64,000 bases of DNA from Oligoflexales bacterium (GTDB taxonomy: Bacteria > Bdellovibrionota_B > Oligoflexia > Oligoflexales > JALZUQ01): assembly GCA_023301565.1 (NCBI GenBank), contig JALZUO010000028.1:123-64122 (forward strand), given 5' to 3'. The translations under genes were made by a program, and so were the position numbers. Within the stretch, counting starts at the first letter, position 1. Each line of letters begins with the position of its first letter. The notes below the pieces were generated by a model that made no database searches, had not been told where the DNA came from, and saw only the letters and a program-made list of their open reading frames with translations. Positions 1-64,000 of this stretch are shown one piece after another.

Positions 1-3
1 TAC

Positions 4-429
4 GTGGTTTTTAAGGTGTCTCCTTACCACAAGAAAGTTATTCGCTCTAATACCAAGAAGCCTAAGTACTACTCTTATGACAACGCTCGAATCAAAGACG
101 AGGGTGCGAGGCTAGAAAACTTAGTTGCAAACTCTCTTTTTAAAGAGTGTCATTTTAGGCAAGACTGCCTAGGCCAAGAGTACAAGCTTTACTATCTCGC
201 CAAAAATGGTGGCGTTGAGATTGATTTTGCTATCACCTTGCAAGATTCTGTTGCAAAGATGATAGAAGTAAAATCATCGGGCAACACTCTTAGCAAAAAT
301 TTTGCAACTTTCAAGAAAGACCTACCAGATGCGCAAGCGGTGCAACTGGTCCACAACCTTGCTCGTGAGAAGACTTACCCAGACGGGAGTGAGGTTAGGT
401 CTTTGGGCGAATGGTTGTGTAGATGGTGA
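4..429 (+). CDS. AAA+ ATPase-associated DUF4143 (PD-(D/E)xK-like) C-terminal part, 5'-truncated by the window edge
   Basis: KKPKYYSYDN, GARLENLVA, YYLAKNGGVEIDF and IEVKS match the COG1373/DUF4143 C-terminal pattern. Confidence 0.8.
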   Translation: MVFKVSPYHKKVIRSNTKKPKYYSYDNARIKDEGARLENLVANSLFKECHFRQDCLGQEYKLYYLAKNGGVEIDFAITLQDSVAKMIEVKSSGNTLSKNFATFKKDLPDAQAVQLVHNLAREKTYPDGSEVRSLGEWLCRW

Positions 430-544
430 GTTAGCCCTCATTTTTCAGCCCCCTATACGCTAGCTTATCGCTATCCATCCATATTCGTATCTTACTATCG
501 ATTTAGGATGCCTGCAGGTGTTCCCGTGAAACAGCCGCATGCAA

Positions 545-997
545 TCACTTCCACTTAACAACGATGTTGACATGGTTTTTGTCGTATTTAATTCCAACAG
601 GATTCCAGGTAAACACCCAGTCTTTTATAAAATAACCGGCAAACATAGTAGCTAGACTGGTTGCCATCCAGGCTAGAGGATCTAAGCTTATGCCTGGGTT
701 GTAGCTTGAAGCATAGAGCATAATGGTAGCACCTATGATGATGCCAGTTACCCCAACGGTCGACTCTGCGCAGATGCAGCTTGCAGATACGGAAGGCTGT
801 TTTTTTTCTTTGCTACGATAAAGGTAAATCAAGGCAAGGTCTCGGACAAGGCCCTGCACTAATATGATGTTAGATAGTACGAGGATTAGGGTCGATGTTT
901 TTATTTTTGCGGGGACAACGCCTGCGTTTGCTAAAACAAAAGCTAGGCCAGCAGCGCACGCAATCAAAAATACCTCTACTTTTTCCAATTTACTCAC
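545..997 (-). CDS. Hypothetical membrane protein (about 4 TM) with CxC-AES motif
   Basis: Four hydrophobic stretches; SCICAESTVG; 20 bp downstream of the DUF1223 gene on the same strand. Confidence 0.7.
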   Translation of the reverse strand: MSKLEKVEVFLIACAAGLAFVLANAGVVPAKIKTSTLILVLSNIILVQGLVRDLALIYLYRSKEKKQPSVSASCICAESTVGVTGIIIGATIMLYASSYNPGISLDPLAWMATSLATMFAGYFIKDWVFTWNPVGIKYDKNHVNIVVKWK

Positions 998-1017
998 AGC
1001 TATATTCCGCCTGTATA

Positions 1018-1764
1018 CTATTTAAGGTAGCCACCAACCGCTTGGATGGGGGTCACGCCTTTGCCAGCGCTAACCCAAAATGCGGCCGCTTTTGCTTTTT
1101 TTGTAAATTTTGGATTTTTGCAGTTTTTTAATTTAACAGTTGCGTAGTACCTGCCTTTGATTTTTTGCAAAGGACGCACATCGAACTTACATACTCCAAA
1201 ATCATGCTTAAGAACTTTTCCCTTATTTTCGCCACTTTTTACGTTGGTTCTGGTTCCTAAAGTCAGAAGGCTAGAAAAAAGCCTGTAAGAACCTGCATCC
1301 TTAGTTGGCTTAAACTCTACTTTAAATGACCTTGAACCGTTGCCTGAGGCAGTTAGCTTTCCGGCCGGAGGGCCTAGCTTTGTTAAGAGCTTTACTTGCG
1401 AAACCCTAAACTCATTTGCGTTTAGTATAAACCCTGGGGTGTATACGCTGGGCTTAGGCCACCTGCTTGCTAGGCTGCGCTGGCGCTGCGAATAGTCGGA
1501 ATCTGATAGTACATCGCCCCATCCAAGGTAGTCCCAGTAGTCCACATGAAACCCTACCGGCACAAAGGTTTTCCATAGGCCGGGTTTCGACCTTCGCTTG
1601 GAAAGCCAGGCATCAGCCCAAGGGCAGCTGTGGCAACCTTCAGATGTGTAGAGCTCTAAGAGGTTTACTTGCCTTATTTGGCTTTCAAAGGTTTGGGCCG
1701 TGGCCTGAGCCGAATAGGTGAGGAGTGCTATGAATAGGGTAATAGTTAAAGTCATCGAGTTCAT
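1018..1764 (-). CDS. DUF1223 domain secreted thioredoxin-like protein
   Basis: Signal peptide; LELYTSEGCHSCPWAD, FHVDYWDYLGW, VYTP and GENKGKVLKHD are DUF1223 hallmarks. Confidence 0.9.
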   Translation of the reverse strand: MNSMTLTITLFIALLTYSAQATAQTFESQIRQVNLLELYTSEGCHSCPWADAWLSKRRSKPGLWKTFVPVGFHVDYWDYLGWGDVLSDSDYSQRQRSLASRWPKPSVYTPGFILNANEFRVSQVKLLTKLGPPAGKLTASGNGSRSFKVEFKPTKDAGSYRLFSSLLTLGTRTNVKSGENKGKVLKHDFGVCKFDVRPLQKIKGRYYATVKLKNCKNPKFTKKAKAAAFWVSAGKGVTPIQAVGGYLK

Positions 1765-1994
1765 CTGTAAACCTTTTTGCAGCTTAGTTTGTGTCTATTG
1801 TAGCAAGTTTTTTGTGTAAGGTTTTTTCCCCCCAGATATGCACTTCATTGGACTCTCTATTGGCGTATTGCCTATAGAAGATAGGTGGGTAAGTTTGAGG
1901 TGTAATTTTGTCGAAAGAGCGAAGAAACTGTTGAGTGGAAAAAAGAACGGTTTAGCTTCGCATAAAATCTTGTTTCAAAGATCTGCTCTAAATT

Positions 1995-2035
1995 AAAACC
2001 CCCGAATACTTGATCAACAAGTTTTCGGGGGTTTT
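1995..2035. terminator. Intrinsic terminator hairpin downstream of the DEAD-box gene
   Basis: AAAACCCCCGAA...TTCGGGGGTTTT inverted repeat with flanking A/T tracts. Confidence 0.75.
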
Positions 2036-2067
2036 GTTTGAGTCGGTGTGTTCGCTAGTGCACTAAA

Positions 2068-3612
2068 CTAGTGCCTAGAAGGCCTTGATGGTCGCGAATC
2101 TCTTTTTTGCCGCTTTGGCCTAGAGTCGCTTGTTCTGCCGCCACGAAATCCGCGGTTTGAATCTCTGCCGCCACCGCCGCCGCCACTTCTACCGCGCCGG
2201 TTAAACGAAGGACGTCCGCCTCTTCTAAATCCGCCGCCGCCGGAAGCAGCGCTGTCCAGAAGGGTCTGGAGCCTGCTAGGACTTACACCGATGTGTTTTG
2301 GTCCTTCAACTGGCATGCGTTTTTCTAAAAAGGCTAATGCTTTTGCTAGTAAGATCTCAGGCTCTTCCGTGGTTAGAGCAACTTGCGCTTTTTTAATCCA
2401 GCGCTCTTCGATCCAAGCTTCTTGTACATCTGCTAGAAGCTTGTTTTCTAAAAGGTCTCTAGTAGTGTGTAGGTCCGGCAAAAACTCAAAGCGAAACGGT
2501 AGTTTTTCTTTGCGAAGGTCTCTAAAGCCTGCGTTTTGTAGATCCGAGATCGAGGCAAAACTTACGGCAGTACCTTTGTTTCCGGCACGACCCGTACGAC
2601 CAATCCTATGCGTGTAGCGGTCTTTGTTGTCTGGAAAGTCGTAGTTGATCACATGTGTTAGGTCGGGGATATCTAGCCCACGGCTTGCCACATCTGTAGC
2701 AACTAGAAACTTTACTTTGCCCTGGTGGAAACGCTCGATGGTTCTGCGGCGTTCCGGCTGAGAGTAGTCACCGTGCAGGGCTGCAACGCTGATGCCTTTT
2801 CCACCCAGAAGGCTACAAAGCTCATCTACGCCACGTTTTGTGCGTGAAAATAGAATGGTTTTCTCTGGGTTTTCAATCACAAGATAACGCATAAGAGCAT
2901 CCTGTTTTTCTTTGTGTTTTACAAGGTAAACAGATTGGTCAATGTCCTTGTGGGCCTCTGTGCCGTCGCCTTTGGCTTCGATGCGCTCAGGGTTAGAAAA
3001 CTGGTCGTTTACAAGTCTTAAAACAGGTTTTGGCATGGTTGCCGAAAATAAAATCTTTTGAGATATGGCAGGCATAAGCTCAAGGATGTTTTTGATGGCT
3101 TCTAAAAAACCCATTTCCATCATTTCATCGGCTTCATCTACAATTAGTACCTTTGGGGTAAAGCGTGTGATGTTTTTGCTGCTTAAAATATCCAGCAGAC
3201 GTCCTGGGGTTGCTACTACCACAGAGCTTTTGCCGTTTAGCTGGCGGATTTGTTTGTCGTATGGAACACCACCGACAACCTGGCAGATAAAGTCGTCTTG
3301 GTACTTATCTTTGCTTTTTGTAAACTGACCAAAGGCTTTTACAACCTGGGTGCATAGCTCGCGCGTAGGTACAAGCACGAGCACTTCGATGCTGTTGTCG
3401 TGCTTTAGGTTTTGCAGTGCGGGTAGTGCAAAGGCTGCCGTTTTGCCAGAGCCAGTCTTTGCGACTCCAATGATGTCTTTGCCTTCTAAAATGGGCGGAA
3501 TGCAAAGCGATTGAATTTCCGTAGGCTCAGTAAAGCCATTATCCGCAATGTATGAGAGTAAACGTTTTGAAAGTCCCAATGACTCAAAATTAGATGATTC
3601 TTTTGTATCCAC
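2068..3612 (-). CDS. DEAD-box RNA helicase (DeaD/CshA-like)
   Basis: Q motif, AKTGSGKT, PTREL, TPGRL, DEAD, SAT, HRIGRTGRAG; RG-rich tail. Confidence 0.95.
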   Translation of the reverse strand: MDTKESSNFESLGLSKRLLSYIADNGFTEPTEIQSLCIPPILEGKDIIGVAKTGSGKTAAFALPALQNLKHDNSIEVLVLVPTRELCTQVVKAFGQFTKSKDKYQDDFICQVVGGVPYDKQIRQLNGKSSVVVATPGRLLDILSSKNITRFTPKVLIVDEADEMMEMGFLEAIKNILELMPAISQKILFSATMPKPVLRLVNDQFSNPERIEAKGDGTEAHKDIDQSVYLVKHKEKQDALMRYLVIENPEKTILFSRTKRGVDELCSLLGGKGISVAALHGDYSQPERRRTIERFHQGKVKFLVATDVASRGLDIPDLTHVINYDFPDNKDRYTHRIGRTGRAGNKGTAVSFASISDLQNAGFRDLRKEKLPFRFEFLPDLHTTRDLLENKLLADVQEAWIEERWIKKAQVALTTEEPEILLAKALAFLEKRMPVEGPKHIGVSPSRLQTLLDSAASGGGGFRRGGRPSFNRRGRSGGGGGGRDSNRGFRGGRTSDSRPKRQKRDSRPSRPSRH

Positions 3613-3806
3613 AGATTTTCCTTTGATGTTCCCTTGAGTAGTCTTTATCGACTGATAGGTTAGGCCACACAGAGAGATCGAACGAAAGGGCCGAACAGGC
3701 TGGATGGAGACCTTGTTTACATTATAATCAGCCCCTAGCCAACCTAAGTATTAAAAAACCTAAGAATTATAGGAAACTATAGGCATCTCCATGGTAAAAT
3801 TCCTGC

Positions 3807-4646
3807 ATGGATCCACGTGTTTTTCAAATATGCAGCCTTTCTTGCTTTGCAGCCCTTGGATTGGGGGCTGGCATACTTCCGGCCGATGGTTTTAGGTTTG
3901 GGGTTTTTCTCGGCGTGGCAGGGCTGAGCGAATGGTTAGGGCACCTGGTTTTTAAGCGTACAAAGAGGTTTACACTTAGAAGTACACTGATCACCACCCT
4001 TTCTTTGTGGATACTGTTGCGTGTGGATTCGTTGCTTTGGCTTTGTTTAGTGCCTTTTTTGGCTATTGCGAGTAAATACCTTTTTCGCTACTCGGTGGGT
4101 GGCAGCTACAAACACTTTTTTAATCCAGCAAACTTTGCCATTGTTTTGCCTATATTGTTAGGTGCACCCGTCTGGCTAAGCCCCGGAAACTGGGCCGGCA
4201 ACGCAGGTGTTGGTATGTGGTTTTTAGCTCTGGGTGTTTTGATCACCTTGCAGGTCCGAAAACTAGATACCGCCGTTTGGTTTTTGGGCCTTTATCTAGG
4301 CTTACATCTTGTTCGCCATCTTTGGCTAGCAGATCCGCACGCCATCTACCTACATAAGCTGCAAAACCCAGGGTTAATCCTTTTTGCTTTTTTTATGATC
4401 ACAGACCCTAGATCCACACCTACAACGGCCTGGAGTAGGGGAGTGTTCGCAGCTCTGGTGGGGGTACTCAGTTTTTATTTAAGTGCCAAAAACTTTGGGA
4501 CCCACGACTTTTTTTATGTTTTGTTTTTTGCCTCTATGTTTACACCTGTTTTAGATGTTTTTTCAGGGCGCTCTGCATTTGAATGGAAACAAAAAAACCT
4601 TACTGTTTATCAACCAAGTCTTAGTAAATCAAACCAAGCTGTATAA
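3807..4646 (+). CDS. Stand-alone RnfD/NqrB-like integral membrane protein
   Basis: Multi-TM protein; HFFNPANF and FFMITDPRSTP resemble the RnfD/NqrB FNPA and MATDP motifs; no other rnf/nqr genes nearby. Confidence 0.75.
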   Translation: MDPRVFQICSLSCFAALGLGAGILPADGFRFGVFLGVAGLSEWLGHLVFKRTKRFTLRSTLITTLSLWILLRVDSLLWLCLVPFLAIASKYLFRYSVGGSYKHFFNPANFAIVLPILLGAPVWLSPGNWAGNAGVGMWFLALGVLITLQVRKLDTAVWFLGLYLGLHLVRHLWLADPHAIYLHKLQNPGLILFAFFMITDPRSTPTTAWSRGVFAALVGVLSFYLSAKNFGTHDFFYVLFFASMFTPVLDVFSGRSAFEWKQKNLTVYQPSLSKSNQAV

Positions 4647-4659
4647 AGGAGCGAAAAAG

Positions 4660-6096
4660 ATGCAACCTCAAAAATGTAGATCCAGCCTGTGGCTCACCCT
4701 TGTTGGAATATTAGTAGGTGGTGGTCTTGTTGCTAGTTCACCTGCACAAGCCTTTTGTGGCTATTTTGTTGCAAAGGCGGGAAGCGAGCTATTTAATAAA
4801 GCGTCTAGGGTGGTTCTTGTCCGTGACGAGGATAGAACTGTGATCACGATGGCCAACGATTACCAAGGAAACGCTTCTGAGTTTGCCATGGTCGTACCTG
4901 TACCGACCGTATTGGAAAAAAGCCAGATCAATGTAGGTGAGAATGCTTGGGTAGACCGGGTGGATGGCTTCACCGCGCCACGCCTTGCAGAGTACTTTGA
5001 TCCGGATCCGTGCCAAACACGCTTCTATATGGAACGGGCAATGTCTATGCAAAATGCTCCCGGAGCACCGATGAAAAAGGCCCGTAATAAGAGCGCTAAA
5101 TCTCTTGGCGTAAAAATAGAGGCAACTTATGAAGTTGGCGAGTACGATATTCTCATTTTAAGTGCAAAACAGTCTGATGGCCTGCAAACATGGCTGATAG
5201 AAAACGGTTATAAGATCCCGCGCAAAGCCACTAAGATTCTTCGTAGCTACATAAAGCAGGGTATGAAGTTCTTTGTTGCCAAAATAAATATAGGGCGCCA
5301 AGAAAAAGCAGGTAGGCAGATGCTCAGACCCTTACAGATAGCCTACGAGAGCAAGCGCTTTATGTTGCCAATTAGGCTTGGTACCTTAAACGCAAAAGGC
5401 CATCAAGACCTGTTTGTCTATGCCATCACCAAAAAGGGTCGGGTAGAATCAACGAACTACCAGAATACCCGTATTCCAACCGGGCAAGAGATTCCAGTGT
5501 TTGTCAAAAAGGATTTTGCAAACTTCTACCGTGCGATGTTTGATAAACAGGTAGAAAAGGACCATATGAAAACCGTGATCACAGAGTATGCCTGGAACAT
5601 GGGCTGGTGTGACCCTTGTGCAGCGGACCCTTTGAGTTCTAAAGAGTTAAAGCAGCTAGGGGTGTTTTGGCTGGGGCAAAAAGATCTGTCGACGAAAAAA
5701 AATGGGTTTGGACTTGTAAAGCCTAACCCGAGAATCCGCAGACCTCGCCCAGGCGGCCGTGGGCAAGAAGCCTTTGTAACGCGGATGCACGTGCGCTATA
5801 CGGCCAAGAAGTTTCCGGAAGATCTACTTTTTCAGGTAACCAAGGATACGAAAAACTTTCAGGGCAGGTACGTACTGCGGCACCCGTTTCGTGGCGAGTC
5901 AAAGTGCGAGCTAGCAAAAGAATACAAGGTCACGGTCCGCAAACAGCAAGAAAAACGAGTACAAGAACTGGCAAACCTGACTGGATGGATGCCTGCAGAT
6001 CTTCGTAGAAAGGTTGCTTGGGTTGGTGGAAAACCAGCAGACAACGGAGCTGATAAGAAAAAGAAGAAAGATAAGTGGTGGCAAGGGATCTGGTAG
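4660..6096 (+). CDS. DUF2330 domain secreted protein
   Basis: Signal peptide then AQA-FCGYFVAKA, ITMANDYQG, FAMVVPVP, FMLPIRLG, EYAW, CDPC; ATG 4660 has an upstream AAGGAG (track start 4555). Confidence 0.85.
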   Translation: MQPQKCRSSLWLTLVGILVGGGLVASSPAQAFCGYFVAKAGSELFNKASRVVLVRDEDRTVITMANDYQGNASEFAMVVPVPTVLEKSQINVGENAWVDRVDGFTAPRLAEYFDPDPCQTRFYMERAMSMQNAPGAPMKKARNKSAKSLGVKIEATYEVGEYDILILSAKQSDGLQTWLIENGYKIPRKATKILRSYIKQGMKFFVAKINIGRQEKAGRQMLRPLQIAYESKRFMLPIRLGTLNAKGHQDLFVYAITKKGRVESTNYQNTRIPTGQEIPVFVKKDFANFYRAMFDKQVEKDHMKTVITEYAWNMGWCDPCAADPLSSKELKQLGVFWLGQKDLSTKKNGFGLVKPNPRIRRPRPGGRGQEAFVTRMHVRYTAKKFPEDLLFQVTKDTKNFQGRYVLRHPFRGESKCELAKEYKVTVRKQQEKRVQELANLTGWMPADLRRKVAWVGGKPADNGADKKKKKDKWWQGIW

Positions 6097-6141
6097 TACT
6101 ATGGATCTAGTAGTGCCCGGTTTTTTGTTGACCGAACACAG

Positions 6142-6166
6142 AAATGCCGCCATCTAGGCGGCTTTT
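6142..6166. terminator. Short hairpin between convergent genes
   Basis: AAATGCCGCC ATCTA GGCGGCTTTT. Confidence 0.6.
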
Positions 6167-6194
6167 CTTATAGTACTATTTTTTTCCGTGCTCT

Positions 6195-8153
6195 TTATTT
6201 TGTTGTAGTACCTACGATGATTTTAAATTTTTCTAGGTGTTCCTGTGAGAGCTGCTTTCCTGGTTCTACCTCAATACGAAGGTTTGCTTGAAGCAACGGT
6301 AGGTTGAAGTGCAGGGTTCCACCTTTTAAAAGAGCCACGTGTCTTGTAGATTGGCTTTCATCTAGTGTGTAGTCTAGGGCGGTTAAATTGCCCTCACTGT
6401 CTCTGATGCCAATGCTTACTACCTGGCGGTCTGTTTCCAGTTTTAAATCATAAGTACTTAAAGCAAACTTTGTAACAAACTCTCGCATAGCAGGAACCAT
6501 AAAGCTTGCATAGTCGCTGTTCCGTACAGAGTAGGTCTCAGAGTTGGACTTAAAAGAACCGTGTTCTTTGATGCGCTGAGACAGGTCTATTTGCGACTGT
6601 CCTACAGACGCGTCCGAGTCTTGGCTGACGTCTTCGGCTTTTGTGACAATGCCGGCATAGAAGTATCCAGTTGTTTTTTCTTCAAGAAGGTCCATAAGAG
6701 CTTCGCCAACTACATCATTCATGGTTGCGCGGACGCTTGAGCTACTGCTTTCAATAGTCTGTTTCATTTTATCGTTGTGGTAAGTAAAGGTATGTCTTCT
6801 AACTATTCGTTTGAAGTCCTTTTGTACTCTTAAGCTATAGCGTGCATACAAGTCGTGTATTTTCATACTGCTACTGTTTTTGCGAAAGTCTTTTAGGTCT
6901 TGATACTGCTTTTCATTATGAATAAAAGGTGTCGACCTGCGGTCTTCAGTATGTGGCTCAAAGAACGAGCTTGTAGCATTGCTTGCATTTAAATTCAATA
7001 CCCTAGCCCCGGTTACAGTTCCTTCTACACAACCTAGGCGCGCTCCGGCTGCGGCTATATCAAGGCTATTTGAATAGGTCTGAGGTACTGGTGCATCAGG
7101 CTCAAAGTCGCACAGATCTCTTCCATTCATAAAACAATTTGAAATAGCCCGCGAAGTGTAGGTTCCAGGAGTTAAAACCTTGTCAATGATTTTAGAGCAA
7201 GTGGCTTCCAAGGTTGGGAAAAAGTATCTATAGGAATACTGCGTTTTTGGGTTATCAAGCTTACAGTCTTCAGGGTTTGCCTCACATTCTGATAGGTTGA
7301 CCCAATTATAACTGTCTTGTTCGTAGCCTTCGATTTCTGAGCTTTCAAAGCATTTTGATGCGTTGGAGTTTTCGCGACCAACGTGTTCAGAGCTGTCTTC
7401 ATCAGACACGTTTAGCAGCGCCAAAAGAGGGTTTTTTCTATACTCAGGAGATGATGGGTCTGTGATGCGGTCTCTTACATATTTAAGCATGCTGCACATG
7501 CTCATTTCATCCGAGTCCCCACCAGCACCGAGCTTTACAGATTCTGCTAGTTGGCGGCTTAGTTCGATGGCTTTTTGGTAACTATCTGTTTGAAGTATTG
7601 CATACTTCGCGATAGCTGGAAGCGTCTCAACGCTATATTTAATTTTGAACAGTTCGTTAGTGCTATTAAGTTCGTTTGTTCTTTTTCCACTGCCATCAAA
7701 ATACTGGATTGAATCTTCCCTGATGGTGGAAAATGGGTTTGCGTAGCTTGCTGGTTTCCATTTGTCATCCCAAATTTGAAAAAGAAGCCTGTCTTGATCA
7801 TCCCGGTAATAAATGGCGTCGTACAACCAAGTACCACTGCCTTGAAGGTGAGGCTCTATAAATGCGGTGGGTGTGATGATATGGTAAGTGATGGGGTACT
7901 CGTGTAGAGCGGTTGCCATACTCTCAATGCCTTTAGCTAACGCAAGTTGCACATTGTGCATGCTTTGGCTTTGATCTACAGAGATTACCACGTCGGTCAT
8001 ACTGCGTGTTTCACTTCCACCAAACGGAATCTCCACGACCTTTAAAGCTCCTGTTGTGTTGGATAAGAAGCTCGTGTCCGTGCAGCCTGCTGCAGCAACT
8101 GTTATCAGTAGCCAAAAAAGTACTGTTTTGATCCGAATTAAACTCATAATCAC
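6195..8153 (-). CDS. Lipoprotein with vWA/MIDAS-like domain and Cys-rich insert
   Basis: Lipobox AAAGC; DVVISVDQSQSM (DxSxS); GGDSDE; VSDEDSS. Confidence 0.7.
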   Translation of the reverse strand: MIMSLIRIKTVLFWLLITVAAAGCTDTSFLSNTTGALKVVEIPFGGSETRSMTDVVISVDQSQSMHNVQLALAKGIESMATALHEYPITYHIITPTAFIEPHLQGSGTWLYDAIYYRDDQDRLLFQIWDDKWKPASYANPFSTIREDSIQYFDGSGKRTNELNSTNELFKIKYSVETLPAIAKYAILQTDSYQKAIELSRQLAESVKLGAGGDSDEMSMCSMLKYVRDRITDPSSPEYRKNPLLALLNVSDEDSSEHVGRENSNASKCFESSEIEGYEQDSYNWVNLSECEANPEDCKLDNPKTQYSYRYFFPTLEATCSKIIDKVLTPGTYTSRAISNCFMNGRDLCDFEPDAPVPQTYSNSLDIAAAGARLGCVEGTVTGARVLNLNASNATSSFFEPHTEDRRSTPFIHNEKQYQDLKDFRKNSSSMKIHDLYARYSLRVQKDFKRIVRRHTFTYHNDKMKQTIESSSSSVRATMNDVVGEALMDLLEEKTTGYFYAGIVTKAEDVSQDSDASVGQSQIDLSQRIKEHGSFKSNSETYSVRNSDYASFMVPAMREFVTKFALSTYDLKLETDRQVVSIGIRDSEGNLTALDYTLDESQSTRHVALLKGGTLHFNLPLLQANLRIEVEPGKQLSQEHLEKFKIIVGTTTK

Positions 8154-8202
8154 CCTTTGCCCAATGCGCTGTTAATCGTGCCTTTGATCTTTAGTCAAGT
8201 AC

Positions 8203-8231
8203 CCCATCGGATCAGGTAGGCAAGATCTTTA
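8203..8231 (-). promoter_or_regulatory. Possible sigma28/FliA-type promoter of the vWA lipoprotein
   Basis: Minus strand reads TAAA-N16-TCCGATGG versus consensus TAAA-N15-GCCGATAA, about 50 bp before the start. Confidence 0.35.
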
Positions 8232-8368
8232 GGTTTTTTAGTTTCGAAAGGAATAAAGGTATTAAATATAGGTATTTAGATACTGTATTGCAGCGCTCAG
8301 CCTTTGGAATTAACACCTTCTTGAACCTATGGAACCGATAAAAAGGTGATTTCGCCAAAATGTAGGGA

Positions 8369-9499
8369 CTACTGGGGCTGTGTGGCGTTTACAACGTTCT
8401 TTCGAAGCGGCTGCGAGTGGAGCTGGCTTAGGCTTTTAGAAGCTAGTTGGCCACAGGCCGCAGATACTTCTAGGCCTTTACTGTAGCGAACTGGAGCTGG
8501 AATAGAGCGTGAAGATAAGTATTCTTGAAACTTACGTATGTTGGTATCAGAAGGCCTTTGGTAAGGCAGGCCAGGGTGAGCATTAAAAGGAATGAGGTTT
8601 ACCTTTGCTCGCAAACCCTGCATAAACCGAATCAACTCTTTCGCGTGTGACGTGTCACAGTTTTTATCTTTGATAAGAATGTATTCGATGGTGATTTTTT
8701 GGTTTGTAGTTTCTTGGTAGTAGATCAGAGACTTTTTTAACTCAGCTAAATTATAGCGCCTATTTATAGGCATAAGATCAGTGCGTAGTTTGTCGTTGCA
8801 CGCGTGCAGAGATACAGCCAAAGAGCCATCTATTTCATTGGCCATTTTTATGATGTTCGGCACAATGCCGCTTGTGCTAACTGTCACCCGGCGCTTGGAA
8901 AGATCGTAGCCGTCTGGGCTTACAAGTAGCTTTACGGTTTTTGCAACGCTGTCGTAGTTATCAAACGGCTCTCCCATTCCCATAAAGACAACGTGCGATA
9001 TTTTTCGCTCTTCTTCCTCTGCAACTATAGAGTTTGCAAAAAGAAACTGCGCAAGGATTTCTTCGGCAGATAGGTGGCGAAAAAACCCTAGTTTTCCTGT
9101 TTGGCAAAACTTGCAAGCCAACTTACATCCGACCTGGCTTGAAACGCATAAGCTAACCCTGTCTTTATAGCGCAAGATAACAGTCTCAGTGGTTTTTCCA
9201 TCTTCTAGCTGAAACAATAGCTTGGAGGCTCCATCCTCACTGTCGAGCCTAGAGATAACCTTTGGCATGGTCCACATAAAGTCGCGGGTCAACATGTCGC
9301 GTAAATCCTTGGATAGGTTTGACATGTCGCTAGGGTGGGTGGCGCGTTTTAAAAAAAGCCACTCCACAATTTGCTTTGCTCTAAAAGGTTTTTGCTGGCT
9401 TTGAGCAAGGTACTGCTTCCAATCTTCCGTTGTTAAGAAGTAGGGAGATGGTTTTTGCTCTAAGTCGGCTATTTGTTTTTTTTTAAAATTTTCGGTCAT
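8369..9499 (-). CDS. rlmN: 23S rRNA (adenine2503-C2)/tRNA methyltransferase RlmN
   Basis: CVSSQVGCKLACKFC radical-SAM motif, FMGMGEP, SLHA, NLIPFN, AACGQL. Confidence 0.97.
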   Translation of the reverse strand: MTENFKKKQIADLEQKPSPYFLTTEDWKQYLAQSQQKPFRAKQIVEWLFLKRATHPSDMSNLSKDLRDMLTRDFMWTMPKVISRLDSEDGASKLLFQLEDGKTTETVILRYKDRVSLCVSSQVGCKLACKFCQTGKLGFFRHLSAEEILAQFLFANSIVAEEEERKISHVVFMGMGEPFDNYDSVAKTVKLLVSPDGYDLSKRRVTVSTSGIVPNIIKMANEIDGSLAVSLHACNDKLRTDLMPINRRYNLAELKKSLIYYQETTNQKITIEYILIKDKNCDTSHAKELIRFMQGLRAKVNLIPFNAHPGLPYQRPSDTNIRKFQEYLSSRSIPAPVRYSKGLEVSAACGQLASKSLSQLHSQPLRKNVVNATQPQ

Positions 9500-9618
9500 A
9501 GTCCTGGTTTACTTTTGTGACCACTATTTCTAGTTAATTATCAGGCTTAAAGCAAAGCACTCCTGGATAGGTCAAATATAACAGTGGGTTGTACGGCTGC
9601 CAGTTTTTTTTACGTTCT

Positions 9619-9634
9619 TGGAATTGATGTTGCA
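9619..9634 (+). promoter_or_regulatory. Probable sigma54 -24/-12 promoter
   Basis: TGGAAT-TGATG-TTGCA has GG-N10-GC spacing and lies upstream of the secreted protein at 9708. Confidence 0.5.
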
Positions 9635-9707
9635 CCTATATTGATAGAAGCAGCAAAGGGCAGCTTTAAAACAGTTGATTGACTGTGTTTTTACCAAGGG
9701 AGGGTTT

Positions 9708-10400
9708 ATGAAAAGTTACAAGAAGAAACTAAATGGATTGAAGGCTGGGGTTATAGGTGCCGTCATCACCCTTGCAGTTGGTAGCGGTGGAGTAGCTTTT
9801 GGAGGCGCTGGGCCCGGGCCTGGAAACCCCGGTAAAGACGGGAAGCAAAGCCTTGTAAAGTTTCAGCCTAGGCTAAAAGCAGGGCTGAGTGGTATCGAAA
9901 AAGCTGCAGAGGGCATCAAAAGTATAGTTAAAAAAAGAAAACTGCGTGGCGGACACTTTGTTCTCTCTAAAGCTAGCAAGGTTATTGGCAAGGCAAAATC
10001 TGCTAAGGGCCTTGTAAAGAATCTGCATCTAGGCGGGAAACATGCGGTAGTGCATAAAAAGAAAAGGCTCAAAGATTCTCGTCAAAAAATTTCTAGCTCG
10101 GTTCAAGAGTTAAGGCAAGCAATCCGGCAACAAGGGCTTGGAAGGGTAGCACCTGGGTTAAGGCACCTAGTGCAGCGTTTAAGCAGTTCTGCACAGTCCT
10201 ATGCCGGCACTGTAGAAAGAGCTACTGCACAAGCTAGGAAAGTAGTCTGCCTAGCAAAGGACACAAAAGAGTTTAACAGGCCAGGTGCGTATAAAGGTGT
10301 AGCTTTCGACCGAGGCATAGCCAAAAAGAGTGCAATCAAGCAGTGCAGGTCCAACTCATCAGCCTATAGACCAAACTGTGTGGTCGTAAGGTGTAGCTGA
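9708..10400 (+). CDS. Hypothetical basic secreted protein with a C-terminal 4-Cys module (DUF4189-like)
   Basis: RBS AAGGGAGGG before ATG 9708; signal-like N-terminus; C-terminus CLAKD...AKKSAIKQC...NCVVVRCS. Confidence 0.65.
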   Translation: MKSYKKKLNGLKAGVIGAVITLAVGSGGVAFGGAGPGPGNPGKDGKQSLVKFQPRLKAGLSGIEKAAEGIKSIVKKRKLRGGHFVLSKASKVIGKAKSAKGLVKNLHLGGKHAVVHKKKRLKDSRQKISSSVQELRQAIRQQGLGRVAPGLRHLVQRLSSSAQSYAGTVERATAQARKVVCLAKDTKEFNRPGAYKGVAFDRGIAKKSAIKQCRSNSSAYRPNCVVVRCS

Positions 10401-10530
10401 CACAGCAAAGTATATTTCCTTGGTCTTGGCGGCGGCTTGCACGTGGCCTCCACTTTAAAAGACCAACCTCTGGACCCCTGGCGTTTACCTCCCCCGGTTA
10501 TATGCTGGGGGTCCTTCATGTTGGAACTAG

Positions 10531-10555
10531 AAGTGGTATCAAAATGAAACCACTT
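10531..10555. promoter_or_regulatory. Palindrome, candidate enhancer-binding-protein site
   Basis: AAGTGGTATC-AAAAT-GAAACCACTT, 9/10 dyad, about 70-90 bp upstream of a sigma54 site. Confidence 0.5.
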
Positions 10556-10621
10556 CTCCTCTCAAAGTTTCATTAGTCAACCGTTTGGACCTGTCAGATC
10601 AAATTCAAGAGCATTAGAGGC

Positions 10622-10637
10622 TGGCACGCAGTTTGCT
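10622..10637 (+). promoter_or_regulatory. Sigma54 -24/-12 promoter
   Basis: TGGCAC-GCAGT-TTGCT is an exact match to TGGCAC-N5-TTGCW. Confidence 0.8.
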
Positions 10638-10757
10638 TATGTATGAGTACGCACCAACCAAAGCCATGGGGGTCAAGGGGTAAGGTGTTTGTGGGGTCTT
10701 AAGCAAAAGCTTGTAGAACCACAGTTTCTAAAGAATATTAAATAAAGGGAGCGTACA

Positions 10758-11549
10758 ATGCATCCAACTAAATTCAAGAATCGCACACTTCAATCCTTAG
10801 CAGTTACTTTGGGAGTTCTATGTCTTGCAACTACGGCTGCAGCTCAGTACCACCCGCAGCAGCCATACGGGCATGGACCACAATATGGACATTCAGGCTA
10901 CCAGCATGCGCCGATTGTCCCTATGCCACGGCTTCGTGTAGCTCCAGTTTTGCCAGTAGTGCCAGTTCTACCTCGGCAACAAAACTATGCGAATTATTCT
11001 TCGCAACAGCTTTTTGCAGAAAGTGTTTCTATTGCAAGAAGAGTGGAAGTTAACATTCAAGAAGTTGTTCAAATAACCCAAGGCAACAACGGTTACGGGT
11101 ATGGCGACACACTTTCTAGCGCCTACGTTGAAATGCAAAGCTACTATCAAAGCGAAGAGCTTCGTAGTAACACTTACTTTTCCGTATCTGGTGAGATCCA
11201 GACGCACCTAACAAGTTTTGGTCAGTCTAGCTTTATGAGAGTCATCAATAGCCGAAGAAACAGCTGCCAATTCTCTCAGTCTGTGATCAGCGGCCTTTCG
11301 GCACTAGATCTGATCAACCTAGAAATCCGCTCAAGGATTCAAGCTCAGACTTTATACCCAGCAGTTGGCGGTGGCTACGTGGCTCCACGCTACCCAGTTC
11401 CTCAGCCAGGGTACAATGGATACAACAGAGGTCCAGCTCAGATTCCAGCTTTGTACCGTGATCCACGCAGCGACTACGCGCCACGCGGACCTCGCAGGGA
11501 TTACCGCCAGCCACGTAGCTGCCCATTGAGCAACCCGTCACGCTACTGA
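10758..11549 (+). CDS. Hypothetical secreted Pro/Gln/Tyr/Gly-rich protein
   Basis: RBS AAGGGAG; signal peptide ending TAAA-Q; low-complexity termini around a helical core. Confidence 0.75.
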   Translation: MHPTKFKNRTLQSLAVTLGVLCLATTAAAQYHPQQPYGHGPQYGHSGYQHAPIVPMPRLRVAPVLPVVPVLPRQQNYANYSSQQLFAESVSIARRVEVNIQEVVQITQGNNGYGYGDTLSSAYVEMQSYYQSEELRSNTYFSVSGEIQTHLTSFGQSSFMRVINSRRNSCQFSQSVISGLSALDLINLEIRSRIQAQTLYPAVGGGYVAPRYPVPQPGYNGYNRGPAQIPALYRDPRSDYAPRGPRRDYRQPRSCPLSNPSRY

Positions 11550-11673
11550 CACTTATAGAGAGGCAAAAGCTATCGAGCCTCCAGAGGCCCTAAGCCGCAA
11601 GTGCTGGTATACCTCTTCTGCCTTTAGGTAAACACTTAGTCCTTCTCTCCTTTGGGAGAGGAGGATTTTTGCT

Positions 11674-12954
11674 ATGCTAAAAGCTGGATTTTTTCAGCCC
11701 GAAAGGACGAGTTTTTTGTCTTTAAACCAAAGCATTCTAAATTTAGCCAAAGCATTGCTGTTGTACGCAGTTTTTTTTCCATCCTTGCATGCAGCGCCAG
11801 ACCTTGGTCACGTAAAGGTCTACCTGCAAACTGTTGATTTAGGCACAGGAGTGGAGGCCAAGTATGGTCACACGCAGCTGCGTGTGGTCGACACCCGCAG
11901 AGGTTCAGATAATATCTATACCTACGCTATGTATGACCCGAGCATAGAAAACTTTGTTATGAAATTTTTGCGTGGTGAGCTTTTATATGAAACCGGCTCC
12001 ATGCCCACCAGCCGTTCTTTGGGTTTTTACCAGCGTTTAAATCAACCTGTGTATGAAGACCTGCTTTTGCTTAATAGCGCAGAAAAGGTGCGGCTTGTTC
12101 AGCTGCTAAACTCAAGCATGACCGGACATAACCGGTATTATCGCTATGGTCACTTCAGAAAAAACTGCTCTACAAAACTTAGAGATATCCTGGACAAAGC
12201 AACAAAGGGGCGTCTAAGCGGGCTTACGGCCCAAAAATACACCCCGTTTACTTATAGGGATATGGTGCGAGAGCACAATGCGACCACCGTAGGGTTAGGG
12301 CTTCTTTTAGATATTTTGATTAATAGGCGTGCCGACAAACAGCTCACCTATTGGGAGCATATGTTTTTGCCGTTGCAGCTGCGCGAAAACCTCAGGCTTA
12401 TGCCTGCTGTTGACGACAGCGGTCAGGTCATAGCAAGCTCCATCCTAGGTCAAGGAAGGATATACAACCCTGGCGCCACGCCCACGGCTAATTACTTTCG
12501 TGACTATGTGGTTGTTTGGATTTTTATTTGTTTGCCCCTGTTGGTTATGGGCTACCTAATGACAACCCTGCCTTATATGGGATGGTCGTTTTCGGTGTTT
12601 GGTATTTATTTGGCTGCCTATTCTGTTTTTTCCACCATCTTTGGCGTTGGCATGATTTTCTTTTGGGCCGATACGATCCAGTTGATTGGATACCACAATG
12701 CGAACCTCTGGCTATTTTGGCCAACTGATTTTGTTTACCTGCTTTACGCGGGCCCATGTATTTTGGGTAACTTGCCGACTCGTCCCACGCGCAGGTTTTT
12801 GCAGTGGATGTCTGCTTTGCATTTAGTTGCTCTTTTTTCTTGTTTGGTCTTTTTGAGTTTGGGTGTCATCGTACAAAACATCTCTTCTGTTATGTTTACC
12901 TTTGGTGTCGTAAAACTGATTATCCACGCATTGATACTAACGGTTAGGCGTTAA
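11674..12954 (+). CDS. DUF4105 / Lnb-type lipoprotein N-acyltransferase family protein
   Basis: YGHTQLRV, YRYGHFRKNCSTKLRD, MFLP and four C-terminal TM helices. Confidence 0.8.
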   Translation: MLKAGFFQPERTSFLSLNQSILNLAKALLLYAVFFPSLHAAPDLGHVKVYLQTVDLGTGVEAKYGHTQLRVVDTRRGSDNIYTYAMYDPSIENFVMKFLRGELLYETGSMPTSRSLGFYQRLNQPVYEDLLLLNSAEKVRLVQLLNSSMTGHNRYYRYGHFRKNCSTKLRDILDKATKGRLSGLTAQKYTPFTYRDMVREHNATTVGLGLLLDILINRRADKQLTYWEHMFLPLQLRENLRLMPAVDDSGQVIASSILGQGRIYNPGATPTANYFRDYVVVWIFICLPLLVMGYLMTTLPYMGWSFSVFGIYLAAYSVFSTIFGVGMIFFWADTIQLIGYHNANLWLFWPTDFVYLLYAGPCILGNLPTRPTRRFLQWMSALHLVALFSCLVFLSLGVIVQNISSVMFTFGVVKLIIHALILTVRR

Positions 12955-13009
12955 AAAACTTGATACATTTTTTTGCATGTTTTTATAAATGCTGTTGACG
13001 CAAAATAAA

Positions 13010-13058
13010 AATCCCTCCAACATAAACCTTCTTTCTGAGAAGGTAGTTGGAGGGATTA
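13010..13058 (-). terminator. Long hairpin followed by a U-tract on the minus strand
   Basis: AATCCCTCCAAC..ACCTTCT/AGAAGGT..GTTGGAGGGATT; the minus strand continues TTTTATTTT. Confidence 0.6.
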
Positions 13059-13469
13059 GTTCTTCAAAACTCTTTGAGGACTTTTCGGAGGAGGATGCGT
13101 GACAAAGAGTTTTATGAGTGAAAAAGTCGTAGGCTCGAATTACGACTGCTTCTACTCGATTATCCACAGCATCTGGCCCCAAGCAAAATTGACGCTGCCA
13201 CCCCTTTAGTCAAAAGCCTAAAGTTCAATGGATGCATTGCCTTTGCCTTGTGACTATTTAATGCTCACATAATTATTTGCTCGAAGCAGTTGCAGGCTAA
13301 AAATTGAGCTTCTGCAAAAGGCTGGTAGATACCGCTTTGCTTCAACCTCTTGACATTCACGGCTTCTAACGTAAGTTTGTTATCTGGTTTTTTGCAGGTG
13401 TCTTTTTTTACTGTGATTTTTTCAAAGTGAAAAGGTTCAAAGCTAGTAAAAAAAATCAAGATACATTTA

Positions 13470-13541
13470 GGCCCTATAGTTAAACGGATATAACAAGCGC
13501 TTCCTAAGCGTTAGTTCTTGGTTCGATTCCAGGTGGGGCCG
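13470..13541 (+). tRNA. tRNA-Arg(CCT), CCA not encoded
   Basis: Acceptor GGCCCTA/TGGGGCC; anticodon arm AGCGC-TTCCTAA-GCGTT; T arm with GGTTCGATTCC. Confidence 0.92.
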
Positions 13542-13550
13542 CTTTTTTAG

Positions 13551-13844
13551 ATTCTTTGGTTTTGGCAGGTCCAAAACACTCTTCCTTGTGAACCCAAATG
13601 GTTAGCCAAAGAAATAAAGACGCGCCGCTGGTGCGGCAAACAAGCTGTCTTATCGGAACTTACGGGTATAGCTGTGTCAAATATTTCAAACATCGAAAAC
13701 GAGAAGTCCCGCCTGGGAGAAGATCGGGCTACACTGATTGCAACAGGTTTTGGAGTAAAACCTGAGCTTATTCTTTTTCCTAATGGGTTTGAAAGACTAG
13801 ACTTAAAGTCAAAGATGAAGAAAATTCAAAAAAAGCTAGATTAA
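13551..13844 (+). pseudogene. XRE/HigA-like HTH remnant without a usable start codon
   Basis: Open frame reads ...KQAVLSELTGIAVSNISNIENEKSRLGEDRATLIATGFGVKPELILFPNG...*; no in-frame ATG/GTG/TTG before the HTH; absent from the ORF track. Confidence 0.7.
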
Positions 13845-13885
13845 GTTTAAAAAAGGCTTCTTGAGCAAATCTGTTGGAGAGCACT

Positions 13886-13919
13886 AAAAAAATCCCCTGG
13901 CAAAAATACCAGGGGGTTT
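13886..13919 (-). terminator. Terminator of the porin gene
   Basis: AAAAAATCCCCTGG-CAAAAATA-CCAGGGGGTTT. Confidence 0.7.
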
Positions 13920-13939
13920 CCAGTTGCTGCTTGTTTTGA

Positions 13940-15004
13940 CTAGAATTGGCTCATAACACCCAGTTGTACGTTAGCCTGCGATGGCTTGTCTTCCCTCGCG
14001 GAGTCCCACTCACCTGTTTGGAGGTGTGCTGCTACATATGGCCGAAAAACATCACCGCTTGCTCGCCAGTGCGTACCGATTGCTATCTCTGTTAAGTTGC
14101 TATCGGCATCTACACTGTTTCCGGAGTTTTCTTCGCCCATAGATCCACCATCAAGCGTGTCAAACAAAGTAAACTTCAAGAAAGGAATAAAGTCACCTGT
14201 GTCGTACTGTGCGTGAATCGCAAGTCTGTGCCCACTCAAGTCCTCTCCACTAACCTCAGCCATTTTATAGCCATAATCAAGGTGAGCAGTCAGGGCGCCA
14301 GACTTGTATTTTACGCCTGCACCAAGGTCATAAACTGTAGACGCACCTGCTGGCCTGCTTGCACCAACTTGAAATAGAGCTTCGATTTCGCCAAAGGTTC
14401 CGAGCCATTCGATGGTTGCTGCAGGTTGGCCAGCGTCGATTGCCTTCATCATTGAATCTACTATTTCATCCTTGATTACCTGGACGGTTACTTTATGACC
14501 TTCAGCAACGTTGAACATTGCAGAGACTCCGACTTGGCTAAGTTCAAGAGACCAAGATTGACTTGTAACCCAAGGCGAGTTGTAAATCGCAGTAAAGTCT
14601 TGCTCTTTGCGCTCAAAGCCACCGTAGTTTACGTAGTCTTTACCAACGCGCACGCTTAGCTTGTCGCCAAAATGATGGGTCACATGAGCAAGCTCAACTG
14701 CATCTTGCAGGTTAGAGCCAACTCCGTTGACAACGTCTTCGAACCGGAGAAGAGCACGGTAGTCCGTGTTTTCACCGACGTTGCCACTCATTTTGACTTT
14801 GGCTGCGTGCAATGACCAAATTTTGCTGTCGTCAGGATCATTTGTAAGCACTTCGCCAAAGCCATTGTCACTATAGGTAAACTCCGTACGTAGCTCAGCA
14901 CCTATTTTAAACCCATAGCCTTTTTTGTCATGACCGTCTGCCATAGCAGATCCGCTGACAACCATCAATCCAAGTGCAGAAAGACCTAATAGTTTCCGTA
15001 ACAT
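13940..15004 (-). CDS. Outer-membrane beta-barrel porin (OprO/OprP-like)
   Basis: Signal peptide (AMA-D), amphipathic beta strands, SVRVGK motif, C-terminal Phe; ATG 15004 preferred over track start 15034. Confidence 0.75.
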   Translation of the reverse strand: MLRKLLGLSALGLMVVSGSAMADGHDKKGYGFKIGAELRTEFTYSDNGFGEVLTNDPDDSKIWSLHAAKVKMSGNVGENTDYRALLRFEDVVNGVGSNLQDAVELAHVTHHFGDKLSVRVGKDYVNYGGFERKEQDFTAIYNSPWVTSQSWSLELSQVGVSAMFNVAEGHKVTVQVIKDEIVDSMMKAIDAGQPAATIEWLGTFGEIEALFQVGASRPAGASTVYDLGAGVKYKSGALTAHLDYGYKMAEVSGEDLSGHRLAIHAQYDTGDFIPFLKFTLFDTLDGGSMGEENSGNSVDADSNLTEIAIGTHWRASGDVFRPYVAAHLQTGEWDSAREDKPSQANVQLGVMSQF

Positions 15005-15328
15005 CACACATCCTCCAAAAACATGTTTCCTCAAACCTACGCTGATCGAGCCCTCGGTCTATCAGATATACAAACCTTAGGTTTTGAAAAGCGTATGAAA
15101 TAATTTTAGCCACTAAAGAAAATACAATGCAAGGCTATGTTTTTTAGAATTACTTAAAAAGCTAGCGTGTTTTAATTTTAATTTTGCGACCATATATAAA
15201 GCGTGAACACACCGTCAAAGTTGGTTTGTTCGACTGTTTGATCTATAGTTGGTTAAAAGACAAGTAATACCTTCGTCCCCAATGCTTTGCGGCGTAGGTT
15301 TTAACAACCAAACCATAAGGGCTTGCGC

Positions 15329-16447
15329 ATGAATCAACTTTCTTTCGACCAGACAAACCGCGAGCAAACCCGCGACTACCTGCACGCAAGGCTTAAAGGC
15401 CTGCATCCGGAGGTTGAAATCGAGGCTAAAATTGACCAAGTTTTCAACATCAATAAGCTCAAATTAAAGAAAAATGCGCTGGTTTTGGGCCATAACTACA
15501 TGGAGCCGGCCTTGTTTCATGGTGTGGCTGACTTTACGGGCGATTCCTTGCAACTTTGTCAGGTTGCTGAAAAATCTGAAAAACCCATTCTCGTATATTT
15601 GGGCGTAGAGTTTATGGCTGAGTCGGCTAAGATTCTAAACCCAGAGCGCAAGGTTTTGATTCCTTCACAAAAAGCTGGCTGCTCTCTTGCCTCAAGCATT
15701 ACCGCCGAAGATGTGCGTAATTTGAAAAAACGCTACCCGGGTGTACCCGTGGTTACCTACATCAATAGCTATGCAGACGTAAAAGCAGAGACAGATATTT
15801 GCTGCACCTCAAGCAATGCTGCAAAGATTGTTGCAGCGCTTGATACAGACACCGTTATTTTTATCCCAGACGAGTTTCTTGCGCAAAACGTCGCGGCAGA
15901 AACCGGTACCAAGCTTATGGTCCCTAAAAAAGACCTTAGCGATGCTCAGGACCCACAGGTAGGCGTCAAAACCTTTGTAGGGTGGAAGGGCCGCTGTGAA
16001 GTGCACGAAGAGTTCACGGTTGCAGATATTGAACGCGTGCGAAAGCAGGAGCCTGATGTAGTCGTTCTGGCTCACCCTGAGTGCAGCTTAGAGGTTTGCC
16101 AGGCTGCAGACTTTAGCGGAAGCACCTCTGCCATTATTCGCTATGTAGAGGAGCGCCCTGAGGCCGCAAAGTATTTAATCCTGACCGAGTGTGCGATGGG
16201 CGATAACATCATTGCCGCCATTAACGGTAAAAAGAAGGATGCCGGCAAGCCTGCAGATTCCCCAGGTCCTGAGGTTTTGCGTCTTTGTTCGGTGCGCTGC
16301 CCGCATATGGCTCAGATCACGCTTGCCGACACCATGGCTGCCATAGAGCAAGAGCAGTACGAGGTGACTGTTCCAGAAGAAATCCGTATCAAAGCAAAAG
16401 CTTCGATTGATCGTATGCTTGAGATGAGTGCCAAGCTCGGGCTGTAG
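15329..16447 (+). CDS. nadA: Quinolinate synthase A
   Basis: GHNYM, GDSL, FMAESAKIL, AGCSLA, YINS, CCTSSNA, CEVH, AHPEC, CPHM. Confidence 0.96.
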   Translation: MNQLSFDQTNREQTRDYLHARLKGLHPEVEIEAKIDQVFNINKLKLKKNALVLGHNYMEPALFHGVADFTGDSLQLCQVAEKSEKPILVYLGVEFMAESAKILNPERKVLIPSQKAGCSLASSITAEDVRNLKKRYPGVPVVTYINSYADVKAETDICCTSSNAAKIVAALDTDTVIFIPDEFLAQNVAAETGTKLMVPKKDLSDAQDPQVGVKTFVGWKGRCEVHEEFTVADIERVRKQEPDVVVLAHPECSLEVCQAADFSGSTSAIIRYVEERPEAAKYLILTECAMGDNIIAAINGKKKDAGKPADSPGPEVLRLCSVRCPHMAQITLADTMAAIEQEQYEVTVPEEIRIKAKASIDRMLEMSAKLGL

Positions 16448-16661
16448 GTGGTTCGCTCTTTTTGTCTACTTTCTATGCAAAATGCATGGAGATCTAGGCT
16501 ATGGATAAATGTTCTCATGGCAACCGCCTCGTAAATCCGTCAAACTAGGGCACTCTTGTCTCTAGAGTACTTTTGTATCTATGGCACATGGGGAGTATCT
16601 AGGTTTTCTAGATGTGAGACCGGTTAGCGGTGACGTGAAAGTTCAAGGAGACTACAGGCGT

Positions 16662-18470
16662 ATGAATTTAGAAGATAACCCGAAGCTTTACACCATACGG
16701 CACTCGCTTGCGCATATCTTGGCACAAGCTATCCAGCAGATGTTCCCAGGGACCAAGCTCGGTTTTGGCCCTCCAACTGGCGAAGGGTTTTACTACGACT
16801 TTGATTTTCCAGGAGACGCCCCGGGGGAAAAAGATCTTAAAAACATCGAAAAAGCCATGCGTAAGATCATCAACTCTGGGCAAAGCTTTGAGCGTATCGA
16901 CGGCGGCTATGACGATGCCAAAAAGGTCTTGTCTGATTATGGCGACGAGCCTTTTAAGCAAGAGAACCTAGATAACCTCAAAGAGCGAGGAATTGAAGGG
17001 TTTAGCTTTTATAAAAGTGGTGATTTTCTGGATGTGTGCGAAGGACCCCACGTTGAAAACTCCAAAGAACTTCCGGCAGATGCCTTTAAGCTAGACCGCA
17101 TAGCAGGTGCTTATTGGCTCGGAGACGAGAAAAAACCTATGCTTACACGCATCTACGCACTGGCGTTTGAAAACAAAGCAGAGCTGCGTGGGTATATTGA
17201 TATGCGCGAAAAAGCGCGTGCTTTCGACCATAAAAAACTTGGTAAAGAACTCGACCTTTTTGTCATTGACGATACTGTAGGTAAAGGCCTTCCTCTTTGG
17301 CTTCCAAACGGAACCGTCTTACGTGACGAAATTCAAAAGTACGCCGAAGAAGTAGAGTTTAAGTACGGTTACAAGCGTGTGTCGACACCGCACATAACCA
17401 AAAAAGAGCTCTACCTGCGAAGCCAGCATTTACCAGCTTACCAAGACGCAATGTTTCCGCCTCTTGTCATGGAAGAAGACGGCGCTAAAGAAGAATACTA
17501 CCTAAAGCCGATGAACTGCCCGCATCATCATCTAATCTACGCGGCTCGGCCCAAAAGTTATAGAGACCTTCCGCTGCGACTTGCCGAGTATGGGACAAAC
17601 TACCGCTATGAAAAATCTGGTGAGCTTAGTGGTTTGATTCGGGTTCGAGGGATGACCTTAAATGATTCGCATATTTATATTCGTGAAAATCAGTTTGAAG
17701 AAGAATTTCGTAAGGTCATTGATTTATATCAAGAGTGTTACGCGACCTTTGGCTTAACCGATTATACCTACCGCCTTTCGATTAGAGGCGCCGGAAACGA
17801 GTCTAAGTTTAAAGGTGACCCGGTAATGTGGGATAAAGCCGAAAAGCTTTTGGCAAAGGTGATGGATGAAGCAGGGCTAAGCTATTTTGTCGGTGAGGGC
17901 GAGGCAGCTTTTTACGGCCCTAAAATAGATATTCAGTTTAAAAACATGCTCGGCAGAGAAGAAACCGTATCGACGATCCAAGTAGATTTCTTGTCTCCAG
18001 ATAATTTTGATCTGAGCTACACAGATGAGGACGGTAAAGACGCGCGGCCTGTGATCATTCATAGATCTCCCCTCTCGACTCTTGAGCGTTTTGTTAGCTA
18101 TTTGATCGAGTATTACGGCGGCGCTTTCCCTACGTGGCTTGCACCCGTTCAGCTTTGCCTGCTGCCAGTCCATGAAGACGCGCTAAAGGTTTGCCGCCAG
18201 ATTGAAGAGAGGCTACATAAACGCCGAGTTCGGGTTGAAATTGATGATAGCGACAATAGCTTTAACAAAAAGATCCGTATGAACGTTAAAAGAAAGATTC
18301 CTATTTTAGGGATCATCGGCAAAAACGAAGTCGAAAGTGGCAGCATTACTCTGCGGCGTTATGGGATTGAAGAGCAAGAAACCTTAACTTTAGAGGCGTT
18401 TGAAAAGACTCTTCTTAAAGAGATCGAAGAGCGTGCGATGCACCGCGAAGCGATGACTTCGAAGCTATAG
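16662..18470 (+). CDS. thrS: Threonyl-tRNA synthetase (short form without TGS domain)
   Basis: RHSLAH, CEGPHV, GAYWLGD, DHKKLGKELDLF, KPMNCPHH, AFYGPKID, PTWLAPVQ; RBS AGGAG before ATG 16662. Confidence 0.97.
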   Translation: MNLEDNPKLYTIRHSLAHILAQAIQQMFPGTKLGFGPPTGEGFYYDFDFPGDAPGEKDLKNIEKAMRKIINSGQSFERIDGGYDDAKKVLSDYGDEPFKQENLDNLKERGIEGFSFYKSGDFLDVCEGPHVENSKELPADAFKLDRIAGAYWLGDEKKPMLTRIYALAFENKAELRGYIDMREKARAFDHKKLGKELDLFVIDDTVGKGLPLWLPNGTVLRDEIQKYAEEVEFKYGYKRVSTPHITKKELYLRSQHLPAYQDAMFPPLVMEEDGAKEEYYLKPMNCPHHHLIYAARPKSYRDLPLRLAEYGTNYRYEKSGELSGLIRVRGMTLNDSHIYIRENQFEEEFRKVIDLYQECYATFGLTDYTYRLSIRGAGNESKFKGDPVMWDKAEKLLAKVMDEAGLSYFVGEGEAAFYGPKIDIQFKNMLGREETVSTIQVDFLSPDNFDLSYTDEDGKDARPVIIHRSPLSTLERFVSYLIEYYGGAFPTWLAPVQLCLLPVHEDALKVCRQIEERLHKRRVRVEIDDSDNSFNKKIRMNVKRKIPILGIIGKNEVESGSITLRRYGIEEQETLTLEAFEKTLLKEIEERAMHREAMTSKL

Positions 18471-18531
18471 TTCAATACTAAGGTTCAATACTGTAGTTTG
18501 AAAACATGAATACAAGCGGACTCGCGGGGGT

Positions 18532-19566
18532 GTGATGGCGAAATTTTCAGGAGCAAAAGTATGGATCGACGGTCCAGGTGCAGTGCCCGGACTTTCTATC
18601 CAGGCTCAAGATGTTAGCGCCGAAGATTTGCCTGCAGGCTACCTTTTGGTAAAGACAGAGTATTCTTCGATCAACTACAAAGATGCTATAGCTATTACCG
18701 GACGTGGCAAGATTCTGCGTTCTTTTCCGCTGACGCCAGGTATAGATTTTGCTGGAGAGGTCGTGCATAGCCATTCAGAAAAGTTCAAGGTTGGCCAAAA
18801 GGTTTTTGCAACTGGCCAAGGGTTTGGTGAAAAGCTCTCGGGTGGGTTGGCTACCTACTGCATTGCAGTAGAAGACAAAATACTTGCAGTTCCTGATGCG
18901 TGGAAGCCAAAGCAAACCATGATTTTAGGGACTGCAGGGTTTACGGCAGGGCTTGCAGCTTTAAGAATGCAACAAGTAGAACACACAAGTGATTCTGGCT
19001 ATATATCCGGGCCCATATTGGTCACAGGTGCGAGCGGCGGCGTGGGTAGCATCGCGACCGCTCTATTTGCAAAGCTTGGTTTTGAGGTTTGGGCGTTGTC
19101 ATCGAAAAAGACCAGGCACACATATCTCAAAAGCTTGGGAGCCCGTAAGGTTATGACGCCAGAAGAGTTTTTTAGCCAAGAGCTAAAAACAGTCGATAGG
19201 CCTAGGGCCCTTGAAAAAGGTGTGTTAGGTGGTGTGGTAGACAATGTTGGCGGTGAGTTGCTGTCTAAGCTCATTCCGTTTGTAAACCTATGGGGGAACG
19301 TTGCCTCGATTGGGCTGGCAGCTGGAGCGGAGCTAAGCTCTACGGTTATGCCACACATTTTGCGAGGGGTGAGTATCTTGGGCATCAGCAGTACAAACTG
19401 CCCGCCCCATCTAAGAGAAAAGGTTTGGGAGCTTTTGGCCAAAAACTTTAGTCCAGAAGATCTGGAAGGGTTTATAGAAGAGGTTGTGCCACTGAGCGAA
19501 GTTTTTCGGGTGAGCACAGAGCTTTTGGACCGAAAACGCTCACGTAGGACCTTGGTGCAAATTTGA
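18532..19566 (+). CDS. YhdH/AcuI-family MDR oxidoreductase (acryloyl-CoA reductase-like)
   Basis: YSSINYKDA, PGIDFAG, GTAGFTA, VTGASGGVGS, TVMPHILRGV. Confidence 0.92.
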   Translation: MMAKFSGAKVWIDGPGAVPGLSIQAQDVSAEDLPAGYLLVKTEYSSINYKDAIAITGRGKILRSFPLTPGIDFAGEVVHSHSEKFKVGQKVFATGQGFGEKLSGGLATYCIAVEDKILAVPDAWKPKQTMILGTAGFTAGLAALRMQQVEHTSDSGYISGPILVTGASGGVGSIATALFAKLGFEVWALSSKKTRHTYLKSLGARKVMTPEEFFSQELKTVDRPRALEKGVLGGVVDNVGGELLSKLIPFVNLWGNVASIGLAAGAELSSTVMPHILRGVSILGISSTNCPPHLREKVWELLAKNFSPEDLEGFIEEVVPLSEVFRVSTELLDRKRSRRTLVQI

Positions 19567-19597
19567 AAATATTTTTTAAAAGGCTTTAAGGTTTACC

Positions 19598-20338
19598 ATG
19601 AACAAACCAACTACTAACATCTCTGTTTCGGTCACCAAAGAGCGTTATCAGGTAAAAACCGTCGATAACCAAGAAGAGCTGGATGCTGCTATGCAGCTTC
19701 GGGTGCAGTCGTTTCACCGTGAAATGGCTGGCATCTCTTCGACGACAAACGACATGACCCAGTACGATGTAGTCGGTGACATTATGATTGTAAGAGACCT
19801 TGAGCTTGATAAAACTGTTGGCTGTTACCGCGTGATATCGAGCACGCACACAGACCTATTCTATAGTTCACAGTTTTTTGATTGCTCCGAGTTTTTGGCC
19901 TTGCCCGGAACAAAAGTTGAAATGAGTAGAGCTTGCATAGACCCAGAGTATCGCAACGGATCAACTTTGCGCCTGCTTTGGACCGGGATTCACGAGTACG
20001 CACAAAAAGCTAAAGCCGATTACGTTTTTGGTTGCAGCGGTGTGTGGACGAACCGCCCAGAAGAGGTAGGTCTTTTAAAAGCGCATTTACACGATAAAGA
20101 CGCGGTATATGTTCGTAGCCGGATCTCTCCGATTGTCACCGGCAAAGAACCTGCGCCGCGGCCGGGTGAACCCTTTGAAACCAACCCCAAAAAGTTTATG
20201 CCCGGAATCATGCGGGTGTATCTAACAGTAGGCGCAAAGGTTTTTCCAGAAGCTGCCTATGACCCTGCCTTTGATTGCTACCTGATGTTCACGGCCTTGC
20301 ACTTGCAAGAAGAAATCCTCGATCACATGCGTAAATAA
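19598..20338 (+). CDS. GNAT N-acyltransferase, OlsB (ornithine lipid) family
   Basis: LRVQSFHREM, VGCYRV, FYSSQFFD, EMSRACIDPEYR, LLWTGI, FGCSG, DPAFDC. Confidence 0.8.
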   Translation: MNKPTTNISVSVTKERYQVKTVDNQEELDAAMQLRVQSFHREMAGISSTTNDMTQYDVVGDIMIVRDLELDKTVGCYRVISSTHTDLFYSSQFFDCSEFLALPGTKVEMSRACIDPEYRNGSTLRLLWTGIHEYAQKAKADYVFGCSGVWTNRPEEVGLLKAHLHDKDAVYVRSRISPIVTGKEPAPRPGEPFETNPKKFMPGIMRVYLTVGAKVFPEAAYDPAFDCYLMFTALHLQEEILDHMRK

Positions 20339-21076
20339 ATGAAGACAGACCTTAAAAACTGGCTGGTGGTTATACCAGCAAGGCTAGAGAGCACGCGGCT
20401 TCCGAACAAGCCCCTTGCTATGGTAGCGTCTAAACCACTTATTTACTGGGTACACTCGCAGGTAGCAAAACTTGAAAGTTATGGTGCTGATGTGGTGGTT
20501 GCCATCGATGACTTGAAGACAGAAGAGGCATGCAAGCAATTTAAAATTCCGTTCGTGCAAACTTCTAAAAAACATAAAAGTGGCACGGACCGTGTGGCTG
20601 AAGTTGCAAAAGACCACGGCAAGGATTTTATATTAAATGTCCAAGGGGACGAGCCACATATATCTGTGGGTGATCTTGCGGCGCTGATGCAAAGGATGGA
20701 GGCCGACTCTGGCAAGATGGGAACTCTTGTTTTTAAAACCAATGATCCAAAGGTTTTAGAAAACCCAAACAGGGTTAAAGCTATCGTGGAAGGCAGTATG
20801 GCCATCGATTTTTGTAGAAGCTATTCTTATTGTGAGGACTCAGCAGCGGGTGTTTCTTCCGTGTTTCTTCACGTTGGTGTGTACGCATTTCAAAAAGAGT
20901 ATCTTTTGACCTTTTGCCAGTTGCCGCAATCGGAACGCGAGAAGTCTCTTCGCCTCGAACAAATGCGGGCTCTAGATAATGGGGGAGAAATCCTTACTGT
21001 CGAAGCCGAAAAGTTTACGACTGGCATCGATACACCTGAGGACCTCGAAGCTTTTCGGCGAGGCCTGAACTCTTAG
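20339..21076 (+). CDS. kdsB: 3-deoxy-manno-octulosonate cytidylyltransferase
   Basis: IPARLESTRLPNKPL, SGTDRVAEV, NVQGDEP, HVGVYAF, LEQMRAL, IDTPEDL. Confidence 0.95.
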   Translation: MKTDLKNWLVVIPARLESTRLPNKPLAMVASKPLIYWVHSQVAKLESYGADVVVAIDDLKTEEACKQFKIPFVQTSKKHKSGTDRVAEVAKDHGKDFILNVQGDEPHISVGDLAALMQRMEADSGKMGTLVFKTNDPKVLENPNRVKAIVEGSMAIDFCRSYSYCEDSAAGVSSVFLHVGVYAFQKEYLLTFCQLPQSEREKSLRLEQMRALDNGGEILTVEAEKFTTGIDTPEDLEAFRRGLNS

Positions 21077-21214
21077 AATTCTTAACTTACTGAAAATAAA
21101 ACGTAAATTTAAGAGCGCAAGCACTTTCAAATATTGCTTAATAGTTGTGCGTTTTGCCTCTGGTTGCTACACTCCCCTGGATTGAATTGTGAACGGCGTG
21201 AATGGAGAGTTTTG

Positions 21215-21685
21215 ATGCGTATAAGTGTAGTGTTTTTGGCTTGTGTAAGTGTGTTTGGTTTGGCTGTCTCTTGCGGTAGCTCTGATGGCGGCGGAAAAAA
21301 ATCAAAGGACGAAAAATTTTTAAACGAGGGCGCATGTAAAGGAACAGAAAACATTGTTGCAGAGCAAACAAAACTTGTTCTAAAGGTTCCTTTGGGTGCT
21401 TTGTACGCGCAAAATACAGAAATGAGCTCGGCTGTGCTGAAGTTTCAAAAAGCTGATGGCTCGGCCGTAGACGGAGCCGTCCTTTTGTCGGCTAAGCCGG
21501 AAATGAAGTGTTGCGGTGGTACCCCTGATCAAGACGACATTGAACTAATTGATAATGGTGACGGCAGCTTTGATATAGAAAAAATATTTTTTAATAAAGC
21601 AGGTGAGTGGCTACTTCAGGCTAAATACTGCGCGCAAGGTAAGGCCGTCGTAGAAATCGTAGAGTTTCCAGTAAAAGCCGAATAG
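21215..21685 (+). CDS. YtkA/FixH-like Ig-fold lipoprotein
   Basis: Lipobox AVSC; DGSAVDGA...PEMKCCGG...GDGSFDIEKIFFNKAGEWLL resembles YtkA-like domains. Confidence 0.7.
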   Translation: MRISVVFLACVSVFGLAVSCGSSDGGGKKSKDEKFLNEGACKGTENIVAEQTKLVLKVPLGALYAQNTEMSSAVLKFQKADGSAVDGAVLLSAKPEMKCCGGTPDQDDIELIDNGDGSFDIEKIFFNKAGEWLLQAKYCAQGKAVVEIVEFPVKAE

Positions 21686-21723
21686 TTGTTTGAGCCATTA
21701 ATTATTTAGAAGCGAGAAGAGTC

Positions 21724-22623
21724 GTGCAAAAGAAAACTCAGTTTTGGTTAGTGCTATCGCTTGTCAGCTTGATGCTCGCGCAAGTTCCACACCTTCTGGC
21801 TTGTGCTTCGTGCGGTAGTGGTGCAGGTGATGCCATTTTTTTAGGTCCAAATGAAAAGTTTAAGCTCTACACTGCAGCAAGAGTGCAAAACTTTGTTTAT
21901 AGGCTCGGAAGCGAAGGCGACAAAGCGGCAGTTTATGACGTATCACAGCAGCGATACGTAGACGTGGGCCTAGCGTACCGAATATTGCCACGCGCTTATG
22001 TTTCCGTTTATTCAGGCGCGCAGTGGAACCACTCAGACGATCGTTCGGACTCTGGCGTGCAGCAGCCTTTATTTGCAGGCAGGGTTACCTTGCTCAGAAC
22101 AGACATTGCAAAAAGCTGGCGGCCGCAGCTGCAGGTTTTGATGTCTTATCGTCCTAAGATGTTTACAGACCGCTATGAAGGCTTGGACAGACAAGGGCTT
22201 GATGTGTTTGGTTCTGGGCATCATGAGGTTTCTATCGGTTACGACGCATTTAATAACCTTAAGAAAGTATTTTGGGGTGTTTCTCAAAGCCTAAAGGTTT
22301 CGACAGAAACAGATGTCGGTGATGATATTAAGACGCGGCCAGGCATCCAAACAAGTCATATTGCCAGTGTTGGTGCGGCTTACTATAGGCAAAACAAGGT
22401 TATGGCCGGCTATATTTTAAGCCTACGGGAAGAGCGGGTAAGCAGCGGAGATTCTATTGACGGGACAAAGATGCGAAGCCATGGGGCTTATATTGGTGCT
22501 GACTATAAACTGAAAAAAAATACGCAAATTCGAGCAACTTACACAGCAAGCGGTCTTGGAAACTCTAAGAATACGGGTAGAGCCGGTGGGTTAACCTTGG
22601 GTTTGTTTCATACATGGTTTTAA
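21724..22623 (+). CDS. Outer-membrane beta-barrel protein with N-terminal CxxC
   Basis: Signal peptide then CASCGSG; alternating beta strands; ends LGLFHTWF. Confidence 0.7.
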   Translation: MQKKTQFWLVLSLVSLMLAQVPHLLACASCGSGAGDAIFLGPNEKFKLYTAARVQNFVYRLGSEGDKAAVYDVSQQRYVDVGLAYRILPRAYVSVYSGAQWNHSDDRSDSGVQQPLFAGRVTLLRTDIAKSWRPQLQVLMSYRPKMFTDRYEGLDRQGLDVFGSGHHEVSIGYDAFNNLKKVFWGVSQSLKVSTETDVGDDIKTRPGIQTSHIASVGAAYYRQNKVMAGYILSLREERVSSGDSIDGTKMRSHGAYIGADYKLKKNTQIRATYTASGLGNSKNTGRAGGLTLGLFHTWF

Positions 22624-22636
22624 ATACGGTTTTTAT

Positions 22637-23059
22637 ATGTCAATAGGTCTTTTCTTTTTTCTATCTTTTCTTAGTGTTTTTATGTCAGCCGATGCAAATG
22701 CCGATGCAGTAAAAACCTATGTTTCTCAAAAGCAATCAACTCCTGAGTGCCAACCGATTCATGCGGTTAGCGCTAGGAAGATTTTCCAAGAACAAGAGCT
22801 TAGCGGTAAAACCAGAGTCATATGGTTTGCTAGCTGGTGCGGAGCTTGCCGGAAAAAAATAGCAGATTTGTCGGCTGCTGAGCTCAAGAAAACAGTTTTT
22901 GTAGGCCTTTTAGAAAGCCAAGCAAAGTCAAGTAGGGCACTAAAGGTCATGCTGCGGGGCAGGCAGGGGACGGTGAAGCTACCTTGCTACAGCGATTCAA
23001 ACGGGCAAGTAGCCGAGCTTTATAAGGTCTCGGGATTGCCGGCTTCTACGAAGCTCTAG
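22637..23059 (+). CDS. TlpA-like periplasmic thioredoxin
   Basis: Signal peptide; WFASWCGAC; YKVSGLP. Confidence 0.85.
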   Translation: MSIGLFFFLSFLSVFMSADANADAVKTYVSQKQSTPECQPIHAVSARKIFQEQELSGKTRVIWFASWCGACRKKIADLSAAELKKTVFVGLLESQAKSSRALKVMLRGRQGTVKLPCYSDSNGQVAELYKVSGLPASTKL

Positions 23060-23270
23060 GCTTTTACTTTTTTAATACACTCACTGATTCAGATTTATTC
23101 AAAAAATTCATTCTAAAAAAATAGCCTCCAACGCTGAACCCATGGGGTAGATCACTTTCAAGGTTTCTTAGATAACGTAGACCTAGTGCGGTCTGTTTAA
23201 CGTTACTATAGAAAAAGTTTTTTTCTGGCTTTGGGTAGCTGGCAAGAGTGCTTTATGGGAAAGATCAAAG

Positions 23271-24434
23271 ATGAAATCGATATTTATTCTCCTAGTAATA
23301 GCTGTGTTTTTTGGGTTACCTGCCGTACGAGCGGATGCAAAGCCACTGTGTAACCTTGCTAGAAGTAAAGCCATGCTTGCAAAAAACAAGCTACATGAAA
23401 AAATGTTTTCTTCAGTCAAAGCAGTCAAAAGTATGGAGCGTCGCCGTAGGATTGTTAAAGGTGTATTTGAACCTATTGCGCAAAAGCAGAGACTAGACGT
23501 TTATAAAACAAAACACTCTTTAGACTTTCTTGAGCTCGATGCTTTGTCTCGCCGCGATATGTCCATCATAGATGCAGTGCGAGAATCCATTAAGATTTCT
23601 GGGCTGGAAATAAGTTTTAAAAATAGCAGGATGAAGCTTGCCTCGGATGCAGCCTTATATGGTTTTACTGCCGACCAAGCCTTGGCTGCATATGATGCTA
23701 TGCAAAGTGAGATGATCAAACAGGGAGCCAACACGCGAAACTCGCTTTTTAAATGGGATGTCCAATCGGTTTCCTTGCTTAAGATGCTATCGACCTTGTC
23801 ACCATCTGAGATTCTCAGCTATCAGCGGCGGGCGAAGATGCTACTGGGCCCTATTACGCCGCCTGCATGGGACGAAGTGCTTAGGGTTCATTTGATGACT
23901 GGTGATTCTATAGAGTCGATTGTCGGTGCAGCAAAATCGATTACGAGTATTGCTGAGTTTGCAGAATTTTTTGATAATCACTCGGGCCACGACTACATAT
24001 CAGTTGGGTTGATTCAAAATGCTGCTTTTTCGGGTAAATACGAAGTAGAAAAGTACGTGTTAGATTGGAAAGCAAGAAGGTCCAGCTTCGTCGACACTCA
24101 GGCTGCCTACTCCCTGCTTTTTTCCTCTGTAACTTTAGCTAAGACCGTTTCTGAACTGCAAGAAGAACGGATGCCTAAACTAGTAGAACAAGTCAAAGAG
24201 GTGAGAGCAGAGCTGAAGTTGCCGCGTATCGGTCCAAAAAGTAATCTGATGGAAGTAATGGTCGCCTCCATGATTGAAAAAAGTGCTTTTCATGGCATTA
24301 GTGACGATACCATACTCAAGGTTTACCGAGAGCTTCTTGTAAGAGGTTATGATGCTCAAGACATACCCGGTTACTGGGGAACGATGAATAAAGCCTTAAA
24401 GGCGGTTATTGCGGATAGCTTTCCTGTTATATAG
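23271..24434 (+). CDS. Hypothetical secreted helical protein, paralog 1
   Basis: Signal peptide; colinear similarity to 24679-25849 (MQxEMIKQGANT, KMLST, VHLMT, HGISD, SFPV). Confidence 0.8.
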   Translation: MKSIFILLVIAVFFGLPAVRADAKPLCNLARSKAMLAKNKLHEKMFSSVKAVKSMERRRRIVKGVFEPIAQKQRLDVYKTKHSLDFLELDALSRRDMSIIDAVRESIKISGLEISFKNSRMKLASDAALYGFTADQALAAYDAMQSEMIKQGANTRNSLFKWDVQSVSLLKMLSTLSPSEILSYQRRAKMLLGPITPPAWDEVLRVHLMTGDSIESIVGAAKSITSIAEFAEFFDNHSGHDYISVGLIQNAAFSGKYEVEKYVLDWKARRSSFVDTQAAYSLLFSSVTLAKTVSELQEERMPKLVEQVKEVRAELKLPRIGPKSNLMEVMVASMIEKSAFHGISDDTILKVYRELLVRGYDAQDIPGYWGTMNKALKAVIADSFPVI

Positions 24435-24678
24435 GAACCAAGTACAGACCGTTTTTTTTGTCTCGTATGTTTAGGTTTTGTACAAGTCTACCTATTGAAT
24501 CTTTTGTTTTTTTGGCAATTGAATGGGTGGCATTGTGTTCAAGGTGATCGACCACAATGCCGCTACGGTGAACTTTGTTACTTGTATTATATGGGGGGTG
24601 CTGTTTCTCACTGTGTAATGTACCTACTTAGGCACACAGTTGGTCGGTTTTTTTTATTGTAGTATAGGGAAAAAATCC

Positions 24679-25849
24679 ATGAAGTTTATCGTCGGTTTGT
24701 TGTTATTGTGGGTAACCCTTGGAGTTAGTTTGACAGCAGGTGCTAGCCCTCGATGCAACCTTGTAAGGGTTGAAAGTAGACTAATTGAGAATAAAAATAA
24801 TGAACGGACCTTTTCAGCAAAAAACTCCGTAGACGCTATGGAACTTAGGGGCCAAGTTGTTAGGGCGATGTTTGTTCCTGTCGCGAAAAAAAATGGTTAT
24901 AACTCTTCCAGTGTCGACGTTATTGTTAACTTGATGGAAATCCATGCTTCGCGGAGTAGAGGACCTTCGATAGCTGCTTCAGTGAAAGAATCCATGAAAA
25001 TAACAGGAGTTGAAGTAGGTACATCAAATAACAGACACCAGCTTGCAATGGATGCAGCTACATACGGGGTTAGTGCTGACGAGGCTCTAGCGTTATTTGA
25101 CGATATGCAGAATGAAATGATCAAACAAGGAGCTAATACACAAAACCCAATTTTTAAAATCCGATGTTGAATCACTTGCGACGGTTAAAATGTTGTCGAC
25201 CTGGTCACCACCTGAGGTTCTTCACTACCAACAGCTTGCTAAGAATTTACTTGGTCCCAATACCCCGTCAGCAGCAGATGAGGTTCTTATAGTCCACCTT
25301 ATGACATGGGAGTTAATTGAGACTATCGTTAATTCTGCAAAATCTATTACAGAAATAGCTGAATTCGCCAAGTATTTTGAGGACGGTGCAGACGGGGTAA
25401 ATAGTTACTTTAGATCAGTCAGCTTACTTCAGTACGCTGCTTTTACAGGTCGTTCAGAAGTTAAGAGGTTTGTAGAAGATTGGAAGGTGAATAGAGATAG
25501 CTTCACTGATCGTCCTTCTGCAGACTCTTTATTGTATTCTTCGGTAGTGTTGCAAAAAACTATCTCAGAATTGCGACGTAGTCGATTACCTACTATAGCG
25601 AAAGAAATTAATAACATCAGAGCTGAGTTGAAGTTGCCTGTAGTCAGTTTTAGGGACCCATTTATGGAAAAGGCTGTAGCTGCTATCCTTGAAAAAAATG
25701 CTCTTCACGGGATTAGTGATAAGACAACTTTGAAGGCCTACAGAGAGCTTTTGGAAAGAGGCTATGGCAGAGACAGTGTAGAGGCTTTTTCGCGTCAGAT
25801 GAGTAGTGCGTTGCATATGGTTGTGTTAGTTAGCTTTCCTGTCCTTTAA
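24679..25849 (+). pseudogene. Paralog 2 of the secreted helical protein, split by a +1 frameshift at about 25156-25159
   Basis: TTT AAA [A] TCC GAT GTT GAA...; removing one A gives FKSDVESLATVKMLST, aligning with FKWDVQSVSLLKMLST of paralog 1. Confidence 0.8.
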
Positions 25850-26079
25850 ATTTTTTCGTTTAGCTAGGGTTTCATGGTGCTTTCTTGCTTTTCGATTGAC
25901 GTGGCGGTCCTCTTGTCTTCTTGAGTAAAAAACAAACATCTTCCTCTAGCGACCTCCTGTTGAGGGTATACCAAGCTTTCAACTAGGCAGTTTGCCGCTC
26001 TTTGCATTCTTTGTTGTGATTTTAAGTTATCCCTGCAAAAGTTAAAAAATATTTTCATGCATTTGTCAGGGAGAGACAC

Positions 26080-27768
26080 ATGAGTCATCGGCTAACGCAG
26101 GAATCTGGCGGGGGGAGCCTTAGACCTTTTTTCAGTACCCGTCTTTGCACGGTTGTGCTTCTTTTATTTCTTCTTCTAGCCTTTTTGCCAACCACTGGTT
26201 TTAGTTTCCAAGAACCCGACTTTAGCCGCGATGCCCGTATTGTGCCCGGTGAAAACCGGGAAAATATTTACGCATGGAGCGAGCAAGAGTTCTCTCAGGT
26301 TAAGGCAGCAGGGTTAAAGCATGTATTGAATTACCCTGTCGATGTAACTGGGCTTGTTGTTCCGGACGGGGTTTTTCGCCGTATTCTTGACGGAGAAAGT
26401 AAGCAGTTTAGCCATATGCTAGCAACGGAAGCTGCAAGGGTTTATACGGGCTATGATTCTTTTTCGAGTTTTCAAGATTGGATGGGGCTGATTGATGTCG
26501 AAGGAAGCTCAGTCCGTCTAGGTGAAACACGTATAGAGCGTGGCGGTGTAGATGGGTTGACCTATAGCTGCGGGTTTTGTCATACGAGCAAACTTTTTGG
26601 CAAAGCCGTGGTTGGACTTGGTAACCGGTTTGCACGGGCAAACGCTACCTTTGGTTTGGCACAGTCGTTTTTTAATCGTTTTGACTCTGAGCAGCTTGCA
26701 TTAGCTACGCATGTAAGCCCTGAAGAGATGGCTTTGTCTAAGGATGTAGAACATAAGATGGCCTGGGTCGGGCAAAAAGAGCCGGTAGCACTGGGTCTAG
26801 ACACCTCTTTGGCGCAAGTTGCGCTTTCTTTGGCAAAGCGCGGGCAAGGGCCATGGGCTGAAATGCGGGCAGACTCTGCAAACAGCCCAAGAGCAAATGC
26901 CTTGAGTTCACACGTGGCAGACAGCAAGCCTGCTACCTGGTGGGGGTTGAAGTACAAGACCCGCTGGCTTTTGGATGGTTCGGTTGTGTCTGGTAACCCT
27001 GTTTTTACAAACTTTTTGTGGAACGAGCTTGGTAGGGCCACTGACCTTAAAGAGCTAGATCAATGGCTAAAACAAAACAAAAAAGTAGTGCAAGAGCTCA
27101 CAACTTACGTCTATGCAAGCAGCCCTCCGTCGTTGGCACAGTTTTTTGACTTAAAAGAGTTTGATTTAAAAAGTGCGAAACGTGGCCAAAAGCTTTTTAC
27201 AGATAACTGTGCGCGTTGCCACGGTGAGTACAAAAAAGCATGGGATAGTGCAGAAGGGTTATCGTTAGAAGAAGCCATTCAAACCACAGGCGTTCGCTAC
27301 CATGAAAAAACCCCTGTCATCAATGTTGGTACGGACCCGGGCAGGTGGCAAGGGATGCAGTACTTTGCAGGACAGCTCAATAGCCTGCAAATTTCAAAAA
27401 ATGCAGGGGCAGTGGTAGAGCCTCAACGCGGCTATGTGCCGCCTCCTTTGGTTGGTATCTGGGCGCGGTGGCCATATCTGCACAACAACAGTGTCTCTTC
27501 TCTGTGTGAGCTTTTAACCCCTTCAAGCGAGCGCAAGAAAAGCTATTATGCCTCCGAGCCGATTCTTCAAGATCGTGATTTTGATTTTGAATGCAACGGC
27601 TACCCGGACGTGCCGTGGCTGCACCAAAGAAGTGAATTCTACTTTGATACCCAAAAAGAAGGAATGGGAGCTATGGGGCATGATAAAGGAATTTTTGTCG
27701 TAGGCGGAAGGTCCATATTTTCTGCGCAGGATAAGCTTGATTTAGTGAAGTTTTTGCAGACGCTCTAG
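26080..27768 (+). CDS. Secreted di-haem c-type cytochrome, RoxA/rubber-oxygenase-like
   Basis: CGFCH and CARCH; VGTDP; YVPPPLVGIWARWPYLHNNSV resembles the RoxA-type APYLHNGSVP motif. Confidence 0.75.
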   Translation: MSHRLTQESGGGSLRPFFSTRLCTVVLLLFLLLAFLPTTGFSFQEPDFSRDARIVPGENRENIYAWSEQEFSQVKAAGLKHVLNYPVDVTGLVVPDGVFRRILDGESKQFSHMLATEAARVYTGYDSFSSFQDWMGLIDVEGSSVRLGETRIERGGVDGLTYSCGFCHTSKLFGKAVVGLGNRFARANATFGLAQSFFNRFDSEQLALATHVSPEEMALSKDVEHKMAWVGQKEPVALGLDTSLAQVALSLAKRGQGPWAEMRADSANSPRANALSSHVADSKPATWWGLKYKTRWLLDGSVVSGNPVFTNFLWNELGRATDLKELDQWLKQNKKVVQELTTYVYASSPPSLAQFFDLKEFDLKSAKRGQKLFTDNCARCHGEYKKAWDSAEGLSLEEAIQTTGVRYHEKTPVINVGTDPGRWQGMQYFAGQLNSLQISKNAGAVVEPQRGYVPPPLVGIWARWPYLHNNSVSSLCELLTPSSERKKSYYASEPILQDRDFDFECNGYPDVPWLHQRSEFYFDTQKEGMGAMGHDKGIFVVGGRSIFSAQDKLDLVKFLQTL

Positions 27769-27782
27769 CGTTAGAGCGGCCC

Positions 27783-28718
27783 TTATCTTCTTTTAGAGCC
27801 GATGATTTCTAAAAGTCTGTGGTCTAATAGCGCGTCGTCGAAGTTAGATAAGTCTATGTCTTCTATTGTTTCATTGGGTTTAATTGCTACATTGTGTTCG
27901 CTATTTCCCTTGTTAGGAACTCTAGTATCTGAAACAAAGCCGCTTTCTGTTCGGTAGGAGCGATATCTGGGTAGTTCGCTGGCTTGGCCAATACCCACTT
28001 GTTCTTTGATTTTGGCACGGTTTTCAGATCTGGCGATTTGGCTGTAGTGCGAGCTGACTTTTGCGCTTAAGATTGCAAGGGCTGCTTTACGGTTTGCTTG
28101 CTGACTTCGGTGGTTGCTTATAGCAACGCTTAAGCCTGTGGGTCCATGCGTAGCTCGAATAGCTGTTGCTGTTCTGTTGACGTGTTGACCGCCGGGACCA
28201 CTAGCAGCAGCAAAGGCGACGATGTCAACTTCTTCTTCCCTAATGAAAACGTTGTTTTTAGGGTCTGGCGGGGTCACAGTCACAGCTAGTTTGTTGGTGA
28301 ATACCTGCCCTTTACTTCCCCCGCCAACAGTAAATGTTTGAGCGCCAGCTTCAAAAATAAAGGTTTTATAAGCCTCCTTACCCCGTACGATCATAAAGAC
28401 TTCTTTTAGTAGTTTAGTCTTGCTATCAACCGCTTCTTGAACGATTTCATGCTCAATTCCTTTCGCTCTGGCCAGTCTTTGGTAGCGGTTGTAAAGCTTC
28501 TCGAGGTTTATCTGGTTGTCCTTCCCACCACCTATTGATCGGATTTGAACTAAAAATTCAGTCTGCGAGTAATATGGGTCGTTGTATTTGAGTAGTTCGT
28601 CTCTCAGCGGGTCCCTAAGCTCTAGAGCTGTGGATAAAATGGATTTAGCGTGAACCTTAGCGGCCTGGGCCATGTCCGGATCTTTGGCGATTTCAAGGTA
28701 TTCGGCTCTTTCTCTTAG
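27783..28718 (-). CDS. Class-I release-factor homologue (RF1-like), C-terminal reading frame
   Basis: ASGPGGQHVNRTATAIRATHGPTG, RSQQANR, RSY and LVQIRSIGGG; the frame is open upstream of ATG 28673 as LRERAEYLEIAKDPDM (RF1 DPEM-like). Confidence 0.85.
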   Translation of the reverse strand, partial: LRERAEYLEIAKDPDMAQAAKVHAKSILSTALELRDPLRDELLKYNDPYYSQTEFLVQIRSIGGGKDNQINLEKLYNRYQRLARAKGIEHEIVQEAVDSKTKLLKEVFMIVRGKEAYKTFIFEAGAQTFTVGGGSKGQVFTNKLAVTVTPPDPKNNVFIREEEVDIVAFAAASGPGGQHVNRTATAIRATHGPTGLSVAISNHRSQQANRKAALAILSAKVSSHYSQIARSENRAKIKEQVGIGQASELPRYRSYRTESGFVSDTRVPNKGNSEHNVAIKPNETIEDIDLSNFDDALLDHRLLEIIGSKRR

Positions 28719-28984
28719 GCTTCTACTAACTTTGTATACTTTGAGCTTATCGCGGTTATTTGGCTATTTTTTTCAGTACCTACATAAGTGCCGTCGGTGT
28801 AAGAGGAGTTGATGGCCTTCATTTGTGGTGCGATTTCTTTTTCGATGTAGTTAATCATTTCTACGAAGCCAGGGCCAAAACTGGCCTCATTTAGTTCTTC
28901 ACATATGCTTGCGCGTATCGAGGTTGAAATTAAAACGAATAAGAAAAGCAAAATATTTTTGTAGGTTATGTATGATTTTTTCAT
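28715..28984 (-). CDS. N-terminal reading frame of the release-factor homologue, with Sec-type signal peptide
   Basis: MKK...ILLFLFVLISTSIRA-S signal; ends AISSKYTKLVEA* (compare RF1 ALSREYAQL); joins the downstream frame by a -1 shift. Confidence 0.7.
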   Translation of the reverse strand: MKKSYITYKNILLFLFVLISTSIRASICEELNEASFGPGFVEMINYIEKEIAPQMKAINSSYTDGTYVGTEKNSQITAISSKYTKLVEA

Positions 28985-29039
28985 AAAAAATTATACCAGG
29001 AATTTCCAGCTTCTGTTAGGTGAGCACGGGTTTGGGTAT

Positions 29040-29987
29040 TTAGCCTTCAATCGAGAGTCTCTTTCCTTTTTTATACGTCGCTAGCCCTTTGGGAATAGCC
29101 TGCTGAACGACCTCCAAAAAAGCATCTAGGAGGGGTTTCTTCCACTGGTCGCGGCGAAAAACAAAGCTGACTTCGCGCATGGGGGTAGGGCCTTTGAAGG
29201 GTCTTACCATGGCGTCCTGCTCCTTTTTAGTTAGACCCTCCGCAAAAAGCTGAGGTACCAGTGTGTAACTATTCATTTTTTTTACAAGGTAACGCAGAGT
29301 TTCGAGGTTTCCGCCAGCAAACCTTACCCGGCCAAGGCGGCTAGTCTCAGCGTTTAGGTTGCAGTAGTTAATCACTTGGTTTTTAAAACAGTGACCGTCT
29401 TGCAAAAGCCAAAGCCCATCAGGACTAAGGTCTTTGACAGATACAGAGCTTTTTTTACTTAGCTTGTGGCTGGGGTTTCCGTAATACAAAAAAGGCTCGT
29501 TGAATAAAAATCTTTCTCTTAGCCCGGCTTCGTTTAGAGGGGTTACAAGGATAGCCGCGTCGATTTGATCGTCTCTAAGTCCTGCGACAATGTTTTCTGT
29601 TTTTAGCTCGTCTAAGACAAGGTCTACCTTTGGATATTCGCGTGCAAAATTTTCAATAAATAAAGGCACCAAGTAAGGTGTTAGGGTAGGAATGATACCG
29701 ATGCGGATGTCACCTCGAAGCTCTGTAGCTGATTCGCTCCCGATAGATAGTAGCTTTTGGTGCTCTTGCTGCAAAACGGCAGCCTGCTCGAGGATGGCTT
29801 TACCCTGCTGCGTGCGTACGATGGGTTTTTGATTGCGGTCAAAAAGGACTACGCCTAGCTCATCTTCTGCCTTTTGCACCTGGATACTTAGGCTGGGCTG
29901 CGAGACGGCGCAGGCTTTTGCCGCAAGGCCAAAGTGGCGGTACTTATCTACAGCTAGAATATAACGTATCTGCGTTAGAGTAGGCAT
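29040..29987 (-). CDS. oxyR: Hydrogen-peroxide-inducible LysR regulator OxyR
   Basis: LysR HTH (HFGLAAKACAVSQPSLS), GIIPTL, LLQDGHCFKNQVINYC; divergent from ahpC; start MPTLTQ at 29987. Confidence 0.92.
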   Translation of the reverse strand: MPTLTQIRYILAVDKYRHFGLAAKACAVSQPSLSIQVQKAEDELGVVLFDRNQKPIVRTQQGKAILEQAAVLQQEHQKLLSIGSESATELRGDIRIGIIPTLTPYLVPLFIENFAREYPKVDLVLDELKTENIVAGLRDDQIDAAILVTPLNEAGLRERFLFNEPFLYYGNPSHKLSKKSSVSVKDLSPDGLWLLQDGHCFKNQVINYCNLNAETSRLGRVRFAGGNLETLRYLVKKMNSYTLVPQLFAEGLTKKEQDAMVRPFKGPTPMREVSFVFRRDQWKKPLLDAFLEVVQQAIPKGLATYKKGKRLSIEG

Positions 29988-30017
29988 GTAAGACTCCAAT
30001 AATGCACCATAAAAATG

Positions 30018-30032
30018 ATAGCTAAAAACTAT
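30018..30032. promoter_or_regulatory. OxyR-type operator half (ATAG-N7-CTAT)
   Basis: ATAG-CTAAAAA-CTAT lies between the divergent oxyR and ahpC. Confidence 0.65.
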
Positions 30033-30139
30033 CGTTATAAATATATAATATATTTTAAATATCTGCAAAAAACGACGATTCTCTTATGTAAGGCAGCTGT
30101 TGCAGCTTGCAGCAGCAAACCAGATAAACGTACTTATGA

Positions 30140-30688
30140 ATGGAGAAGAAAATGATTGGAATAGGAAAACAGTTTCCCGAGTTTAATGTAACCGGAGTGA
30201 AATCTTCTGAGATGGATACAGCATTTGAGAAGTATAGTCATGAAAGTTTAAAAGGTAAGTGGAGTGTCATCTTTTTTTATCCAAAGGACTTCACCTTTGT
30301 TTGCCCAACAGAGATCAAAGGCTTTGCAGATCTAAACGGGGAGTTTGCCGATAGAGATACGCAAGTATTTACAGCAAGTATAGACTCTGAGTTTGTCCAC
30401 CTTGCTTGGCGTCAAAGTCACGAAGACCTAAAAAACTTACCGTTTCCTATGCTATCAGATGTAAAAAGGGAGCTATCATCAAGTTTAGGGATCCTAGACC
30501 CAGAAGAAGGCGTATCGCAAAGAGTGGCCTACATTGTGGATCCAGGCGGCATCATTCGGTTTGTGTATGCAACTGATTTGAACGTGGGAAGAAACCCGGC
30601 AGAGGTTTTGCGCGTACTTGATGGTCTGCAAACTGACGAGCTATGCCCGTGCAACTGGAAACCAGGCGAAGAAACGATTCAAGTTTAA
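30140..30688 (+). CDS. ahpC: Peroxiredoxin AhpC
   Basis: FFYPKDFTFVCPTE; QTDELCPCNW (AhpD-partnered type). Confidence 0.95.
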   Translation: MEKKMIGIGKQFPEFNVTGVKSSEMDTAFEKYSHESLKGKWSVIFFYPKDFTFVCPTEIKGFADLNGEFADRDTQVFTASIDSEFVHLAWRQSHEDLKNLPFPMLSDVKRELSSSLGILDPEEGVSQRVAYIVDPGGIIRFVYATDLNVGRNPAEVLRVLDGLQTDELCPCNWKPGEETIQV

Positions 30689-30718
30689 ACCACAACACCT
30701 TAAAGAGGAGAAAAACCT

Positions 30719-31231
30719 ATGCAAGCGATTAAAGAACTTATACCGGATTTTGCCAAAGACGTGCGAATCAACTTTTCATCTATTACCGGGGATCTTGGCG
30801 CCCCGGGTCTAAGCCAAACCCAGGCGCATGGCGTGCTTTTATCAGCAGCTCTCCAGCTGGGTTTTGATCAACTTAGCAAAGAGATCGCAAACGCTGATAC
30901 TTTGAACGAGCAGGAAGTGCTTGGCGTAAAAGCTGCCGTTGCAATCATGGGTATGAATAATATTTACTATAGAACCATGCACCTAATGAGTGACAAAGAA
31001 GTAAAGTCCTTGCCTGCTAAGCTTCGAATGAACGTGATTGGCTCGCCACCAAACGAGAAAATCAACTTTGAAATATACTCGCTGGCTGTTTCTGTTCTTT
31101 CTGGCTGCGGAATGTGTATCAACGCTCATGTAAATGAATTAAAGAAAGCTGGACTAGGAAATGAAGGGGTTCAATCGATCATCCGTATTGCATCGGTCGT
31201 AAATAGCGCTTTTATAAGTACAAGGCTTTAG
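30719..31231 (+). CDS. ahpD: Alkyl hydroperoxide reductase AhpD
   Basis: IPDFAKD, MGMNNIYYR, LRMN, SLAVS, GCGMCINAH. Confidence 0.93.
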   Translation: MQAIKELIPDFAKDVRINFSSITGDLGAPGLSQTQAHGVLLSAALQLGFDQLSKEIANADTLNEQEVLGVKAAVAIMGMNNIYYRTMHLMSDKEVKSLPAKLRMNVIGSPPNEKINFEIYSLAVSVLSGCGMCINAHVNELKKAGLGNEGVQSIIRIASVVNSAFISTRL

Positions 31232-31238
31232 TTTGTTT

Positions 31239-31279
31239 AAAGGTGATGTGAGGTGTGCGATCACTTACATCACCTTTTT
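31239..31279. terminator. Bidirectional terminator between ahpD and fabH
   Basis: AAAGGTGATGTGAG...CTTACATCACCTTTTT. Confidence 0.75.
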
Positions 31280-31282
31280 CTT

Positions 31283-32293
31283 CTAAAGTTTAAAAATACA
31301 ACTTCCCCAGGTAAAGCCGCTACCAAAGGCTGTCATAGCGATGGTTTCGCCAGGTTTGATTCGGCCGCTTTCTATGCTTTCAGCAAGCAAGATTGGAATA
31401 GAAGCTGACGAACAGTTGCCGTATTTTTGAATGTTTGTTGGTACCTTTTCGCTAGGGATCTCGAGCGATTTCCCTACAAACTCATTGATTCTGAGGTTTG
31501 CTTGGTGAAACAAAAAATGGTCTACATTTTCAATTTTGCACTTGGCTTTTTCTAGAGTTTGCACCAGGACTTCTGGCATTCTTTTAACGGCATGTTTGAA
31601 AACGAATGGGCCTTCCATTTGCGGGTAGCGGGAGGTGCTTCTGGGGTCTTCAGGCAGAAAGTTTGGATCACCCACACCTGGTTTTTCGCACCAGAGCTTA
31701 TCTGCGAAGCTTCCGTCGGAGTGAACACAAATGCTTTGCATGCCACGATCTTTTTCGGATTTTTGAACTACAACTGCTCCAGCACCATCGCCAAAAAGAA
31801 CCGCAGTGCCCCTGCCTCTGGTTGTCTTATCCAAACCCCTAGACTGGAGTTCAGAAGCTACGACAAGTAAAGTCGTTGCTTGGCCAGATTCAACCAAGCC
31901 GTAAGCGACACTCAAGGCGTAAAGAAAACCGCTACACTGGCCTCGGATATCAAAATGTGGTTTACCCCCCATCCCAAGCGCGCCTTGTAGTTTTGCCGCT
32001 GTTCCAGGAAAAAAGTGATCGGGAGATAGTGTCGCGTGAACCAAGCCGTCAATTTGCTCTATGTCAAGGCCAGCATTTTTTAGAGCCATTTCAGCTGCGG
32101 ACTTGCTCATGGAGCTTCCAGATTCGTGGTCTTCAGCCCAGCGGCGCTCTTCAATTCCAGAGCGCTGCCGGATCCATTCGTCGCTTGTGTCCATCCATTC
32201 AGTCAACTGACTGTTGGTGACTACTTTTTTTGGAACATAGTAGCCGGTTCCTAATATCTGCATTCCCATGAATTGCCTTTCTGTCAGGTTCAA
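31283..32293 (-). CDS. fabH: 3-oxoacyl-ACP synthase III
   Basis: DTSDEWIRQRSGIEERR, QCSGF, LFGDGAGA, HQANLRI, YGNCSSASIP, GSGFTWG. Confidence 0.92.
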   Translation of the reverse strand: MNLTERQFMGMQILGTGYYVPKKVVTNSQLTEWMDTSDEWIRQRSGIEERRWAEDHESGSSMSKSAAEMALKNAGLDIEQIDGLVHATLSPDHFFPGTAAKLQGALGMGGKPHFDIRGQCSGFLYALSVAYGLVESGQATTLLVVASELQSRGLDKTTRGRGTAVLFGDGAGAVVVQKSEKDRGMQSICVHSDGSFADKLWCEKPGVGDPNFLPEDPRSTSRYPQMEGPFVFKHAVKRMPEVLVQTLEKAKCKIENVDHFLFHQANLRINEFVGKSLEIPSEKVPTNIQKYGNCSSASIPILLAESIESGRIKPGETIAMTAFGSGFTWGSCIFKL

Positions 32294-32319
32294 CGATGCT
32301 CTAAAAAACGCAAGGCGAG

Positions 32320-33027
32320 TTATCTGCCGCGTGTATAGTCCCCGTCGATTTTATACAAGATTTTTTTACGTAAAAAATGAATAAGCTGCATCTCTTCACT
32401 ATTTATTCGCGATAATTTCTCGAATAGCTTTTGTATTCGGTCCGACTCCGGGTCAACTTCAATCGACTCAAGTAGCTCGGTTACCTTGGAGCGGAAAGTG
32501 CCAAAATCAAACGCAAGCTTTTCGGGCCTTGCATTACGTACTTCTTGTTCGGTTAGTTTTCCAAGCTCGTATGTATAGATCATTAGAGCCTGAGCTAAAT
32601 TTAAAATACCATACTCACTTTGCGTAGGTATGTTTGTGATTAGATCGCAGTGCTTTAGCTGCTCGTTGCTAAGCCCGCTATCTTCGGGCCCGAAAACAAT
32701 TGCAACGTTTTCAGCTACGCCAACCTTCTTTTTAAGAGAGCTACGTAGATCGCCAGGGCTTAAAAACTCATGGTGAAGTTTGCGCGCCTTTGCCGTCGTA
32801 CCGACGACAATGTCCATGTCTACAACCGCCTCTTCGAGCGACATACAAATTTCTGCTTGTTCTATTAGGTGGTAAGCTTTGGTCGCTACCCACCTGCATT
32901 TGTCTTCTTTATGGTTCTTTGGCTCGACTAATATTAAAGAATCAAACCCCATGGTTTCCAAGGCTCGCGCCGCTGCTCCGATATTTTCAGGAACCCGCGG
33001 CTTGACCATCACAAAGTGAATACGCAT
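32320..33027 (-). CDS. SPOUT tRNA/rRNA methyltransferase, TrmJ/LasT family
   Basis: PENIGAAARA, VFGPEDSGLSNE, LNLAQA. Confidence 0.9.
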   Translation of the reverse strand: MRIHFVMVKPRVPENIGAAARALETMGFDSLILVEPKNHKEDKCRWVATKAYHLIEQAEICMSLEEAVVDMDIVVGTTAKARKLHHEFLSPGDLRSSLKKKVGVAENVAIVFGPEDSGLSNEQLKHCDLITNIPTQSEYGILNLAQALMIYTYELGKLTEQEVRNARPEKLAFDFGTFRSKVTELLESIEVDPESDRIQKLFEKLSRINSEEMQLIHFLRKKILYKIDGDYTRGR

Positions 33028-33072
33028 TTATTTTCTACCTGTTTCTGCTTTTACTTATTTATTTTAACTGCC

Positions 33073-34080
33073 TTACGCTTCCATATCTGGACTATAAGTT
33101 CCCAGTGCCGCGGCCGTGTTGCATTTAGATCGCAAGCCAAGAGCTGCCTGGGCGGCTGGAATCTGGTCTGGTTTGCCCTGCCATGCTTTAAGTGCGGGTG
33201 ATTGAAGAGCGCGCCCGTAGGAATAAGACAGTTTCCAAGGAAGGTCTTTATAGGCTGCATTCATCGCATTTAGGTTTACGGTCGCATCAATATCTGCTTG
33301 TCCACCTGACAAGAACACGATACCTGGAACCGTGCTTGGTACAGTCTCGCGGAAAGTCTCGATTGTATGCTTGGCGATGTCTTCAGCTGTAGCTGTGCTC
33401 CCAGACTTGGAGCCAGGTAATACCATGTTTGGCTTTAAAAGAATTCCATCTAGGTCTACGCGGTGCGCTAGAAGCTCAGCAAAAAGGGCTTTGAGTGCAC
33501 TCGTGGTGGCAGACTTACATTGTTCGATCGAATGCGGTCCATCCATGATGACTTCTGGTTCGACGATTGGAACAATGTTGTTTTCTTGGCAGAGTTTGGC
33601 ATAGCGTGCCAAGGCGTGTGCATTTGCATGTAGGCAGTAGTCGTTTGGTCCTTCAGGAAGAACCTGAATGACGGCTCTCCACTTTGCAAACTCAGCGCCA
33701 AGTCTGCTGTATTCAGCTAGTCTTTCACGTAAACCATCAAGGCCTTCTGTTACTTTTTCACCTTCGAAACCAGAAAGATCCTTGGCCCCTGTGTCAACTT
33801 TGATGCCGGGAGCGATCCCCATTTTTTTGAGCATGTCGCGAAAAAACACACCGTTGCTGCTTTTTTGGTGAAACGTCTCATCGTACATAATTACGCCGCT
33901 AATATAGTTTTTTAAGTTAGGGGTTGTGAATAAGAGTTCCCGGTAGGTACGCCTAGCATCTTCAGATGATTCAACGCCTATGCTGTTCAACCTTTTTTCA
34001 ATGGTTCCCGTGCTTTCGTCAGCGGCTAAAATTCCTTTTCCATCGGCCACAATTTTCTTTGCTATATCCGCTAGTCCCAT
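33073..34080 (-). CDS. Class I fructose-bisphosphate aldolase
   Basis: GKGILAADES, GIKVD, FAKWRAV, VPIVEPEV, LLKPNMV, FLSGGQ, SYGRALQ; start MGLAD at 34080. Confidence 0.96.
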   Translation of the reverse strand: MGLADIAKKIVADGKGILAADESTGTIEKRLNSIGVESSEDARRTYRELLFTTPNLKNYISGVIMYDETFHQKSSNGVFFRDMLKKMGIAPGIKVDTGAKDLSGFEGEKVTEGLDGLRERLAEYSRLGAEFAKWRAVIQVLPEGPNDYCLHANAHALARYAKLCQENNIVPIVEPEVIMDGPHSIEQCKSATTSALKALFAELLAHRVDLDGILLKPNMVLPGSKSGSTATAEDIAKHTIETFRETVPSTVPGIVFLSGGQADIDATVNLNAMNAAYKDLPWKLSYSYGRALQSPALKAWQGKPDQIPAAQAALGLRSKCNTAAALGTYSPDMEA

Positions 34081-34274
34081 TGCGTGTGTCTCCCATCGCT
34101 CAGTTGTTCGCAGCTGTGCTTGCTGCTTGTTTGCTAGTGGCCCCAATCCTAGCGGATTGAGGTTTTTAGGAAACAAATCTGGCTAAAATATATTCAGTCA
34201 TTCCCCGCGTGCCTGCCTAAGAATGCTAACCTTTTGGGGTGATTTGAGAGAACAAACAAGGGAGCCCTCCGTTT

Positions 34275-34826
34275 ATGGCAAGAACCCCGTCAAATATGAC
34301 ACCTTTAAGTACTCCTCTTCCTGAGTTTAGCGCTTTGGACGTGCGGTCTGGAGAACTATTTACCTCCTCGTCTCTTGGTGGAAGCCCAGTTCTAGTGGCA
34401 TTTATTTGCTGCCACTGCCCATTTGTTGTGCATATAGAGAGCGAGTTTTCCCAGCTTTGCACGGTCATGCAAGCCAGAGGAGTGAGAGTCGTTGGTATCC
34501 AATCGAACGATGTTGAAAATTACCCTGCTGATAAACCCGAGAAGATGATTGAGCAAGCAAGCACACATGGTTTTGACTTCCCGTATTTACACGATGACTC
34601 GCAAAGCATCGCAAAGTCTATGAATGCTGCGTGTACGCCAGACTTTTTTCTTTATGATAGCGACCATAAACTGTTTTACCGCGGGCAGATGGACTCTAGC
34701 CGTCCCGGGAACGAATTGCCTGTGACAGGGGTGGATTTAATTTCTGCTGCGGACGCTTTACTTGCTGGAGATAAGCCACCGTTGGAACAAAACCCAAGCA
34801 TAGGATGCAATATAAAATGGAAGTAA
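34275..34826 (+). CDS. Thioredoxin/AhpC-TSA family protein
   Basis: FICCHCPFV, ACTPDFFLYD, YRGQMD, SIGCNIKWK. Confidence 0.92.
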   Translation: MARTPSNMTPLSTPLPEFSALDVRSGELFTSSSLGGSPVLVAFICCHCPFVVHIESEFSQLCTVMQARGVRVVGIQSNDVENYPADKPEKMIEQASTHGFDFPYLHDDSQSIAKSMNAACTPDFFLYDSDHKLFYRGQMDSSRPGNELPVTGVDLISAADALLAGDKPPLEQNPSIGCNIKWK

Positions 34827-34840
34827 TAGTGAAAGTGAAA

Positions 34841-35632
34841 ATGATTTTTAAGATAGCTTTTACAGTTTGTGCTTTTTGGTTTCTTGTTGCTCCAAAGCAA
34901 GCCCAAGCGTGCGACCTAAAAAAAATCTCCGCCTTTCAAAGAGAAATCAAACAAGTAGAGGCAGGCATTGGAGCAGACCTAAAAGAGTTCAAGCCTGGTG
35001 TGTCTCCAGTCGGTGATTTGATTTGTAAAAACTGGTCCGCGAATCCCTCGCAGGTTATTTGGGCCAAACTGTTTAGTCGTCATATCCGCAAAGGAGTCGA
35101 TCAGATTGCAGCATTGGTTGGAATATTTGACTTCAAACAAAAGAAAATCATTGGGACTGCCTACCATTCACAGTTCGGGGTAAGCGGTTACGCTAGGCTA
35201 AAATACATTGATATTGATACGGCAACCTACCAGGTCTCTTCTGGTCAAAGAGCCTTTGGATTAAAAACCGGTTATATCAGTGCAGAAGGCAAAAACCTTG
35301 CCATGCATGAGATACTATCTTTGTATCTTCCCTTAGGGGATGGACTTAGAGTGCTTGTCGATGGGGTTGTCTTGCAGAAAAAGTTTGGCGAGAAAGGCAA
35401 AAAAGGATGCCTAGTCGCTTATTCTGAGGCTAAAAGTCAGATGAGCATGGTTGCCAAGCCTGGAAATAAACTAAAAAGTTTTCGCATTACAAGGCAGAAC
35501 AAAAGTTTTTCCGGTAAATTTAAAAAAGGGAAATGCCTAAAGATAAAGCCAAAATCAAGGGCAGAAAAGTTCGACCTAGATCCTCCAGGCTACGATGTGC
35601 CCGTTAAGTTCAAACATACTTTCAGTTTTTAG
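34841..35632 (+). CDS. Hypothetical secreted protein, PA3715-family-like
   Basis: Signal AQA-C; CKNWSANP, IDTATYQV...AFG and EILSLYLP...LRVLV resemble my recollection of that family. Confidence 0.55.
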   Translation: MIFKIAFTVCAFWFLVAPKQAQACDLKKISAFQREIKQVEAGIGADLKEFKPGVSPVGDLICKNWSANPSQVIWAKLFSRHIRKGVDQIAALVGIFDFKQKKIIGTAYHSQFGVSGYARLKYIDIDTATYQVSSGQRAFGLKTGYISAEGKNLAMHEILSLYLPLGDGLRVLVDGVVLQKKFGEKGKKGCLVAYSEAKSQMSMVAKPGNKLKSFRITRQNKSFSGKFKKGKCLKIKPKSRAEKFDLDPPGYDVPVKFKHTFSF

Positions 35633-38154
35633 GCGTTGCGTTTTAGAAACGTAGGCTCACGCGTACGCTTTGCAACTTCTTCGTCTTCTGTTTTTCGTGC
35701 AGCACTGCTAAGGTTGTGAATCATCATGAGAATCTGGCTGGTTTGGGTCCAGGTAGATTCTAGGTTTGCGCTAGCCTCTGGTGGTAAACCTTCGTGAACG
35801 GCCCTGTTTCTAAAATCTTGGAATGAATGTAGTTGATGCACAAAATCGTATAACTGCTTATCTTCTGAAAACTCTAGTGGGAACAAGTTTTGTAGTCCGT
35901 ACTGGCATTTTTGCCTTGAAAATACAGCAAAAAATAGTGCGAAAGCTTTTAGGCCGTCTAGGGTAAATCTCTTGCCAGGCCTAAACTGACAAATTCCTCG
36001 AAGCATTTTTCGTAGTTTGAACTTAGAAAAATAAGGAATGGTTTTTACTGTTGGTAGCGAACTTATAAAGTTTTCAAATTTAGTCATCTTTTCGATAATA
36101 GGGCGAGAGTACCCCAAAAGGTCGAGCTTGCGTTGCAGGACGCCTTCGCGTATCAGGTTGTCTGTTGCTGCTTGAAAGGCCTCTCTTAGGCTTACCTCCA
36201 TGGCTTTATATTGCATGTCGATAACTGGGCTTAAGTCCATGGTCCCTGCTGTTTCTTGGCGGACCTTGTCGTAGAAGAACAGACCGGTACGAATAGATCT
36301 TTGAACCTCTCCCGAGAGCTCTCCAAAAATAGGTATTACCTTTTGGATGTGCGTTTCAGAGTAGTTTTCTAAATGGTTGTTTTCGACCCTGTGAAGAATG
36401 CTACCAGGTTTTTGTTTGCCACTGCGTTTTGGCGTGGTTCGTGGGTTGGCTAGTGGCGTGCCTTGTGACGTGGGTTGCGCTGGTTTTTTTTCAGCCCTTC
36501 GGACTATCGTTGCTGCCGGACTTTTTGTAGGTCTACTTGCTGCTTCGGGTTTCGAACTTTTCACATGGCTGTTTACAGGTGTAGGCGCTGAGGCCTGGGG
36601 TATAGCAGGGATGCCGGTAGCATCGGATTGCAAACTGCTGCGCAGAAGGTCCAATGACTCTTCTATCTCCAGGTCGGAAAGACCTGTTTGGCTGCCTTTT
36701 GACTCAAGCTCTTTGATGGAATCTCTTAGCTGCACTTGTACCAAGCTTGTGTCGAGATTTTTTAACGAGCGAAAAAAACGCATTTTGAGTTGGGGGTGAA
36801 ACCCAGACTTTCCGGTAAATTTTAGCAGCTCTTGAAGGGCGCGAGGGCTTCTTATTTGAAGGAGTGCATCCACTATGGCTCGCTGTTCAGATGTACGGTT
36901 CGTGTGTACATAGTCTAAAAGCTGTAAAACAGCTTTGTCCTGGTTTGTGAACGCGCCAAATGCTTTGATAAACACTTGGCGGTAAATCCCGGTCGTGCCT
37001 CTAGCAAGCCTTGAAAGGTTGGTTAGTTGGAAATCATTTTGCAACGTATAGACAGAAGCTACACAGCACCACGGGCCGTCTTTAAGTATCCCGGAATTTT
37101 TTGCATTACGGTACATAAAGTCAAATAGCCTTGAGCGGTCCTGAGGTGTGCGGATTGCTAGGGTTGCAGAATTTTGGTCTCGAAGCTGGCGCCAGACTTT
37201 AAATGCTGTTTTGTTTAACCATGGACGGACTAGTGTTCCTAATTTACGTTGTTTGCTCTCGTTTATGTTTAAAAAGGCTTCGCTTAGTTGCTCTGAGTCT
37301 ACCCCCGTAAGTAGGTTTCTGCTTAAGCTCTTTTTATCCGAAATGCTACAAAGCCTTTCCAGTAATGGTTTGATTGCAATAGCGTTTAACTTATGTCGCT
37401 TTGCTGCTGTGGGCCAGTATTGGTCAAGCTTTTCTAAATCTTCAATGTCTGCCCACGGTATAGGGGCTTCACTGTCTGGCTTAGACAAGCGAAATCGAAT
37501 AGCTTCTCTCCATAATCCGCCTGGGCCAAGCTTTTGAACGCCTTCTAGGGCCGTTGGTTCGAACTTTGCCAGGTAGGTAATTGCCGGGAACAATGCTTTT
37601 GCGTCTGGGTAAGGGTATTCTTTGAATCGATTGCAGTAGTTTACGGCCATGGTCGTAAACATAGAAGAGCTATAGTTGTATTTTACGGACTCACTAAGGG
37701 CAAGAGCGTGGAATGCATCAGAGAATTCATCCAAGCCCTCAAGCTTGCTAACATGGTCTAAAAGCTGCGTCCCCTCAAAACACTCTGAATGCATCAGAAT
37801 TATGTAGCGCACGCGCTGCCCACAGTGTTTGTTGTGAAAAAGATCTAAAATCTTTTGTGCTTTGGTGTGGTTCGTATGCTCAATCCATTTGCGAAGAAAC
37901 ACAATGGTTTGTGGCTCAAAGTTCAAGCTTAAATGCTCCAACAAAGCTTCTTCAAAAAGGTGCTTTTCGCTGCCTGCTGCTGCGATGTCTAGGATATGTT
38001 CTTGCTCTTGTATGGGTAAGCCAAGTTCTAACAAATCAAAGGCAAGGTCAACGCTCACAGAGGCCGCGTCCGCTTTTTGTTTTTTCAATTTGACAAGAAT
38101 ATCTAGCCTGCGAACTTCGCTGGATTCTGCTAAATATTCTTGCAGAAGGCTCAT
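35629..38154 (-). CDS. Large helical (HEAT-like) protein with Pro-rich linker and C-terminal HEPN-like domain
   Basis: 841-aa ORF; DLSPVIDMQYKAME...FRNRAVHEG (RxxxxH). Confidence 0.6.
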   Translation of the reverse strand: MSLLQEYLAESSEVRRLDILVKLKKQKADAASVSVDLAFDLLELGLPIQEQEHILDIAAAGSEKHLFEEALLEHLSLNFEPQTIVFLRKWIEHTNHTKAQKILDLFHNKHCGQRVRYIILMHSECFEGTQLLDHVSKLEGLDEFSDAFHALALSESVKYNYSSSMFTTMAVNYCNRFKEYPYPDAKALFPAITYLAKFEPTALEGVQKLGPGGLWREAIRFRLSKPDSEAPIPWADIEDLEKLDQYWPTAAKRHKLNAIAIKPLLERLCSISDKKSLSRNLLTGVDSEQLSEAFLNINESKQRKLGTLVRPWLNKTAFKVWRQLRDQNSATLAIRTPQDRSRLFDFMYRNAKNSGILKDGPWCCVASVYTLQNDFQLTNLSRLARGTTGIYRQVFIKAFGAFTNQDKAVLQLLDYVHTNRTSEQRAIVDALLQIRSPRALQELLKFTGKSGFHPQLKMRFFRSLKNLDTSLVQVQLRDSIKELESKGSQTGLSDLEIEESLDLLRSSLQSDATGIPAIPQASAPTPVNSHVKSSKPEAASRPTKSPAATIVRRAEKKPAQPTSQGTPLANPRTTPKRSGKQKPGSILHRVENNHLENYSETHIQKVIPIFGELSGEVQRSIRTGLFFYDKVRQETAGTMDLSPVIDMQYKAMEVSLREAFQAATDNLIREGVLQRKLDLLGYSRPIIEKMTKFENFISSLPTVKTIPYFSKFKLRKMLRGICQFRPGKRFTLDGLKAFALFFAVFSRQKCQYGLQNLFPLEFSEDKQLYDFVHQLHSFQDFRNRAVHEGLPPEASANLESTWTQTSQILMMIHNLSSAARKTEDEEVAKRTREPTFLKRNA

Positions 38155-38507
38155 GTTGTTTCTCGTTTCTCTAAGCTTAAAAGTGCAAAAAAATATGCCT
38201 TGTGGGTCGCGGCGAAACCTTGTCGCCGTTTAAACCTTTTCCCTGCTCTTCGTTTCGGGAAAATCGAGTGACATCCTTTGTAAATATGCGTTTGTTAGAT
38301 AAAATCCATAAGAAACAGGTACTTGTATTGGTTTCGTCGACCTATTAGAGATGGTTTCTAGTAGGCAAATAATACTGCCTTGAATTAAGGCGGGCTAGTG
38401 TATAGGTGTTTTATTGACTTCTCTTTAGCCTGGTTCAAGGTTAACCTCGAAGCCTGAGTTTATGCCGTTTTTTGAGGGTGTTTATTCGTTTAGGCAAAAG
38501 GGAGATC

Positions 38508-39254
38508 GTGAAAGTGACCAGCGTAGAAAATGTAAAACGTGTTTTGGTAACGGGAGCTAGCAAAGGTATTGGCTATGCCTGTGCCGAGTGGTTTGCTTCG
38601 CGTGGCCACAAGGTAGCGGTACACTATAGGTCGGGCAAAGATGCGGCAGAAGAGTTTTGTAAACGCTACGACCAGTGCGTTCCATTGGGAGCGGATCTTT
38701 CGGATACGGATGCTCAAAAGAAGTTGGTAGAGGATGTTTGTGAGTCCTTTGGTGGCATCGATATTTTAGTAAACAACGCAGGAATGTCCTTAGATAAAAT
38801 TCTGCTAATGGCTAAACCAGAAGATTTAGACCGTATTCTCAAGGTGAATGTAACGCCTGTGATGCATTTGACTAAACTTGCAACCAAAAAAATGCTCAAA
38901 CAACGCTGGGGTAGGGTGATCCAAGTAAGCTCTGTGGTTGGACACACTGGCAACGCGGGACAAAGCCTATATAGCTTGAGTAAAGGTGCTATTTCGGCCT
39001 TTACAAAAAGCGCGGCCCAAGAGTTGGCAAAAGCAGGGATCACCATCAACTGTGTGGCTCCTGGCTTTATTCAAACAGCGATGACAGATGCATTGTCTGA
39101 TGTGCAGCAAGAAGCGATTCTGACTGGGATTCCGATGAAACGTATTGGGAACCCTTCGGAGGTTGCAGCCTGTGTCGGCTTTCTTGCTTCTGATGGGGCA
39201 AGTTATGTCACAGGATCGACGCTGCATGTAAACGGGGGGATGTATTGCGCATGA
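38508..39254 (+). CDS. fabG: 3-oxoacyl-ACP reductase
   Basis: TGASKGIG, LVNNAG, GNAGQSLYSLSK, VAPGFIQTAMT, YVTGSTLHVNGG. Confidence 0.9.
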   Translation: MKVTSVENVKRVLVTGASKGIGYACAEWFASRGHKVAVHYRSGKDAAEEFCKRYDQCVPLGADLSDTDAQKKLVEDVCESFGGIDILVNNAGMSLDKILLMAKPEDLDRILKVNVTPVMHLTKLATKKMLKQRWGRVIQVSSVVGHTGNAGQSLYSLSKGAISAFTKSAAQELAKAGITINCVAPGFIQTAMTDALSDVQQEAILTGIPMKRIGNPSEVAACVGFLASDGASYVTGSTLHVNGGMYCA

Positions 39255-40261
39255 GTATAAGAATCACAAGTGCGGGGCACCATTACCCAGAGACAGTTTT
39301 GGACAACTCGTTTTTTGAAAGTTTGGATATTGAAACTAATGACGAGTGGATAGCTTCTCGAACAGGTATCCGCGAACGCCGAACCGTTCTTTCACATGAA
39401 GATATCCTTGCGCAGCGGCATGGCAAAATAACTATGGATGAGATTTGCGCTCGCGACAGCTATCCAGGAATAGCTCCTTTTATGAAGCCATCGGTTGATA
39501 TGATGGAGAAACGTACTCCAAGCTTGGATCCTTCGACTTTTACAACTTCTCTTTGCACTACAATCTTTGGCCAAACCCTTGTGCCTGTGAACGCAAATTT
39601 GGTTGCCGATGCCGTCGGTGCCAAAAGTGCAGTAGGCATGGATTATGGCTCAGCTTGTAGTAGTTTTGTAACAGGGATGCGGCTAGCCGCAGGTCTTTTG
39701 TATGTAGACCCCAAAGAAAAGGTTCTTTTGACTCTGGGTGATCGGCTTACGACTATGCTCAACTATGCCGATCGTGGTAGCTGCATTTTGTTTGGTGATA
39801 GCTCCGCTGCTTTTTCTGTGGAGAGAACTACAGACAAACCAGGGCTTGAGCTAGTTGATTCGATGGTTGCCGGAGATGCCGGAAACTGGGCGAAAATTCA
39901 TAAACCTCGCTATGACCATTTCTGGCAAGATGGCAGGTCTGTGCAAAAGTTTGCAGTTCAAAAGACGATTGATATGACACAAAAAATGCTCGAAAAACAT
40001 GGAATGGTCGTATCAGATCTAGACTACTTTGTTGCGCACCAGGCCAATGGGCGCATGCTTGATTTTGTAGAAAAAAGCCTTGAAGTCGCTCCAGAAAAGC
40101 ACCTTCGTAATGTTGATACTCTAGGGAATCAGGGTGGTAGTGGTGCTGCCGTAGCTCTTTCACAGGCTTGGGAACGCTTTAAGCCAGGAGATAAGATCAT
40201 TGTAACTGTGGTAGGGGCTGGGCTTACGTGGGGATCACTGCTGCTGGAATATAAAGCTTAA
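39251..40261 (+). CDS. FabH-family ketoacyl-ACP synthase III, divergent paralog
   Basis: DEWIASRTGIRERR, SACSSF, ILFGD, HQAN, GNQGG, GAGLTWG; overlaps the fabG stop (ATGA). Confidence 0.88.
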   Translation: MSIRITSAGHHYPETVLDNSFFESLDIETNDEWIASRTGIRERRTVLSHEDILAQRHGKITMDEICARDSYPGIAPFMKPSVDMMEKRTPSLDPSTFTTSLCTTIFGQTLVPVNANLVADAVGAKSAVGMDYGSACSSFVTGMRLAAGLLYVDPKEKVLLTLGDRLTTMLNYADRGSCILFGDSSAAFSVERTTDKPGLELVDSMVAGDAGNWAKIHKPRYDHFWQDGRSVQKFAVQKTIDMTQKMLEKHGMVVSDLDYFVAHQANGRMLDFVEKSLEVAPEKHLRNVDTLGNQGGSGAAVALSQAWERFKPGDKIIVTVVGAGLTWGSLLLEYKA

Positions 40262-40277
40262 CTCTGCGTTTAGCCTA

Positions 40278-40327
40278 TTTTAAAAAGCCCCACGCAACGT
40301 GCAAAAGCGCTGCGGGGGATTTTTAAA
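40278..40327. terminator. Bidirectional terminator
   Basis: TTTTAAAAAGCCCCACGCA...TGCGGGGGATTTTTAAA between convergent genes. Confidence 0.65.
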
Positions 40328-40347
40328 GAACAGTATTTGAATGCTCG

Positions 40348-41517
40348 CTAGCCTTCGTCAGAGGCATCATCCAGTGGAAGATCAAACAGACTTGTCACAA
40401 AGTCAGCCAACATATCAATCATTCCATCACTTAGACCTGCTACCTCTTCGATGAGTTCAGCCGTGTCGTTGTCGCCACCTTCAGCAAAGGCTGTGATCCT
40501 ACGAGCACCCTCTCCCATGATTCCATGTACAAAACCGTTGCTAGAATAAAAAGTCGATGCCACGCTAAAGTTTAAGCCTTCTTGAAGGAGGCCACGCTGC
40601 TCGTCTACTACCGGAAGACTTGCAAGGTAAGCACCTAGCAAAAAGTTTTTTACGTATTGATCGATAAAACCTGTGTCTATGTCTGGGTCTTTGGCTAGCT
40701 CTTTATCCAATAGTGTTTTGTCTAGTTCGACGCCGGCTAGAGGCGCTTGGTCAAAAATATTCAACGAGGCGTATATATGAACAAATAGGCGTAACCACAT
40801 TCCTCCCTTGCCTTTATCCTCTTCTATAGCGAACTTTCTAGTGTTATCTAGAACAGTTGCAAAAGCAGTCAAAACTTGGTTTTTTGTTTTAGCTTCGGCC
40901 AGTGCAGCTGTAAACTTTTTCGCTTCAGCAATTAGCTTAAGCTCAATATCGTCTGCGTCGGGGTCGACTTTTTGCCCATCAATATATGCATCGAGCAGGC
41001 CGCCGACAATATTAGCCGCAACTAAGATGTCAAAACCGATGTGAAGCTGTGTTGAAATGCTGTGACTATCTGCGGCATCTTTTTTTAGATCCATGCTAAA
41101 GCCAAAAGTCGTATCTTTGCCTTCATTGCCTGGTTTTTGCAGGATAGAGCCGTCCAGCTCAACGTTGAACTCTATGTTTAAAGCTCTTTTTTCTAGGTCA
41201 AGGCTTTTAAACTCAAACTGAATAGGCGCAGAACCGTCTTCTTTTATTTTGAGTTGTGGGATCGTTGGAAGCTCAATGGCATCCATGTCTTTTTTTGCTC
41301 TTTTTTCGTTGATCGCTTTTTCTTTGATTGCGATGCTTTCGTTTTGAAGCTCGATGCTTTTGGATATTTTTTTAACGAGCTCTGGGATCACCTCTTCTTT
41401 GAGCTTTTTGTTTAAGGTTTCAATCTCATCGGTTGTTTTAACTTCTGCAGAAAGCGTTCCTGCAAACAGTGCTGTGAACATCATAAAAGTCAGTGAAGGT
41501 AATAGCTTTATAAGCAT
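40348..41517 (-). CDS. Hypothetical acidic secreted protein
   Basis: RBS AAGGAG; signal peptide (LSA-E); 389-aa ORF; no recognised family. Confidence 0.75.
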   Translation of the reverse strand: MLIKLLPSLTFMMFTALFAGTLSAEVKTTDEIETLNKKLKEEVIPELVKKISKSIELQNESIAIKEKAINEKRAKKDMDAIELPTIPQLKIKEDGSAPIQFEFKSLDLEKRALNIEFNVELDGSILQKPGNEGKDTTFGFSMDLKKDAADSHSISTQLHIGFDILVAANIVGGLLDAYIDGQKVDPDADDIELKLIAEAKKFTAALAEAKTKNQVLTAFATVLDNTRKFAIEEDKGKGGMWLRLFVHIYASLNIFDQAPLAGVELDKTLLDKELAKDPDIDTGFIDQYVKNFLLGAYLASLPVVDEQRGLLQEGLNFSVASTFYSSNGFVHGIMGEGARRITAFAEGGDNDTAELIEEVAGLSDGMIDMLADFVTSLFDLPLDDASDEG

Positions 41518-41647
41518 CAGTAGTCTCCTTAGCTGGGCGCTCGGGGCGCCTATGTGTGATTTTAGATAGTCAGGGTATAGAACGGAAGCCCTTGGGCCAC
41601 AAATGATTTCTCGAGTTCTGTGGCGCTGCGAAGGCTAAATATATAGC

Positions 41648-41694
41648 CACCTCTAAAAGCTTTTGCAGTAAGCTTTTTAGAGGTGCTTTTTTTT
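41648..41694. terminator. Terminator hairpin downstream of purA
   Basis: CACCTCTAAAAGCTT...AAGCTTTTTAGAGGTG followed by a T-tract. Confidence 0.7.
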
Positions 41695-41727
41695 ATGGCG
41701 TTTAAATTATAGGCGACCTAAGCCTGG

Positions 41728-43074
41728 CTAAACAAAAGAACTACGGTCTACCCCAAAGCCAATACGGTCAATTTTTTGATCCAAAAACTTTTCTATATAT
41801 GCCAGGTAAGACCTGGTTTCATCCGAAAAATCATCGGCAGTTGCGATGTTGGGTTTCTCGGAAAGCTTTTTCCACCCACTTAGCTCGTGGTAGTTAGGCT
41901 CGGCCTCACAAGCTTCCATCCACGGGCTTGCGTCATTATCCGCGCTTTTTTTATAGGAAGTGCATATTTTTAAGGTGTCGAGGCCAGAGAGAACATCAAG
42001 CTTGTTGATGATTAGTTTGTTGATGCCACACACGTCAACGGCATACTTGAGAGCAACAAGGTCTAGCCATCCGCAGCGTCGCGGCCGGCCAGTAGTTGCA
42101 CCTTTTTCGTGGCCAACATCTGCCAGGTGTTTTCCGCTTGCATCGTTTAGTTCTGTAGGAAACGGACCTTCGCCCACGCGGGTTGCGTATGCTTTTGCAA
42201 TCCCGTAAATATCGCGTATCCATCGCGGGCTAATACCGAGAGAAGCACAAGCACCCCCAGCAATAGTATTGCTGCTGGTTACAAAAGGGTAGCTTCCATG
42301 ATCTACATCTAAAAGAGCTCCCTGAGCCCCTTCAATTAGAATGCTTTTACCAGCCACAGCCCACTTGCGTAGCCTCGCCTCGGCATCGCAAACTTGTTTT
42401 GCAATCTGCGTACATGCTTTATCAAAGGCTTTCCACTCTTCTGAGTTGGTCTCTAAAAAATCCGAGAATTTTGGCTCGAGCATCGACATCTGTTTTTTCC
42501 AGGTTGCCATGCGTTCTGGGGATTTACAGAAAGACGCACGCAGACCTATTCGGCGAGCACGGTCCGAGTAAGTTGGCCCAATGCCACGTTTTGTGGTTCC
42601 TATTGGTTTGTCACGTCTACCTTCAAACTCTTGGTCTAAGTGGATATGCCACGGAGTAATCAGATGTGCCCTGCCTGATACCCAAAGGTTTTTGGCTTCA
42701 AACCCGGAAGAACATGCGTTTTTCAGCTCTTCTTGCAGTACGACTGGATTTACGACAACCCCTGCGCCAATCATACAGGCCTTGTTGCGAAATACCCCAC
42801 TTGGCAGTAAGTGCAGTACTTTTTTTTCTCCGTTTACATAAATCGTGTGGCCAGCGTTGTTTCCACCTTGATAGCGGACAATCAGGTCTGATTTTTCACT
42901 GAGTATATCTACCCATTTACCTTTTCCTTCATCGCCCCATTGGGCACCAATAAGAATGTCTATATTCTTGGAATCGTTTGTACTGGTCACGGGCACAACT
43001 CCTTTTGCAGGGTTTTGGTTTTGCGGGCCTTGGATTGCTTTAACGTTCTCAAGGTTGCTACCTAGTGTAATCAA
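41728..43074 (-). CDS. purA: Adenylosuccinate synthetase (start uncertain)
   Basis: GAQWGDEGKGK, QGGNNAGHT, IGTTKRGIGP, EGAQG, GATTGRPRRCGWLD. Confidence 0.97.
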   Translation of the reverse strand: MITLGSNLENVKAIQGPQNQNPAKGVVPVTSTNDSKNIDILIGAQWGDEGKGKWVDILSEKSDLIVRYQGGNNAGHTIYVNGEKKVLHLLPSGVFRNKACMIGAGVVVNPVVLQEELKNACSSGFEAKNLWVSGRAHLITPWHIHLDQEFEGRRDKPIGTTKRGIGPTYSDRARRIGLRASFCKSPERMATWKKQMSMLEPKFSDFLETNSEEWKAFDKACTQIAKQVCDAEARLRKWAVAGKSILIEGAQGALLDVDHGSYPFVTSSNTIAGGACASLGISPRWIRDIYGIAKAYATRVGEGPFPTELNDASGKHLADVGHEKGATTGRPRRCGWLDLVALKYAVDVCGINKLIINKLDVLSGLDTLKICTSYKKSADNDASPWMEACEAEPNYHELSGWKKLSEKPNIATADDFSDETRSYLAYIEKFLDQKIDRIGFGVDRSSFV

Positions 43075-43302
43075 GTTACTACAGTCGCATTCTAGGAATA
43101 AATCCCTAGAAGGTCACGCTATCGTTTTTAAAAAAGCTTAGCTTCTCTGCAGCAATAAAAGTGCTGTTTCCGGCGCCAATGTTCGTTGTGACCGTGCCTG
43201 TGACTAGCCGTTCCAGAGGGTATATCAGTAATATCGGTACCTTAGATAAAAAAAGGGGTGATTTTACTTTGCCTGGTCAGGAACCGTTCAAAGGCTTGGG
43301 TG

Positions 43303-43986
43303 TTAAAATGGGTCAAACAAGGTCCAACGCTTGGTTCTTGGGTTGAACACTATATTGTCGGATTTAAAGATTACTTTTTGAGGTAACCTGAATTCTTTTG
43401 GCAGAAGGTTGGGAACAGGAAGATCGAAAACGTAGGTGCCGTCCAAGGTTCGTGATCGATAAAACTGTTTGCCGGAAATCACTTTAACCTTGCAGCTATG
43501 TCGCTCGCAGATATCCTCAGCTAGTTTTCGAAACGTCTCGTTAAAGCTACTCTGCATCTTTTGCTTCTGAACAGACCCATCACCTAGACCTAAGAGATAG
43601 TCGTGGGCAGTTCGGGGTTTGACATAGTCCATAAAGACCGTCCGCGGCATACTTTGCGAATAAGCACGGCTAACTATATCCACTTTCATTTCTGAAAATA
43701 TATCCTCAAACTCTGCAAGCCACTCAAACCGGGCCTTATCAGCTATATATTTGCTGTCGGTCAAATATGTTTTGGCGACGTACTCGTCTCCATGCTCACC
43801 TTTAAGCTTCGTCACGATAGAATTAAGATCTTCAGAAAGCACTTCGACGTTTGAAAAACTCTTTTTTGTACCACCAAAGAAATGAGCTGCTAGAGCCTCT
43901 AGGCGCTTGCAAGCTTGTACTTGCTCTGCCGGTGAAAACAAAAGCAACACGATAAAAGTAAAAAGAAGCATTAAGAGTTGGTTCAT
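43303..43986 (-). CDS. Secreted protein-kinase-like (possible pseudokinase) protein
   Basis: Signal peptide (VQA-C); YVAKTY (beta3 Lys), FMDYV (hinge), FKSDNIVF (catalytic loop-like), WTLFDPF (DFG-like). Confidence 0.6.
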   Translation of the reverse strand: MNQLLMLLFTFIVLLLFSPAEQVQACKRLEALAAHFFGGTKKSFSNVEVLSEDLNSIVTKLKGEHGDEYVAKTYLTDSKYIADKARFEWLAEFEDIFSEMKVDIVSRAYSQSMPRTVFMDYVKPRTAHDYLLGLGDGSVQKQKMQSSFNETFRKLAEDICERHSCKVKVISGKQFYRSRTLDGTYVFDLPVPNLLPKEFRLPQKVIFKSDNIVFNPRTKRWTLFDPF

Positions 43987-44230
43987 AAAAAAGCGCTCCC
44001 AGGCTGCGTTTGGACGCATTGTCGCAAATTTAAAATGAATTTACGTAGCTACTATAGCATGAGGGCATAGTTGAGATGGCTCCTCTCGGTTTGTACTTTC
44101 GATCTTAGAAATCCTCGCCTAAGCAAGCATGGTAGGTGCTAAACGCTTGTAGGCTCCACGCTGCAATAAAATGCTGCTTCTGACGCCAATTTTTACTATG
44201 ATCTGAACCCTAAGCAATCGGAGAGTACTT

Positions 44231-45649
44231 ATGCCAAACGACGATCGGCCAAACACTCTAGCAATTAGCCCTTTGGACGGAAGATACCAAAGTAAAGTCA
44301 GTGGCTTATCTAGAATCGCCTCTGAAGGCGGGTTGATACTGTTTCGACTTCTAACCGAAGTCCTCTGGCTTAAACACCTGGGAGAGAGTCTCTTGGTCCC
44401 GTTTGAACTCAGTCAACCTGCAAAAAAAACTCTGAACACCCTACAAAGGAAACTGCAGCCTCTGGACTGGCAAAAGTGCGAGACAGACTACCTTGTTTGG
44501 ATCAATGCGGTTAAAAGCATTGAAAAAGTAACGAACCATGACGTCAAAGCTGTGGAATATTTTTTACGCGACACTCTAAAAGAAGCAGGTGCAAACTCTA
44601 AAGACTTAGCAATGATCCACTTTGGCTGCACTTCGGCAGACATTAACTCTACAAGTTACGCTATGATGCTCGGAGCTATACACGGTAGTTTTTCCAAGCT
44701 GGTAGCAAAGATTAGCTCCGAGTTAGCCAAAAAATCTAGGCAGTGGGCAGGCGAACCACTTTTAGCTCTTACGCACGGGCAGCCAGCCTCACCAACCACT
44801 TTAGGTAAAGAACTAGCTGTTTTTCTTGTACGCATAAGGCGCCTGCAGTTTTCGGCCCCTATCTTTTTAAGCGCTAAAATGAGTGGTGCGGTTGGTGGCT
44901 TTCATGCGCATGTCGCTGGCTTTCCTGGTGTAGATTGGCCGAGGGTTCAAAAAGATTTTTTTGCCCCGCTTGGAATTACGCCAGCAGCGCTAACCACGCA
45001 AATAGACTCTCATGACTGTATAGCTGAGTACTTATATAAAGTTGCAATGCTCAACCAGGTTCTTTTAGGTCTTTGCAGGGACTCGTGGCTTTATATCAGC
45101 CGTGGTGTTTTCAAGCTTAAAAAAGTAGATGGGGAAGTTGGCTCTTCGACCATGCCGCACAAGGTAAACCCGATTGACTTTGAAAACGCGGAAGGCAACC
45201 TACAGATAGGCACAGATCTATGCCAGGTGCTTGCCCGAAAGCTGACCGTTTCCAGGCTTCAAAGGGACCTTAGTGACTCTACTGCTTTACGTTCGCTTGG
45301 GTCAACACTAGGCTATTCAATGATTGCTCTGCAGGCCTTGCATAAAGGTTTGCAAAAGCTCGACTTCAACCAGAGTGCAGCAGCAGAAGAGCTTGCTGAG
45401 GTTCCAGAAGTTTTAACTGAAGGCGTGCAATCAGCGCTAAGGGCGAATGGTGTCGCAGATGCTTACGAGCAGCTTAAGGAGATTTCTCGGGGCGCACCGC
45501 TTAGTTTGCTGCAGCTTCGAGGGTTTGTAGAAGAGCATTCAGATTTAACGGCAGAACAAAAAAAGTATTGGTCCGAGATGACTCCCGCAGAGTACGTAGG
45601 AAAGTCAGAAGAAATCACGCGTGATTTTCTTCGCACTGAATGCTCTTGA
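44231..45649 (+). CDS. purB: Adenylosuccinate lyase
   Basis: ISPLDGRY, TNHDVKAVEY, HFGCTS, THGQPASPTT, GSSTMPHKVNPIDFEN. Confidence 0.97.
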   Translation: MPNDDRPNTLAISPLDGRYQSKVSGLSRIASEGGLILFRLLTEVLWLKHLGESLLVPFELSQPAKKTLNTLQRKLQPLDWQKCETDYLVWINAVKSIEKVTNHDVKAVEYFLRDTLKEAGANSKDLAMIHFGCTSADINSTSYAMMLGAIHGSFSKLVAKISSELAKKSRQWAGEPLLALTHGQPASPTTLGKELAVFLVRIRRLQFSAPIFLSAKMSGAVGGFHAHVAGFPGVDWPRVQKDFFAPLGITPAALTTQIDSHDCIAEYLYKVAMLNQVLLGLCRDSWLYISRGVFKLKKVDGEVGSSTMPHKVNPIDFENAEGNLQIGTDLCQVLARKLTVSRLQRDLSDSTALRSLGSTLGYSMIALQALHKGLQKLDFNQSAAAEELAEVPEVLTEGVQSALRANGVADAYEQLKEISRGAPLSLLQLRGFVEEHSDLTAEQKKYWSEMTPAEYVGKSEEITRDFLRTECS

Positions 45650-45712
45650 TTGGGTGGACAAATCGTAAATACGAACTTCGAAGCTAAAAAAGATTAAAAT
45701 AAGGTAAAAACA

Positions 45713-46744
45713 ATGGCAACACCTAACCAATTGACTTTAGACGAGTTGGCCCAAAAATTTAGTGCTAAGCTTAGGTTCCCTAACTCGGTAGAAGTGTCAG
45801 CTAAAGATAAATGTATAGATGGTGTAAACAACCTGGCCAGTGCCGGGGCCTGTGATGCTAGCGTATGGAAAGACCCGAGGTACCGCAAACAGTTTTCCGA
45901 AACCAAAGCCGGTGTGGTCTTTGTTAAAGAGTTTCAAGAAGACATTTCTGTAGCGCAGCTTGTACACCCGCATCCAGACGTGGCCTTTGTAAGTCTAATT
46001 CAGTACCTAAACCCAAGCGCTGTAGCCAAACCAGCTCAGAGCACACAAGCCTTTATTGCAGGCACGGCAACGGTGGACCCGGCAGCAGAGGTGCAGGCCG
46101 GCGCCTATATTGGCGAAGGTGCTGTGGTAGAGGCTGGCGCCATCCTGCATGCAGGTAGCTATGTTGGCTCAAATGCAAAAGTAGGTAAGGGCACGGTGCT
46201 ACATGCAAATGCAGTTTTAGAGGCAGGCTGTGTTACAGGAAAAAACTGCATTTTGTTCGCCGGTGCGGTGGTCGGCGCAGACGGTTTTGGTTATGTTGGC
46301 GAGGCACCTGGTCAAAACCCCGAACATCCAGCTGGAAGAATCCTAAAGGTGCCGCAGATTGGCAATGTGGTCCTTGGCGACAGGGTGGAAATAGGCGCAA
46401 CGACAACGGTTGATCGCGCAGCTTTTGGCTCTACTATTTTAGGAAATGACGTGAAACTCGATTGCAAGGTACAGGTAGGACACAACTGTGAGATTGGCGC
46501 ATGCACGGTAATCTCAGGTATGACTGCTATTGCCGGTTCTGCAAAAATAGGACGTTGGTGTTTGATTGGCGGCGTTGTCGCCATCAAAGGGCATACGGTG
46601 ATGACAGACGGCGTGCAGATTGCCGCATGCTCCGTGGTAGGGCGCAGCGTCCGGGAAGCCGGGCAGTATGGTGGCGACCCTATTGTACCCATAGATGTGT
46701 GGCGGAGAAACAAACTAAAGCAGGCTAGGGAAATGCGGCGGTGA
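45713..46744 (+). CDS. lpxD: UDP-3-O-(3-hydroxyacyl)glucosamine N-acyltransferase
   Basis: Hexapeptide repeats, GADGFGY, KVPQIGNV, EIGATTTVDR, VQVGHNC. Confidence 0.95.
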   Translation: MATPNQLTLDELAQKFSAKLRFPNSVEVSAKDKCIDGVNNLASAGACDASVWKDPRYRKQFSETKAGVVFVKEFQEDISVAQLVHPHPDVAFVSLIQYLNPSAVAKPAQSTQAFIAGTATVDPAAEVQAGAYIGEGAVVEAGAILHAGSYVGSNAKVGKGTVLHANAVLEAGCVTGKNCILFAGAVVGADGFGYVGEAPGQNPEHPAGRILKVPQIGNVVLGDRVEIGATTTVDRAAFGSTILGNDVKLDCKVQVGHNCEIGACTVISGMTAIAGSAKIGRWCLIGGVVAIKGHTVMTDGVQIAACSVVGRSVREAGQYGGDPIVPIDVWRRNKLKQAREMRR

Positions 46745-46981
46745 AAGTGGGGCTGCAAGATCCGTCTCAGAAGTGCTTCCGTTTTGAATAGAGACTAAAT
46801 GAATGATTCAGTTTTTCCATTTTCTACAAAATGTAGCAAAGCTTTAAAGTACTCGATTTTCTTATACCTACTTAAAAACAAACAATACTTTATCTTGGCT
46901 GGACCTAATACTTACTGAGCAGCCCTGAATAAAGCGCTGTAGGCGTCGCACCAACTTTTACAGCAGGGGTAGGTATAAAGT

Positions 46982-47215
46982 CTAAAGCCTGACCGTTCCA
47001 TCACCTGAAGTAGTCTCGCTACTTGCGATAGGCTCTACCTTTTCGAATGCATTGCTAGTGTCGTATACGGGTTTAGGTATAAAGGGGTCTTGGGGATATT
47101 CGTAGTCTGTGGATTGCCAGAAGAAAGCGCTGATTAAAAGTGCTACAAAAAAATACAGCAAGAGCTTGCCCTGACGGGTGTGAAGCTCTTGCTGGTTTTG
47201 TATACGCCTGTGCAT
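46982..47215 (-). CDS. Small single-TM hypothetical protein
   Basis: AAGGA upstream; one hydrophobic helix; follows rpmG on the same strand. Confidence 0.55.
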   Translation of the reverse strand: MHRRIQNQQELHTRQGKLLLYFFVALLISAFFWQSTDYEYPQDPFIPKPVYDTSNAFEKVEPIASSETTSGDGTVRL

Positions 47216-47304
47216 CTCTTGGGTTCCTTATTGTTAGTAAGTTACCCCTTCTTTTAGCAAAAGCCAAATTAGAAGACATTAAGACGCGGAAGAAGAAAAA
47301 GTGA

Positions 47305-47484
47305 TTACTTCTTCTTACTTTTGTTGATTTTTACTTCTTTGAACTCAACGTGCTTTTTTACGACTGGGTCATATTTTTTGACACGTACTTTGTCGCAGTT
47401 TTTTCCGCGAGTGGTTGTGTAAAAAAAGCCTGTTCCAGCAGTAGATTCAAGCCTGATTTTCTCACGAGTGACTTTTTTTGCCAT
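47305..47484 (-). CDS. rpmG: 50S ribosomal protein L33 (no CxxC zinc motifs)
   Basis: Hand translation [59 protein letters not shown] (59 aa, below the track cut-off); RBS AAGGA. Confidence 0.95.
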
Positions 47485-47755
47485 CTCTTTTTCCTTACTT
47501 GGTTTTGCCTTTACTCAAAAAGAAGCTGCCTATGCACCCGCTTTTGAAGGCTGATTCGAATTCTAGGTGCTTTCAATGCACCCAAATACACCTTAAGCCC
47601 CCAAAATTACACCTACCTATAGGGGAATGCAAGTGGCTGGCATCAAGGGTCTCGAAGATTTTGCTTTGTTTGCATAAAAAACTTGCAGTTTCAATCCAAT
47701 CTACGAGGGAGAGCCTGATAAGATATTGTTATTGCGGATAACTTTGGAGCAGCTT

Positions 47756-49228
47756 ATGCGATTATTTGGTGGGTGGAGCTTGTGCATTTGGTTGGCTTTG
47801 TGGAGCTATTCGGTAAATGCTCAGACCAGCAATGTATCAGACCTTAGGTCTTCGGTGTTTAAGATCATCACTATCAGCGCCTCGCCTGATTACAGAAACC
47901 CGTGGAACGATTTTTCACCTTCTCAATCTTTTGGTACCGGATTTTATATAGGTCAAAAGCTTATTTTGACAAACGCGCACGTAGTGGCTGAACACCGTTA
48001 TGTCATGGTGCAAAAAGACGGTGAGGCCAGGCCTGTAAGAGCCAAGGTCTTGTTTCAAGGCCATGATTGTGACCTAGCAATTTTGAGTGTCGATGACGCT
48101 GCGTTTTTTCAAAACATAAAGCCTCTGACTTTAGGGGGCGTCCCTAGGCTTTTGTCTCCGGTTCAAGCGATTGGCTACCCAGTGGGTGGAGAGCAGCTTT
48201 CGATCACAGACGGTGTCGTAAGCCGAATGGGGTTTAATGTTTATTCTCACGACGGTTTTGCCCAGCATTTTTTAATCCAAGTTGATTCGGCGATTAACCC
48301 AGGAAACAGCGGCGGGCCGGTGGTTCAAGGTGGCAAAGTAGTAGGGGTGGCCTTTCAAGGCCGAACCACAGCGCAAAGCACGGGCTACATTATTCCTACA
48401 CCTGTAGTCGAACGGTTTTTAACAGACATTTCAGATGGCAAGTACGACGGACACCCGTTTCACGGGTTATCGCTTCAAAAATGGTCGATGACAAACCCGA
48501 GTTTACGTAAGTTTATGAAAAAAAGTGACGTTCAAGGCATCCTGGTTGCGGATGTCGCCGAGTATGAAGGCGTATCAAAGGTGCTTCAAGCAGGTGATTT
48601 GATCACTGAGATGGAAGGAAAAGCCATTGGTGTCGACGGTAAAATTGAGTACTACCGCGAAAGAGTTGATTTTAGGGTTCTCATAGATCAAAAACAAGTG
48701 GGTGAAAACGTTTCGATGAAAATTGTGCGAAATGGCAAACCGATGGAAGTCAGCTTTAAGGCTGGCAGCCGCCGCAAACACTACAAGCGCAATACAGTTT
48801 ATAAAAAAAGGCCTCCTTATGCTGTTGTTGGCGGCATGGTTTTTACACCATTGACAAGAAACCTTTTAGAGACCTGGGGCAAGTCTTGGTACCTCGAATC
48901 GCCTCTTTCCCTGCGTAGAATCCACGCTTATTATGAGCACTCAGAGCTTGCCGGCCGCGACGATGTCATTGTCTATGTGCAAAAGCTTGGGTCTCGCATC
49001 AACAGCTACGTGCAGACGCCCAAGTTTGCCATTGTTAAGTCTGTTCAGGGTAAAGAGCCCAAAAGCTTTTCCGAGTTTGTAGAGCTAACGCAAAACTATG
49101 ATGGAAAATTTTTGAAGATCGACTACTTTTTTGATGAGATACCTACTTTTTTAAGTCAAGAATCAAGAAAAGAAGCAGAGGCTGAGATTCTTCAGTCGTT
49201 TCGAATTCAAAAAGGTTTTGTTCTTTAA
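47756..49228 (+). CDS. Deg/HtrA serine protease of the Deg2/9/10-like two-PDZ type
   Basis: LTNAHVV, HDCDLAIL, AINPGNSGGP; signal peptide; PDZ region. Confidence 0.92.
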   Translation: MRLFGGWSLCIWLALWSYSVNAQTSNVSDLRSSVFKIITISASPDYRNPWNDFSPSQSFGTGFYIGQKLILTNAHVVAEHRYVMVQKDGEARPVRAKVLFQGHDCDLAILSVDDAAFFQNIKPLTLGGVPRLLSPVQAIGYPVGGEQLSITDGVVSRMGFNVYSHDGFAQHFLIQVDSAINPGNSGGPVVQGGKVVGVAFQGRTTAQSTGYIIPTPVVERFLTDISDGKYDGHPFHGLSLQKWSMTNPSLRKFMKKSDVQGILVADVAEYEGVSKVLQAGDLITEMEGKAIGVDGKIEYYRERVDFRVLIDQKQVGENVSMKIVRNGKPMEVSFKAGSRRKHYKRNTVYKKRPPYAVVGGMVFTPLTRNLLETWGKSWYLESPLSLRRIHAYYEHSELAGRDDVIVYVQKLGSRINSYVQTPKFAIVKSVQGKEPKSFSEFVELTQNYDGKFLKIDYFFDEIPTFLSQESRKEAEAEILQSFRIQKGFVL

Positions 49229-49250
49229 ACGCTTGCTCTAGGAGCTTTCA

Positions 49251-50750
49251 GTGAAAAATATTTATTTATCTGGATATAAAACAGCAGGAAAGCAGCTTAT
49301 GTATAAACTTGGAATCATCGCAGTACTCTTTTCGGTTTTCATTTCGTCTTTTAGTTGTGTCCCGACTAGCGTGCTAGATCACAAAAACAGCATTGCGCTG
49401 ATGAATGTAACTCGCTTAGATCCAGATTTTGAAGCGCCTTGGCTCATGCTTCCGCCTAAGCAAACCGCTGCCTTTGCTTTTTTTCTTTCTGACGACACGC
49501 TACTTACAACCTATAAGTTTTTGCAAAACACTAGGCTTGTCGATGCACAGCTTGTGGGAGAGAGTGAAAAACGCGAAGCAGAAGTATCTTTTTTTGATCC
49601 AGATGTAGGCTACGCACTTCTCAAGCTAAAAGAGCCGATCAAGGACGCTAACCCTTACAGCTTGTTGAATGAGGAGCTTTCCATTGGTAAAAAGTGTACG
49701 GGCATACGGGTGGAAAAGGGCGATCAAATCAAAGAGGTAGAGCTGACCCTTGAAAGGGTTGAGATGGGTGAGATTTCGACGAGCTTAAGGCGAGTGCCGC
49801 AATATATTTTTAGCGGTGAGTCCGATGGTTTTGGTTTGAACCAGCCACTACTATGCGGAAGCATGTTAGCTGGGCTGATTGTTGCAAAAGGCGACGATGA
49901 ACTTACGGTGACCCCTTCTTTTTTGATGAAGGATTTTTTATCTCGCTCCAAGAAAAAAGAGTACATAGGCTATGCGAGTCTAGGCGTTTCTACAGACGCT
50001 GTGTTGGATAAAAATCGCTTGGAGTATATGGGGATTGAAAAGGGACAGACAGGACTCGTTGTCCGCTACATTTTACCTGATAGCCCAGCTGCCAAGCATT
50101 TAAAAGCGGGAGATTTTATCACAGATTTGGATGGACACGCTTTGGACGAGTATGGGTACATCGAACATAAAAAATGGGGCAAAATTAAGTTCCACTATGT
50201 GGTTTCGAAGAAATCTCCTGGAGAGTCAATCAAAGTTACGCGGTATCGTGATGGAAAAAAAGAGTCTGTTTCTTGGGAGCTCGATCGCTTTGATTCAAAT
50301 ACAGGCCTACTGCATGTGAACTCAAAAAACTCGCTACAGTTAGACCATGAAATCATCGGTGGAATGATTTTTCAAGAGCTCAGCTTAGGCTACTTAAAAG
50401 TCTGGGGTAAAAACTGGTACAAGACAGCACCACTGCGGTTGATGCAGATATTTTCGCAGTCTAACTTTGAACGTGAAAAGAAGGGCGAGCGTGTAGTAGT
50501 CCTCAACAAAGTACTGGCCGACTCGGTCAATGAAGGCTACCAGGACCTGCAAAGCCTTATTTTAGATTCGGTTAATGGCAAAAAGATACAATCCTTGGCT
50601 GATCTGCGAAAAATCATTAAGGATTTCCCTATGTTAGTTGACGGCAAAAAGTTTGCAAAGTTTGAGTTTAGGTTCCTTGAGGGCATGGCTGTTCTGGGAT
50701 ACGAGGCGATTGCTGCGTCCGAAAAAAGGATTGCCCAAAAGTACTTGTAA
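49251..50750 (+). CDS. Deg-like PDZ protein with degenerate protease domain
   Basis: Same layout as the upstream gene, but LTTYKFL replaces LTNAHVV and GFGLNQP replaces PGNSGGP; possible lipobox SFSC. Confidence 0.8.
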   Translation: MKNIYLSGYKTAGKQLMYKLGIIAVLFSVFISSFSCVPTSVLDHKNSIALMNVTRLDPDFEAPWLMLPPKQTAAFAFFLSDDTLLTTYKFLQNTRLVDAQLVGESEKREAEVSFFDPDVGYALLKLKEPIKDANPYSLLNEELSIGKKCTGIRVEKGDQIKEVELTLERVEMGEISTSLRRVPQYIFSGESDGFGLNQPLLCGSMLAGLIVAKGDDELTVTPSFLMKDFLSRSKKKEYIGYASLGVSTDAVLDKNRLEYMGIEKGQTGLVVRYILPDSPAAKHLKAGDFITDLDGHALDEYGYIEHKKWGKIKFHYVVSKKSPGESIKVTRYRDGKKESVSWELDRFDSNTGLLHVNSKNSLQLDHEIIGGMIFQELSLGYLKVWGKNWYKTAPLRLMQIFSQSNFEREKKGERVVVLNKVLADSVNEGYQDLQSLILDSVNGKKIQSLADLRKIIKDFPMLVDGKKFAKFEFRFLEGMAVLGYEAIAASEKRIAQKYL

Positions 50751-50794
50751 GCCTTAAGTTGGTGCTTCGCCTTTTTCTAAGGTAGGGGGATTTT

Positions 50795-52066
50795 GTGCAC
50801 CAAACCAAAAATGAAACAAATTATGACGTAGTCGTGGTCGGTGGCGGGGCTGCAGGCTACTTTGCTGCTCTGAGCCTTTGTGAGCTTTCGGACGCTCCTT
50901 TAAAGGTGCTGATCTTAGAGGCGCAAAAGAGCTGCCTTGCGAAGGTGAAAATTTCAGGGGGCGGACGCTGCAACATTACCCATAACCTGATGGACCCCAA
51001 AGAGCTTATTAAAGGCTACCCGAGAGGCCGCAAAGAGATGCTTGGGCCTTTTTATCATTGGGGTCCGCAGCAGATGCTCGACTGGTTTCAAAAGCACGGT
51101 TTGGACCACAAAATCGAAGCTGACGGACGGATCTTCCCCTTAAAAAACACCTCACAAGCAGTTATAGACTGTTTTGAATCGCTCGCCTTAAAGTATGGCA
51201 TCGAGGTCGAAACCCGGCAAATGGTTGAGTCGATCGAACGTCGTGAAGCTCGGTTTTGGCTGCAGACACCGACGCGTAGCATCGGCACCAAAAAGCTTCT
51301 GCTGGCAACTGGAGGTTCGCGTGCAGGCCACAAGCTAGCAGAAGGTTTGGGGCATAGCCTTACTTCTACCTTCCCGAGTATTTTTACGTTTAAAGTAGCA
51401 GATAAAAATCTGCATGCCCTCTCGGGCCTTAGCTTGCAAGATGTTTCGGTAGAGCTTCGTGCAGGCCCTAAGTCTTTTACAGCCCGTGGCCCGCTGCTTG
51501 TGACCCACTGGGGCCTTTCCGGGCCTTCTGTCTTAAAGGTTTCAGCTTTTGCTGCTGGCGAGCTAGCAGCTATTAAGTACCGGTCTTTGTTTGCTTTAGA
51601 TTTTTTTCCAGACCAAAGTAAAGAAGAGCTTTTCACGCGGCTAGAGGTCATTGCCCGTAAAAATCCAAAGAAAAAAGTTGCCACGACCCCTTTTGAGCCA
51701 ATTCCAAAACGATTTTGGCAATACCTGGTGCAAAACCAGGCCTTAGATTCTGCTTTTTGGAATGACGAGTGGAATAAGCTCAGTGAAAAACAGCTTTTGG
51801 AGTTTGCCGGCAGGCTTAAAAAATTCGAGCTACACCTTGCTGGCAGGGCTGTTTACAAAGACGAGTTTGTCACAGGCGGCGGGGTAGAAAACAAGGGGGT
51901 GGATTTTAGGACCATGCAAAGCAAACTTGTCGAAGGTCTTTATTTTTCAGGAGAAATCTTAAATGTGGACGGGATTACCGGGGGGTTCAACTTTCAAAAT
52001 GCTTGGACTACTGGGCGTCTTTGTGGTCAGCATCTTGCGAAAGTACTTGAGCCTATTTGCTCGTAA
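50795..52066 (+). CDS. HI0933/BaiN-family flavoprotein
   Basis: GGGAAG, KVKISGGGRCN, DGRIFP, ATGG, THWGLSGP, VTGGGV, DGITGGFNFQNAW. Confidence 0.93.
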   Translation: MHQTKNETNYDVVVVGGGAAGYFAALSLCELSDAPLKVLILEAQKSCLAKVKISGGGRCNITHNLMDPKELIKGYPRGRKEMLGPFYHWGPQQMLDWFQKHGLDHKIEADGRIFPLKNTSQAVIDCFESLALKYGIEVETRQMVESIERREARFWLQTPTRSIGTKKLLLATGGSRAGHKLAEGLGHSLTSTFPSIFTFKVADKNLHALSGLSLQDVSVELRAGPKSFTARGPLLVTHWGLSGPSVLKVSAFAAGELAAIKYRSLFALDFFPDQSKEELFTRLEVIARKNPKKKVATTPFEPIPKRFWQYLVQNQALDSAFWNDEWNKLSEKQLLEFAGRLKKFELHLAGRAVYKDEFVTGGGVENKGVDFRTMQSKLVEGLYFSGEILNVDGITGGFNFQNAWTTGRLCGQHLAKVLEPICS

Positions 52067-53168
52067 CCTTGGCTTCGGGGAAAATAACTTTAAAGGTTGT
52101 GCCTGCTTTGTGTTTGCTTTCGACTTCGATTCTTCCACCCATGTTCTCCATGATGCGAAAGCATATAGATAGCCCTAAACCTGTGCCCTCGCCAGGGTCT
52201 TTGGTTGTAAAAAAAGGGTCAAAGATCTTCTTTAGATTTTCTTCGCTAATCCCTTTTCCAGAATCTCTAAAACAAATCACAAGCTCTGAGCCAATTTTTT
52301 TTGCATCGATATTTAGCTCGCCACCCCCAGGCATTGCTTGGATGCCATTTTGGATGATATTCAAAAAAACTTGGATGACAGAGTTTTTGTTTCCGGAAAT
52401 AGTGAAATTTTCTATTTCACCGCTAGTGGTGATTCTAACGTTTTGGTATTTCGAAGCTAAAGCACCAAACTTTTCGGCTACTTTTAATGCTTCTGCTAGC
52501 TCGAAGCTCTCTTTTTTACCGTCACTACTCGAACGTGCAAACTCTAGCAGTTGTTTTACAATCTCTTTGCAGCGTTGAGCAGCCGACTCAATCTCCACGA
52601 TGTCTTGAAAAACAGGGTTGTTTTGTTCTACTTCGCGCAAAAGCATCTGTGAAAAGACGAGTATGCCACCTAGAGGGTTGTTGATCTCGTGCGCGATGCC
52701 TCCGGCCAAAAGACCAATCGAGGCGAGCTTTTCTTGTTGTAGTAGCTGTTTTTCCATTTTTTTTGCGGCTGTGCGATCACGGTAAACGTGCACATACTGA
52801 TCTTTTACTCCAGGTATTGGCTGAGAAGAAACCTCATAAGTGCGTTCGCCTTGAATGTCTTTTAACTCAAACTGAAAGGCTTCAGACTTATCTGTACTTT
52901 GTTTTAGCTTGCATCCGCTGCATGGCTTGTTTAATCCAGCAAAAACTTCGTAGCACTTTTTCCCCACAATTTCTTTGGGATTTAGGTCCTGTAGTTTTGC
53001 GGCTGCTCGGTTTGAACGCTGTATCTCATACTGGCCGTCAATGATCATCAAAGGGTCAACCAAGGCGTCAACGGTTGCTAGCCACTGACGCTTAATCTGC
53101 TCAATAAAGGCGAGCTCTTCGGACCTTTGGTCTTTATCGGTTCCTTTTGGAAGTTTTGATGCGCCCAT
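52053..53168 (-). CDS. Cytoplasmic PAS-domain histidine kinase (NtrB-like)
   Basis: PAS with GKKCY..PCSGC; AGGIAHEINNPL; DSGKGI; FDPFFTTK; GTGLGL. Confidence 0.92.
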   Translation of the reverse strand: MGASKLPKGTDKDQRSEELAFIEQIKRQWLATVDALVDPLMIIDGQYEIQRSNRAAAKLQDLNPKEIVGKKCYEVFAGLNKPCSGCKLKQSTDKSEAFQFELKDIQGERTYEVSSQPIPGVKDQYVHVYRDRTAAKKMEKQLLQQEKLASIGLLAGGIAHEINNPLGGILVFSQMLLREVEQNNPVFQDIVEIESAAQRCKEIVKQLLEFARSSSDGKKESFELAEALKVAEKFGALASKYQNVRITTSGEIENFTISGNKNSVIQVFLNIIQNGIQAMPGGGELNIDAKKIGSELVICFRDSGKGISEENLKKIFDPFFTTKDPGEGTGLGLSICFRIMENMGGRIEVESKHKAGTTFKVIFPEAKVTSK

Positions 53169-53180
53169 ATCCTTAGTCCA

Positions 53181-55682
53181 TCAATGCTTTACAGCATTTC
53201 CAGAAGAATCTTTCCCGGAAACCTGCTCAGTTATTTTTTGCAGTTTTGCAAGCAAGTCATCTTTTTTCTTACGTGTAGAAGAGGCTTCATCCCAGGCTAG
53301 GGCGTGGATAAGAACCTGGTCCATGTGCTTTACGCAGTGAATTGTAAGGTTTTTAAGGATGTTCTTTGGAATATCTTCGATATCTTTACGGTTATCTTCT
53401 GGAATCACAATGACTTTGATGCCACCACGGTGAGCTGCAAGAAGCTTTTCTTTAAGTCCTCCAATAGGCAAGACGCGGCCGCGCAAAGTGATCTCTCCTG
53501 TCATCGCCACAAACCTGTTTACTGGCCTGCCTGTGATTGCACTTGTAAGTGCTGTTGCCATGCAGATACCAGCCGAAGGACCGTCTTTCGGGATGGCTCC
53601 TTCTGGCACATGAATATGAACATCTAATTTCTCATAAAACTTTTTATCTAAGCCAAGAAAGTCAGCTCTGGTTCGAACATAACTCCAAGCTGCGTGCGCA
53701 GACTCTTGCATGACCTCGCCGAGTTTACCTGTGATGCGAAGCTTACCGTTACCCGGGAAGGTTGCAACTTCAACCTCTAGAAGGTCTCCGCCTACTTGCG
53801 TCCAAGCCAGTCCCATGCAGATTCCGATTTCATTGAGGTCGTTTCGTAGACCAATGCGGTACCGTCTTGGGCCTAGGTATTTGCGTACACTTGCATCCGT
53901 AACTTTTTCTTTGATTTTTAAATCGTCTATGTTTGCTTTGAACTCTTCATCGCCAGTTTTTTTACCGTCTTTGAAGTATTTATCTAGGTGCTTACGAGCT
54001 AGTTTGCGAAAAACAGACCCGATTTCACGCTCTAAATTACGAACGCCAGCTTCACGGGTGTAGTACTGAATAAGCTCGCGAATTGCCTTGTTATCAAAGT
54101 TAATTTCTTGATCTTTAAGCCCTGTTTCTTTTTGCTGCCTATCTACCAGGTACTGCGATGCAATCGACTCTTTTTCTTCTTCCGTGTAGCCGGACAGTTG
54201 AATCATCTCTAGGCGGTCCAGTAGGGGCCCTGGAATGGTGTGGGTCGAGTTGGCTGTAGCTAAAAACAAAACACGTGAAAGGTCATAGTCTAGATCTAAG
54301 TAGTGATCTTGAAAGGTGTTGTTTTGCTGCGGGTCAAGAACTTCAAGAAGTGCCGCTGAAGGGTCTCCGCGGTGGTCTCTACCTAGCTTGTCAATCTCGT
54401 CAAGCAAGATCACAGGGTTAGAAGTCTTTGCTCTTTTTAACGCACGCATGATCTTTCCTGGCATCGCACCGATGTAGGTTCTTCTGTGGCCACGGATTTC
54501 AGCCTCATCGCTTACACCACCCAAACTCATACGAACAAACTCCCGGCCGGTTGCTTTTGCAACGCTTCGGGCAAGGCTTGTTTTACCAACCCCAGGAGGG
54601 CCTACCAAGCAAAGGATTGGACCTTTGGGCGTTTCAACCAAGGAGGAAACACTTAGGTATTCAATGATGCGGTCTTTGATCTTTTCAAGGCCATAATGGT
54701 CACCATCTAAGATGCTTTTGGCCTTTGCTGTATCCTTGGACTCTTCCGAAAAATCTCCCCAAGGAAGTCCTAGTACCGTGTCCATGTAGTTGCGAACTAC
54801 AGTTGCCTCGGCTGACATGGGGGACATTTGCTTTAGTTTTTTAAACTCTTTTGTGAGCTTTTCTCTAGCTTCTTTGGAAAGTTTTTTTTCCTTGATTTGC
54901 TTTTCTATGTCTGCAATTTCATTGCGCCCATCGTCGCGCTCTCCAAGCTCTTTTTGAATGGCCTGCATTTGCTCGTTTAGGTAGTATTCCTTTTGAGTTT
55001 TTTCCATCTGGCGTTTTACACGCGCTCTAATTCTTTTTTCTACACGCATGATTTCAATTTCAGATTGAATAAAGCCATAGAGCTCTTCTAGGCGGACTCT
55101 AGAGTCTGTTTGTTCGAGGAGCCTTTGCTTATCTGCAAGCTTCAAGTTGCTAAGCTGAGCGACTAGGGTGTCTGCAAGCTTAGATTCATCTTCGATTCCC
55201 GTGATGGAAAGAAGCATCTCTGGTGCAATCCGCTTGTTTAGCCTTACATAGTTATCAAAAGCTGTTTTTACAGTGCGAACCAACGCTTCGTTTTCAATGC
55301 CTTTATCGGCAGCTTCTGGCAAGACTTCTGCATCGACTAAAAATACGCGATCTGTTTCTACGAATTCTTTGATCTTAGCTCTGCTCTTTCCTTCGACCAG
55401 TACTTTTACGGTTCCGTCGGGTAGGGGAAGCATCTGCACGATTTCAGCAATGGTGCCGACTTCAAATATGTCGGTTTCAGATGGTTTGTTTGTTTTGGCT
55501 TTTTTCTGTGCGGACAAAAGGATCATGCGTCCAGTAGACTCTGCTTCTTCTAGTGCGCGGATAGACTTTTCTCTACCTACAAATAACGGTACAACCGTGG
55601 AAGGAAAGACAATGATGTCTCTGAGCGGCAACAGGGGAAGCCTGATTCCGTTGGTCGGTGCTTTGTTTTCTTGATCAGCCAT
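53181..55682 (-). CDS. lon: ATP-dependent protease La
   Basis: [36 protein letters not shown]. Confidence 0.98.
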
Positions 55683-55931
55683 AAGAAACCTCTTTTCTAT
55701 CTCAGTTTTCTTTTCGGCTCGATTGATTCAACGGTCAAACAAAATAGAACCGTTTTTTCAGGATTTAGCCTGAATCCATCGAATTCGAAAAGACACAACT
55801 ACCTGAATATTATAGCGCACAAAGTAGGAAAACTTTGCCTGAAAAACGTTCTTTTTGATTAAGCTACCAAGTAGCAAGCAAAGAAAGCTAAGCCACTTGG
55901 TGTTGGAGTAAGTTGTTTTGGCAGCTATGCC

Positions 55932-57248
55932 TTATTGGTCATCACTTTTTTTCGAAGCTTGACTTTCAGTTGTAGATTGCCCTACCGCTTTTTTTGTCTT
56001 TTTTTCTTCGGGTGCATGATAAACCAAAATTGCTTCTTGGGTTCCAGCGATGGACTCTTCGGTTAAAACACACTCTTTTAGGTTTTCAATGCTTGGAAGG
56101 TCATACATTAAGTCTAACATCGAGTTTTCAATGATGCTTCTTAAGCCCCTGGCACCAGTTTTTCGAGCGATTGCTTCTTTTACAACGGCTCTTAAGGCGC
56201 CTTCAGAGAACTTTAGCTCAACATCTTCAAATTCAAATAGCTTTTGAAACTGCTTCACAATCGCATTTTTTGGCTTGGTCAAAATCTGCATCAATGCTTC
56301 TTCGTCAAGTTCGGCAAGCGTACACAAGACAGGAAGTCTCCCCAGGAATTCCGGGATAAGACCGTATTTCATTAGATCTTCCGTGCGAACCTGGGCAAAA
56401 AGATCGTTGATGTTTTTTTCTTTTTGCGCGACTAGTTCAGCACCAAAGCCCATTTTAGAGACTTCTACACGCTGGCTAATCACAGAATCTAAACCGGCAA
56501 ATGCTCCGCCACAGATAAACAAGATGTCTCCAGTGTCTACCTGGAGAAACTCCTGCTGTGGGTGTTTTCTACCGCCGCGAGGAGGTACGTTTGCAATAGT
56601 TCCTTCGATGATTTTCAAAAGTGCTTGCTGCACGCCTTCACCAGAAACATCTCTGGTAATAGAAGGATTGTCAGACTTGCGGGCGATTTTATCAATCTCG
56701 TCAATGTAGCATATGCCTCGCTGTGCAAGGTCTACATCGTAGTCTGCAGATTGAAGTAGGTTTAGAATAATGTTTTCTACATCTTCACCAACATAGCCAG
56801 CTTCTGTAAGGTTCGTAGCGTCTGCAATGGTAAACGGAACCTGAAGGATTTTAGCCAATGTCTGGGCTAAAAGTGTCTTACCGCTACCGGTGGGGCCAAT
56901 AAGAAGGATGTTGGACTTTTGCAGTTCAATATCATCGTCCTTAGCCTGCTTTTTAGCTTCGATTCGTTTGTAGTGATTGTGTACGGCTACAGAAAGAACC
57001 TTTTTAGCCCTGTCCTGACCGATAATGTATTCGTCAAGGATAGCACGTATCTCTTTGGGTTTTGGAACGCTGCCACTAGGACTTAACAGCTCTTCTTTTT
57101 CTACTTCTTCTGCGATGATATCGTTGCAAAGCTGAATGCACTCGTCACATATATAAACGTTTGGTCCAGCAATGAGCTTACGAACTTCACGCTGACTTTT
57201 TCCGCAAAAACTGCAGCTCAATCCACTATCTTTTGTTTTACTCGACAT
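55932..57248 (-). CDS. clpX: ClpX ATPase
   Basis: CSFCGK..ICDEC zinc finger, [22 protein letters not shown] loop. Confidence 0.98.
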
Positions 57249-57276
57249 TGTGTATAGTCCTTTCTATCTCAGTCGA

Positions 57277-57885
57277 TCACTTGTTTGGGGTGGGTTGTTT
57301 TGCCCCGCCACCAGAAATGACTTCATCGATGATCCCATACTTTTGTGCCTCATCAGCTGTCATGTAGTTGTCTCGGTCTATGTCTTCTAATACTTGCTTT
57401 TTGCTTCGGCCCGTATTGGCAGCCATGATCTCAGCCATTTTTTCTTTAGTTTTAATGATTTCGTTGGCTTGAATACGGATATCTGTTGATTGCCCTGTTG
57501 CACCGCCTAGTGGCTGGTGGATCATGACCCTAGCGTTAGGAAGAGCATACCTTTTGCCTTTTGCCCCAGCAGAAAGAAGCCATGCTCCCATGCTTGCACA
57601 TTGTCCGATGCAATAGGTTCTTACAGGCGATTTAATCAGTTCCATGGCATCGTATATGGCCATTCCAGCAGTTACCGAACCGCCTGGAGTGTTTATGTAA
57701 AAATGAATGTCTTGGTCAGGTGCTTGGCTTTCTAAAAATAGAAGTTGAGCAACAATTACGTTTGCAATTTCGTCCATAACCGGCGTACCAAGAAAGATGA
57801 TTCTTTCTTTTAAAAGCCGGGAATAAATATCCCAAGACCTTTCGCCTCTACTGGTTTGCTCTACTACGATGGGTACCAACGCCAT
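57277..57885 (-). CDS. clpP: ClpP protease
   Basis: [34 protein letters not shown]. Confidence 0.97.
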
Positions 57886-58250
57886 ACCTACTCCTGAACT
57901 TGAAGGTTTCACCGTATACTTGGAGGTTAGCCTGCCAAGCTACGGTTCTAGAAAAGATCTTCGACATCAATATGGGGGGCGTTTAGGGAAAGGCAAGGTT
58001 CCTGAGTATTTTCCGGACACTAGCGCGATTATTGTAGCGGCCAGCGAGCTGAGGAAAACTGCCTATAACCGGTTTATTTTGCCGGGTTATCAGTCAACTA
58101 AGCTATGGTAATTAAATATGAATTCCAAGCTTTGACCAGTGTTTTAAGTGCACATAAAAAATTATGTTCACACCCAATAAAAAGGGCCCAGAGGTAGGTG
58201 GCTGAAAATGCCACTTTACTGAGCCCAATATTAACTAAAGTGCAGGTGGT

Positions 58251-59525
58251 TTAGCCTACAAGTACTTCTAATGCTTTTTGCCTGGTCAGGCTTTCTCGGA
58301 TCGAGTCGCCGTGGCTTTGGAATACTTTGTCCACTTCTTTGGCATCTTTGGTTACGTCTTTTTTCAAATCTTCTGCAATTTGAGTTTTGACGATTTCATC
58401 GGTGACTTCGATTTTCTCTTGTTCTGCAACTTTCCACAAAACAATGATTTCTTTTGCGTGTCGCTCGGCGGAGTCTTTTACCGACTCGCGAAGCTTAGGG
58501 TTTTTGATAGCCGAATCATACTCTTCTTTTTTCTGCCATGGGTAGCGAGCAATCATATCGTTGATGCAGCTGTCAACCATGGACGGAGGAGCTTCGATGG
58601 TGTTTTTCGCAAAAACCTTATCCATAGCTTCTTTTTCAAGACTTGATTTTTGTGCTGTTTGCTTTTGTTCTAGAAGCTGACTTTTGGTTTCATCCGTTAG
58701 CTGAACTAAGCTTTCCTTCCCTAAGTCTTTGGCAAAATCGTCGTCCAAAGCTGGAACTTCTAATATCTGTAGGTCTTTCACAGATGAGATGACTTTAATC
58801 GATTTTTCCCGGATAGATTCAATAGGGAAGTCGCTGGGCGTTTTTGTTTCAAACTCTACGTTTTGGTCTTTTTTCGACTTTAAAAAACCTTTACCAAGCC
58901 ACCAGTCCGGGCTTTTTTCTTCAAGTTCAAAATACCTGGATTCAGATGATAAAGCTGGAATGACTTCGTCTTTTTCATCTTTTACGATCAAGCTAACCTG
59001 GACGACATTTCCAACAGCTGCTTCTGCGGTTGCTTCTGCAGTTTTTGTTTTTGCATGCATTTTCGTGAGGCGCTGCATTTGTTCATCTAGTTCTTTTTGC
59101 GGAACTTCGATGGTTTCTTTTTTTATGCCTAGGTTCTTATAGTCTTTCAGTTCTAACTCTGGAAGATTTTCGAGAATGGCACAAAAGTGAAACTCAACGT
59201 CACGCTTAGCCGAGTGCATATGGTCGATGGTTGGCCGACCTACAAACTTCAGCTTTTTTTCTTTATCCATCTGCTCTTGCATGGCACTTGGCAGTGCTTG
59301 CTGCAGCAGGTTCTGGGATACCTCGCTCGATAGCTGCTCGCCGTAAACCTTTTCAATCATTTCTAACGGGGCCTTACCCTTACGAAAGCCTTGAATGGTA
59401 GCCTGGCCTTTTAATTTTTGCAGCGAAGCAGCGTAAGCTTTGTTTACTTGGGAAGCGTCTACATGCACGCTTAACTTCGTTTGAACATTGTTTATCTTCT
59501 CTAAACTGGAGCGTAATCCTTCCAC
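58251..59525 (-). CDS. tig: Trigger factor
   Basis: GFRKGKAP ribosome-binding motif; position upstream of clpP-clpX-lon. Confidence 0.92.
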   Translation of the reverse strand: MEGLRSSLEKINNVQTKLSVHVDASQVNKAYAASLQKLKGQATIQGFRKGKAPLEMIEKVYGEQLSSEVSQNLLQQALPSAMQEQMDKEKKLKFVGRPTIDHMHSAKRDVEFHFCAILENLPELELKDYKNLGIKKETIEVPQKELDEQMQRLTKMHAKTKTAEATAEAAVGNVVQVSLIVKDEKDEVIPALSSESRYFELEEKSPDWWLGKGFLKSKKDQNVEFETKTPSDFPIESIREKSIKVISSVKDLQILEVPALDDDFAKDLGKESLVQLTDETKSQLLEQKQTAQKSSLEKEAMDKVFAKNTIEAPPSMVDSCINDMIARYPWQKKEEYDSAIKNPKLRESVKDSAERHAKEIIVLWKVAEQEKIEVTDEIVKTQIAEDLKKDVTKDAKEVDKVFQSHGDSIRESLTRQKALEVLVG

Positions 59526-59712
59526 AGTTAGTCTTTTCCTCTTTTAAAATTGGTTGTTTATCTGAGTGCGTCCGCCGCACACAGAAGGACTTGTTTAACG
59601 AATAATGCCAAAAACTGCTACGAAATAGTTACCTCAGGCTGTTTGAGGTGCGCCTGTAACGTTATGTATCTTAATTTACTGGTTTTTTTGTAGATTTAAA
59701 CTAAGGGATAAA

Positions 59713-59788
59713 TGGAGGTGCAGGCCGGATTCGAACCGGCGAATACCTGATTTGCAATCAGACCCCTTAGCCACTTGGGCACTGCACC
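59713..59788 (-). tRNA. tRNA-Cys(GCA)
   Basis: GGTGCAG/CTGCACC acceptor, TCTGA-TTGCAAA-TCAGG anticodon arm, GCCGG-TTCGAAT-CCGGC T arm, U73 and CCA. Confidence 0.96.
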
Positions 59789-59870
59789 CCGAAGACTTAT
59801 AACCATAAGGTTTAGTTGCCTCTGAAGTAAAGGGGGGTGACTCAAAAAATCACCACAACCCTCAAAAAAT

Positions 59871-60707
59871 TTGGTACCTTGGCGAGCAGCTGGAAGAAAA
59901 GGGAGTGCGGCCAAGCCGTACAGCATGTCTATGGGAAGAAAGCCAAACAAGCAGCGCACGCCGAAGGGACAGAAAACTGGTTCTTCGCGTGACCGGCCCC
60001 ACAAGGGGATTATGACCCGCGTAAGCTTGGGTGCATCCTCTGTGTTTACCGTAGGCATAGATAGCCTCAGCTGCCTAATCGTAGGCGCTTTTGCAGTCCT
60101 TTTATCTCCACTTCACATTCTAAGAGGTTTTGACAAATTCTTCTTATTCGGCCGGGTTCTGGCTCCACTAGGGCTTTTAACCACTGGTATTCGTACAGTC
60201 ATCGATTCGAGGCTTGGCTACCATGACCGGGTCGTAGCCCAGCTTGAGGGGATGATTGCTCACCTGGAAAAGGTTCGGAAACGGAGCAAATCGAGAGCTC
60301 CACAGTGCAAACTGGTCTTGATCGAGCTTTATACAGCTATGGTTAGAGCTTATATGCAAACTGGCCATATGGACGATGCCATGCTTGTGATTATAAGGGC
60401 TTACAACAGCCTTGGGGTAAAAAGGCTTCGCGGCCTTGGTGAGCTGGATATCCGTACGGCGCACATTGTGCGGGCAGGGATATCGGCAGGCAGGCTTTTA
60501 GATGACGGTGGTATGGCTGCAATGCTAGTTCGTAGTTCGAATCAAGCTGAAAAGCCAAAAAGGTCGCCTAGAAAGACCCCAAGAAAAGGTGCCTCTTCAG
60601 GGGGCGATGCTATAAAAACAAAAAAAAAGAAAAAGAAATCTGGTACCGTCATTTCGCTCGGTCAGTATGTAGCCGAAAAAAACGAGTCTACTAGACCACA
60701 AAAATAG
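59871..60707 (+). CDS. Hypothetical membrane-anchored protein with TPR-like helices (start uncertain)
   Basis: Two hydrophobic segments, helical core, Lys-rich tail; 28 bp before gap. Confidence 0.6.
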   Translation: MVPWRAAGRKGSAAKPYSMSMGRKPNKQRTPKGQKTGSSRDRPHKGIMTRVSLGASSVFTVGIDSLSCLIVGAFAVLLSPLHILRGFDKFFLFGRVLAPLGLLTTGIRTVIDSRLGYHDRVVAQLEGMIAHLEKVRKRSKSRAPQCKLVLIELYTAMVRAYMQTGHMDDAMLVIIRAYNSLGVKRLRGLGELDIRTAHIVRAGISAGRLLDDGGMAAMLVRSSNQAEKPKRSPRKTPRKGASSGGDAIKTKKKKKKSGTVISLGQYVAEKNESTRPQK

Positions 60708-60735
60708 TTTGCAATGATTTGAGAAAGGCTTTCAC

Positions 60736-61740
60736 ATGACAATTCGCATCGGCATCAATGGGTTTGGACGCATCGGCCGCAACGTAATGCGCCACGTGCT
60801 TTCCGGAAGTAGAGATATCGAAGTGGCTCACATCAATGACTTGACCGATAATGATATGCTGGCTCATTTACTCAAGTATGACAGCGTACACGGCAATCTG
60901 AGTACCGATATCAAGGCTGACGATAAGCAGATTTATATGGATGGAAAAGCCGTTACAGCTTCGGCGATTCGTAACCCTGCAGAAATTCCTTGGGGCGATA
61001 AAGGTGTCGATATTGTTTTCGAGTGTACGGGAATATTTAGAGACAGAGAATCAGCTTCTTTACACATAAAGTCCGGTGCAAAAAAGGTTCTGATTTCTGC
61101 TCCTGGTAAAGACGAAGATAAAACGGTTGTCTTTGGGGTCAACCATAAAGAGCTCACTCCGCAAGACACCATTGTTTCTAATGGGAGCTGCACAACAAAC
61201 TGCCTTGCACCAGTCGCTAAAATTTTGCACGAAGGGTGGGGGATTCAAAAAGGAACTATGACCACGGTTCATGCTTACACTAGCGACCAGCGCATTTTGG
61301 ACCTTCCGCATAAAGACAAGCGGCGCGCACGTGCAGCCGCTGTCAGTATGATTCCAACAACGACCGGCGCAGCAAAGGCTATTAGTCTTGTGATTCCTGA
61401 TCTTAAAGGAAAAATTCATGGCATGGCCATCCGTGTTCCAACACCTAATGTGTCGATGATCGATTTGAGTTTACAGCTGGGGAAAAAATGTTCGGCTGAA
61501 GAGTTAAATAAAGCCTTAGAAGAGGCCGCTAAAGGTCCTTTGCGTGGAATATTAGGTTTTTCTAACCTTCCTTTGGTCTCTTGTGACTATAACGGGAACC
61601 CGCTGTCTAGCTGTGTAGACGGACTATCGACAGAGGTTGTCGGTGGGGATCTTGCCAAAGTAGTTTCTTGGTACGACAACGAGTCAGGCTTTAGTGCTCG
61701 TATGTTAGACGTAGCAGCTTATATGCAAAGCCTCTCTTAG
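60736..61740 (+). CDS. gap: Glyceraldehyde-3-phosphate dehydrogenase type I
   Basis: INGFGRIGR, SCTTNCLAP, MIPTTTGAAKA, SWYDNE. Confidence 0.98.
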   Translation: MTIRIGINGFGRIGRNVMRHVLSGSRDIEVAHINDLTDNDMLAHLLKYDSVHGNLSTDIKADDKQIYMDGKAVTASAIRNPAEIPWGDKGVDIVFECTGIFRDRESASLHIKSGAKKVLISAPGKDEDKTVVFGVNHKELTPQDTIVSNGSCTTNCLAPVAKILHEGWGIQKGTMTTVHAYTSDQRILDLPHKDKRRARAAAVSMIPTTTGAAKAISLVIPDLKGKIHGMAIRVPTPNVSMIDLSLQLGKKCSAEELNKALEEAAKGPLRGILGFSNLPLVSCDYNGNPLSSCVDGLSTEVVGGDLAKVVSWYDNESGFSARMLDVAAYMQSLS

Positions 61741-61792
61741 TTTTTGAGAGTTTAATTGATAAGTGTAATTGGTTTTTCCATAAATAATACAG

Positions 61793-62215
61793 GTGCAAAA
61801 GATGTCAAAAGATAGTTCTGGTTTAGAAACTTTTACCCGTAAAGAGGTGCTCGAGGCTTTGGCCAAAGGTGCTAGTCTCGCGGACAAAGATATGCGCAAA
61901 GCGAACTTGTCTAAGCTGGACTTTACAGGTGTAGATTGCAGAAATTCCAATTTTTCTTATGCAAACGTAAAAGACTGCGTTTTTGTCAGAGCAGATCTAA
62001 CCAATGCTTCGTTTTGGAACGCTAGCTGCGAGGGGGCAAACTTCACTGCTGCAAACCTAGAAGATGCGGACCTAGACTACGCAAAGCTGCGTGGGGCCAT
62101 TTTATATCAGGCAAATATCCGTAGAGCATCTCTTCCGGTAGAGACTATCGCCCGGGATGATATTATGAGCTCTGTAGATAAAGGGACGCCTGTCGGGCAC
62201 TTTAGAGATCCTTAA
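61793..62215 (+). CDS. Pentapeptide repeat protein
   Basis: Tandem A(N/D)LxX repeats: ANLSK, ADLTN, ANFTA, ANLED, ADLDY. Confidence 0.9.
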   Translation: MQKMSKDSSGLETFTRKEVLEALAKGASLADKDMRKANLSKLDFTGVDCRNSNFSYANVKDCVFVRADLTNASFWNASCEGANFTAANLEDADLDYAKLRGAILYQANIRRASLPVETIARDDIMSSVDKGTPVGHFRDP

Positions 62216-62220
62216 ATAAA

Positions 62221-62281
62221 AAAAAAGCCCTTAGGTTAGATCTCTGTCTTTCTGTAAAACGGAGAATGCCTAAGGGCTTTA
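62221..62281. terminator. Terminator hairpin between convergent genes
   Basis: AAAAAAGCCCTTAGG...CCTAAGGGCTTT. Confidence 0.65.
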
Positions 62282-62348
62282 TCGTGCTTCAATCGATTGG
62301 TTTTCTAGACCTGTCGCTCTTTTTTTTAAAAAACTACTTTTTTTAAAA

Positions 62349-63866
62349 CTACTTTGAAATAGCTAAAAATTGGTACTCGTCGCCACGCTCAATACGAATA
62401 AGACAGCTTTTGTGCTTTCGAGTCGCTGCATAGAAGTCCGATGGTTTAGTAACCTTGGTTCTTTTGCGGTTCACACGAACCTCTACAATGACATCTCCCT
62501 CGCGCAAACCAAAGCGTGAAGCAGCAGACCCAGGCGCTGCGGCACTTACAACAGCACCGGAAGCAGAACTGATGCGGTACTTAGATTTTAGCGCGCGGTT
62601 TACTGGGACCAATGAAAAGCCAAACCCTGAACCTTTACTCCCTGACTTCGAAGTCAATGTTTGTGGGTTGTCTGGGAAAGATTGAATTTTTAGCGAAAAT
62701 GATTTTTGCTTGCCATCTCTGTAGGCCGAAACATCGACTCTGTCTCCAGGGTTTCGGAGGCCAACCTGGTTTGCCAGCTCGTTTGGTGAGCTGATGTTTT
62801 TGCCGCTCACCTGTGTGATTACATCGCCTTCTTTGATCCCGGCGCGCGCTGCAGGGCCCTTGCTCACGACCTGGGTTACCATCACACCTTTTTGCCCTTT
62901 TGGAAGCCCAAGGTGGCTAGTCATTTGCTCGTCCATGCTCTGCATGGTTACGCCGATATACCCGCGGTCTACCTTACCTTTGTTGATGAGCTGTGTAGCG
63001 ATGCGGCGTGCAATGTTCGAAGGGACGGCAAAACCAATTCCATTATAGCCACCGGCTTGTGAAAAAATCGCAGTGTTTACACCGATGACTTTTCCAGCCA
63101 TGTTGATCAGCGGTCCACCCGAGTTTCCGGGGTTGATGGCACTATCTGTTTGGATAAAGTTTCCTAGCTGGGTGAGCTTTAGGTTTCCGCGGCCAAGAGC
63201 CGAGATAACCCCAAAGGATATACTAGATTCAAGCCCAAACGGCGCTCCCAGTGCAAGCGAAAACTCGCCGACCTTAAGCGCGTCGCTATCAGCAAGTACC
63301 AGTGAAGACAACCCTTTGCGGTTGAACTTTTTCATCTTGATTTGAACGACGGCAATATCCGTGTTTTTATCTCTACCTACGACTTTTGCATCATAGCTCT
63401 CACCGTTTGCTAGTTTTAGGCTAATTTCATCTGCGCCTTCGACCACGTGGTTGTTCGTTATGACATAGCCCTGGTCTAAGTCGACAAAAAACCCACTACC
63501 GATCCCACTTTTTTGTGGCTTGGGGTTGCTTTGCCGAGGGGATTGGTTTTGCAGCTCCGGAAACCAAAACTCAAAAGGGTTAAACTGTCCGCCATTTCCA
63601 AAAGGGTTGCGAACTACCTTGGCCACCGAAACAAAGACAATAGCAGACGATGTTTGGGCAGCGATTTCACTTACGCCCTGAGACATTTCCTGCAGTGCCG
63701 ACACATTACTCGAATAACGCGCGGTGCTACTCGAAGAGCTTGGCAGTTTGTAGGCAAGCCCAAAGCTCGGCGCTAGGACAAGGCAGCAGAGTAGCGCCAT
63801 GGATATCACCGCTAGACGCGGCGGTTTACAGAAGGTTTTAGTCGATGGGTTCTTTTGTTTGTTCAT
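62349..63866 (-). CDS. Do/DegP/DegQ periplasmic serine protease with two PDZ domains
   Basis: TNNHVV, TDIAV, QTDSAINPGNSGGPL, GIGFAVP, RGYIGV; signal peptide. Confidence 0.95.
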   Translation of the reverse strand: MNKQKNPSTKTFCKPPRLAVISMALLCCLVLAPSFGLAYKLPSSSSSTARYSSNVSALQEMSQGVSEIAAQTSSAIVFVSVAKVVRNPFGNGGQFNPFEFWFPELQNQSPRQSNPKPQKSGIGSGFFVDLDQGYVITNNHVVEGADEISLKLANGESYDAKVVGRDKNTDIAVVQIKMKKFNRKGLSSLVLADSDALKVGEFSLALGAPFGLESSISFGVISALGRGNLKLTQLGNFIQTDSAINPGNSGGPLINMAGKVIGVNTAIFSQAGGYNGIGFAVPSNIARRIATQLINKGKVDRGYIGVTMQSMDEQMTSHLGLPKGQKGVMVTQVVSKGPAARAGIKEGDVITQVSGKNISSPNELANQVGLRNPGDRVDVSAYRDGKQKSFSLKIQSFPDNPQTLTSKSGSKGSGFGFSLVPVNRALKSKYRISSASGAVVSAAAPGSAASRFGLREGDVIVEVRVNRKRTKVTKPSDFYAATRKHKSCLIRIERGDEYQFLAISK

Positions 63867-64000
63867 TTCAGCTCCAAAGTCTAGGTCTGTCCAGTTAGCT
63901 TCAGCTTAGTGTTTCTATTCTAAGAACTTGCTAAGAGATGGATAAGTTTAACCTAAGCTGTTACTGGCTGCCTTAGCGCCTGGCTTAGCGGCAAAAGATT

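Follow-up and report, generated by a model that had tools for sequence, protein, structure and literature searches.

The locus described here raises a sharp and testable question: where would a release factor that carries an export signal meet a ribosome? To our knowledge, class-I release factors and all of their known bacterial offshoots (ArfB, PrfH) act in the cytoplasm of the cell that produces them. The minus strand of the window, by which we mean the whole stretch of 64,000 nucleotides analysed, holds a gene that is a divergent RF1 paralogue. It is one of a rare family, patchy in its distribution, that we name SP-RF. Members of this family are under purifying selection and have a predicted export signal; their ribosome-dependent catalytic centre is intact, while their stop-codon reader has been dismantled.

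In the window, the gene is spread over two reading frames. ORF1 (28715..28984, minus strand) consists of 89 codons and a premature TAA at 28715-28717; read from 28984 to 28715, it gives 89 amino acids with the N-terminus MKKSYITYKNILLFLFVLISTSIRASIC and covers the putative signal peptide together with the first part of domain 1. The second frame (27783..28763, minus strand) has 326 open codons, from 28763 to 27786, with a stop at 27783-27785, and runs from the remainder of domain 1 through the decoding superdomain and the GGQ domain to the C-terminus. Together, ORF1 and this open frame form one RF1-like gene of about 400 codons. Both parts align without gaps to an intact homologue, P0121: ORF1 is identical at 48 of 88 positions to residues 1-88, and the second frame at 233 of 317 (74%) to residues 82-398. 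The joined gene encodes 400 amino acids against 401 in P0121, with the same N-terminus and colinearity across the break, which bears out the proposal of a preliminary description that the two frames make up a single RF1-colinear protein. Public annotation of the locus contains only P0001, a protein of 296 amino acids that begins at the ATG at 28671-28673.

The two frames are offset by -1, and the break falls between residues 89 and 90, between GCC and TAA in the frameshift site GCC TAA (28715..28720, minus strand), where the gene has one base fewer than P0121. Base 28718 is common to both frames: it closes the Ala89 codon and opens the Leu codon of the next frame. The stretch is spanned, with no differences, by Logan contigs from two runs that may be the source samples (depth 50 and 31), and 28624-28819 is matched without differences or gaps by a contig of 196 bases from another study's run. 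Since matching contigs come from runs of two studies, the break is a feature of the DNA and no artefact of assembly, and its presence in independent contigs indicates that the window copy is most likely a recent, inactive pseudogene. As it stands, this copy cannot yield the full protein, a consequence of the frameshift that the preliminary description did not stress. Its output would be an exported fragment of 89 amino acids and, at most, an untargeted remnant of 296.

Could the window copy nevertheless still function, either through a -1 shift at GCC UAA or through a 296-residue cytoplasmic product from the ATG at 28673? The downstream frame is open for all of its 326 codons with no other damage, the break is fixed in the contigs of two studies, and prfB, the classic release-factor gene with a frameshift, provides a precedent that likewise spans two frames. 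However, prfB shifts +1 at CUU UGA behind a Shine-Dalgarno sequence, whereas the window gene would require a shift of -1, and no X XXY YYZ slippery heptamer lies in the overlap bounded by TAG (28764-28766) and TAA (28715-28717). In the -1 frame, the A-rich run upstream leads straight into TAG. The internal ATG has no Shine-Dalgarno-like sequence ahead of it, and the homologues P0121, G041, G051 and G057 are unbroken. We therefore read the frameshift as a mutation and not as a programme, given its -1 offset, the lack of a slippery site and the unbroken homologue. A programmed frameshift gene is ruled out on the same grounds, and a functional window copy of either kind seems to us highly improbable.

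Upstream of ORF1, a promoter-like site (CTAACA-18 nt-TATAAT; 28990..29019, minus strand) has a TG preceding its -10 box. One such site was found where 1.6 would be expected by chance, so it is weak evidence of a promoter. Its -10 box ends 5 nt before the ORF1 ATG and no Shine-Dalgarno sequence was seen, which suggests that the transcript may be leaderless. No RNA runs carrying the stretch are listed. The GC content over the gene is 0.41-0.46 and matches that of the flanks, which gives no sign of an island.

By its domain content, the window gene belongs to the bacterial class-I release factor superfamily (PCRF + RF-1): the second frame passes the Pfam cut-offs for both RF-1 (PF00472; 83 bits, cut-off 35) and PCRF (PF03462; 51.1 bits, cut-off 24). 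The GGQ catalytic motif lies inside SGPGGQHVNRT at 28185..28193 (minus strand). Together with RSQxxN, HxPTG and RxY, it is invariant in the 11-sequence family alignment A4, and all four motifs remain invariant in A3, to which one canonical RF1 is added. SP-RF members retain the four-domain class-I release factor architecture. An AlphaFold2 model of P0121 (pLDDT 82, pTM 0.68) has ribosome-bound RF1, RF2 and mtRF1 as its top structural matches, with an E-value of 1.5e-19 against 7m5d_A and a TM-score of 0.82 (rmsd 3.1 over 255 columns) against 6gwt_v. Against ribosome-bound RF1/RF2, TM-scores are 0.58-0.68 for the whole chain and reach 0.82 for domains 2-4.

The catalytic centre is thus kept in a protein whose stop-codon recognition loop is degenerate. 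In the window, QTFTVGGGSKGQVFTN (28293..28340, minus strand) replaces the RF1 loop Q-R-V-P-x-T-E-x-x-G-R-x-H-T-S, and GGG stands in place of PxT at 28317-28325; this substitution and the GGQ motif both lie exactly where the preliminary description had put them. The available text of PMC3974865 names G120, E123, Q185, T190, H197 and T198 as RF1 residues that contact the stop codon. The corresponding residues of the window protein are G, D, T, G, F and T, and Pro188 of RF1 is deleted; the loop is two residues shorter than that of RF1, and three or more stop-codon contacts are altered. Loop length and sequence vary among SP-RF members, and the loop is degenerate in all of them. Given the survival in the window protein of G120, T198, an acidic residue at 123 and an aromatic residue at 197, residual reading of some A-site feature is possible.

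A check set by the preliminary description showed that the gene is not its genome's only RF1: canonical prfA (514 bits, cut-off 423), adjoining prmC, and canonical prfB (473 bits, cut-off 370) are present elsewhere in the same genome, together with an arfB of 139 amino acids at a further location (128 bits, cut-off 100); canonical factors also co-occur in the other genomes that carry SP-RF. The window protein itself is not an RF1 (prfA equivalog): it scores below the cut-offs of TIGR00019 (150.8, cut-off 423.25) and NF001859 (149.5, cut-off 400) and departs from RF1 at PxT and the stop-codon contact residues. Seven of seven other members scored are also below these cut-offs, with 136-227 bits for the set of eight against prfA models whose cut-offs are 400-423, and all eight fall short of every other release-factor cut-off too. 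Assignment to RF2 (prfB) was rejected because SPF is missing and TIGR00020 gives 101.1 (cut-off 370), to PrfH because TIGR03072 gives 78.4 (cut-off 166.65) and the protein has domain 1 and no RtcB neighbour, and to ArfB because NF006718 gives 35.1 (cut-off 100) and the protein has about 400 residues and a PCRF domain.

Residues 1-25 of the window protein (28910..28984, minus strand) form a predicted Sec-type signal peptide, in which the n-region MKKSYITYK is followed by an uncharged core of 14 residues, NILLFLFVLISTSI, and by RA, with a likely cleavage site between IRA and S. These are the positively charged n-region, the hydrophobic core (usually about 7-15 residues) and the c-region (small residues at -1 and -3) of a Sec-type (SPase I) signal, as scored by a custom script that looked for K/R, an uncharged hydrophobic stretch of 10-23 residues, small residues and a Cys. 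The same layout was found in 15 of 20 family rows (the window, the intact P0121 and 13 others), so that homologues do carry this segment, whose lack the preliminary description had named as refuting; the remaining five are incomplete gene calls or fragments. It is also present in the G067 and G253 copies. A signal-type N-terminus occurs in 0 of 350 canonical release factors versus 11 of 23 non-PxT proteins.

A lone cysteine just past the putative signal peptide, Cys28 in the window (codon at 28901..28903, minus strand), is conserved in the family. All 15 rows whose N-terminus is complete have a Cys 4-17 residues past the hydrophobic core, and 12 of them have no other Cys beyond the core. A lipobox follows the pattern [LVI][ASTVI][GAS]C. 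The tripeptides preceding the Cys are ASI, GDI, ISL, AVF, SQR, DQK, STI, SYN, DPS, AAN or IAY, and only G067 (LPG-C) is lipobox-like; for want of a lipobox, a lipoprotein (SPase II) reading of the Cys is ruled out. From these features we infer that Sec takes SP-RF across the inner membrane and that its signal is cleaved.

Selection was gauged from three close orthologues, the G170, G279 and G253 copies. Overall dN/dS among them is 0.06-0.10; it falls to 0.04-0.07 in the release-factor body, is 0.28-0.34 over codons 22-80 (signal and Cys) and reaches about 1.1-1.3 in the 21 codons upstream of the first Met. By these ratios, the SP-RF N-terminus is translated and constrained. The preliminary description had named a lack of purifying selection on GGQ as refuting; the conserved GGQ and RF-1 domain and the overall ratios speak against such a lack.

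SP-RF is a divergent and sparsely distributed family. Members with complete N-termini are only 21-29% identical to P0121 (alignment A4). Where RF1 and RF2 divide, the family falls on the RF1 side, and a single origin inside the RF1 branch was not rejected. SP-RF occurs in 1 of 131 genomes of the window's phylum and in 8 of 401 sampled genomes of another phylum. The record of one carrier is titled Bdellovibrionaceae bacterium; the two genome sets share no members, so the window's phylum differs from that of this carrier. Such a distribution, about 1-2% of genomes, is that of an accessory gene. Among nine SP-RF genes seen as DNA, two are broken (the window copy and G067, which has an in-frame TAG), which implies that the gene is dispensable. 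Wider searches added little: a profile search with A4 in a set of 5.8 billion proteins was swamped by canonical RF1 and contributed only P0271, and a search with ORF1 alone for longer proteins gave no match at E <= 10. A search for DNA-level relatives of P0002/P0121 returned metagenome contigs with at most a 26% match and no genome contigs, and ESM Atlas returned generic release-factor clusters only. PLSDB plasmids yielded no match of at least 60% identity, and those listed start at residue 69 or later, like canonical release factors.

The neighbourhoods do not point to a delivery route. Neighbours differ in all five loci inspected (a RoxA-like cytochrome c, LysR and AhpC; a serpin; a trypsin-like protein; Ser/Thr kinases; a VWA protein), and none of the five yielded a delivery domain, a gene of a secretion system, a gene for immunity or a conserved neighbour. 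PADLOC gave no match. In the nearest relative, G001, the RoxA-like neighbour (57% identity) is followed by an unrelated membrane protein, and neither gain nor loss of SP-RF can be read from this arrangement. Classification as a polymorphic or secreted toxin with immunity was rejected, as there is neither a delivery domain nor a conserved immunity gene. The preliminary description had proposed an exported effector delivered to foreign ribosomes. A release-factor paralogue with a Sec-type signal, an intact GGQ and no PxT is real and proves to represent a family; its export is predicted from sequence features, and delivery found no support in these loci. A Sec signal alone is insufficient to carry a protein into another cell.

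We offer the following account as a plausible one, though we would stop a little short of calling it probable: the window holds a frameshifted SP-RF pseudogene, and the intact protein is exported by Sec and releases nascent chains on ribosomes outside the producer's cytoplasm. An intact SP-RF would cross the inner membrane via Sec and lose its signal. Because GGQ factors hydrolyse peptidyl-tRNA only in the ribosome and the periplasm is ribosome-free, the protein would most likely meet ribosomes outside the producer's cytoplasm, and its targets may be the ribosomes of prey, competitors or lysed cells. There, with no stop codon required, it could occupy the A site and set nascent chains free, with the result that translation is shut down or ribosomes are stripped for digestion; the lone cysteine may link the protein to a partner via a disulfide. 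Delivery to the ribosomes of prey or competitors is a purely inferential step. A bolder version treats SP-RFs as a new class of secreted anti-ribosome weapon, 'rogue' release factors exported and delivered by predators or competitors. No longer specific for stop codons, they would gain access to the A site whether a ribosome is elongating or stalled and hydrolyse peptidyl-tRNA at every codon alike, so aborting protein synthesis catalytically. The cysteine would then tether the protein to a carrier through a disulfide that is undone on entry into the target's reducing cytoplasm. We regard this version as possible, leaning towards unlikely.

Export might instead serve an end other than hydrolysis on foreign translating ribosomes. 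SP-RF could block A sites stoichiometrically, help to dismantle the ribosomes of lysed cells for nutrients or have a ribosome-independent periplasmic role; the export features would be identical, and action on already accessible material fits with no delivery apparatus having been found. However, the invariance of GGQ, RSQxxN, HxPTG and RxY (A4, A3) and the low dN/dS of the release-factor body argue that a ribosome-bound catalytic function has been retained, and a mere blocker or a ribosome-independent protein would not need GGQ. We consider this reading unlikely. Alternatively, the hydrophobic stretch may be an uncleaved anchor that keeps the release-factor body at the cytoplasmic face of the inner membrane, where a membrane-tethered rescue factor would free translocon-stalled ribosomes without a stop codon. 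A cytoplasmic location would supply the substrate, codon-independent GGQ rescue factors are known (ArfB, PrfH), and the uncharged N-terminal stretch extends to 21-23 residues in P0155, P0241, P0254, G051 and G371. Yet the hydrophobic stretch has positive charges ahead of it and neutral or acidic residues behind it, which predicts an N-in/C-out topology. In 10 of 15 rows the core has 10-16 residues, too few to cross a membrane; where the stretch is longer, it ends in small polar residues typical of a signal-peptide c-region, for instance AGAGQP and ASAPTAFSAT. In addition, arfB is already present in these genomes. Such tethering is, in our view, distinctly unlikely. The same N-termini bear on whether the hydrophobic segment is translated at all, since SP-RF might be a cytoplasmic, codon-independent RF1 paralogue that begins at a downstream start, as does P0002, a 359-residue JGI gene call beginning at an internal Met past this segment. 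This we consider very improbable: the upstream segment is open and in frame, the n-h-c layout and the Cys are kept in all complete N-termini, and the signal region of G170, G279 and G253 is constrained where the codons before the first Met are not.

Export followed by chain release outside the producer's cytoplasm would have no direct counterpart in the literature searched. A search for an exported or secreted release factor, or a toxin based on one, gave nothing relevant. The main text of a superfamily survey (PMC6514570) contains none of the terms 'signal peptide', 'secreted' or 'periplasm', and its supplement might list further architectures; the available text of a Bdellovibrio transcriptome paper (PMC2797640) mentions only an ordinary RF1, Bd0069. 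A release factor of the SP-RF kind is thus apparently undescribed in print, as the preliminary description had also held. The window locus is a broken copy, and its value is as a pointer to a family with named intact members. If these act on foreign ribosomes, catalytic, codon-independent chain release would be a new mechanism of antagonism or predation, and SP-RF a natural variant in which to study how GGQ insertion is triggered when no stop codon is present. If they do not, SP-RF would be the first case of a release-factor fold put to use outside the cytoplasm.

Among known systems, RF1 (prfA; TIGR00019 / NF001859) shares with SP-RF the order PCRF then RF-1, the GGQ, RSQxxN and RxY motifs, and a fold on which the predicted SP-RF structure superposes in its ribosome-bound form. 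The window protein is 31% identical to its own genome's RF1 and has lost PxT; unlike RF1, SP-RF has an N-terminal signal peptide and Cys, is an accessory gene and has no adjacent prmC. Colicin E3 and cloacin DF13, which are 16S rRNases, and ribosome-inactivating proteins would be functional analogues if the effector reading is right. These ribosome toxins are nucleases or N-glycosidases equipped with receptor-binding and translocation domains and immunity proteins, whereas no such parts were found at SP-RF loci, and we know of no toxin built on a release factor. PrfH (RF-H, the partner of RtcB2) resembles SP-RF in combining GGQ with a decoding-type domain that lacks the normal stop-codon motif, and is described in the main text of the survey as an accessory gene tied to conflict (PMC6514570). 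It differs in lacking domain 1 and lying beside rtcB, while SP-RF has domain 1 and no RtcB gene nearby, and in being cytoplasmic and protective where SP-RF is proposed to be exported. ArfB, ICT1 and mtRF-R (C12orf65) come close to the proposed activity, in that they hydrolyse peptidyl-tRNA in a GGQ-dependent manner without a stop codon; they do so with a single GGQ domain and a basic C-terminal tail, whereas SP-RF joins domains 1, 2 and 4 to a putative export signal.

The RF1-like gene on the minus strand of the window (27783-28984) belongs to a constrained family of RF1 paralogues (SP-RFs) but is broken; members of the family combine a signal-peptide-like N-terminus, a lone Cys and an intact GGQ motif with a degenerate stop-codon reader. 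ORF1 (28984 to 28715, minus strand) encodes 89 residues (MKKSYITYKNILLFLFVLISTSIRASICEEL...SKYTKLVEA) before TAA; the second frame (28763 to 27786, stop at 27783-27785, minus strand), offset by -1 from ORF1, has 326 open codons and matches Pfam RF-1 (83 bits, cut-off 35) and PCRF (51.1 bits, cut-off 24). The preliminary description had placed GGQ at 28185-28193 and GGG, standing where RF1 has PxT, at 28317-28325, and had put the joined frames at about 400 aa. Both positions, which fall in this second minus-strand frame, agree with ours, and the join gives 400 aa: the intact 401-aa homologue P0121 is colinear across both frames without gaps (ORF1 versus P0121 residues 1-88, 48/88 identical; second frame versus residues 82-398, 233/317 identical).

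We reject the alternative that this gene is the cell's own release factor. Its 2.78-Mb genome (184 contigs) contains four loci with an RF-1 domain. The three besides this one exceed the model cut-offs and include the canonical factors that the preliminary description wanted confirmed: prfA (353 aa, PVT, between rho and prmC; 514 bits, cut-off 423) and prfB (SPF present; 473 bits, cut-off 370), along with arfB (139 aa; 128 bits, cut-off 100). Against the models for prfA, prfB, prfH and arfB the window protein reaches 151, 101, 78 and 35 bits, in each case far under the cut-off, and it is 31% identical to the same genome's RF1. Normal release factors also co-occur in SP-RF carriers.

The decoding side of the protein appears to be dismantled and the catalytic side kept. 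At the RF1 residues named as touching the stop codon in the text excerpted from PMC3974865 (Gly120, Glu123, Thr190, His197, Thr198 and Gln185, E. coli numbering), HMMER alignment to solved RF1 chains assigns the window protein Gly, Asp, Gly, Phe, Thr and Thr, with the Pro of PxT deleted. Family members differ in the length of this loop, which is Gly-, Lys- and Asn-rich (e.g., FEFTNRGLTYTN, YYENKTKGKIYTN, FQRNKGNKNKGDVFTN); most have an eroded helix-5 tip motif, and an aromatic-Thr-Asn/Ser triplet is mostly kept. GGQ occurs in 16/16 PxT-less proteins listed and in 7/7 DNA-derived copies, the latter partly by construction since our scripts output only GGQ-containing frames; GGQ and its flanks, HxPTG, RSQxxN and RxY are the invariant columns of the family alignments. 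An AlphaFold2 model of P0121 (11-row alignment; mean pLDDT 82, pTM 0.68) resembles ribosome-bound RF1, RF2 and mtRF1 (7m5d_A, E 1.5e-19; 6gwt_v, TM 0.82, rmsd 3.1) better than the closed crystal forms 1gqe, 1rq0 and 2b3t (TM 0.36-0.48).

The N-terminus sets these proteins apart. In 15 of 20 family rows, at least one Lys or Arg precedes 10-23 uncharged hydrophobic residues, small residues and, 4-17 residues further on, a Cys that is the sole one after the core in 12 of the 15. The other five rows are incomplete or duplicate: P0123 and P0125 (gene calls starting inside or after the segment), P0156 (a 239-aa fragment), a 281-aa piece from G067, whose upstream DNA has the same layout (MKRLSCLVTFLALFPFSMAHG...LPGC), and a duplicate case. 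The segment noted in the window gene is shared by homologues. In a set of 373 GGQ proteins no shorter than 300 aa, such an N-terminus was found in 0 of 350 with PxT or SPF versus 11 of 23 without. A membrane anchor would be the alternative, but the charge distribution (positive before the core, neutral or acidic after), the short cores and the AxA-like ends (IRA|S, AWA|D, IRA|D, TSA|A) fit a cleaved Sec signal better by this heuristic. A lipoprotein reading of the Cys was rejected, as no lipobox lies in the residues preceding it.

Selection on three closely related copies (G170, G279 and G253), whose three pairs are not independent, indicates that this N-terminal segment is translated and constrained: dN/dS was 0.06-0.10 for the whole gene (dS 0.30-0.55), 0.04-0.07 for the RF body, 0.28-0.34 for codons 22-80 (signal and Cys), and about 1.1-1.3 for the 21 codons that precede the first Met. 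Purifying selection on these copies is strong, in line with what the preliminary description required of GGQ in homologues. They form a distinct subtype (L064, L066, L067; three small genomes of 1.2-2.0 Mb), marked by an extended N-terminal region, by the loop FQMPYEKRFNPRYNSDVWVN and by the GGQ context SGGGGQNANK or SGSGGQNANK.

The family is sparse. Among 5.8 billion protein clusters, the nearest relative of the window protein is P0002 (359 aa, 74% identity), whose cluster contains P0121 as the longer, intact gene call; the matches ranked next do not exceed 34% identity. With P0002 as query, an exhaustive HMMER scan over 1.84 billion cluster representatives gave more than 50% identity only for the window's own product, and PxT- and SPF-less proteins are present among its best 150 matches at ~30% identity. 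Whole-genome searches revealed further copies as DNA in G041, G051, G057, G067, G170, G253, G279 and G371. In a 50-row maximum-likelihood tree the split between RF1 and RF2 (support 99) leaves the family on the RF1 side, as two clades: 13 rows, the window protein among them (support 93), and 6 rows (support 95). When the family was constrained to a single clade, the likelihood improved slightly (p-AU 0.55), so a single origin is not rejected, though the long branches warrant caution. A C-terminal insertion common to the window protein and P0121 (RSYR.E.GFVSD.RVPN.GN.EH.V.I.PN..IEDIDLS, window 27900-27960) resembles the G371 copy (L062, RSYKRKIGFVNDTRMEG), though the tree puts that copy in the other clade. 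Two RF1 proteins, P0124 (481 aa) and P0127 (477 aa), carry a ~120-residue internal tandem duplication with PxT loop and GGQ domain, which could be real or an assembly artefact.

The break lies in the DNA itself. Homology to P0121 follows ORF1 up to ...KLVE-A and then the other frame from L-RERAEY, which places the break at GCC|TAA, with base 28718 common to both frames; exactly one base is missing relative to P0121 and no residues are lost. Logan contigs from two runs (depth 50 and 31, possibly the source samples) match the stretch with 0 differences, and a contig from a different study's run spans 28624-28819 and shows neither differences nor gaps. Since the 49-base frame overlap contains no slippery heptamer, the A-rich run upstream of the break is directly followed by TAG in the -1 frame, and intact homologues lack the break, we interpret it as a mutation. 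No further damage is seen in the downstream frame, suggesting that the frameshift is recent or, less likely, tolerated. Upstream, an extended -10 promoter-like site (TGgTATAAT, 28985-29019, minus strand) ends 5 nt before the ORF1 ATG, and no Shine-Dalgarno sequence is visible before that ATG; use of the site would give a leaderless mRNA, but one such site versus 1.6 expected is not above chance.

SP-RFs are patchily distributed over at least two phyla, as the two genome sets share no genome identifiers. In the window's phylum, covered by 131 species genomes of one class, only the window's genome has a third full-length factor (extra matches in G007 are short frames on small contigs), and 40 relatives contain no orthologue. 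The second phylum (401 genomes sampled) was reached via P0140, labelled 'MAG: Bdellovibrionaceae bacterium'. Ten of its genomes have three or more matches, of which eight are SP-RFs, a lower bound because at most four candidates per genome were scored; 4 of 38 genomes in G041's order carry one. The other two are G330 (fragments) and G432, which has a second canonical RF1 gene; its two copies (L069, L071), each with a P-x-T loop, may reflect a paralogue or assembly contamination. Two of the nine copies seen as DNA are broken, the second being L050 (G067:C468, minus strand, about 4996-6450), with an in-frame TAG between ...AGDHEMS and LAKEELMAIEKEV, signal peptide and Cys intact upstream and GGQ body intact downstream.

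Neighbours are not conserved across the inspected loci (window, G041, G067, G051 and G057). Those in the window, a convergent plus-strand gene for a RoxA-like cytochrome c (26080-27768; 562 aa, secreted, di-haem-type) and a divergent LysR (OxyR-like)-AhpC peroxiredoxin-CMD/AhpD-like cluster (29040-31231), make up an unremarkable oxidative-stress set that shows no evident connection with the RF-like gene. Elsewhere the neighbours are a serpin and a 1191-aa secreted protein (G041), a trypsin-like protein (G067), and Ser/Thr kinases in two of the five loci (L049 in G051, 3564-4973; L051 in G057, 3260-4396), one with an FHA domain; this adjacency may be chance in kinase-rich genomes. The window gene has a GC content like its flanks, no PADLOC family matches it, and the PLSDB plasmid matches listed include none above 60% identity or over the N-terminal segment.

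The GGQ loop positions water only inside the peptidyl-transferase centre, so the conserved GGQ domain implies a ribosomal target. If the intact protein is exported by Sec, as its sequence features suggest, it would meet ribosomes only outside the producer's cytoplasm. The most economical reading, we infer, is that SP-RFs may act on foreign or released ribosomes by codon-independent chain release. Sporadic distribution and two broken copies of nine fit, without proving, an accessory gene that is dispensable, for example a weapon; no delivery module or immunity partner was found at the inspected loci.

The preliminary description knew of no such system, and our full-text searches likewise found nothing on exported or secreted release factors. 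A superfamily survey describes ArfB and PrfH as further bacterial versions of release factors, and its main text, the part available, contains none of the terms 'signal peptide', 'secreted', 'periplasm', 'transmembrane' or 'Bdellovibrio' (PMC6514570). SP-RFs appear to share the fold and chemistry of class-I release factors; what is new is their architecture, implied location and probable role.
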